This document shows, piece after piece, positions 1-36,593 of a stretch of DNA of 36,593 nt (position 1 is its first letter; the number at the start of each line of letters is the position of its first letter). The translations under genes and the position numbers were made by a program. Source of the stretch: an uncultured Tannerella sp. (GTDB lineage: Bacteria; Bacteroidota; Bacteroidia; Bacteroidales; Tannerellaceae); contig CALHPT010000370.1 in the NCBI GenBank assembly GCA_938036405.1, positions 1 through 36,593 on the forward strand, given 5' to 3'. The notes under the pieces are model-generated. The model was not told the origin of the DNA and did not search any database. It saw nothing but the letters and a program-made list of their open reading frames with translations.

Positions 1-2
1 TC

Positions 3-209
3 GGGCACACGCTCGTGCGCGAGGTCATGGTGCCGCGCACCGACATGGTGACCATTGACGCCGACACTCCCGCACCCTCCGCCCTGCGTCGCGTCGCCAC
101 GCCCCTCCCCGCCGACGCCGTCCTCTACGATCTCGCCGGTCGCCGCGTCGTGCGCCCGCGTCCCGGGCACATCTACCTCCGCGCCGGCCGCAAAGTCCTC
201 GCTCACTGA
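3..209 (+). CDS. 3' end of a gene running in from the window edge; ends in a Bacteroidetes T9SS C-terminal sorting-like tail, while the first ~28 aa look like a CBS/HlyC-CorC fragment (possible chimera)
   Basis: Open frame GHTLVREVMVPRTDMVTIDAD...YDLAGRRVVRPRPGHIYLRAGRKVLAH*. YDLxGRRV...IY...GxKV is the Prevotella-type T9SS CTD pattern. Confidence 0.55.
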   Translation, partial: GHTLVREVMVPRTDMVTIDADTPAPSALRRVATPLPADAVLYDLAGRRVVRPRPGHIYLRAGRKVLAH

Positions 210-355
210 GCGAGGAAGAGGGAAATCATTCACGCCAAGCCCCATAACTTGGCAACACCCGGCGGAAAGCCCCCAAACACTCCCTCACGCTGCTGACAAT
301 CAAATAAATAACGGAAAAACATTTTCATTTTTCACCATTAAATCATCCATGCGCC

Positions 356-784
356 ATGAAAGTCATTGCACTCTTTGGAAAAGGTGGTATCGGTAAGACC
401 ACAACACTGAACCTGCTCAACAACCTCATCAACCCCGATAACCCGATCACGGATGGAAAGGATCACAGACGCACTTTCACCTATAAAGGCAAAACCATAT
501 CCATCACCACTCCCGGAGATAACGAGACAGAAGTCAAGAAGAATATCCAGTATGTCCAAGACAAGAACTGCGACATTTTAGTCACTGCTTCGAGAACAAA
601 GGGGTATGGAAAGGATTGCTTAGAAAAGTTCTCCAAGAATATCCGCTGGATTAAAAAGAATGTCGCAGACCAACAAGAACAAGACCTCGTTAATAAGACG
701 CAGGCTGCCGACCTACAAGCAATAATTGACGATGTGATCAACCAATTAAACGCCAAGGAAGCCTCGGCTTCGCCCACTCCATAA
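356..784 (+). CDS. small stand-alone P-loop NTPase-like hypothetical protein (142 aa)
   Basis: Walker A GKGGIGKT after an N-terminal beta strand (MKVIALF); AT-rich relative to its flanks. Confidence 0.75.
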   Translation: MKVIALFGKGGIGKTTTLNLLNNLINPDNPITDGKDHRRTFTYKGKTISITTPGDNETEVKKNIQYVQDKNCDILVTASRTKGYGKDCLEKFSKNIRWIKKNVADQQEQDLVNKTQAADLQAIIDDVINQLNAKEASASPTP

Positions 785-809
785 GGCAATTATTCCGATA
801 GAAAGGTCA

Positions 810-910
810 TTTTCGGGTACATGACAAGCCGCTCATGTACCCGAAAACGCCAAAACGGGTACATGAGAAACCTATCATGTACCCAAAATCGCCAAAACGG
901 GTACATGAGA
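810..910. repeat. 42-bp period array of GGGTACATGA...TCATGTACCC dyads (about 2.5 units)
   Basis: GGGTACATGA at 815, 857 and 899 with the inverted TCATGTACCC between them. Confidence 0.85.
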
Positions 911-937
911 AGCCCGCCCCCCAAGCCCAATGACACT

Positions 938-1291
938 ATGGAAAGACTCAAAATCTCCACCTCCGTCGGACTTTTCCGCGTGCCCACCGACGATATTGCC
1001 TACATCGAGGCCTCCGGCAACTACTGCGACGTGCATCTCTTCAACGGCGAATCCGTGACGATGACCTTTCAGTTGCACTACTTCGTCGAAGTCCTCGGCA
1101 TGCTGCAACAGAATTTCTTTCTACGCGTGGGCAAAAGCCTGATCGTGAACAAAAATTTCGTTTACGCCATCAACGTCACCAATCAAGAACTGAAACTCAT
1201 GGACTATCGCGCCCACCGCAGTTTCAGACTCAGCGCTTCGAAGGAAGCCCTCAAAGAATTGAAGAGCGTTTTGGAACTCGAACACAAATGA
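938..1291 (+). CDS. stand-alone LytTR-domain transcriptional regulator
   Basis: DIAYIEASGNYCDVHL and FLRVGKSLIVNKNFV match LytTR motifs; no receiver domain. The ATG at 938 is preferred because the 821 extension reads through the repeat. Confidence 0.85.
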   Translation: MERLKISTSVGLFRVPTDDIAYIEASGNYCDVHLFNGESVTMTFQLHYFVEVLGMLQQNFFLRVGKSLIVNKNFVYAINVTNQELKLMDYRAHRSFRLSASKEALKELKSVLELEHK

Positions 1292-2268
1292 CCATGGAAC
1301 ACACCGAAGACAACCACCTCCAAGAGCAGCCCCTCTTCACGATCGAGCACGAAACCGACGACCCCACCGCACAAGCCGTGGGCGAAGCCCCCATCATCAC
1401 CATCGAGCGCTACAATGTGGAGGACGAACGGCAGCTCCCCCCCGCGGTGAAAAAGCGCAGCGCCCTCCAAACGTGGAGCCTCCGCCTCCTGTGGTTCGTT
1501 AGCGCCGCCGTGCTCCTCGTCGGCCTCTACGCCGCCACGCGCCTATACAACTATTATTACAACCTCGGCGTGAGCATCTCCGTCTCGCCCCAGGACAACC
1601 TCCGCAAACTCGACCACATGCGCGTGGAAAACGGCCCCTCGGAAGTGTTACTCAAGCGCGACTCCGTGCTCGGCGTGGCGCTCGACATCTACGAGTGGCA
1701 CAACGTCAAGGCCGAACTCACCCTCGCCGAGCCCGACACCGCCGACCACAACGTGCTCCTCTACACCCGCACCGCCGACTACACCGCCACCGGCGAATAC
1801 ATCGGCTCGTTGGTCGTAGACGGCGAGGAGAAACAGCGCGACGTCTCGCGTCTCGGCTACTGCGCCCTCAAAAACGGGCACGCCGTCATCGGCATCTCGC
1901 GCTTCGACGACCTCCGGCGCGCCATGGTCGACGCCGACGGCTCCTACTTCCGCCAGTTTGTCCTCGTTTCCGACGGCCAACTCCCCACGCGCTTCACCCT
2001 CCACGGCAAAGTGGAGCGCAAAGCCCTCGTTCGCACCGCCGACGACCGCCTTTGCGTCGTCGCCACTCACCACCCCGAAACCCTTTGGAGCTTTGCCGAC
2101 GCCTTGCGCGAATACGGCTACGTCGATGCCATCTATCTCACCGGCGGTAACCAAAGCGGCTTCTACCGCGCCCCCGACGGCACGCCCCATTTCACCGAAG
2201 AAGCCGCTCGCTATCGTACTGACAAGCACCACGGCGTCGCCCCTTGGCTCGTGCTCCGCAAACGATAA
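1288..2268 (+). CDS. single-pass membrane protein with a putative phosphodiester glycosidase (NAGPA/DUF2233)-like outer domain
   Basis: TM segment WSLRLLWFVSAAVLLVGLYAA; C-terminal RKALVR...FADALREYGYVDAIYLTGG resembles the family's R.A.G...A.nLDGG motifs; ATGA overlap with LytTR. Confidence 0.6.
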   Translation: MTMEHTEDNHLQEQPLFTIEHETDDPTAQAVGEAPIITIERYNVEDERQLPPAVKKRSALQTWSLRLLWFVSAAVLLVGLYAATRLYNYYYNLGVSISVSPQDNLRKLDHMRVENGPSEVLLKRDSVLGVALDIYEWHNVKAELTLAEPDTADHNVLLYTRTADYTATGEYIGSLVVDGEEKQRDVSRLGYCALKNGHAVIGISRFDDLRRAMVDADGSYFRQFVLVSDGQLPTRFTLHGKVERKALVRTADDRLCVVATHHPETLWSFADALREYGYVDAIYLTGGNQSGFYRAPDGTPHFTEEAARYRTDKHHGVAPWLVLRKR

Positions 2269-2460
2269 GCCCCAACGCCGCCCGAAAGCGGCCACTGACG
2301 GGCGCACCGACAAGTACCACGGCATCGCCCCTTGGCTCGTACTCCGCAAACAATACCCCCAACGCTGCCCGAAATCACCCACTGACGGGCGCACCGACAA
2401 GCACCACGGCGTCGCACCTTGGCTCGTGCTCCGCAAACGATAAGCCACAACGCTGCCCCG
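2215..2460 (+). repeat. triple tandem copy (87-88 bp) of the 3' end of the preceding gene
   Basis: GACAAG(C/T)ACCACGGC(G/A)TCGC..CTTGGCTCGT.CTCCGCAAAC at 2221, 2309 and 2396. Confidence 0.9.
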
Positions 2461-2474
2461 CAAAACACCACAAA

Positions 2475-2517
2475 GGTTCATCCGACTGCCCCTCGCGCGT
2501 CGGATGAACCCTTTTTT
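2475..2517 (+). terminator. intrinsic terminator
   Basis: GGTTCATCCGAC/GTCGGATGAACC 12-bp stem followed by CTTTTTT. Confidence 0.8.
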
Positions 2518-2727
2518 ATCCCTCGGCCACAGAAGTACTCACCCCATCGTGACCACCAACCCTCACGCGCTGCCCCCACACCCCAAACACCCCCGACGCC
2601 GCCCGAAATCGCGCCCCTTCTCCCTCCTCGAAACCCCACAAAATCACCCATTTGCGCGGCCGGAGAAAGCCGCGAGCGACAATTCATACAGCAAACCCAC
2701 CATTTCATACAACGCCCCTCCAAAAGT

Positions 2728-2758
2728 TTTGCCCCTCACCGGCGCCTACTTACTTTTG
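2728..2758 (+). promoter_or_regulatory. Bacteroidetes sigma-A promoter (-33/-7)
   Basis: TTTG (2728-2731), 19-nt spacer, TACTTTTG (2751-2758), upstream of ATG 2807. Confidence 0.75.
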
Positions 2759-2806
2759 CATTGTCATCAAGACAGCAACGAAATACAAATCAAAAAATAG
2801 AAGACA

Positions 2807-3151
2807 ATGAAAAAAGCAATTTTCGCGCTGATGATGGTTGCAGCAACCTCCACCGCAAGTTTCGCAAAGGTCAACAACACGCAGGCAAAAGCCGTGGTCA
2901 AAGAAGTGGCACAAGCCGTCAAAGACGCACCCGCCGGCACCACCTACGGCGTAGTCGAGGCCAACAAGCAACACATCGTGTTCAACACCCCCTTCGGCCG
3001 CATCACCGTCAACAAAAACGACGACGGCACCTACTCCTGCATGGGCATGAACGCCAAAGTGCTCTCCGCCAAAAACCGCGTCTACAAGATCCAAACCTCC
3101 CTCGGCACCTTCAGCGTCAACACACGCAAGGGCACCGTCACTAAGCACTAA
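2807..3151 (+). CDS. small secreted beta-rich hypothetical protein
   Basis: Signal peptide MKKAIFALMMVAATSTASFA; two similar halves (FNTPFGRITVN / IQTSLGTFSVN). Confidence 0.8.
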   Translation: MKKAIFALMMVAATSTASFAKVNNTQAKAVVKEVAQAVKDAPAGTTYGVVEANKQHIVFNTPFGRITVNKNDDGTYSCMGMNAKVLSAKNRVYKIQTSLGTFSVNTRKGTVTKH

Positions 3152-3181
3152 ACCCACGTCAAACACCCAACGCCCGAAACC

Positions 3182-3829
3182 ATGAAGAAGCTCTTTCTCC
3201 TCTTCGCGCTCCTCATCTCGGCCGTGCAACTGAGTTTTGCCGACTCCGCCCTCACCTCCACCGAGTTCTACAAGGCCTATCTCGACGTGCCCATCGTCAA
3301 AGCCGCCGCCGATCAGCCCAACCACCTCTCCGAAGCGGCCAAGGCCTACCTCTTCGATGAGGCAAATCCCCTCGATGTCAAGCTGGCGCTCATCAACGCC
3401 GTGGGCTGGGAGTTCGAAGGCCTCACCGCCTACAAGGACTACCTCAACTATTGCATCCAACACTTCCCCAAACACAAGTACGGCATCGCCCCCGGCAAGC
3501 GCGTCACGCAGCAAGACGTCTTCAAACACGCCTCACCCGAACAGAAGGCCGTGCTTGTCTACCTCAGTGCGATGAGCAATTACTTCAACACCGCCGCGAT
3601 GAGCAAAATGGTGCGCATGGCCATGACCACACCGCGCACCGACAAACAATCGTTCATGCTCGCCGTCGGACTGGTCAAAGCGCAGATCGCGCTAAACAAC
3701 GACTGGGCAGAGGTCTATCCCACGGTGCATGCCTGCGTCAACAAGCCCCGCATCAAAGACATGCGCCCCGAAGCCATCGACATCGTGATGGAATACATCA
3801 ACGAATACGAAAAATACACCCACAAATAG
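3182..3829 (+). CDS. secreted alpha-helical hypothetical protein
   Basis: Signal peptide MKKLFLLFALLISAVQLSFA; host-like codon use. Confidence 0.8.
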   Translation: MKKLFLLFALLISAVQLSFADSALTSTEFYKAYLDVPIVKAAADQPNHLSEAAKAYLFDEANPLDVKLALINAVGWEFEGLTAYKDYLNYCIQHFPKHKYGIAPGKRVTQQDVFKHASPEQKAVLVYLSAMSNYFNTAAMSKMVRMAMTTPRTDKQSFMLAVGLVKAQIALNNDWAEVYPTVHACVNKPRIKDMRPEAIDIVMEYINEYEKYTHK

Positions 3830-4023
3830 TCATCCCAACCCGTTAACCTTCCCCCTTTTCCGACCCTGAATCTACCACGGAACTCCACTTCCGCGCCGTC
3901 CGACAGCGGTTGGCCACGGCCGCGCAACGAAAACCGCCTCCGCCCACGCGGAGAGCGGCACCCACTCGCCGACGAGCTGAGGGCAAGTTTTCGACGGATT
4001 TCCGCCCCATGATCCCCTTTTTC

Positions 4024-4065
4024 GGTGCATCCCACAGCGCGCGTGCTGTCGGATGCACCTTTTTT
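4024..4065 (+). terminator. intrinsic terminator, related in sequence to the one at 2475
   Basis: GGTGCATCC(C)ACAGC/GCTGT(C)GGATGCACC stem followed by TTTTTT. Confidence 0.7.
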
Positions 4066-4248
4066 CATCGCCCCGCGCCTGCCGATCTGCGAGCACAAGC
4101 CTACCGCCCTCCCCAAAAAGCCCAAGAAAAACGCCAAAACGATGACCGAAATCTCCCAAAATCCACCCCTATTCTCGGCCACGCTCGCTCCGCTGTCCCC
4201 CGCCAAAACTCCACAACTTGCGCACTCGGCGTGAAAAAACGGACTACT

Positions 4249-4282
4249 TTTGGGCCAATTCCAAAATAAAATCCTAACTTTG
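4249..4282 (+). promoter_or_regulatory. putative dnaN promoter
   Basis: TTTG at 4249 and TAACTTTG at 4275-4282. Confidence 0.55.
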
Positions 4283-4455
4283 TCGCAGAGCCACCCGTTT
4301 CCGCTCATTTTTTTCGCGTCGCCTTTGCGCCGAAATCCGCGACGAAGGTGGCCTTGCCGCTGTCCCCGCGCCACCGCTGCGCCGCCGGACGCGCACCCCG
4401 CGCCCCAAAACGCACATCCGCCCTCAGATAGTAGAATATAAGTTTAGCCCACGAT

Positions 4456-5580
4456 ATGAAGTTCGCCATTTCCAGCAGCATCCTTTCGCAGCGTCTCCAG
4501 ACGCTCGGTCGCGTCATCGCGTCGAAAAACAGCATGCCCATCCTGGACAATTTCCTTTTCCAAGTCCACAACAACCAACTCGAGCTCACGGCTTCGGACA
4601 GCGAGCTCACCCTCCACACCACCCTCGAGCTGATCGAGAGCGATGGTCCCATCGACTTCACCGTCAACGCCAAGACCATTCAGGAGGCCATCAAGGAAAT
4701 CCCCGAACAGCCCCTCGAATTCAACGTCGACCCCGACAACCTCGACATCACCATCACCTATCAGAACGGGCACTACAACCTCGTGGGTCAAAACGCCCAG
4801 GAATACCCCCTCACTCCCGAGTTGGACGGCGAAATCTCGACCCTCGGCGCCGATGCCGCGCGCCTTTTCTCGGGCATCAACCGCGCGCTCTTCGCCGCCG
4901 CCGACGATCCCCTCCGCCCCGTGATGAACGGTGTGTTCTTCGACTTCAACGCCGAAGGCCTCGCCGTGGTGGCCTCCGACGGTCGCAAACTTTCGTGCAC
5001 CCGCCTGCTCGACATCCAGACCGACACCCCCGCCTCGTTCATCCTCCACAAGAAGCCGGCCAACATCGTGCGCAACATCTTGCAGAAAGAAGTGGGCGAC
5101 GTCACCATCCGCTTCAACGGTCGCAACGCCGTCATCGCCTCTGAGTGCTACGACCTCTCCTGCCGCTTGATCGAGGGCAAATTCCCCAACTACAACAGCG
5201 TCATTCCCAAGGACAACCCCAACCTCGTCACGCTCAACCGCGCGGCGATGATCTCCGCCCTGCGCCGCGTGCTCATTTTCTCCAACGCCGGCAGCCCCCT
5301 CGTGAAGCTCCACATCGAGTCCGGCCGCATCATCCTCTCCACCCGCGATGCCGACTACGGTCGCGCCGGCGAAGAAGCCGTGGCCTGCCAATATGAAGGC
5401 CACCCGATGAACATCGGCTTCAAAGGCACCCTCCTCATGGAACTGCTCAACAACCTCGAAGGCGACGAAATCGTGGTGCAACTCGCCGATCCCTCGCGCG
5501 CCGGCATCATCGTCCCCGCCGAACAGCAGGACAACGAGCACGTACTCATGCTCCTCATGCCCATGATGCTCAACGAATAA
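4456..5580 (+). CDS. dnaN: DNA polymerase III beta sliding clamp
   Basis: 374 aa; MPILDNFLF, LTASDSE, RPVMNGV, SDGRKL, LIEGKFPNY, LLMPM. Confidence 0.97.
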   Translation: MKFAISSSILSQRLQTLGRVIASKNSMPILDNFLFQVHNNQLELTASDSELTLHTTLELIESDGPIDFTVNAKTIQEAIKEIPEQPLEFNVDPDNLDITITYQNGHYNLVGQNAQEYPLTPELDGEISTLGADAARLFSGINRALFAAADDPLRPVMNGVFFDFNAEGLAVVASDGRKLSCTRLLDIQTDTPASFILHKKPANIVRNILQKEVGDVTIRFNGRNAVIASECYDLSCRLIEGKFPNYNSVIPKDNPNLVTLNRAAMISALRRVLIFSNAGSPLVKLHIESGRIILSTRDADYGRAGEEAVACQYEGHPMNIGFKGTLLMELLNNLEGDEIVVQLADPSRAGIIVPAEQQDNEHVLMLLMPMMLNE

Positions 5581-5669
5581 GCCATCCGCGCGACCAACGG
5601 TAGTCCGCTCGCCGCTCAACGATAGCTCCTGCGCCGCGCGATGAAGGGCGCCCTGCGCGTCCGAACCGC

Positions 5670-5768
5670 ACCTTTCGGCACGAAGCCCCCTGCCTTCTCG
5701 GCAAAAGGCTTCCACTTTCGACAAAAAGCCCTCGGTTTTTGACGAAAAACGGTGCACTTTTCGCCTCC
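5670..5768. repeat. degenerate ~21-22 bp period array (about 4-5 units)
   Basis: CTTTCGGCACGAAG / TTCTCGGCAAAAG / CTTTCGACAAAAAG / TTTTGACGAAAAAC at 20-23 bp spacing. Confidence 0.55.
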
Positions 5769-6176
5769 CTTTTCCACCGTGAAGGCTCCACCCGACGGCC
5801 ACAAGCCGAACGGCATCGGGCACAACACCTCGGCGACACAGCGAAAGCCCACCGCTGACGAGGCGACAACGATCGTGCACACAGCCGAAAGCCGTAGCCA
5901 CTCGGTCGAAAGCCGTGCCACACGCGCTGCCCTACCGCTCCGCGCCCTCCATTCCCCCTCCATTTCCCCCACACACCACGCCGGCCATCAGGACTCTCGA
6001 GTTCGAGGGCCGGCGTGTTGCATTTTCGCCCCGCAGCCGGCGCACGCCGCACCGCCCGTTCGTCAGCGACAGCCCCCTACGGCGCGCCCCACTCCTTATT
6101 TATCTCTCCTCTCGGCTCCCCCTCCCCCCGAGGCAAAGCCCCAAGCGCGCCCTCGTTCGCGCCCCCACCTCGCCCC

Positions 6177-7412
6177 ATGTCCAGCGTCCAACACTCGCCC
6201 CTCGCCGGCCGCCACATCGTGCTCGGCATCACCGGCAGCATCGCCGCCTACAAAGCCTGCACCCTCGTCCGCCTACTCGTGCGCCAAGGCGCCGAAGTGC
6301 AAGTGGTCATCACGCCCGCCGGCAAAGAGTTCGTCACCCCCCTCACCCTCGCCACCCTTTCGCAACGCGCTGTGGTGAGCGAATTTTTCGACCGCCGCGA
6401 CGGCAGTTGGCACAGCCACGTCGATCTCGGTCTGTGGGCCGACGTTTTCGTCATTGCCCCCGCCTCGGCCGCCACGCTCGGCAAGATGGCGCACGGCATC
6501 GCCGACAACATGCTGCTCACCACCTACCTCTCGATGAAGGCCCCCACCTTCGTCGCCCCGGCCATGGACCTCGACATGTATGCGCACCCCGCGACGCAGG
6601 CTAACCTCGATCGCTTGCGCTCCTTCGGCAACAGGATCATCGAGCCGGCCGAGGGCGAGCTGGCCAGCACACTCGTGGGCCGTGGTCGGATGGAGGAGCC
6701 GGAACGCATCATCGATGTGCTCGCGGCTGCACTCAACGACGAGGGCGACCTCACCGGGCGGACCGTCCTCATTACTGCCGGGCCAACCTATGAGAAGATC
6801 GATCCCGTACGCTTCATCGGCAACTATTCCTCGGGTAAGATGGGGTTTGCCCTCGCCGAGGCCTGTGCACGCCGAGGTGCCGAGGTGCGACTCGTAGCCG
6901 GGCCGGTCGCACTGGGCACGATACATCCGCACATCGTCCGTACCGACGTTGAATCGGCCGACGAAATGTATGACGCTGCTACCGCGCTCTTCCCCGAGTG
7001 CGACATCGCCATACTGGCTGCCGCCGTCGCTGATTATAGGCCCCGTACAGCAGCGGAGGCCAAAATCAAACGTGAAGAAACGGGCGACCTCACCCTGCCC
7101 CTCGTCTCCAACCGCGACATAGCCGCCGAACTGGGCCGCCGCAAGCGTCCCGACCAACGCCTCGTGGGCTTCGCACTCGAGACGAACGATGCACGCGCAC
7201 ACGCTGAGGACAAGCTACGGCGTAAACGTCTCGACCTCATTGTCCTCAACTCCCTGCAAGACACGGGCGCTGGCTTCGGCGTCGACACGAACAAGATCAC
7301 CGTGATCGATACCCGCGACAACGCCCGAGATTTCCCGCTCAAGAGCAAGAAAGAGCTGGCCGACGACATCATCGACTGCCTGCTCCCCGTTGTCCCCCCT
7401 AAAAAAGAGTAA
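6177..7412 (+). CDS. coaBC: bifunctional phosphopantothenoylcysteine decarboxylase/ligase
   Basis: GITGSIAAYK, APAMDLDM, ITAGPTYEKIDPVRFIGNYSSGKMG, AAVADY, VGFALET; start ATG at 6177. Confidence 0.96.
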   Translation: MSSVQHSPLAGRHIVLGITGSIAAYKACTLVRLLVRQGAEVQVVITPAGKEFVTPLTLATLSQRAVVSEFFDRRDGSWHSHVDLGLWADVFVIAPASAATLGKMAHGIADNMLLTTYLSMKAPTFVAPAMDLDMYAHPATQANLDRLRSFGNRIIEPAEGELASTLVGRGRMEEPERIIDVLAAALNDEGDLTGRTVLITAGPTYEKIDPVRFIGNYSSGKMGFALAEACARRGAEVRLVAGPVALGTIHPHIVRTDVESADEMYDAATALFPECDIAILAAAVADYRPRTAAEAKIKREETGDLTLPLVSNRDIAAELGRRKRPDQRLVGFALETNDARAHAEDKLRRKRLDLIVLNSLQDTGAGFGVDTNKITVIDTRDNARDFPLKSKKELADDIIDCLLPVVPPKKE

Positions 7413-7415
7413 ACA

Positions 7416-8327
7416 ATGACGAAGCATCGCATCCAACTGGCGCTATTCCTGGTTTTTACCCTCTTCACTGCCGTGGTGGCCCCTGCGCAAGTCTCCGAAT
7501 TGAATGCCCGCCTGACGATCAGTGATAAGATCCAAGGCACGAACAAGGACGTCTTCAAGACCCTTCAAAACGCGCTCAACGAGTTCATCAACAACAGGAA
7601 ATGGACCAACGCGCGATTCGCTCCCAATGAGCGCATCGATTGCACCTTCACGCTCATCGTCAATACGATGGAGGACGACCGTTTTAGCTGTGAACTCCAG
7701 GTGCAAGCCCGCCGCCCCGTCTATAATTCGGCCTACACAACGACGATTCTCAATTTCCGCGACACGAAACTCGATTTCTCTTACACCGAACACGAGCCGC
7801 TTGAGTATAACGAGACGACGCTCCAAAGCAATCTCACCGCCACCATCGTGTTCTATATCTACACCATCCTCGGGATGGATTTCGACAGCTTTTCCCCCAA
7901 AGGCGGCAGCCCATTTCTAAGCCAGGCACAGCAGATTGTCACCCTCGCGCAGTCCGAACCCTCTTGGAACGGCTGGAAGGCCTTCGACAACACAGCCAAT
8001 CGCCATGCCCTCATCACGGCACTCACCGAACCTCAGGGCGGGGGCTTTCGGCAGTTCTGGTACGACTATCACCGCAAGGGGCTCGACGAGATGGCCGCCA
8101 ATCCCGATCGCGGGCGCACGAACATTCTCGCCGCGCTCCCCGCACTGACCGCGCTCAAAAGCGCCCGCCCCACCTCCGTCTTGCTGCAGCTCTTCGCCGA
8201 CACGAAGCTCGACGAGCTGACGGCCATCTATGCCAAGGCGACCACGCAAGAAAAGCAGGAGGGATACAAGCTGCTCTCGAATCTCTTCCCCGGGTCCACC
8301 AACCGTTTCGAGTCGATCCGAAATTGA
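7416..8327 (+). CDS. DUF4835 family secreted protein (linked to T9SS as PorD in some annotations)
   Basis: Signal peptide; ELNAR..., FINNRKWT, ERIDC, YHRKGLD motifs; usual position downstream of coaBC in Bacteroidales. Confidence 0.8.
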   Translation: MTKHRIQLALFLVFTLFTAVVAPAQVSELNARLTISDKIQGTNKDVFKTLQNALNEFINNRKWTNARFAPNERIDCTFTLIVNTMEDDRFSCELQVQARRPVYNSAYTTTILNFRDTKLDFSYTEHEPLEYNETTLQSNLTATIVFYIYTILGMDFDSFSPKGGSPFLSQAQQIVTLAQSEPSWNGWKAFDNTANRHALITALTEPQGGGFRQFWYDYHRKGLDEMAANPDRGRTNILAALPALTALKSARPTSVLLQLFADTKLDELTAIYAKATTQEKQEGYKLLSNLFPGSTNRFESIRN

Positions 8328-8404
8328 CCTCACCTTTTGCACGCCCTCTCGGCAAAGCCCGAAGCCCCCTTCCATCACGCGAGCTCGCCGTAAGCACTCA
8401 CGTG

Positions 8405-8692
8405 AAAATACCCCTCGGAACGTGGTGAAATACCGTTCCGAGGTGGTCGTCGATACGTTCGGAACCTCATTAAATACCGCTTCGAGCACAGTGGAATACC
8501 CCTCGGGGTGGTATGAAATACCTCTCGGGACGTCATAAATACCCCTCCGAACATGGTTATGACCACCTCCGAACGGTATTTAATACCCCTCTGAACGTAT
8601 ATAATTACCCTTCGGGACGTAGTTATAACCACCTCGGAACGGTATTAAATACCCTTCGGAACGTATATAAATACCCCTCGGGACCGTATTAA
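8405..8692. repeat. degenerate 22-bp period array (about 13 units), consensus near AAATACCCCTCGGAACGKTAT
   Basis: AATACC recurs about every 22 bp; AATACCGTTCCGAG is the reverse complement of CTCGGAACGGTATT; lies between convergent genes. Confidence 0.9.
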
Positions 8693-8710
8693 GCATGCAT
8701 GCGCCAAACC

Positions 8711-9715
8711 TTACTTGTACACCCGTTTGAGGGTCTCGAGGTCTTCGAGGCCGTGGCGGAGGATGATCTTGTCGACAAACGCGCGGAGGAAGCCGAGTCC
8801 GTAGCCGTAGATCTGGATCAGCGAGGCGACGACAGCGCGCAGGGCGATGCTGAGGCTGCGGGTCTTGATGAGAGCGTCGACGAGGAGCAACACGAGGTAA
8901 AAGGCGGGCAGGAGCAACCACCACGGCGACAGCAGGACGGCGCACACGAGGACGCCGACGCTGCCGAGCACGAACACGGCGGGGAGCGTGTGGACGGCCT
9001 TCAGCGAGTCGGGGTAGAGCTTGAAGAGGTTGATGCGCGCCTGACCGAAGATGTGCACCTGGCGGAAGAACTTGCGGAGGTTGCCGCGGCGCTTATGGTA
9101 GACGTAGGCGTCGCGGTAGAGGCGGGTGGTGAAGCCGGCCTGGTGGATGCGGAGGCTGAGGTCAATGTCCTCGCCATACATGTCTTTGAAGCCGCCCACG
9201 CGCTCGTACACCTCACGCGAAAAACCCATGTTGAAGGTGCGGGGCTTGAACTTCTCCAGGTTGGTGCGGCCGCCGCGTATGCCGCCCGTGGTCCAGAAGG
9301 AGGTCATGGCGTAGCTGATGGCCTTCTGCGTGGGGGTGAAGCTGGGGTGCTCGCGGTCGGGGCCGCCGAAGCAGTCGGCCGGCTCGGTGGCGAGGTAGCG
9401 GCGGACGGTGGCGAAGTAGTCCGGCGGGATGATGCAGTCGGAGTCGAAGAAGATGAGATAGGCACCGTGGGAGGCACGCATCCCGACGTTGCGCGAGTCG
9501 CTGCGGCCGGTGTTGGGCTTGACGATGTAGTGGATCGTGAGGCGGGAGCGGAAGGCTTCCACCTCGGCCCCGCAGGGCCGGGTGGATCCATCCTCGACGA
9601 GCACCAGCTCAAAGTCCCTGTCGGTCTGCGCGGCGAGGCTTTCGAGCAACTCGTGGGCCTCGTCCGGGCGGTTGTAGATGGGGACAATGATGGAGAAAAA
9701 GGGTGTCGCGTTCAT
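8711..9715 (-). CDS. glycosyltransferase family 2 with C-terminal TM helices
   Basis: FSIIVPIYNR, VEDGS, FFDSD, GEDIDL; the start (MNATPFF) overlaps the dpp7 stop. Confidence 0.92.
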   Translation of the reverse strand: MNATPFFSIIVPIYNRPDEAHELLESLAAQTDRDFELVLVEDGSTRPCGAEVEAFRSRLTIHYIVKPNTGRSDSRNVGMRASHGAYLIFFDSDCIIPPDYFATVRRYLATEPADCFGGPDREHPSFTPTQKAISYAMTSFWTTGGIRGGRTNLEKFKPRTFNMGFSREVYERVGGFKDMYGEDIDLSLRIHQAGFTTRLYRDAYVYHKRRGNLRKFFRQVHIFGQARINLFKLYPDSLKAVHTLPAVFVLGSVGVLVCAVLLSPWWLLLPAFYLVLLLVDALIKTRSLSIALRAVVASLIQIYGYGLGFLRAFVDKIILRHGLEDLETLKRVYK

Positions 9716-11862
9716 TTTACCAGCTTGAGTTCTTGGATCAGGCGCGGGCATTTCCCCCAGCGGTCGATCACCCAAAGGACGTAGCGGATGTCGACGCTGA
9801 TGGTGCGTTGCAGGTCGGGTTCGAAGGCGATGTCGCCGCTCATGGCCTCCCAGTTGCCGTCGAAGGCGAGTCCGATGACGCGCGCGTTACGGTCGAAGAC
9901 GGGGCTGCCGGAGTTGCCGCCCGTGATGTCGTTGTTCGAGAGGAAGCAGAGTTGCAGATCGCCCTGCGGGTTAGCGTATGAGCCGAAGTCGCGGTTGCGA
10001 ACGAGGCTGAGGATCTCGGGTTGCACGTAGAACTCGTGGCTCGTCGGATCTTGCTTCTCCAGGATGCCGCGGTGGGTGGTGAAGTAGTTATACTGGACGG
10101 CGTCGCGGGGCTGATAGCCGCCGATGGAGCCGTAGCTGGCGCGCATGGTGAAGTTGGCGTCGGAGTAGAAGGTGCGCTCCGGGTGCATCTTTTGCAGGCC
10201 TTCGAAGTAGAGGCGTTCGCCGCGCTCGATATCCTTTTCAGAGTCGGAGAGCAGCTGTCGCACGGACAACAGCGCCATGATGGCGGAATGAGAGAGCTCG
10301 GCGGCGGGATCCTTCTTCATCACCGTCTTGTAGTGTTTCTTGTCCTTGAGCAGAGCGGCCACTTTCTCGGGCGAGGTGAAGACGGTGCGCTTGAAGAGGT
10401 CGTTGGCGTAGCGCTCATAGTCGCCTTTGTACTTCTTATCGATCGTCTTGTAGATCTCCGGGAGGTATTCAGCCGGCACGCGCTCTTTGACTACGCGCAG
10501 CATGACGGGCAACACCTGACGGTCGAGGTCCGGCTCATAGTCTTTGTAGAAGTTGTGCAGGCTGCCGTTGATCCAGTCGTCGATCTCTTCGGGCGTGCTC
10601 TTCTCTACGTCGATGCTGTTGATCATGCGCGCCAGGCGGACGATCTCTGTGCCGTTGATGAAAGCCTCCATGAGGTAGGTCGCCGTGTTGGTGTACTGAT
10701 CTGATTGCGTGTAGCCCTTCTCGAGCAGCTTGAGCACGTCGCCGTAGCGCGCCTGACGTTCGGGCGACTGGGCTACCCATGCGGCGAAGGCGGCCTCTTC
10801 GGCCCGTTTGCGGGCGATGACGTCGAGGTTGGCCAGGCCGCGGTTCATACCGATGGAGTTCTTCCAATAGTTGGAGCTGCCGGCATACTTCGAGGCGTAC
10901 TTGATGCGTACGGCGTCGCTGGCTTGCATGGCTTTGCGCCAGATGTCTTGCTTGAGGCCTCGCACTTCGATGCGCGGCTTGTTCGAGTTCTCGATGCGTT
11001 GGTTGACGCCCCAAGAGGAGAGGTAGCGGTCGGTGCTACCGGGGAAGCCGATGGTCATCGCGTAATCCTTCTCGCCGTAACCCTGGAGGGAGACTTCGGC
11101 CACGTAGCGCGGGTGATAGGGCTTGTTGTCGGCGTTGTAGTCGGCCGGCTTATTGTCGGCGCCGGCGTAGACACGGAAGACGGAGAAGTCGCACGTGTGG
11201 CGTGTCCACATCCAGTTGTCCGTATCGCCGCCGAACTTACCGAGCGACGTGGGCGGAGCGAAGACGAGTCGGACGTCGCGGAAGACGTCGTAGACGACGA
11301 GGAAGTACTTGTTGTTGTTATAGAAGGGCAGCACCTCGGCGTTGGTGAACTTGTCGCCCTTGGATACAGAGTCGGCGATGGCACGGGCGATGGAGTCGGC
11401 TGTGCTGATGCGATCAAACTCGTCGGTGATGCCTTCGAGCTGCGGCATGATACGGTCGGTGAGGTCGACCGTCTCGCGCAGGTACTGCACTTTGAGACCT
11501 TCGACGGGCAGCTCTTCCTTGAAGTTTTGCGACACGAAGCCGTTCTTCAGATAGTCGTGCTTCACGCTGCTGAGCTTCTGGATGGAGCCGTAGCCGCAAT
11601 GGTGGTTGGTGAAGATGAGCCCCTCGTCGGAGACGGTGATGCCGGAGCATCCGCCGCCGAAGATGACGACGGCGTTGGCTACGCAAGGGTTCGTCTCGCT
11701 GTAGAAGGTTTCGAAGGGCACATTAAGGCCCAGTTCCTGCATGCGTGCGATGTTTTGTTTGTTCAATTCTTTCAGCACCCACATGCCTTCGTCGGCGTGG
11801 GCGCCTGCGGCGAGCAGCAGTAGGGCTGCCGCTACGGCGGTGATCTTGTTTGTTCGTGTCAT
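9712..11862 (-). CDS. dpp7: S46 family dipeptidyl-peptidase, DPP7 type
   Basis: Signal peptide then DEGMW; TNHHC, DNWMW, TGGNSGSPV; the Gly in NWEAMSGDI indicates DPP7 rather than DPP11. Confidence 0.9.
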   Translation of the reverse strand: MTRTNKITAVAAALLLLAAGAHADEGMWVLKELNKQNIARMQELGLNVPFETFYSETNPCVANAVVIFGGGCSGITVSDEGLIFTNHHCGYGSIQKLSSVKHDYLKNGFVSQNFKEELPVEGLKVQYLRETVDLTDRIMPQLEGITDEFDRISTADSIARAIADSVSKGDKFTNAEVLPFYNNNKYFLVVYDVFRDVRLVFAPPTSLGKFGGDTDNWMWTRHTCDFSVFRVYAGADNKPADYNADNKPYHPRYVAEVSLQGYGEKDYAMTIGFPGSTDRYLSSWGVNQRIENSNKPRIEVRGLKQDIWRKAMQASDAVRIKYASKYAGSSNYWKNSIGMNRGLANLDVIARKRAEEAAFAAWVAQSPERQARYGDVLKLLEKGYTQSDQYTNTATYLMEAFINGTEIVRLARMINSIDVEKSTPEEIDDWINGSLHNFYKDYEPDLDRQVLPVMLRVVKERVPAEYLPEIYKTIDKKYKGDYERYANDLFKRTVFTSPEKVAALLKDKKHYKTVMKKDPAAELSHSAIMALLSVRQLLSDSEKDIERGERLYFEGLQKMHPERTFYSDANFTMRASYGSIGGYQPRDAVQYNYFTTHRGILEKQDPTSHEFYVQPEILSLVRNRDFGSYANPQGDLQLCFLSNNDITGGNSGSPVFDRNARVIGLAFDGNWEAMSGDIAFEPDLQRTISVDIRYVLWVIDRWGKCPRLIQELKLVK

Positions 11863-11881
11863 GTTTATATGAGTTATTATA

Positions 11882-12079
11882 AGTAGTTGCGGCCTTGCGG
11901 CCGGGTAGTTATGCACCTTCGACGCGGTTGTAAGAAAATAGTTACGGCCTTCGGCCGGATAGTTGAGGTAGTTAGAAGACTACTTCTGACTACCGCGCCA
12001 AAGGCGCATAACTACCTCTAAACTACTGGGCGCACCGCAGTGCGCACCTACTACCGTGGCCGAAAGGCCGCATGGCTAC
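11882..12079. repeat. REP/BIME-like mosaic of GTAG/CTAC-flanked GC hairpins in inverted arrangement
   Basis: GTAGTTGCGGCCTTGCGGCC, GTAGTTATGCACCTTCGACGC and TAGTTACGGCCTTCGGCCG on the left; GCGCCAAAGGCGCATAACTAC and GGCCGAAAGGCCGCATGGCTAC on the right. Confidence 0.75.
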
Positions 12080-13437
12080 CGGTCAATGATCAGTTTGATA
12101 TTCTTCTCTTCGGTGCGAGCGGCCATCCACTGCGAGAGCTTGCGTTGCTCGTCGGGGGTGAGCGCCTTTTTCGCTTTAACGTAAACCAAAAGCACGGTAT
12201 CCGGCTTGTCTTCCGCGGTGTTGGCGATGATGGTCGGTGAGCAGGAGAGCTTTTCGATCTGCGGATAGAGCACACGCAGCTCGGGCGTGAGCGAGAGGGC
12301 CAGGTGGGAGGCTCGGCGATAACGATCCACGGTGTGCTTGAGCGAATCGATCTGCATAGCCTGCGCTTGGATAAGCTCCTCGTTGTTCTTGTAGAGATCC
12401 TTCATCAGCACGCTCTTCAGCTCATTGATGTCTACGTCGCTGCCATTGAATCCCTGACGGACGGTAAGGCCGATGCCACCGAGGCCATAGTCCCTCATAC
12501 GGGCGCGGGCGGCTTCGATCATCATGTCGGGCACTTCGTCACCGAGCAAGACGACGTTGAGCGCTTTGCGTCCTGCGGTGTCGACAGCGACGGTTCGGCT
12601 GAGGACTTGCGTGTTGGGGAAGTCCAGCTCTTTGTTGACGAACGACTTTACCTGCTCCTCGAAGACGGTCGTGCGGAGGACGCGATAGGTGAGGTAAAGG
12701 CTGGGGATGATGGTGCAGGTGACGATGATCATCATGTAGCGGCGGACGGTCTGCTCTCGCTTCTTGTCGAGGAACTCCTTATGCGGATACTTCAGCACCC
12801 GCACCACGATGTAGGTGGAGAGGCTGATGAAGACCGTATTGATGAAATAGAGGTAGAAGGCGCCGAGGAAGTAGCTCAAGTTGCCCGTCGCCAAGCCGAA
12901 TCCGGCGGTGCAGAGGGGCGGCATGAGGGCGGTGGCGATGGCCACGCCGGGGATGACGTTACCCTTCGACTTGGTGGAGCCGGCCACGATGCCGGCCAAG
13001 CCGCCGAAGAAGGCGATGAGCACGTCGTAGATGGTCGGAGAGGTACGCGCCAGCAGCTCGCTCTGTGCCTCGCTGATGGGCGAGATGAGGAAGTAAATGG
13101 TGGCCGTAACGACGCTGAAGAGCGTTGCCGTAAGGTAGTTGCGCAGGGAGCGCTTAACCAGGTCGAAGTCGGTGATGCCGAGGCCCAGCCCGAAGCCCAT
13201 GATGGGGCCCATGAGCGGGGAGATAAGCATGGCGCCAATGATGACGGCCGTGGAGTTGGTGTTCAGCCCGAGCGAAGCCAAGAAGATGGCGAAGATGAGG
13301 ACCCAGAGGTTGGTGCCGCGAAACACGACGCCTTTTTTCAGCGATTCGATCGTTTCTTCTTCGTCTTCTTTCTCTTGTCGCAGATCAAAGTGGCGCGTCA
13401 AGAAGAACTTGACTTGTTGCAGTAAGGGGGTTTCCAT
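12076..13437 (-). CDS. TIGR00341/DUF389 family membrane protein
   Basis: ASLGLNTNSTAVIIGAMLISPLMGPI and IPGVAIATALMPPL. Confidence 0.9.
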   Translation of the reverse strand: METPLLQQVKFFLTRHFDLRQEKEDEEETIESLKKGVVFRGTNLWVLIFAIFLASLGLNTNSTAVIIGAMLISPLMGPIMGFGLGLGITDFDLVKRSLRNYLTATLFSVVTATIYFLISPISEAQSELLARTSPTIYDVLIAFFGGLAGIVAGSTKSKGNVIPGVAIATALMPPLCTAGFGLATGNLSYFLGAFYLYFINTVFISLSTYIVVRVLKYPHKEFLDKKREQTVRRYMMIIVTCTIIPSLYLTYRVLRTTVFEEQVKSFVNKELDFPNTQVLSRTVAVDTAGRKALNVVLLGDEVPDMMIEAARARMRDYGLGGIGLTVRQGFNGSDVDINELKSVLMKDLYKNNEELIQAQAMQIDSLKHTVDRYRRASHLALSLTPELRVLYPQIEKLSCSPTIIANTAEDKPDTVLLVYVKAKKALTPDEQRKLSQWMAARTEEKNIKLIIDR

Positions 13438-13500
13438 TGTTGAACTTAATTACGTGTGATAATAACTATGTAGTGATGAATTCTATCTCTGTGAATGAAG

Positions 13501-13643
13501 GCCAATCGAGTACTTGTTTGAGGCTGCGCACACTGCGCGGAGCCAATCGAGTGCTTGTTTGAGGCTGCGCACACTGCGCGGAGCCAATCGAGTACTTGTT
13601 TGAGGCCGCGCACACTGCGCGAAGCAATCGAGCGCTTGATTGG
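13501..13643. repeat. 41-bp tandem array (3.5 units)
   Basis: GCCAATCGAGTACTTGTTTGAGGCTGCGCACACTGCGCGGA at 13501, 13542 and 13583, plus a partial copy at about 13624. Confidence 0.95.
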
Positions 13644-13661
13644 GGTCGCCGTGATAAGGCT

Positions 13662-15164
13662 TCATGCCGCCTTCCTCCTTCCATGAATCAACGGCAGCTC
13701 GGAGAGCGGCAGGTCGCGTTTGATGATAATGCCGACGAAAACAAGCAGGAGCGCGGTGCGGTAGGCCATTCGCCAGACCGTGTTGTCGATCTCTGGCCAC
13801 ATGCCTGCGGCGAAGAAGGCCGCGGCGAGCAGGGTGTAGAAGGCGGCCGAACGGAGGTCGTACGGCACGGGGTAATAGCGCCGCCCGACGAGGTAAGAGA
13901 GCACCATCATCAGCAGATTGCTGGCAAACGAGGCCCAGGCGCAGGCCATGAAGCCGTAGTGGGGCACGAAGAGCACGATGACGGCTACGGTCATCACGCA
14001 CCCGGCCGTAGAGAAGTAGGCGCCCCACTGGGTGCGGTCGGTCAGCTTGTACCACACCGAGAGGTTGAAGTAGATGCCGAAAAACAGCTCCCCGAGCATG
14101 ACGATGGGCACGACGCTGAGGCCGGCGTAGTAGCGGGCGTCGACGTAGTGCTTGAGCAGGTCGAGGTAGAAGGTGACGCCGAGGAAGATGACCCACGAAA
14201 AGATGATGAAGTAACGCATCGCCTCGACGTACGAGCGGCGGTTGTCGGCGTCGCGGGTCTTGGCGAAGACGAAGGGCTCGTAGGCGTAGCGGAAGGCTTG
14301 GATGAACATGACCATCACGACGGCGATCTTGAAGCAGGCGCCGTAGATGCCCAGCTGCGCGTCGGCCTCGGCCTTGTCGGCAAAGAGGAAGGGGAAGAGG
14401 ATCTTGTCGGCCGTCTGATTGAAGATGCCGGCGATGCTCAGGATCAGGATCGGGAAGGAGTAGGCCAGCATCTGTCGGAGGCGCGCCGCGTCGGGTCGGG
14501 CGCGGAGGCCGGGCATCATGTCGGGCAGCAGCATGAGCAGCGTGGTGGCGGTGGTAAAGACGTTGGTCAGGAAGATGTATCCGATGCCGTAGCCCGGCCG
14601 ATAGAACCACGCAATCCACTCGGGGTGCGACTCGTTCAGCTGCGGACAGACGACAAGGAAGAAGATGTTCAGCACAATGTTGAGGAAGATGTTGGCCAGT
14701 TTGATGGCGGCAAATCGCACGGCTTTGTTGCGGTATCTGAGGTAGGCGAAGGGCAGGCAGCAGAAGGCGTCGACGGCCACAATGCCGGCCATCATGCCCA
14801 CGTATTCCGGGTGCTCGGCGTAGCCCAACGCGCCACTGATCGGCCCAAGTAACATCCACGCCGCCACCATGAAGAGGGCCGACGTGAAGCCCACGCTATA
14901 AAGCGCCGTGGCATAGACGCGCATCGGTTCGCGCTCCTCCGGCTTATTGACGAAGCGGAAGAAGCCCGTCTCCATGCCATACGTCAGGATGACGAGCAGC
15001 AGTGCCGTCCATCCGTAGAGGTTCGTCACCACGCCAAACTCATTCGTGTTCGCCAGCACCCGCGTGTACATCGGCACCAGCATCCAATTCAGGAAACGCC
15101 CCACGATGCTGCTCAGCCCGTAGATCGCTGTCTCCTTCGCTAACCGTTTCATTCCTCCGGCCAT
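13662..15164 (-). CDS. oligosaccharide/polysaccharide flippase (Wzx/MOP family)
   Basis: MKRLAKETAIYGLSSIVGRFLN, TYGMETGFFRF, QAFRYAYEPF; about 12-14 TM segments. Confidence 0.9.
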   Translation of the reverse strand: MAGGMKRLAKETAIYGLSSIVGRFLNWMLVPMYTRVLANTNEFGVVTNLYGWTALLLVILTYGMETGFFRFVNKPEEREPMRVYATALYSVGFTSALFMVAAWMLLGPISGALGYAEHPEYVGMMAGIVAVDAFCCLPFAYLRYRNKAVRFAAIKLANIFLNIVLNIFFLVVCPQLNESHPEWIAWFYRPGYGIGYIFLTNVFTTATTLLMLLPDMMPGLRARPDAARLRQMLAYSFPILILSIAGIFNQTADKILFPFLFADKAEADAQLGIYGACFKIAVVMVMFIQAFRYAYEPFVFAKTRDADNRRSYVEAMRYFIIFSWVIFLGVTFYLDLLKHYVDARYYAGLSVVPIVMLGELFFGIYFNLSVWYKLTDRTQWGAYFSTAGCVMTVAVIVLFVPHYGFMACAWASFASNLLMMVLSYLVGRRYYPVPYDLRSAAFYTLLAAAFFAAGMWPEIDNTVWRMAYRTALLLVFVGIIIKRDLPLSELPLIHGRRKAA

Positions 15165-15198
15165 AATCTCATTCAACTAACAACTAAAATCAATCAAG

Positions 15199-15324
15199 TG
15201 CCAGGCCAACTTAGCCGGCGGCCTCTACCGAGTCAGGGAAGTTTGCCGGGTACCAGACCAACTTGTCCGGCAGCCTCTACCGAGGCAGGAAAGTTTGCCG
15301 GGTACCAGGCCAACTTGGCCGGCA
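15199..15324. repeat. 52-bp tandem array (about 2.4 units) with dyads centred on GGTACC
   Basis: CCAGGCCAACTT.GCCGGC.GCCTCTACCGAG.CAGG.AAGTTTGCCGGGTA repeated at 15201, 15253 and 15305. Confidence 0.9.
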
Positions 15325-15334
15325 CCCCTGGTGC

Positions 15335-15408
15335 CTTGACTTTCTTTTGCTCCTTTTCTTGTGTCAAGACAAGAAAAGGAGATAGGGGTTCAGGAGCAAC
15401 GCCCCTGA
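15335..15408. other. intrastrand triplex/pseudoknot-forming element followed by a GC hairpin
   Basis: CTTGAC-TTTCTTTTG-CTCCTTTTCTTGT[GTCAAG]ACAAGAAAAGGAG, then TCAGGAGCAACGCCCCTGA. Confidence 0.65.
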
Positions 15409-16434
15409 TCAAAACAGCGAGCCCTGCGACGGCGTCGGCACCTTACCCAGATGCTCATACGCCAGTTGCGTCACCTCCCGTCCGCGCGGCGTACGCTTCA
15501 GGAAACCCTCTTGAATCAGGAACGGCTCATAGACCTCCTCCAGCGTGCCCGGATCCTCTCCGAGCGCCGTGGCGATCGTTGTCAGCCCCACCGGTCCGCC
15601 GTTAAACTTGTCGATGAGCAAGTTCAGGATCTTGTTATCGATCAAGTCCAGTCCGTAACGGTCGATGTGGAGCGCCTCGAGTGCATAGCAGGCGATCTCG
15701 CGATCTACGCGGCCCGATCCCTTCACCTGCGCAAAGTCGCGCACCCGGCGCAGTAGCGCGTTGGCGATGCGGGGCGTACCCCGACTGCGTCCGGCGATCT
15801 CCTTCGCCGCATCCGTGTCGCAGCCCACGCCGAGGATGTCCGCACTGCGATGGATGATGCGCGTGAGCGTCGCCGTGTCGTAATACTCCAAGTGCATGTT
15901 GATGCCGAAGCGTGCCCGGAGCGGTCCTGTCAGCAATCCGCTGCGCGTCGTGGCGCCGACGAGCGTGAAGGGCGCCAGGTCGATCTGTATCGAGCGCGCG
16001 CTGGGCCCCTTGTCGATCAAGATGTCGATGCGGTAATCCTCCATCGCCGAGTAGAGATACTCCTCTACGATGGGGCTGAGGCGGTGGATCTCGTCAATGA
16101 AGAGCACGTCGTTTTTCTCGAGCGACGTCAGCAGTCCGGCCAGGTCGCCCGGCTTGTCGAGCACCGGCCCAGACGTCACCTTGAAGCCCACGCTCAGCTC
16201 GTTGGCGATGATGTTCGAGAGCGTCGTCTTGCCCAAGCCCGGAGGGCCGTGCAGCAGCACATGGTCGAGCGCCTCTTGACGCATGCGAGCGGCCATGACG
16301 AACACCTTCAGGTTCTCCACCACCTCGCGTTGGCCGCTGAAGCTGTCGAACGAGAGGGGGCGCAGGGCGTTCTCATAGTCGCGCTCCGTCTCCGGCGTTG
16401 TGCCGGCAGCCTTGCGTATGTCGAATTCAGCCAT
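15409..16434 (-). CDS. ruvB: Holliday junction branch migration helicase RuvB
   Basis: [57 protein letters not shown]; start MAEFDIRK. Confidence 0.98.
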
Positions 16435-16444
16435 AGGTGTGTGA

Positions 16445-16866
16445 GTTACGAGTGATGAGTTACAAGTTACGAGTGGGGCGGGGTTCCCGCAAGAGCCGCA
16501 AGTGTACCTGCGAGTCTCGCGGCGTTTGTCGGGACGTTTGCGCAGCCTGCGCAAGTCTTGCGGCGTTTGCCGAGACGTTTGCGCAGCCCGCGCAAGTCTT
16601 GTGGCGTTTGCCGGGGCGTTTGCGCAGCCCGCGCAAGTCTTGCGGCGTTTGCCGGGACGTTTGCGCAGCCTGCGCAAGTCTTGCGGCGTTTGCCGGGGCG
16701 TTTGCGCAGCCTGCGCAAGTCTCGCGGTGTTTGCCGGGACGTTTGCGCAGCCTGCGCCGGGTCTCGCGGCATTAACAGAAAAAAGAGGGAGAACCGACCC
16801 GATCTGGAGCGGCTCCCTCTCTCTCTTGCTTCGGTTACTTGCAACTCGTAACTCGTCACTTACAAC
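16445..16866. repeat. composite element: inverted heptamer (GAGTTAC) arms enclosing a 41-bp tandem array (about 6.3 units, 16507-16770) and a hairpin
   Basis: AGTCT registers at 16513, 16554, 16595, 16636, 16677 and 16718; arms 16445-16474 and 16837-16866 are reverse-complementary (23/30). Confidence 0.9.
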
Positions 16867-16867
16867 C

Positions 16868-18349
16868 TTAGAACTTTACGTTCCGCATGTCGCCCGTTTC
16901 GATGAACGCCCGATGGAAGGCGAAGCAAGCGTCGAGGCTCTGCGGTGTGTGACCCTTGACGCCGCGGTCGAGGTAGGCGTGCAGCAGCGGACGGTACTCG
17001 GGATGTGCGCAACGCTCGATGATCTCGCGGGCACGCTGCACGGGCGACTTGCCGCGCAGGTCGGCCACGCCGTATTCGGAGATGATCACCTTCACCGAGT
17101 GCTCGCTGTGATCCATGTGCGACACCATCGGCACGAACGAGCTGATCTTGCCATCCTTCGCCGTCGAAGGCGTGGTGAAGATCGAAACGTAGCCCGAGCG
17201 CGTAAAGTCGCCCGATCCGCCGATGCCGTTCATCATCTTCGTGCCCAGTACGTGCGTCGAGTTGACGTTGCCGAAGATGTCGGCCTCCAGTGCGGTGTTG
17301 ATCGTGATCACTCCGAGTCGGCGCACCACCTCGGGGTTGTTCGAGATCTCCTGCGGACGCAGCAGCAGCTTGTCCTTGAAGAAGTCCAGACGGGAGTAGA
17401 TCTCGCGCAGCGCCTCATGACTTACGCTCAGCGAGCAGCCGCTGGCGAACGTCACGCGACCTTGATCCATGAGCTTGATCACGGCGTCCTGAATCACTTC
17501 CGTGTAGACCGTGAAGGGCGGGATAGCCTCGTTTTCACCCATGCAACCGAGCACCGCGTTGGCAACGTTGCCCACGCCACTTTGCAGCGGCAGGAACGAC
17601 TTCGGCAGACGGCCCGCCTTCATTTCGCCCACGAGGAAGTCCGACACGTTGCGGCCGATGGCCAGCGTGACGTCGTCTAACGGGGCAAACTTGCTACCGT
17701 CCGGCTCGCAGGTCGTCTCCACCACGCCGACGATCTTCTTCGGGTCGACCTTGACGAAGGATTGGCCGATGCGATCCGACGGCTTGTAGACGGGGATCTC
17801 GCGGCGCATGGGCGGATCTTCGGGCTCATAGATGTCGTGGATGCCGCGCAGTTCCTTCGGGTGGAAGCGGTTCAGCTCGATGAGGATCTTGTCCGCCAGA
17901 CGGCAGATGGTCGGCAGGATGCCCACGCCCTCGGCGGGAACGATCTCGCCGTCTTCCGTCACGTCGACGGCCTCAACGATGGCCACGTCTACGCGGCCGA
18001 GGAAGCCGTAACGCAACGACTGCGCCAGCTCCGAGAGGTGCATGTCGAAATACTCTGCGCCGTGGGCATTGAGCAGCGTGCGCATGTCTTTGTTCGATTG
18101 GTAGGGGGTGCGGAATTTCACAGCCTCGGCGCGCGCCAATGCACCGTCCAAGTGGTCGCCGGTAGAGGCGCCGGTGAACATTCCGATTTTGAAGGGCCGT
18201 CCCTCCTTGTGTTCTTGTTCTGCCCGTCGCGCGATGGCTTCGGGGATGACCTTCGGACAGCCCGCAGGCGTAAATCCGCTAAATCCGACGTTGTCGTCGT
18301 GTTTCACATAAGTGGCGGCTTCTTCCGCCGTGATGAATTTCAGTGACAT
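16868..18349 (-). CDS. succinate CoA-transferase / acetyl-CoA hydrolase (ScpC/YgfH family)
   Basis: [53 protein letters not shown]. Confidence 0.93.
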
Positions 18350-18387
18350 GATTCTGTTTCTTATTTAAGTAGATGTGTATTTGCGGG

Positions 18388-18395
18388 CAAAGATA
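18388..18395 (-). promoter_or_regulatory. -7 promoter box for the CoA-transferase gene
   Basis: CAAAGATA, which is TATCTTTG on the minus strand, about 40 nt upstream of the ATG. Confidence 0.6.
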
Positions 18396-18503
18396 TGGAT
18401 CGGGAGTAATAAGGGAGGGAGGGCTCCGCACAACTCTTTGCCGGAAGTGCCTTTCCGGGCGAATGGCCCTACACTTGCACCCGTTTTCAATCCCCACACA
18501 GAC

Positions 18504-20420
18504 ATGACACATGAATTCCTACGCGTTGCGGCCGGTGTGCCGCGACTGAAGCCGGCCGATTACCTCCACAACGCCGACCAGATCATTGCGATGATGCGCA
18601 AAGCATCCAAACGGGGCGTCGACATCATCGCCTTCCCCCACATGGCCATCATGGGTAGCACCTGCGGCGATTTGCGCTTTGATCAGCGCTACAACGAGGG
18701 AGTGACGTTTGGACTGGTCGGCGTCTTGGCGCTAACGCGCTCCCTCCCCATCGTCGGTATTGTCGGCGCACCGCTCCGCGTGAACGACTGCATACGTGAG
18801 GCCGCCGTCGTCTTCCAGTCCGGGCGGATACTCGGTGCGGTGGTTAACGGCGGGCCGGGCGAACGCTTCCCCACCACAAATGTGCAGATCGCTGGCGTCC
18901 CTTTCAACGTCGGTTCCGAGCTGCGTTTCCGTTGCGAGACCTTCACGTTTGCCGTCACGCTGGGCGATGACCTTTTCCGTCCGGTGTCCAACAGTGCACA
19001 GTGTGCCGCGGAGGGGGCCAGCATGCTCTTCCATCTCGACGCCACGCCTACGCGCGTCGGATTGCACGACGAACTGCGCGACACCGTACGGGTGCACTCC
19101 CGCCGCTGCATCGCCGGTCTCGTCTACGTATCGGCCGGGCATGGCGAATCGTCCACGGACCACTTCTTCGACGGCGAGGCCTTCATCGCTGACCGCGGAC
19201 AGATCGTAGCCGAGTCGGTGCCTTTCTCCGCCGACGAGCAACTCCTCATCAGCGAGGTGGATATCGCGGCCTTGAACCATGACCGCATCCGCAGCCCACA
19301 CTTTACGGGGCGCAACCCCTTCGCACCGCAAGCCCAGCGCAGCCTGCTGGACACGCTCCCCTTCGAGCTGCACACGGACGACAGTCCGCTCAGGCGCACC
19401 ATTCCCCCGCATCCGTTCGTGCCCGAAGAGGCGACTGCATGCGATCGGCGTTGCCGTGAGACGTTCCGCATCCAGTCGCACGCACTGGCCGAACGACTCC
19501 GCCACATCGGCCTGCGGCGCGCCGTGATCGGCATCTCCGGCGGACTCGACTCTACGCTCGCGCTCATGGTCACCATCGCCGCCTTCGACCTCTTGAAGCT
19601 GCCCCGCGAAGGCATCATCGGCGTCACCATGCCCGGCTTTGGCACCTCCGACCGCACGCGCGACAACGCCTTGGCCCTGATGGCGTCCGAGGGCATCACC
19701 CTACGCGAGATCTCCATCCGCGCCGCCTGCGAACAGCACTTCCGCGACATCGGCCACGACGGATCGCCCGACACGACTTACGAGAACGTCCAGGCGCGCG
19801 AACGCACGCAGATCCTCATGGACCTGGCCAACATGGAGGGCGCCTTGGTGGTCGGCACGGGCGACCTCTCGGAGCTGGCCCTCGGCTGGTGCACCTTCAA
19901 CGGCGACCACATGTCGATGTACGGCGTCAACGCGGGCGTGCCCAAGACGCTTGTCGGCGCCGTGGTGCAGTGGTTGGCCCGTCGCACCAAGCACCCCGAG
20001 ACGCGTCGCGCCCTCCTGGACATCTCCGAGACGCCCATCAGCCCCGAGCTGCTTCCGCCCTCCCCCGACGGCGCGCACACGCAGCAGACGGAGCGCACGC
20101 TGGGCCCTTACGAGCTGCACGACTTCTTCCTCTACCGCTTCATGCGCTTTGGCGACAGCCCCCGGCGGCTGCTCTTCCTGGCCGAACAGGCCTTCGGCGG
20201 TCGCTACACCCGCGAGGAGTTGCTCGGTGTGCTCCGCACCTTCCTCCGCCGCTTCTTCGCCCAGCAATTCAAGCGCAACTGCATGCCCGACGGTCCCGCC
20301 ATTGGCTCCATCAGCCTCTCCCCACGCGGCGCCTGGGCGATGCCCTCCGATGCTTCCTCCGCCCTCTGGCTGTGCGCGGTGGAGGAGATGGAGAAAGCGA
20401 TGAAGGAGGGCGAAAAATGA
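18504..20420 (+). CDS. nadE: two-domain NAD+ synthetase with a degenerate glutaminase (nitrilase) domain
   Basis: Synthetase motifs GISGGLDST, ENVQARERT, GTGDLSE, ISPEL and QQFKR are intact; N-terminal CN-hydrolase fold; start MTHEFLRVAA. Confidence 0.93.
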   Translation: MTHEFLRVAAGVPRLKPADYLHNADQIIAMMRKASKRGVDIIAFPHMAIMGSTCGDLRFDQRYNEGVTFGLVGVLALTRSLPIVGIVGAPLRVNDCIREAAVVFQSGRILGAVVNGGPGERFPTTNVQIAGVPFNVGSELRFRCETFTFAVTLGDDLFRPVSNSAQCAAEGASMLFHLDATPTRVGLHDELRDTVRVHSRRCIAGLVYVSAGHGESSTDHFFDGEAFIADRGQIVAESVPFSADEQLLISEVDIAALNHDRIRSPHFTGRNPFAPQAQRSLLDTLPFELHTDDSPLRRTIPPHPFVPEEATACDRRCRETFRIQSHALAERLRHIGLRRAVIGISGGLDSTLALMVTIAAFDLLKLPREGIIGVTMPGFGTSDRTRDNALALMASEGITLREISIRAACEQHFRDIGHDGSPDTTYENVQARERTQILMDLANMEGALVVGTGDLSELALGWCTFNGDHMSMYGVNAGVPKTLVGAVVQWLARRTKHPETRRALLDISETPISPELLPPSPDGAHTQQTERTLGPYELHDFFLYRFMRFGDSPRRLLFLAEQAFGGRYTREELLGVLRTFLRRFFAQQFKRNCMPDGPAIGSISLSPRGAWAMPSDASSALWLCAVEEMEKAMKEGEK

Positions 20421-20481
20421 AGCGAGAGCGGTGAATGATGGGCGCCAGATGATGTGTTCGTCCCTCACGGGGCCGTCTGGA

Positions 20482-20504
20482 GGGCGTATGCGATACGCCC
20501 CTAC
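20482..20504 (-). repeat. GTAG-family REP palindrome
   Basis: Minus strand reads GTAG-GGGCGTAT-CGC-ATACGCCC. Confidence 0.8.
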
Positions 20505-20569
20505 CGCGTTACACGTATTTGCTTTCGATCAACACCGCCCTCCCGCCGTTTTCGGCCCCCTGATCCCTC

Positions 20570-20975
20570 GATCTCGGTCGGGCGAAAACGGTTTCCGAAC
20601 ATCTTCCCGAGATGCTGGTTTGTTACCATTTGGTTTCAGACCCGTGTCTCGGGATTCTTTTTTGATGCAAAACGGAAATGGGAAATCTGGCGTGCAATCT
20701 GATGCAATACAAAATTGTTTCGGATCATATTGCATGCAATATAATGGGATACAAATTTGAGTGGAGTCATATTTCACAGCATATGGCTTTAATCAAATAT
20801 GAATCATGTCGCATTTCATGCAATATATTGTAATTCAAAACGAATTGAATCAATATCGCAAAGCATAAGACTTCATTCAAGATTGAAACAGCTCATAGGT
20901 CGTGCGAAATGAATTGAGTCAAAACTGTTTCAGTTTATATGGCACGCCACTCGATGGCTTACGAAATTGTTTCTC
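20570..20975. repeat. cryptic, highly degenerate, indel-free 42-bp period AT-rich array (about 10 units)
   Basis: A CAAAAxTGTTTC-like register at 20584, 20626, 20668, 20710, 20752, 20794, 20836, 20878, 20920 and 20962; stops in all six frames. Confidence 0.8.
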
Positions 20976-20988
20976 TATACATTTCATG

Positions 20989-20996
20989 TAACTTTG
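20989..20996 (+). promoter_or_regulatory. -7 promoter box for the DUF6261 gene
   Basis: TAACTTTG about 45 nt upstream of the ATG; TTG about 20 nt further upstream, inside the last array unit. Confidence 0.65.
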
Positions 20997-21039
20997 CCTG
21001 AAACAAAATAGAGATCTATCGCTGCGTGTAACACATCTT

Positions 21040-21807
21040 ATGATACAGAAAATGAAACAGATCGAAAGCATCTACATGGCCCGCATTCCGGGCGGGGCGC
21101 ACTTCCTGTTCGTCAACAATGTGTGCGAACGGGCCGAGGCCGACGCCAAGGTCAAGGTCGGCGCTAAGACGGAGCTCGAGACGCTGCGTGCGACGTGCGA
21201 TGAGGAAGGCGCCGCACTGGCGCTGTCGCGAAAAAGCCTCCTCTCGGACACCATCCGCGAGGCGGACAAGCGCCGGGAGCGGCTCTACGTCACGCTCCGC
21301 AACATCGTCAAAGCCTATCGCACCTTCCCCGTCGAGGCCGAAGCTGCGGCGGCGCGGCGGCTCGTGCAACTGCTCAAGGATTACGCCATCAACCCCCGCA
21401 TGCAGCGCGACGCCGAGACGGGACTCATGGTGCACCTCTTGGACGACCTTGCCGGTCAGTACGCCGCGGACGTCGCCACGCTCCGCATCGGGCCACTCGT
21501 CGAGGCCCTCAAGGCGGTCAATGAGCAGCTGCGTAGCACCACAGACCGACGGTCTGACGAGCGGTCGGCGCACGTGGTGGGTCGGCTGCAGAAGGCCCGA
21601 AAGGAGGCCGACAGGGCTTACAGCGCGTTCGTACGCAAGGTCAACGCCCTGGCCGTCGTCGGTGGTGCGGAGGATTACGCCGCGTTCATCGATTACGTCA
21701 ACACCGAGGTGGCCCATTACCACCGCGAGGTCATCCCACCGCGTAAGAAGAAGAACGCCCCGCCCGAGTCCGACCCCACATCTGCCCCCGCCGATAGCGA
21801 GGCGTGA
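21040..21807 (+). CDS. DUF6261 / HagB-like all-helical protein
   Basis: Recognised by pattern only: AHFLF..., SRKSLLSDTIREADKRRE, YAINP...AETGL..LLDDL, ARKEADRAY..FVRKVNA, FIDYVN; basic, Pro-rich tail. The start could be 21052. Confidence 0.75.
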   Translation: MIQKMKQIESIYMARIPGGAHFLFVNNVCERAEADAKVKVGAKTELETLRATCDEEGAALALSRKSLLSDTIREADKRRERLYVTLRNIVKAYRTFPVEAEAAAARRLVQLLKDYAINPRMQRDAETGLMVHLLDDLAGQYAADVATLRIGPLVEALKAVNEQLRSTTDRRSDERSAHVVGRLQKARKEADRAYSAFVRKVNALAVVGGAEDYAAFIDYVNTEVAHYHREVIPPRKKKNAPPESDPTSAPADSEA

Positions 21808-21900
21808 CGGCCCCTTCCCCCTCCGCCGTGAACAAAACGCCCCCCAAACGCCTTATACCCCTACTTCAAACTACGTAAACATCTCCTCCATCCACCTATT

Positions 21901-22566
21901 ATGAATGCAAACCAACCCATGGCCGCGCTCTTCGATTTGGACGGCGTGGTCTTCGACACCGAGCGGCAATACACCGTCTACTGGCAGCAGGTCGGGCGAC
22001 GTTATCACCCGGCCATCACGGACTTTGCGCAGCGCATCAAAGGGCGCACGCTCGTGGAGATCTTCCAGGCATATTTCGACGGACAGGCGGAGGCACAGGC
22101 CGAAATCAGTCGTGGACTCGTCGATTTTGAATCCCGTATGCACTACGACTACCTCCCCGGCGTGGAAGCGTTTCTCGACGAGCTGCGTCGGCACGGTGTG
22201 CCGCGGGCCGTCGTGACCAGCTCGAACCGCGCCAAGATGGCGTGCGTCTACCGCGTGCGGCCGGAGCTGACGGCGCGCTTCGATGCCATCCTCGTGGCGG
22301 AAGATCTGGGGCGGTCTAAGCCCCATCCCGACGGTTATCTGCGGGCGGCCGAGCGTCTCGGCGTGTCGCCCACGCGTTGCGTGGTGTTCGAGGATTCGTT
22401 CACCGGACTCGAGGCTGGCCGACGGGCCGGAGGGGCCGTGGTGGGTTTGGCGACAACGAACTCGGCCGAGGCGATCGCCGATCGCTGCGATCGGGTGATC
22501 GACGACTTCCGCACCTTCACCGTCGACGACATGGTGTCACTCCTTCAAACAATAAACAGACGATGA
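21901..22566 (+). CDS. HAD-superfamily IA phosphatase (beta-PGM-like)
   Basis: FDLDGVVFDTE, VVTSS, SKPHPDGY, VFEDS. Confidence 0.92.
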   Translation: MNANQPMAALFDLDGVVFDTERQYTVYWQQVGRRYHPAITDFAQRIKGRTLVEIFQAYFDGQAEAQAEISRGLVDFESRMHYDYLPGVEAFLDELRRHGVPRAVVTSSNRAKMACVYRVRPELTARFDAILVAEDLGRSKPHPDGYLRAAERLGVSPTRCVVFEDSFTGLEAGRRAGGAVVGLATTNSAEAIADRCDRVIDDFRTFTVDDMVSLLQTINRR

Positions 22567-24776
22567 ATACATCTCCCTTCTTCATGCCGGAGGAGAAACG
22601 CGAGTTCTTCTCCGCTTACCGCCGACTGCTCTCGGGCCTCTCGTCCTGCCTCAAGCCGGAGGATGCGCCCAAGATGAAAGCGCTGATCCGTCGCGTGGTC
22701 GCACTCGATTGTTACGGGCGCGATCGCAACGGCATCAACGGCCTCCTGCGCAACATCAACACGGCCGTCATCGCTACGCACGACATCGGCCTCAAACGCA
22801 CCCCCGTCATCGCCCTCTTGCTCTATCGTCCGGTGATGAAGGAGGCCATCACGCTCGACGAGGTGGAGCAGACGTTCGACGCCGACGTGGCCCTCATGAT
22901 CCGCCGCCTGCTGAAGACCTCCGACCTCTACGCCCGCAACACGGCGGTCAACTCGGAGAACTTCCACCACCTGCTCTTCTCCTTTGCCGAAGATGTGCGC
23001 GTCATCCTCGTCATGATTGCCGACCGCCTCTGCATGATGCGCATGGGCAAACAGATCCGCGACGACAACGACCGCATCCGCCTGGCCACCGAGGTCTCCT
23101 ACCTCTACGCCCCGCTGGCGCATCGCCTCGGCCTCTACACGATCAAGAGCGAGCTGGAGGATCTGTCGCTGAAATACATCGACCCCGACCGCTATCAATA
23201 CATCAAGCAGAAGCTCAACGAGACGAAGCGCTCGCGCGACCGCTACATCGCTGAGTTCATCCGTCCCGTGCGCGAAAAACTCGAGCAAGCGGGCCTGCAT
23301 TTCGACATCAAGGGGCGCACGAAGTCGATCCATTCGATCAACAACAAACTCAAGAAGCAGCACGTGGAGTTTGAGGGCATCTACGACCTCTTCGCCATCC
23401 GCATCATCCTCGACACGCCGCCCGAGTCCGAACGCTCGGAGTGCTGGCGGGCGTATTCGATCGTTACGGACATGTACCAACCGAACCCGAAGCGGATGCG
23501 CGACTGGCTCTCGGTGCCGAAGAGTAACGGTTACGAAAGCCTCCACATCACCGTGCTGGGGCCGGACAAACGTTGGGTAGAGGTGCAGATCCGCACGCGC
23601 CGCATGGACGAGATCGCCGAACGCGGCTTGGCTGCACATTGGAAGTATAAGGGGGTAAAGGAAGAGCGCGGATTAGACGAGTTCCTGAGCGACGTCCGCG
23701 CCATGCTCGAGACGCAGTCGGCCGACCCGATGGACTTGATGAAGGAGTTCCGCACGGACCTCTATCAGGACGAGATCTACGTCTTCACGCCCACCGGCGA
23801 GGTGATCAAGCTGGGCAAGGGCGCCACCGTGCTCGACTTTGCCTTCGCCATCCACTCGAAGATCGGCTGTGGGTGCATTTCGGGTAAAGTGAACGGCAAG
23901 AATGTGCCCATCCGACACACGCTCCAAAACGGCGACTCGGTGGAGGTCGTCACCTCGCCCACGCAATCGCCCAAGCGCGACTGGCTGACGTTCGTCAAGA
24001 CCTCCAAGGCGCGATCGAAGATCAAGCAGGCGCTGCGCGAGGAGTCGGCCAAGGCGGCGGAGTACGCCAAGGAGCTGCTGCAACGACGCTTCAAGAACCG
24101 TAAGATCGAGGTCGAGGAAGCGCTGCTGATGCGTTACATCAAGAAGTGTGGCTACAAGACGGTGACGGATTTCTATGTCGACATGGCCGAGGGCCGTCGC
24201 GACGCGAACACGGTGATCGAGGAGTACCTCGAGTTGGAGCGCCGCGAGCATGGCGAGACGTCGGAACACGCGGAGATCCGCAGCGCCGAGGAGTTTGTGG
24301 CGCCGTCGGAACCGGTTGAGTCGCGCAGCGATGTGCTCGTGATCGACAAGAACCTGACGGGCGTGGAGTACCACCTGGCCAAATGCTGCAACCCCATCTT
24401 CGGCGATCCCATCTTCGGCTTCGTCTCCACACGCGGCATCAAGATCCACCGCACGAACTGCCCCAACGCGCAAGACATGCTCAGCCGCTTCGGCTATCGC
24501 ACCATCCAGGCGCGCTGGAGCGGCAAGGGCACGGACGGTTACGCCGTCACGCTCCACATCGTCGGCAACGATGATCTCGGCATCGTCACCAACATCACGT
24601 CCGTGATCAGCAAAGAGTCGGGCGTCATGCTCCGCTCCATCAATATCGATTCCGTGGATGGACTTTTCCAAGGCAACTTCACCGTCACGGTGAAGGACAC
24701 GGCCTCGCTCAGCGTCCTGACGAAGAAGCTCCAGGCCGTCCGGGGCGTGAAGAATATTGAGCGACTAAACACGTGA
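22563..24776 (+). CDS. long RelA/SpoT homolog, hydrolase motif absent (RelA-like (p)ppGpp synthetase)
   Basis: YAPLAHRLG, GRTKSIHSI, YDLFAIRII, NGYESLH, EVQIRT, GLAAHWKYK; TGS, CC and ACT domains; LLLYRP in place of LLHD. Confidence 0.93.
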   Translation: MNTSPFFMPEEKREFFSAYRRLLSGLSSCLKPEDAPKMKALIRRVVALDCYGRDRNGINGLLRNINTAVIATHDIGLKRTPVIALLLYRPVMKEAITLDEVEQTFDADVALMIRRLLKTSDLYARNTAVNSENFHHLLFSFAEDVRVILVMIADRLCMMRMGKQIRDDNDRIRLATEVSYLYAPLAHRLGLYTIKSELEDLSLKYIDPDRYQYIKQKLNETKRSRDRYIAEFIRPVREKLEQAGLHFDIKGRTKSIHSINNKLKKQHVEFEGIYDLFAIRIILDTPPESERSECWRAYSIVTDMYQPNPKRMRDWLSVPKSNGYESLHITVLGPDKRWVEVQIRTRRMDEIAERGLAAHWKYKGVKEERGLDEFLSDVRAMLETQSADPMDLMKEFRTDLYQDEIYVFTPTGEVIKLGKGATVLDFAFAIHSKIGCGCISGKVNGKNVPIRHTLQNGDSVEVVTSPTQSPKRDWLTFVKTSKARSKIKQALREESAKAAEYAKELLQRRFKNRKIEVEEALLMRYIKKCGYKTVTDFYVDMAEGRRDANTVIEEYLELERREHGETSEHAEIRSAEEFVAPSEPVESRSDVLVIDKNLTGVEYHLAKCCNPIFGDPIFGFVSTRGIKIHRTNCPNAQDMLSRFGYRTIQARWSGKGTDGYAVTLHIVGNDDLGIVTNITSVISKESGVMLRSINIDSVDGLFQGNFTVTVKDTASLSVLTKKLQAVRGVKNIERLNT

Positions 24777-24819
24777 TTCGGCTCTCTGCATAGCAGCGCA
24801 TCTGCTGCGTTGCCGCCCT

Positions 24820-25211
24820 CAAACAGGCGCCTGTTTACCCTCGCGCAAGCCTCTGCCGAGGCAGGGAAGTTTGCCTGGTACAAGAAATAGCGGCGATTTA
24901 TCCAGTACCCGGCCAAACTTCGCCGGCGGCCGCAGCCGCCCCCCAAACAGGCGCCTGTTTACCCTCGCGCAAATTGCAGGACATCAAACAGGCGCCTGTT
25001 TACTCTCGCGCAGATTGCAGGACACCAAACAGGCGCCTGTTTGCCTTCGCGCAGGCTGGAGTAACCCAAACAGGCGCCTGTTTACCTTCGCGCAGGCTGG
25101 AGTAACCCAAACAGGCGCCTGTTTGCCTTCGCGCAGGCTGGAGTAATCCAAACAGGCACCTGTTTACCCTCGCGCAGGCTGGAGTAACCCAAACAGGCGC
25201 CTGTTTACCCT
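24820..25211. repeat. 41-bp tandem array with an AAACAGGCGCCTGTTT palindrome, interrupted by a fragment of the 52-bp repeat family
   Basis: CAAACAGG at 24944, 24985, 25026, 25067, 25108, 25149 and 25190, plus 24820; 24850-24930 resembles 15199-15324. Confidence 0.95.
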
Positions 25212-25213
25212 TA

Positions 25214-25243
25214 CACACCTCAACATCTCAACATCTCAACACC

Positions 25244-25250
<7 letters not shown>
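25214..25250. repeat. 8-bp microsatellite (CTCAACAY)x4
   Basis: CACCTCAACATCTCAACATCTCAACACCTCAACA, overlapping the stop of the CCA-enzyme gene. Confidence 0.8.
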
Positions 25251-26686
<1,436 letters not shown>

Positions 26687-26755
26687 CTGTCTGTCATTTT
26701 CAAAGGGCGGCAAAGATAGATGCCACCCTTGCCACGGATGAAAGCCCAGTCAGAG

Positions 26756-27790
26756 TTACCGCAGCGTGACGCCAGCCTCGGCGCAACGGGCCACCATCAC
26801 TTCGGGCCAGAGCGCAGCCTGCACCTCGCCGATGTGGGCGCAGCGCAGCAAATACATACAGAGGCGCGACTGACCGATGCCACCGCCCACTGCGGGAGGC
26901 ATTTCGCCGGCTGCCAGGGCGCGGTGGAAAGGCAACGCAAGGCGATCCATGCAGCCGGTCATCTCCAATTGGCGAAGCAGCGCCGCAGGATCGACACGGA
27001 TACCCATCGAGGATAGCTCCAGCGGCGCGTCGAGCACAGCGTTCCAAACCAGAATGTCGCCATTGAGGCCGCTGAGGCCGTCCGGTGTGGGAGTGGACCA
27101 ATCGTCGTAGTCAGGAGCGCGGCCATCGTGACGCGAGCCGTCGGAGAGGGGGCCGCCAATGCCGCGAATGAAGACGGCGCCGTAGCGACGTGTTGCCTCT
27201 CGCTCACGCTCCTTGGGGCTGAGATCGGGGAACTCCGCGCGAAGTTCCTCGGCGTGCACAAAGGTGATCTCGCGGGGTAGCGTGGGCGGGATGTGTGGGA
27301 AGGCCTGATGCGTCACGGCCTCGGTAGCCAGCAGGGCGCCGTAGATGCGGCGGACGATGTCGTGAAGGAAGTCCACCGTGCGATCCTCCGGGCGGATAGT
27401 TCGCTCCCAGTCCCATTGGTCGACGTAGAGCGAGTGGATGTTATCCAGCTCCTCGTCGGCGCGGATAGCGTTCATGTCCGTGTAGAGCCCTTGGCCGGGA
27501 GGGATGCGGTAAGCGGCCAGCTTCATGCGTTTCCATTTGGCAAGCGAGTGCACCACCTCGGCACGTCGGTCGCCCATGTCTTTGATGGGGAACGATACGG
27601 GGCGCTCCACGCCGTTGAGGTTGTCGTTCAGACCTGAATCGGCAAAGACGAAGAGCGGCGCCGTGACGCGTCGGAGGCTGAGGGCCTCGGCGAGTTCGGC
27701 TTGGAAGGTCTGCTTGAGCAGCTTGATGGCGTCCTCCATGCCTTCCGTAGGCAGCATGGGGCGATAGTCGGGGGGGAGGTAGAGGTTCAT
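26756..27790 (-). CDS. asnA: aspartate--ammonia ligase (asparagine synthetase A)
   Basis: NDNLNGVERPV, VHSLAKWKR, HSLYVDQWDWE, RAPDYDDW, GGGIGQSRL. Confidence 0.97.
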   Translation of the reverse strand: MNLYLPPDYRPMLPTEGMEDAIKLLKQTFQAELAEALSLRRVTAPLFVFADSGLNDNLNGVERPVSFPIKDMGDRRAEVVHSLAKWKRMKLAAYRIPPGQGLYTDMNAIRADEELDNIHSLYVDQWDWERTIRPEDRTVDFLHDIVRRIYGALLATEAVTHQAFPHIPPTLPREITFVHAEELRAEFPDLSPKEREREATRRYGAVFIRGIGGPLSDGSRHDGRAPDYDDWSTPTPDGLSGLNGDILVWNAVLDAPLELSSMGIRVDPAALLRQLEMTGCMDRLALPFHRALAAGEMPPAVGGGIGQSRLCMYLLRCAHIGEVQAALWPEVMVARCAEAGVTLR

Positions 27791-27817
27791 TGTCTAATCG
27801 TATATGTGATGAGCGCG

Positions 27818-27847
27818 CAAAGGTAAAAGGGTGAAAGCCTACTTTTG
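27818..27847. promoter_or_regulatory. back-to-back divergent -7 boxes for asnA and yeiH
   Basis: CAAAGGTA (27818-27825; TACCTTTG on the minus strand) and TACTTTTG (27840-27847). Confidence 0.6.
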
Positions 27848-27884
27848 GCGCCATCATTTTTACGCAAAACAATACGACTTACAC

Positions 27885-28826
27885 ATGAAAACAACGGATT
27901 CCAAAGCCCGCTATGCCGGGTACGTCTACATCCTTGTCGCTTTTCTCTGCTTCACGCCGTGGGTCACGCCTCCGGTGGCACTCTTTGCTGGGCTTGTCTT
28001 CGCATTCTTTCTCGGTTCACCTTTCCCGATGTTCAACCGTCGTGCGTCGCGTTACTTATTGCAAGTCTCTGTCGTGGGGCTTGGCTTCGGCATGAACCTC
28101 AATGAGTCGCTCCGCGCTGGGGCAGATGGTATCGTCTTCACCATCTTTTCCGTCGTGGGCGTGATGGCCGTCGGCATCCTCTTCGGCCGACTCTTCCGCG
28201 TCGATCGTCAGACGGCTTACCTCATCTCCAGCGGTACAGCCATCTGCGGCGGCAGCGCCATCGCCGCCACGGGGCCGATCGCCAAGGCCAACGAAGCACA
28301 GATGTCCGTCTCGCTGGCCACCATCTTCGTGCTGAACGCCGTCGCCCTCTTCCTCTTTCCGCCGCTGGGCCACCTGCTCGGGCTCACCCAACAGCAATTT
28401 GGCACCTGGGCCGCCATCGCCATTCACGACACCAGCTCGGTGGTCGGAGCCGGTGCGGCCTACGGTGACGAGGCGTTGCGCATCGCCACCACCGTGAAAC
28501 TGACTCGCGCGCTGTGGATCATCCCCCTCTCGCTCTACACCGCCTTCCACTTTCACGCCCGCAACGAGCGCATCTCGATTCCGTGGTTCATTCTCTTCTT
28601 CGTGCTGGCTATGACGGCCAACACCTACCTCGGCATCCCCGCGGAGATAGGATCGACCATCGTACGCGTCGCCCGACAGAGTCTCACGCTGACGCTCTTC
28701 TTTATCGGCGCCGGCCTCTCTCGCGCCACCCTACGCACCGTCGGCGTCCGTCCCTTCATGCAGGGCATCATGCTCTGGCTCTTTATCGGCGTCATCAGTC
28801 TGGCTTTCGTGTACTTCTATTATTGA
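27885..28826 (+). CDS. YeiH/UPF0324 family putative sulfate exporter
   Basis: GTAICGGSAIAA, AIHDTSSVVGA, VKLTRALWI; multiple TM segments. Confidence 0.9.
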   Translation: MKTTDSKARYAGYVYILVAFLCFTPWVTPPVALFAGLVFAFFLGSPFPMFNRRASRYLLQVSVVGLGFGMNLNESLRAGADGIVFTIFSVVGVMAVGILFGRLFRVDRQTAYLISSGTAICGGSAIAATGPIAKANEAQMSVSLATIFVLNAVALFLFPPLGHLLGLTQQQFGTWAAIAIHDTSSVVGAGAAYGDEALRIATTVKLTRALWIIPLSLYTAFHFHARNERISIPWFILFFVLAMTANTYLGIPAEIGSTIVRVARQSLTLTLFFIGAGLSRATLRTVGVRPFMQGIMLWLFIGVISLAFVYFYY

Positions 28827-28867
28827 CACTGTCACCCCATTCTCCCTCGGTGGCTCGATATTCGATC

Positions 28868-28946
28868 TATCTTTGCCCCCGAAACGATTTGACTGACATC
28901 AAGGATTCCGACCGGTAGAACAAGCCTCGGTCGGGATTCTTTTTTT
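28868..28946 (+). promoter_or_regulatory. greA promoter -7 box followed by a leader terminator (possible attenuator)
   Basis: TATCTTTG at 28868; TTCCGACCG/CGGTCGGGA stem at 28906-28936, then a T7 run. Confidence 0.65.
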
Positions 28947-29002
28947 ATAGTGAACGAACCAATCATTAACCCCAACCCCCAAAAAGAAGGAGACTGTAAA
29001 AC

Positions 29003-29473
29003 ATGGCTGTTACGTACATGACAGAAGAAGGCTACAATAAGATCCTGGCCGAGATCAATTACATGGAAAGCGTGAAGCGCCCCGAGATCTCTGCGCAGAT
29101 CGCTGAGGCGCGCGATAAGGGCGACCTCTCGGAGAACGCCGAGTATGACGCTGCCAAAGAGGCGCAGGGCATACTGGAAAGCAAGATCGCTCAGCTCAAA
29201 GGACTCATCGCCAACGCTCGACTGATCGACGAGACGCAGATCAAGACGGACGTGGTGCAGATCCTGAACAAAGTGAAACTTAAAAATCTGGCGAACGGCG
29301 CCGTGATGACCTACACGCTCGTGTCCGACTCGGAGGCGAACTTGAAGGAGAACAAAATCGCCATCAGCACCCCCATCGCGCAGGGATTGATGGGCAAGAA
29401 GGTGGGCGACGTGGCCGAGATCAAGGTGCCCTCGGGTATCCTCAACTTCGAAATCATGGAGATATCCATCTAA
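29003..29473 (+). CDS. greA: transcription elongation factor GreA
   Basis: MTEEGY, EARDKGDLSENAEYDAAKE, ISTPIAQGLMGK. Confidence 0.97.
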   Translation: MAVTYMTEEGYNKILAEINYMESVKRPEISAQIAEARDKGDLSENAEYDAAKEAQGILESKIAQLKGLIANARLIDETQIKTDVVQILNKVKLKNLANGAVMTYTLVSDSEANLKENKIAISTPIAQGLMGKKVGDVAEIKVPSGILNFEIMEISI

Positions 29474-29487
29474 ACAATCCACACATC

Positions 29488-29880
29488 ATGGCTACCATTT
29501 TCAGCAAGATCGTGGCGGGAGAAATACCCTGCCACAAGATCGCGGAGGACAGCGAGTTCTTCGCCTTTCTCGACATCCACCCCGTGGCTACGGGCCACAC
29601 GCTCGTCATCCCCAAAGAGGAGGTGGACTACCTCTTCGCCATCGACGACGCCAAGCTGGGCCGCATGATGGCCTTCGCTAAACGCATCGCCAAGGCGCAG
29701 GAACAGGCTATCCTCTGCAAACGCATTGGCGTGACCGTGATCGGTCTGGAGGTGCCGCACGCGCACATCCACTTGGTGCCCATCACGCGCGAGTCGGATA
29801 TGTATTTCGACCGCCCCAAGGGATCGCCTACGGCCGATGAGTTGGCGGCTACCGCCGCCGCCATCCGCGCTTGCTTATGA
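29488..29880 (+). CDS. HIT family nucleotide hydrolase
   Basis: TIFSKIVAGEIP, FLDIHP, GHTLVIPK, HAHIH triad. Confidence 0.95.
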   Translation: MATIFSKIVAGEIPCHKIAEDSEFFAFLDIHPVATGHTLVIPKEEVDYLFAIDDAKLGRMMAFAKRIAKAQEQAILCKRIGVTVIGLEVPHAHIHLVPITRESDMYFDRPKGSPTADELAATAAAIRACL

Positions 29881-29927
29881 GTTTAAGAGACGAGATGCTC
29901 GCGATCCGTCGCTTGTAGCTTGTCACG

Positions 29928-29987
29928 AAAAAGAGTCCTGCCGGACGAACGAGAATCGGTTCTCGCTCGTCCGGCAGGACTCTTTTT
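29928..29987. terminator. bidirectional intrinsic terminator
   Basis: AAAAAGAGTCCTGCCGGACGA...TCGTCCGGCAGGACTCTTTTT between convergent genes. Confidence 0.9.
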
Positions 29988-30008
29988 AGGCGCGTAGGTG
30001 TGGAGGCG

Positions 30009-32447
30009 TCAGCTCTTCTGCACCACGGCACTGCGGACGGTCAGTCCGATCAACACGAGGAAGGCGCACCCGACGACGATCGACGCAATGAGCGAGATCC
30101 GGGCGCTACGCAGATAGACGTCGTCCACGCAACGGAACTCGATCTTGTGTGTGCCCGCGGGGATCTCCAGCCCGCGCAGGATGTAGTCCACGCGCACGGG
30201 CTTGACTTCCTTGCCGTCGATGTAGGCGTGCCATGTCTTGTAGAAGACTTCAGAGAAGACAGCCAGTCGCGGACGTGTGGTTTGGCTCTCGTAGACGAGG
30301 TGGTCCGGCGCCGGATAGTCCGTCAGGCGGATCGTGGCGGTGCTGTCGGGCGACGGCTGCACGAGTTGCTGCCACGAGGGGAGGCTGCTCTGCCATGCCT
30401 TGTCGATGACGGCCGTGCGCACGGGATTGAAGTCGTTGAGGGCGACGATCTCGGCGTCGGGCGAATCGACCCAGCGGATCTCATCGACGAACCAGACGCA
30501 GCCCGGGGCGTTGGGATTGCGTTGCACTTGCGGACCCTGCTCCGTGGGGACGATCACGTAGCGCGTATTGAGCATGTTCAGCACGTTGGTGTTAATGCCC
30601 TTCGCGCCGAAGTGGAAGTCGATGATGTCCTGATAGCGGCGCAGCTTGGCGGGGCTGTAACCGCCGATGGACTTGTGGAAGTACGACGTCTCGGACTCGT
30701 TGAAGGTGCTCTTCGTGAGGTTGAGTACGCGGTAGTTCGGGTCTTTGTCTTGCAGGATCTGCTTGTCGGCCTCGGTGGCTACGATCTCGCGCGCCTGCTT
30801 CTGCGGCACGAAGTCTTCATAGTTCAAGAAGCGTTTATCCACCGCCCAGAGATCGGCGAAGACGAGCACGCCCAGTATGGCCGCCACGTAGGTGGCATTG
30901 AACGGCTTCTTGGCGTAGATCCACAGCAGCACGGCCACGGCGGCGATGAAGCCGAACGAACGCCAAGCGTCGGCTGAGAGCATCGACTGACGGTCGGCCA
31001 CGAGCGCCATCAGCAGGTCGGGGTACTGCTTAAACTGCTCATCCGCTGTGCCCGAAAAGCTCATCAATCCACCGCCGAGGAGGGCGTACAGCAGGCAGAG
31101 TCCACCCGTGATGCCGGCCGAGATGTAGAGCGGGCGGAGCAGCTTACGCTTGTCTTCGGCCTCGAGGAATTGCTTGACGGCGAGCACGGCCAGTGCCACC
31201 ATCGACACCTCGGCGATGACGAGTGCCATAGACGGGGTGCGGAACTTGTTGTAGAGCGGCAAGTGATAGAAGAGGAATTCGTTGATGCCTGCGTTCTTAC
31301 CCCACGAAAGGATGAAAGAGACGATGGTCACGGCCAGCAGCCACCATCGCTCCGGCCCTTTGACGATCATCAGCCCGAGCACGAACAGGAAGCAGATGAT
31401 GGCGCCCACGTAGACCGGGCCGCTCGTGAAGGGCTGATCGCCCCAATACATCGGCGCAAAACGCGTGAACTGCCGACCTTGATCGGACTGCCCGTGGGAG
31501 GAGAAGAATTGGTAGGTGTGCGAGTCGGTGCCGATGTTGTGGTGCGAATCCGAGCCGTAGAAGTTGGGGATGAGCAGTGTCATCGTCTCGCCGCGGCCGT
31601 AGCTCCACATGTAGGCATAGTCGATCTCGAGGCCCGAGCTCTCTTTGGCGCCCTCGGCGTTGGACTTGAGCACGGCGCCGCCGCGCATCGAGTCCTTGAC
31701 GTAATCGGCCGAACTGATCAGCTGTCCGGCTGCTGGCGCTACGGCCAACGCGCCGACTACGGCCAGCACGGCGGACGACTTGAAGAAGTCTCCCAGCGTG
31801 TGGTTGCGTATCGCGAAGACGAAGTAGGTGAGGGCCAGGATGAGCATCATAATAAGTAGGTAATAGCTGATCTGCTGATGGCTCCAGAGGACGTTCAGGC
31901 CGGTGAAGAGCAGCGTGACGATGCTGCCCCAGAGGTATTTCTTGCGATAACAGAGGATGACGCCGCCAAGGACGGGCGCCATCGTGGCCATGACGAGGCA
32001 CTTATTGACGTGCCCGGCCTCGATGATGATCAGGTTGTACGACGCGAAGGCGTAGGCCACGGCGCCGATGGCACTCAGGGCCGGCCGGCAGCCCAGCGCG
32101 ATCATGAAGATGTAGAACCCGATGAGGTAGAGAAACACGAGCCGCGAGTTGAACGACAGCAGGTACGAAAGACCGCGGCTCAGATAGTCGAAGATGTTCA
32201 CCATCGGTGCGCTCTGCGTGTAGTTATGCGGCATGCCGCCGAACATGCGGGCCGACCAGTGGGCATGCTCGCCCGTCTTGAGATAATGGTCGGTGATGTC
32301 TTTTCCCCAACCCATCGCGCTGTTTACGTCGCCTTGCACCAGTCCCTTGCCGTCGAACAGCTCGGGCGCGAAATAGATCGCAGCCAATGCGAAAAACAGA
32401 ACGACCGCCAGCACGTGCGGCCATCCCTTCTTGATTGCCTCATTCAT
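30009..32447 (-). CDS. YfhO family membrane protein (GT-C-like)
   Basis: MFGGMP, EAGH, HQQISYY, YMWSYG, YWGDQPFTSGPVY, GGYSPAKLRRYQD, VFSEVFY; start MNEAIKKG. Confidence 0.88.
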   Translation of the reverse strand: MNEAIKKGWPHVLAVVLFFALAAIYFAPELFDGKGLVQGDVNSAMGWGKDITDHYLKTGEHAHWSARMFGGMPHNYTQSAPMVNIFDYLSRGLSYLLSFNSRLVFLYLIGFYIFMIALGCRPALSAIGAVAYAFASYNLIIIEAGHVNKCLVMATMAPVLGGVILCYRKKYLWGSIVTLLFTGLNVLWSHQQISYYLLIMMLILALTYFVFAIRNHTLGDFFKSSAVLAVVGALAVAPAAGQLISSADYVKDSMRGGAVLKSNAEGAKESSGLEIDYAYMWSYGRGETMTLLIPNFYGSDSHHNIGTDSHTYQFFSSHGQSDQGRQFTRFAPMYWGDQPFTSGPVYVGAIICFLFVLGLMIVKGPERWWLLAVTIVSFILSWGKNAGINEFLFYHLPLYNKFRTPSMALVIAEVSMVALAVLAVKQFLEAEDKRKLLRPLYISAGITGGLCLLYALLGGGLMSFSGTADEQFKQYPDLLMALVADRQSMLSADAWRSFGFIAAVAVLLWIYAKKPFNATYVAAILGVLVFADLWAVDKRFLNYEDFVPQKQAREIVATEADKQILQDKDPNYRVLNLTKSTFNESETSYFHKSIGGYSPAKLRRYQDIIDFHFGAKGINTNVLNMLNTRYVIVPTEQGPQVQRNPNAPGCVWFVDEIRWVDSPDAEIVALNDFNPVRTAVIDKAWQSSLPSWQQLVQPSPDSTATIRLTDYPAPDHLVYESQTTRPRLAVFSEVFYKTWHAYIDGKEVKPVRVDYILRGLEIPAGTHKIEFRCVDDVYLRSARISLIASIVVGCAFLVLIGLTVRSAVVQKS

Positions 32448-32496
32448 ATTAAAGTAGTAGTTAGAAGTAGTATAAGTAGTCAGCAGCTGTGAGACC

Positions 32497-32547
32497 GTAG
32501 CCCGCGCCCCCCGGGGGGACACGACCGCCGTCGCGCCCGCGGGCTAC
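32497..32547. repeat. GTAG/CTAC-ended GC-rich inverted repeat in the yfhO leader
   Basis: GTAGCCCGCG...CGCGGGCTAC, lying between the -7 box (CAAACGTA, 32574-32581) and the ATG. Confidence 0.65.
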
Positions 32548-32730
32548 CTGTCTATTTAATTGGTTTTGGGGCGCAAACGTAGAGAAAAAACGACGACAGA
32601 TTGGGGCGCACACAGGTGTCGGGAGGGCGTCTGGGGGTGATTGCACGGGGTCGAAGAGGCGCGATGGACGATGGACGGTTGCCCTTTTATTCTGCCCCCC
32701 GATCGCTGCGTGCTCGTTGCAGCGGTTTCC

Positions 32731-32968
32731 ATTCACTCTATAATTGTAGATTGAATATTTTGTCGCATGCCATTCACTCTATAATGCCAGGCTTAATATT
32801 TTGTCGCATGCCATTCACTCTATAATGCCAGGCTTAATGTCAACTCAGTTTTTATTCACTCTATAATGCCAGCGTTAATATCAACTCGATTTTTATTCAC
32901 TCTATAATGCCAGGCTTAATATCCACTCGATTTTTATTCACTCTATAATTGTAGAGTGAATAAAATCG
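32731..32968. repeat. AT-rich 41-bp tandem array (about 6 units)
   Basis: ATTCACTCTATAAT at 32731, 32772, 32813, 32854, 32895 and 32936; the last unit is the dyad ATTCACTCTATAATTGTAGAGTGAAT. Confidence 0.95.
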
Positions 32969-33027
32969 TTGATTCTGTCCGATTCCCTGTCGGAGAAGAC
33001 AGTCATGTGGGGCGCACGCGCATGTTC

Positions 33028-33035
33028 TATCTTTG
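33028..33035 (+). promoter_or_regulatory. -7 promoter box for fabI
   Basis: TATCTTTG about 30 nt upstream of the ATG. Confidence 0.65.
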
Positions 33036-33063
33036 CCGCCGATAAATAATTAGAGAAAGAACA

Positions 33064-33921
33064 ATGAGTTACAATTTATTGCAAGGAAAGAGAGGCATCA
33101 TCTTCGGTGCATTGAATGATTTGTCGATCGCATGGAAGGTGGCCGAAAGGGCCGTGGAAGAGGGAGCGAAGATCGCGCTGACGAACACGCCGATCGCGGT
33201 TCGTATGGGCGACGTGAACAAGCTCTCGGAGCGCCTTGGCGCACCGATGATCCCCGCCGACGCGACGAGCGTGGAGGATCTCGAAACGGTCTTCACCGAG
33301 TCGGTGCGCGAGCTGGGTGGGCCGATCGATTTCGTGCTCCACTCCATCGGTATGAGCCCCAACGTGCGCAAGAAGCGCACCTACGACGATCTGGACTACG
33401 ACCTGCTCTCGAAGACGCTCGACATCTCGGCCGTCTCCTTCCACAAGATGCTGCAGGTGGCCAAGAAGCAGGACGCCATCGCCGACGGTGGTTCCATCGT
33501 GGCCCTGACCTACGTGGCCTCGCAGCGCACCTTCTTCGGATATAACGACATGGCCGACGCCAAGAGCCTTCTGGAGTCCATCGCGCGCAGCTTTGGCTAC
33601 ATCTACGGCCGCGAAAAGGGCGTCCGGATCAACACCATCTCGCAGTCGCCTACGCTGACCACGGCCGGCAGCGGCATCAAGGGCATGGACCACCTGATGG
33701 ACTTTGCCGATAAGATGAGCCCGCTGGGCAACGCCACGGCGGACGACTGCGCCGACTACTGCGTGACGCTCTTCTCCGACCTCACGCGTAAGGTGACGAT
33801 GCAGAACCTCTTCCACGACGGTGGTTTCTCAAGCATGGGCATGAGCCTTCGCGCCATGAACCAGTACAGCAAGAGCTTCGAGGAGTTTAAGGACGAGTCC
33901 GGGAAGATCATTTACGGGTGA
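33064..33921 (+). CDS. fabI: enoyl-ACP reductase
   Basis: GKRGIIFGALNDLSIAW, HSIGMS, YNDMADAK, NTISQSPT, HDGGFS. Confidence 0.95.
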   Translation: MSYNLLQGKRGIIFGALNDLSIAWKVAERAVEEGAKIALTNTPIAVRMGDVNKLSERLGAPMIPADATSVEDLETVFTESVRELGGPIDFVLHSIGMSPNVRKKRTYDDLDYDLLSKTLDISAVSFHKMLQVAKKQDAIADGGSIVALTYVASQRTFFGYNDMADAKSLLESIARSFGYIYGREKGVRINTISQSPTLTTAGSGIKGMDHLMDFADKMSPLGNATADDCADYCVTLFSDLTRKVTMQNLFHDGGFSSMGMSLRAMNQYSKSFEEFKDESGKIIYG

Positions 33922-33980
33922 TCGTTGGGGGGGCGGGAGCGATCCTTTTGTCCCGTCCTCCCCCCCCAGTCACGAAAAGC

Positions 33981-34017
33981 AAAGAGGCGCCCCGCAGAGC
34001 TGCGGGGCGCCTCTTTT
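33981..34017. terminator. bidirectional intrinsic terminator
   Basis: AAAGAGGCGCCCCGCAG/CTGCGGGGCGCCTCTTT perfect inverted repeat between fabI and susD. Confidence 0.9.
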
Positions 34018-34043
34018 AGTTTAGACGGGCAGCGTGAAGGGGA

Positions 34044-35777
34044 TCACTCGCCTTTCCAGTCGGAGATAACTCCGGATGGGTCGGGGTTGAGGATGATGGC
34101 CTTGTTCTGGTCCGTCTCATACTTATTGAAGTAGATGTTGAACCACGGCGCGCAGTATCCTTCGAGCGAATTCATGCGGTAGCCTACGGGGCAGTTCGTG
34201 CCCTTATATCCACGGGTGACTTTCAGCTCGAGGCGCTTGTAGTCCCAGAAGATGATGCCTTCGCCCCAGAACTCGATGCGCTTTTGCAACATCAACTCTT
34301 TGCGGAAATCAGCTAAGGTGGTGGCGTTGCATTTGTAGGAATCGTAGCGATACGTCTTCATAAAGCTCTCCAAAGCAGAGACACCGGCAGCGACGCCTTG
34401 GCTTGCGGCCAGCGCTTCAGCCTCGATGAAGTACATCTCCTCGACGCGCATCAGCGGATAGTCCATCGCGGCGCCCACCTTGTAGTCGATCATGTTGCCT
34501 TCGTTCGGCTTAAACTTCAGTCCGGTGTAAGCGGGCAGCGCATTGAAACCGTCGTCGGTGAGGAGCGTGCGATACTTCGTGCCCGGTCCCTTACCCGTGT
34601 CGGCGGGAGAGATCCAAGAGGCCTTACGCCAGTCGGCGTCGGGGATCTGATCGAAGAGTGCCTTGCTGACGGTGCGCATGGCAAAGTAGGTAGAGTTCGC
34701 TACACCAAAGGTCTGCTCGGGGCACATGTTAGAAGCGAAGTTGACGTAGGAGCTGTAGACGTTGGCCTCCTTCGTGATAGAACCCCACATCCAAGAAGGG
34801 GTGAGGACGGAATTGAAGCCCGTCGTGTAGCTCTTGCCACCGTACCAATCGCTCTCAGTCAGGGGCTGTGCACCGCTGGCGGTGATGGCTTCGCGGGCGA
34901 ACTGAGCCGCTTTGGCGTAGCAGTCTTTGGCAGAGGTGATGTCCGAGCGAACGGCGGTGAAGGCAGCCAGATCGGCCGGATACTTCTCGAAGCGTGTGCC
35001 CAGCTCTAACCAGGTGCGTGCCTTCAGTCCGGCGACAACGGCGGAGTTGGGCAGGTTTTTGGCTGACCGGGTGAAGCCGTTGAGGAGGTTACCGGCTGTC
35101 TCCAGTTCGTCGAGGATGTATTTGTACATCGTCTGGAAGGGGACGCGCGGGTTGTTGCGTGCTTCAGTCTCGGTGGTTGTCTCGGTGACGAGCTGCGTGG
35201 TGAGGCCATAGATCTTGTTAGCGGCCGCTTCGTTGTCGAGCTTGGCGATGCCCGTCTTCTTGTATTCGTAGAGGCGCGCCATATCGAGGTAAGCCAATGC
35301 GCGGTAAGTGTGAGCTACGCCGGCATACTGCTTCAGGAGCGGGTCGGTGGTGTTCGCATCGATCAGCCCGACGAGGTCGTTGGCTCGCTTGAGGAGCTTG
35401 AAGTAGTATCCGTAGAGCACGTAGCCCATCGAGTTGTTCACGCCGAGGCTGGTGCAAAGGCCAAACGAGGAGAAGTAGTCGTAGTCGGAGCTGTAGACAT
35501 AAAAGTCTTCGCACATCACGTCGCGCATGATACCAAAGGCGGAGTATCCGAAGTCATAGGTGTAGTCGGCACCATAGCTATCGTATTCGTTGATGTAGCC
35601 CACGATGGAGTTTTGCAGGGCTTCCATCGCGTTCTTCGACTTCATGACTTGATCCTTCGTCGCCGTGGACGACTCGGGGAAATTCTCTTCGATGCAACTG
35701 TTCAGGCCGACTGCCATAAGCAGTACGCAGCAGGCAAGGGCTTTCGTGATCAGAGTTATCTTTTTCATTGTGATCAT
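34044..35777 (-). CDS. RagB/SusD family nutrient-binding outer-membrane lipoprotein
   Basis: Lipobox LNSC; YRALAYLDMARLY, LKARTWL, PLMRVEEMYFIEAEA, QKRIEFWGEG. The start could be 35768. Confidence 0.93.
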   Translation of the reverse strand: MITMKKITLITKALACCVLLMAVGLNSCIEENFPESSTATKDQVMKSKNAMEALQNSIVGYINEYDSYGADYTYDFGYSAFGIMRDVMCEDFYVYSSDYDYFSSFGLCTSLGVNNSMGYVLYGYYFKLLKRANDLVGLIDANTTDPLLKQYAGVAHTYRALAYLDMARLYEYKKTGIAKLDNEAAANKIYGLTTQLVTETTTETEARNNPRVPFQTMYKYILDELETAGNLLNGFTRSAKNLPNSAVVAGLKARTWLELGTRFEKYPADLAAFTAVRSDITSAKDCYAKAAQFAREAITASGAQPLTESDWYGGKSYTTGFNSVLTPSWMWGSITKEANVYSSYVNFASNMCPEQTFGVANSTYFAMRTVSKALFDQIPDADWRKASWISPADTGKGPGTKYRTLLTDDGFNALPAYTGLKFKPNEGNMIDYKVGAAMDYPLMRVEEMYFIEAEALAASQGVAAGVSALESFMKTYRYDSYKCNATTLADFRKELMLQKRIEFWGEGIIFWDYKRLELKVTRGYKGTNCPVGYRMNSLEGYCAPWFNIYFNKYETDQNKAIILNPDPSGVISDWKGE

Positions 35778-35816
35778 CCTTTCTTAGTTGTTATACAAGG
35801 GGGATAAGGTTGGAAC

Positions 35817-36593
35817 TTAGAATTGCAGGCTGAGGCCGGCAGAGTAAGTGCGATAGGGCGATACGCCGGCTGAGGAGGTGCTACCGGTGGTGGTAGTGCG
35901 TGGATCCAAGCCTTTGCGTTTAGACCAGTAATAGATGTTGTCGCAGGTGACGTAGAAACGCAGGTTGCGGACACCGCCCAGACGCTTGGTCAGGTTATCA
36001 GGCACCGTGTAACCGAGCTGAATGTTCTGGAAGTTGAGGTAGCTACCGTCGATGAGGAAGCGGTCAGACTGTCCGGCGGAGTTAAGGTCGTCGAAGTACC
36101 AGCGAGGAATTTCAGAGCTGGTGTTCTCGGGCGACCATGCGTTGAAGACGTCCTTGTGCAAGCGGAAACCACTGGCCGAAGAGGAGATGGGGTTAGACAT
36201 CATACCTGCATATCCGTAGTCGTAGATCTTGCCACCCACGGAGTAAGAGAACTGTGCCGAGAGGTCGAAGCCGCGGTAGCTGAGCGAGGTGCCAAAACCA
36301 CCGTAGAGATCCGGGTTCGGGTCGCCGCAGAGGTAATAGTCTGCATTAGAGAAAGAGTCCGTCGTCTTCTCTTCGCCGGTCGTCTTGTCGGTGTAATACC
36401 ACAGCGATTTGCCTTCGGAAGACAGACCTGCAAAGCGGTGGATACGCCATGTGTTGATGGGCAGGCCTTCACCGTAGTAACGGATGCCATTCACATAGCC
36501 GTCGTATCCGCCCACGTTGTTCGTCTTCTTTTCTTCGGGCAGGTAAGAGATCTTGTTCTTGTAGTGGGTCAGGTTGAGGTTGATGGTCCATAC
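35817..36593 (-). CDS. SusC/RagA TonB-dependent transporter, C-terminal part (truncated by the window)
   Basis: Frame open to the window end (WTINLNLTHYKNKI); PDLYGGFGT, SDRFLIDGSYL, terminal GLSLQF. Confidence 0.93.
   Translation of the reverse strand, partial: VWTINLNLTHYKNKISYLPEEKKTNNVGGYDGYVNGIRYYGEGLPINTWRIHRFAGLSSEGKSLWYYTDKTTGEEKTTDSFSNADYYLCGDPNPDLYGGFGTSLSYRGFDLSAQFSYSVGGKIYDYGYAGMMSNPISSSASGFRLHKDVFNAWSPENTSSEIPRWYFDDLNSAGQSDRFLIDGSYLNFQNIQLGYTVPDNLTKRLGGVRNLRFYVTCDNIYYWSKRKGLDPRTTTTGSTSSAGVSPYRTYSAGLSLQF

Follow-up and report, generated by a model that had tools for sequence, protein, structure and literature searches.

A gapless, diverged 42-bp tandem array at the promoter of a DUF6261 gene belongs to a class of gene-linked 41/42-bp arrays in Bacteroidia

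RESULTS

Positions 20682–21017 of the window, by which we mean the whole stretch of 36,593 nucleotides analysed here from an uncultured Tannerella sp., hold a diverged 42-bp tandem array free of insertions and deletions, with a fainter register reaching back to about 20598, and the array lies between a hairpin-rich leader and the promoter of a DUF6261 gene. The period and the palindrome of the unit are conserved, and the unit sequence is not. The occurrence of 41- or 42-base repeats upstream of DUF6261 genes across many Bacteroidia points to an undescribed repeat-plus-gene unit.

The autocorrelation of 20584–20962, scored against 300 dinucleotide shuffles (best shuffled lag: 0.353 at the 95th percentile), gave identities of 0.499 at lag 42 (z 10.5), 0.539 at lag 84 (z 10.6) and 0.482 at lag 126 (z 7.7), and lags 41 (0.266) and 43 (0.271) stayed at background. 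The array is taken to be indel-free because lag 42 outscored every other lag in 16 of the 17 local 63-bp windows across 20584–20920, the exception being at 20626. The gapless 42-bp register proposed in an earlier, sequence-only reading of this DNA, with its expected peaks at 42 and 84, was thus borne out. Adjacent units have 16–27 of 42 bases in common, and the register runs without indels over about 400 bp despite units that are only about 50% alike; together with a difference of exactly 42 bp between orthologous arrays, this agrees with the proposal of that reading that spacing rather than sequence is conserved. TRF with a score threshold of at least 30 did not call the array, and its description as cryptic is therefore fair.

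Autocorrelation and unit alignment delimit seven diverged units at 20682–20975 (no strand assigned), followed by a last, promoter-bearing unit at 20976–21017 (+ strand) that keeps the 42-bp register and matches the orthologous units of two relatives, genomes G049 and G004, at 32–33 of 42 positions. The earlier count of about 10 units was somewhat generous because 20598–20681, which had supplied two supposed units, is a conserved leader hairpin. The unit starting at 20724 contains a perfect 16-bp palindrome, ATATTGCATGCAATAT (20727–20742, no strand assigned, read from the sequence), and in the better-kept units of G049 the corresponding position is occupied by GATTGCATGCAATC. In several units of the Tannerella genome that holds the window (G000) this dyad has decayed, and the G049 units show it more clearly. 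Of the dyads once described as 21 bp apart, this palindrome stood, but a 21-bp sub-period was rejected (lag 21 identity 0.24, z −0.9, in 20584–20962), and the two dyads of a unit are unlike in sequence.

On the left side, a dispersed REP-like palindromic element with a readable hairpin (20446–20505, no strand assigned), located beyond the stop codon that closes the upstream NAD-synthase gene, has matches of 85–100% identity at many places in G000, G004, G049, G050 and G051, in agreement with the REP noticed there previously. The leader begins with a hairpin at 20545–20592 (+ strand), indicated by RNA folding and an inverted repeat in a stretch conserved in G049 and G004, and the fold of 20540–20672 has a minimum free energy of −58 kcal/mol (z −6.0). 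A long hairpin (20605–20654) and a T-run follow at 20605–20665 (+ strand), where RNA folding and an inverted repeat with 24-nt arms, 75% complementary, suggest a terminator-like end of the upstream transcription unit; this is the best-kept part of the spacer across three genomes, and a simple terminator scan did not call it. The leader is conserved and recurs on contig C121 of G000.

The −7 promoter box TAACTTTG (20989–20996, + strand), a TAnnTTTG match, lies inside the last unit, which had been read as abutting it, and 44 bp 5′ of the ATG at 21040. The same box, TAACTTTG, is present in G004, and G049 has TAAATTTG. An ATTG at 20966–20969 (+ strand), 19 bp 5′ of the −7 box, is a candidate −33 element under the spacing rule for Bacteroidota promoters. 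TAnnTTTG matches number 11 in the window vs. 5.66 expected, all of them just 5′ of a gene start and in the sense direction. A promoter scan found no sigma-70 promoters, and a terminator scan found no terminator-like site on the + strand between the array and the gene. A stack of promoters was rejected, the TAnnTTTG box being found in the last unit only and TTTG in the units showing no clear strand bias (18 vs. 11 of 35).

The gene at 21040–21807 (+ strand) encodes 255 amino acids and matches PF19775 (Pfam, E 3.8e-44), in line with its earlier assignment to DUF6261. Its neighbours are genes for NAD synthase, HAD hydrolase and RelA/SpoT, and the module is seated among these housekeeping genes in synteny in three genomes. 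The predicted structure is all-alpha (pLDDT 86.4), with nine helices and a disordered tail at residues 239–255, and DUF6261 proteins are modelled as elongated helical bundles with a basic or Lys/Pro-rich tail. Foldseek with this model returned nothing at E ≤ 0.001, VIA-align gave Z ≤ 10, which is the noise level for helical bundles, and a PDB sequence search had a best E of 0.14; none of the three revealed a DNA-binding fold or relative. Neither NCBIfam nor the ESM Atlas returned a usable match, and no PADLOC or PHROG family matched the protein. Relatives number 3559 at E ≤ 1e-5, and among the 240 homologs listed few are named, the names being ‘DUF6261 family protein’ or ‘hypothetical protein’. 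The long paralogs have variable Lys/Pro-rich tails with the conserved end GNPDI[T/H/K]LPEE. PF19775 occurs in 1 of 72,556 plasmid records and on two small contigs labelled as phage, a label that is unverified; on these counts, and with no PHROG or PADLOC family, a phage or plasmid element was rejected.

The array is non-coding. No stop-to-stop frame spans it in G000 or G004, as the stops read in all six frames had indicated, and in G049 alone three frames are open over it, on both strands and with no Pfam match among them. A coding repeat, against which the period of 41 in most arrays of the same class also counts, was rejected on this evidence, and an intact frame of 14-amino-acid repeats, which the sequence-only reading had named as the mark of a decayed gene, is not conserved in the relatives.

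Array, promoter and gene duplicate as one self-contained cassette. Three copies in G049 agree at 95–97% identity over the whole stretch between the first unit and the stop codon, their flanks being unrelated, and at one syntenic site G000 has a different paralog with a different array. The distance from a conserved anchor to the ATG is 389 bp in G000 vs. 347 bp in G049 and G004, which have one unit fewer, the difference being exactly 42 bp. Related units occur on contig C121 of G000 and at three places in G049, so that the dispersed copies expected of MITE minisatellites are present; the C121 copy (6980–7316) is a sister of the array and its leader without the gene.

Arrays are linked to DUF6261 genes well beyond this locus. 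G000 has 36 DUF6261 genes and 276 TRF arrays of 40–43 bp, which make up 46.5 kb (about 2% of the genome) and fall into 179 sequence families. A TRF array ends 50–356 bp upstream of 18 of the 36 genes. A contig end is no more than 300 bp away from 13 of the 36, and among the DUF6261 genes with at least 300 bp of upstream sequence, autocorrelation found periodicity upstream of 18 of 23 vs. 121 of 999 random genes. G049, a complete relative, has arrays at 48 of 55 DUF6261 genes (46 by autocorrelation and two with period 40), and seven have none; 10.9% of its random 600-bp windows pass autocorrelation, and TRF placed an array upstream of 35 and downstream of only four of the 55 genes. The G016 sample has arrays at 8 of 12 DUF6261 genes, and 8 of its 12 arrays adjoin these genes. 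Across seven other genera (locus GC 29–48%), periodicity was found at 8 of 13 DUF6261 genes, or 10 of 13 with two 83-bp dimer arrays, so that three to five have no array, vs. 1 of 479 random genes and 0 of 13 in the off-lag control; 400 kb from each of two out-of-genus genomes (800 kb in total) held no array of 40–43 bp. Prevotella nigrescens NZ_CP082843.1 is a named carrier. Periodic flanks are thus strongly enriched at DUF6261 genes relative to random genes, and the suspected module of DUF6261 and a phased array recurs in the Tannerella lineage and in other genera. No conserved partner or neighbour gene was found across these loci, and some out-of-genus copies adjoin genes of defence type (GmrSD_N, HSDR_N, TaqI_C and AAA_15).

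Most arrays of G000 and G049 do not adjoin a DUF6261 gene, and arrays occupy every type of intergenic gap, 3′–3′ gaps included. Nineteen of the 276 arrays of G000 adjoin DUF6261 genes, and 31 of the remaining 257 share a family with one that does. By best score, 194 arrays have a period of 41/42, four of 31–32, three of 51–53 and some of 21/22; the present array falls into one class with the 41-bp arrays of the window, a kinship that had been suggested. Perfect palindrome arms of at least 6 bp occur in 37 of 54 units vs. 1 of 54 shuffled units, and 76 of 87 double changes in the arms preserve Watson–Crick pairing. The period is held across families of 29–59% GC while the sequence is replaced, and once protein identity falls below about 80%, unit sequences are unrelated (0 of 1417 pairs related). 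Relative to the gene the units show no strand bias (AT skew 24 vs. 21, GC skew 24 vs. 23). In many arrays the units are 90–97% alike and must therefore still be exchanging. A motif common to all arrays was rejected, only A-tracts and TGCAA being modestly enriched.

DISCUSSION

Our preferred reading, held tentatively, is that the array is an evenly spaced DNA-level docking platform beside the promoter, possibly bound by DUF6261 itself. The array would be a decayed copy of a conserved cis-element belonging to DUF6261 genes, which would consist of head-to-tail units of 41 or 42 bp (four helical turns), each containing a short palindrome and, in most cases, an A/T tract, and would sit directly 5′ of the gene's own promoter. 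The units may offer evenly spaced docking sites on the same face of the helix, as palindromes or extruded hairpins, on which a protein may assemble cooperatively and set the activity of the adjoining promoter. DUF6261 would be the most economical candidate because it is predicted to form an elongated bundle of helices whose tail is basic or Lys/Pro-rich, and because it is the sole gene that always travels with the array. A position at the DNA level is supported by the −7 box 3′ of the array, the lack of strand bias among the units and the non-coding nature of the array, which probably acts as DNA, a role as RNA being improbable. The compensatory changes in the palindrome arms are explained by base pairing in hairpins, or by template-switch correction, at least as well as by a fixed half-site and probably better, and the unrelated unit sequences below about 80% protein identity sit uneasily with specific recognition by the protein that the gene encodes. 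The model is, moreover, a generic helical bundle for which the structure and sequence searches gave no DNA-binding relative. DUF6261 genes that have no array (7 of 55 in G049, 3–5 of 13 outside the genus) and arrays that have no gene count against a docking platform.

The sopC centromere of the F plasmid, bound by SopB, is a tandem array beside the gene of its binder, in which every unit spans about 43 bp and includes an inverted repeat; in parC/ParR of plasmid R1, array and promoter overlap as well, and the binder thereby regulates itself. As in these systems, tandem units with inverted repeats here adjoin the gene of a candidate binder, the binding being putative. Unlike in these systems, there is no ParA, ParB or ParR gene, the adjacent gene matching only PF19775 in Pfam, and unlike plasmid centromeres the DUF6261 module is chromosomal, has 36–55 copies per genome and has units private to each copy. 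A plasmid partition centromere was rejected given the absence of a ParA ATPase or ParB neighbour, the housekeeping setting and the single plasmid record.

If DUF6261 does bind or make the arrays, this would amount to a chromosomal nucleoprotein or repeat-propagating system of a new type. To our knowledge, few bacterial cis-elements combine a fixed geometry (41/42 bp, one palindrome per unit) with free sequence. The DUF6261 family is large, has its members in human oral and gut Bacteroidales and gains a direct experimental handle from the array geometry, and the arrays break assemblies and therefore matter for the quality of metagenome-assembled genomes and for studies of strain variation. Searches of the literature found nothing relevant on DUF6261 and no 41- or 42-bp intergenic tandem arrays for Bacteroidales, Bacteroides or Tannerella in general, and the literature on hagB/hagC, including the available portion of one paper (PMC13390158), yielded no upstream tandem array. 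As far as the accessible parts of the sources go, the only published precedent found is the 41-nt repeats of Porphyromonas gingivalis MITEs, which are described with no gene link.

That precedent underlies an alternative we regard as unlikely, in which the arrays, comparable to the repeats that MITEs carry in P. gingivalis, would be hairpin minisatellites of a selfish or neutral kind. Slippage driven by the hairpins would generate them at a preferred length, and they would hitch-hike with the cassette and do nothing for the gene. In the available text of the two reports, the 464/PgRS elements of P. gingivalis carry 41-nt repeats, strain W83 has 41-, 23- and 22-nt repeats (PMC4596501), and Repeat C of MITEPgRS reaches 14 copies (PMC2575886). 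Like MITEPgRS (MITE464) Repeat C and BrickBuilt, the present arrays are intergenic tandem repeats (41-nt and 22–23-nt there) in related oral Bacteroidales, variable in copy number and associated with assembly gaps; the published repeats, however, as described in the same excerpts, are contained in elements whose terminal inverted repeats are shared with an insertion sequence, and form one sequence family each (PMC2575886, PMC4596501), whereas here there are 179 families, no clear terminal inverted repeats around the present array and a directional link to one protein family. The sole inverted pair flanking the array (20628–20639 with 20998–21009) is a copy of the unit's own motif. A minisatellite origin accords with the many families in G000 that have so few members beside DUF6261 genes, with arrays in all kinds of intergenic gap, with the gene-less sister copy on C121 and with the fast turnover of units, and template switching could produce the compensatory changes. 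It does not account for the confinement of arrays to the DUF6261 genes in genomes with one to three such genes (8–10 of 13 vs. 1 of 479; none in 800 kb), for their upstream placement in G049 (35 vs. 4 of 55), for a period kept across 29–59% GC while sequence is replaced or for a decayed 42-bp array with no indels.

A function of the array as RNA, either as a repeat-RNA partner as in type III toxin–antitoxin systems or as a structured 5′ hairpin leader controlling the gene, appears rather improbable. In type III systems (ToxIN, CptIN, TenpIN and AbiQ), often found in defence islands, a short array with a unit length typical of the family and a private sequence lies directly 5′ of a protein gene. 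The DUF6261 arrays are likewise tandem, directly 5′ of a protein gene, conserved in unit length and private in sequence, and one hairpin per unit with compensatory changes, the defence-type neighbours of some out-of-genus copies and the multi-copy nature of the family point the same way. Against this, the sole −7 box lies 3′ of the array and a strong hairpin with a T-run lies 5′ of it, and the duplicated cassette begins at the first unit and therefore has no room for an upstream promoter. Unlike in type III systems, no terminator-like site was called on the + strand between array and gene, arrays reach 13 units, and DUF6261 is all-alpha and not ToxN-like; a ToxN, AbiQ, CptN or TenpN toxin was rejected, with PF19775 the only Pfam match, no PADLOC family and an all-alpha model. 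The absence of strand bias also speaks against an RNA, and a known RNA family was rejected, Rfam giving no match at E ≤ 1 except a chance microRNA row.

We likewise consider it quite doubtful that the array is a copy-number rheostat, in which gain or loss of units would alter the distance or DNA shape 5′ of the promoter, a host factor would read this change, and expression of a variable family would be switched or tuned from cell to cell. Orthologous arrays that differ by exactly one unit, the still-exchanging units, the 36–55 diverged paralogs with variable tails on the long ones and four-turn units that hold the helical face as their number changes would all suit such a device. It leaves unexplained why the period is 41/42 bp (some 21/22) rather than three or five turns (31–32 in four arrays and 51–53 in three vs. 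194) and why the palindrome is retained. A rheostat is compatible with the docking platform.

Least probable, in our judgement, is that DUF6261 makes or spreads the arrays as a four-turn molecular ruler that duplicates palindrome-bearing DNA beside its gene and, at high copy number, elsewhere, in a gene–repeat symbiosis resembling RAYT/REPIN but tandem. In REPIN–RAYT systems, short palindromic repeats make up a separate family for every protein paralog and occur beside the gene and dispersed between genes; the present repeats are likewise found beside the gene and in intergenic DNA, but unlike REPINs they form strict head-to-tail arrays of fixed period, and DUF6261 shows neither the family nor the fold of HUH transposases. 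Such an activity would explain a conserved period with outright replaced unit sequences, the confinement of arrays to the gene where a genome has one to three copies and the rise of array number with gene number. Across a comparison of only six mutually non-independent genomes, G020 has no DUF6261 gene and no array in 165 kb, G016 has 15 genes and four arrays away from genes in 387 kb, G000 has 36 genes and 276 arrays, and G049 has 55 genes and 163 arrays in 1.2 Mb.

A cryptic 42-bp array in front of the DUF6261 gene

The sequence preceding the DUF6261 gene (21040-21807; PF19775, E 3.8e-44) fits a DNA-level, promoter-adjacent row of evenly spaced palindromic sites that is part of a DUF6261 cassette. 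The spacer between this gene and the NAD-synthase gene (18375-20420) looked random by eye and contained no repeats detectable by Tandem Repeats Finder (TRF) at a score of ≥30. Autocorrelation over 20584-20962, compared with 300 dinucleotide shuffles, gave identities of 0.499 (z 10.5), 0.539 (z 10.6) and 0.482 (z 7.7) at lags of 42, 84 and 126, respectively; lags 41 (0.266) and 43 (0.271) remained at background, and lag 21 gave 0.24 (z -0.9). The best local lag was 42 in 16 of 17 windows, indicating that the register is indel-free, as the sequence-only reading had proposed. That reading had counted about ten units; stacking yielded seven (20682-20975) plus an eighth (20976-21017), and the two apparent units 5' of 20682 turned out to be a conserved leader. 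The claimed lack of a coding frame held, no stop-to-stop frame spanning the array in this genome.

Read from the NAD-synthase stop codon onwards, the spacer comprises a dispersed palindromic element, two hairpins, the array, a promoter box and the ATG, in this order. The palindromic element (20446-20505) contains GGAGGGCGTATGCGATACGCCCCTAC and recurs many times in each of five or more congeneric genomes taken together, including copies past the terminators downstream of two cassettes in the complete genome of a same-genus relative (G049). Two hairpins in the leader are strong (20545-20592 and 20605-20654); a T-run follows the second, which was not picked up by a simple terminator scan, and 20540-20672 folds at -58 kcal/mol (z -6.0). 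The motif TAnnTTTG, which we take to be the -7 consensus of Bacteroidota promoters, occurs 11 times in the window versus 5.66 expected, and all 11 matches lie just 5' of gene starts in the sense direction; the match at 20989-20996 (TAACTTTG), 44 bp before the ATG, was therefore regarded as a -7 box. It is located inside the last unit, placing the array upstream of the core promoter.

Association of arrays with DUF6261 genes

In the genome holding the window (G000), a TRF array ended 50-356 bp upstream of 18 of the 36 PF19775 genes. Among the 23 with ≥300 bp of upstream sequence (the other 13 lie <300 bp from a contig end), 18 passed the autocorrelation test, compared with 121 of 999 random genes. 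In G049 (one contig, 3.01 Mb), TRF arrays were present upstream (within 480 bp) of 35 of 55 DUF6261 genes and downstream of four; 46 passed autocorrelation and two more showed a period of 40, versus 10.9% of random windows. The predicted enrichment of periodic flanks was thus found in both genomes. In two further G049 paralogs, 113395 and 2797617, 7-8-bp repeats (AACAACTA, AAACACCT) run up to the start codon in place of a 41/42-bp array.

Length-matched controls somewhat weaken this link within the lineage. TRF arrays and autocorrelation passes were found, respectively, in 29% and 29% of non-DUF versus 80% and 100% of DUF-upstream gaps of 300-500 bp, in 54% and 63% versus 69% and 92% at 500-800 bp, and in 45% and 49% versus 72% and 88% above 800 bp. 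Gaps between 3' ends are also filled by arrays. Such occurrences would suit hitch-hiking minisatellites, an explanation that we consider unlikely. Where a genome has fewer copies, the link becomes far tighter. A 387-kb sample of another genome (G016) was centred on 12 of its 15 DUF6261 genes; eight of these 12 had an array upstream, accounting for 8 of the 12 arrays in the sample. Few genomes outside the genus have DUF6261 (5 of 300 Bacteroidia, 1-3 copies each); 8 of 13 out-of-genus genes, from seven genera with locus GC of 29-48%, passed autocorrelation and two more had 83-bp dimer arrays, versus 0/13 in off-lag controls, 1/12 in downstream regions and 0/72, 1/201 and 0/206 random genes. TRF found no 40-43- or 81-85-bp arrays in 400 kb of each of two out-of-genus genomes, nor in 165 kb of G020, a genome with no DUF6261 match. 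In Prevotella nigrescens (NZ_CP082843.1), 3.6 units of 41 bp with TGCCGAAGTTCGGCA directly precede an annotated DUF6261 gene, and one small phage-labelled contig carries the gene with no array. On a contig titled as a spirochaete (MAG: Treponema sp., JAFLSN010000021.1), a DUF6261 gene of 46% identity is preceded by a 42/84-bp array, which may reflect a binning error or transfer.

Conserved and replaced features of the units

Of 54 DUF6261-upstream units, 37 held a perfect inverted repeat whose arms were ≥6 bp long, versus 1 of 54 shuffled ones. Unit similarity of 0.70 was reached in 7 of 8 pairs above 90% protein identity, in 3 of 3 at 80-90% and in 0 of 1417 below 80%; unit sequences are thus related between recent copies only, and the period survives at all protein identities, in line with the earlier proposal that spacing rather than sequence is conserved. 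Across 268 arrays with 1176 distinct units, both arm bases were changed in 87 of 7839 arm pairs, Watson-Crick pairing being kept in 76 of these (87%). The double-change rate was 1.11%, against 0.29% expected under independence and 0.70% in slid controls, suggesting either selected pairing or template-switch correction of imperfect palindromes. In G000, 83% of units folded better than their shuffled counterparts. The DUF6261-upstream units favour neither strand with respect to the gene (24 with positive and 21 with negative AT skew; 24 versus 23 for GC skew), and a role of the array as RNA seems rather improbable.

The locus in relatives and cassette replacement

Gene order around the array is the same in G000, G049 and a second relative, G004. 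All three genomes are well alignable over the leader, the promoter-bearing unit and the gene's 5' leader (30-36 of 42 matches per unit), and inner units show no one-to-one alignment. Leader and ATG are 389 bp apart in G000 and 347 bp apart in each of the relatives, the difference being exactly one unit; a rheostat based on unit number and sensed by a host factor could account for such a step, and is the least probable of the three alternatives. Units of G049 are cleaner (GATTGCATGCAATC ... ACAAAACTGTTTC, alternating at 84 bp), and the G000 array is a decayed version of the locus. The orthologous G049 array (locus L012, 2888-3318) holds three stop-to-stop open frames of 116-120 aa on both strands, one with the 14-aa repeat NCFGLDCMQSDAIQ; none has a Pfam match, and neither G000 nor G004 retains any of them, so that the intact 14-aa-repeat frame sought in relatives as the mark of a decayed gene was open in G049 alone. 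G004 (locus L013, ~930-1500) has an extra ~500 bp past the NAD-synthase stop that is absent from G000 and G049 in the alignment. The genus was assigned to Tannerella: a Tannerella sp. oral taxon 808 record contains an ortholog at 89% identity, and the names of clusters are in agreement.

Three of the G049 copies share 95-97% identity across a ~1.45-kb stretch that opens with the first unit of the array and extends to the stop codon; their flanking sequences are unrelated. At one such site, G000 has flanks 92-95% identical to those of G049 and a different paralog and array. A sister of the array described here with a similar leader start, at 6980-7316 of G000 contig C121, has no DUF6261 gene. 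Neighbour genes vary between loci, and several out-of-genus copies stand among defence-type genes.

The DUF6261 protein and a proposed scenario

The predicted structure (pLDDT 86.4) is all-alpha, an elongated bundle that includes one helix of 58 residues and a tail that is disordered. Foldseek gave no matches at E≤0.001, and VIA-align scores to generic helical bundles (Z≤10) were within noise for that class. PDB sequences, NCBIfam, PADLOC, PHROGs and Atlas yielded nothing informative, and no signal peptide was apparent by eye. Long G049 paralogs (~305-350 aa; e.g. genes 564544, 1048271 and 2411423) carry PKEPKQPKDPK-like Lys/Pro-rich repeats near the end and close with the conserved motif GNPDI[T/H/K]LPEE; the 255-aa window protein lacks both.

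We propose that a protein may assemble on the row of palindromic sites, and that this protein could be DUF6261 itself, because there is no other conserved partner and the module persists across hosts of very different composition. Compensatory evolution of the palindromes, rapid replacement of unit sequences, the many gene-less arrays and the absence of a DNA-binding signature in DUF6261 weigh against such docking on DNA.

In Porphyromonas gingivalis, 41-nt and 22-23-nt tandem repeats lie inside MITE-like elements (Klein 2015 PMC4596501; Naito 2008 PMC2575886); unlike for the arrays described here, the relevant parts of these papers do not connect them with any protein family. Literature searches found DUF6261 arrays in no paper. 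The window adds a cryptic decayed example, an extreme proliferation of arrays within Tannerella, cassettes that are duplicated and replaced, a curve of protein identity versus unit similarity, the absent strand polarity of units and a compensation count.

Array load of the genome

G000 (2.38 Mb, 382 contigs, 57.8% GC) contained 469 repeat clusters at TRF score ≥50. By the best-scoring period per cluster, 105 had a period of 41 bp, 89 of 42, 14 of 40, 10 of 43, 40 of 21-22, 40 of 82-84, 17 of 123-126, four of 31-32 and three of 51-53 bp. A 40-43-bp row was present in 276 clusters (46.5 kb in total, median 3.5 copies), 258 of them clear of crude gene calls, and these arrays fell into 179 sequence families. 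The window holds five more 41- or 42-bp arrays, all distinct in sequence (814-911, 13501-13632, 16513-16757, 24943-25211 and 32763-32949), and others at 8495-8684, 2221-2458 and 15201-15324 with periods of 22/44/66, 87 and 52 bp; these occupy 5', 3' and convergent intergenic gaps. The array at 24943-25211 lies between two convergent genes with no DUF6261 gene, and the first 23 bases of its consensus unit are shared with an array before another DUF6261 gene (contig C99 of G000, 7658-8075). Many arrays begin at contig base 1, and arrays appear to be a main cause of the fragmentation of G000 into 382 contigs.
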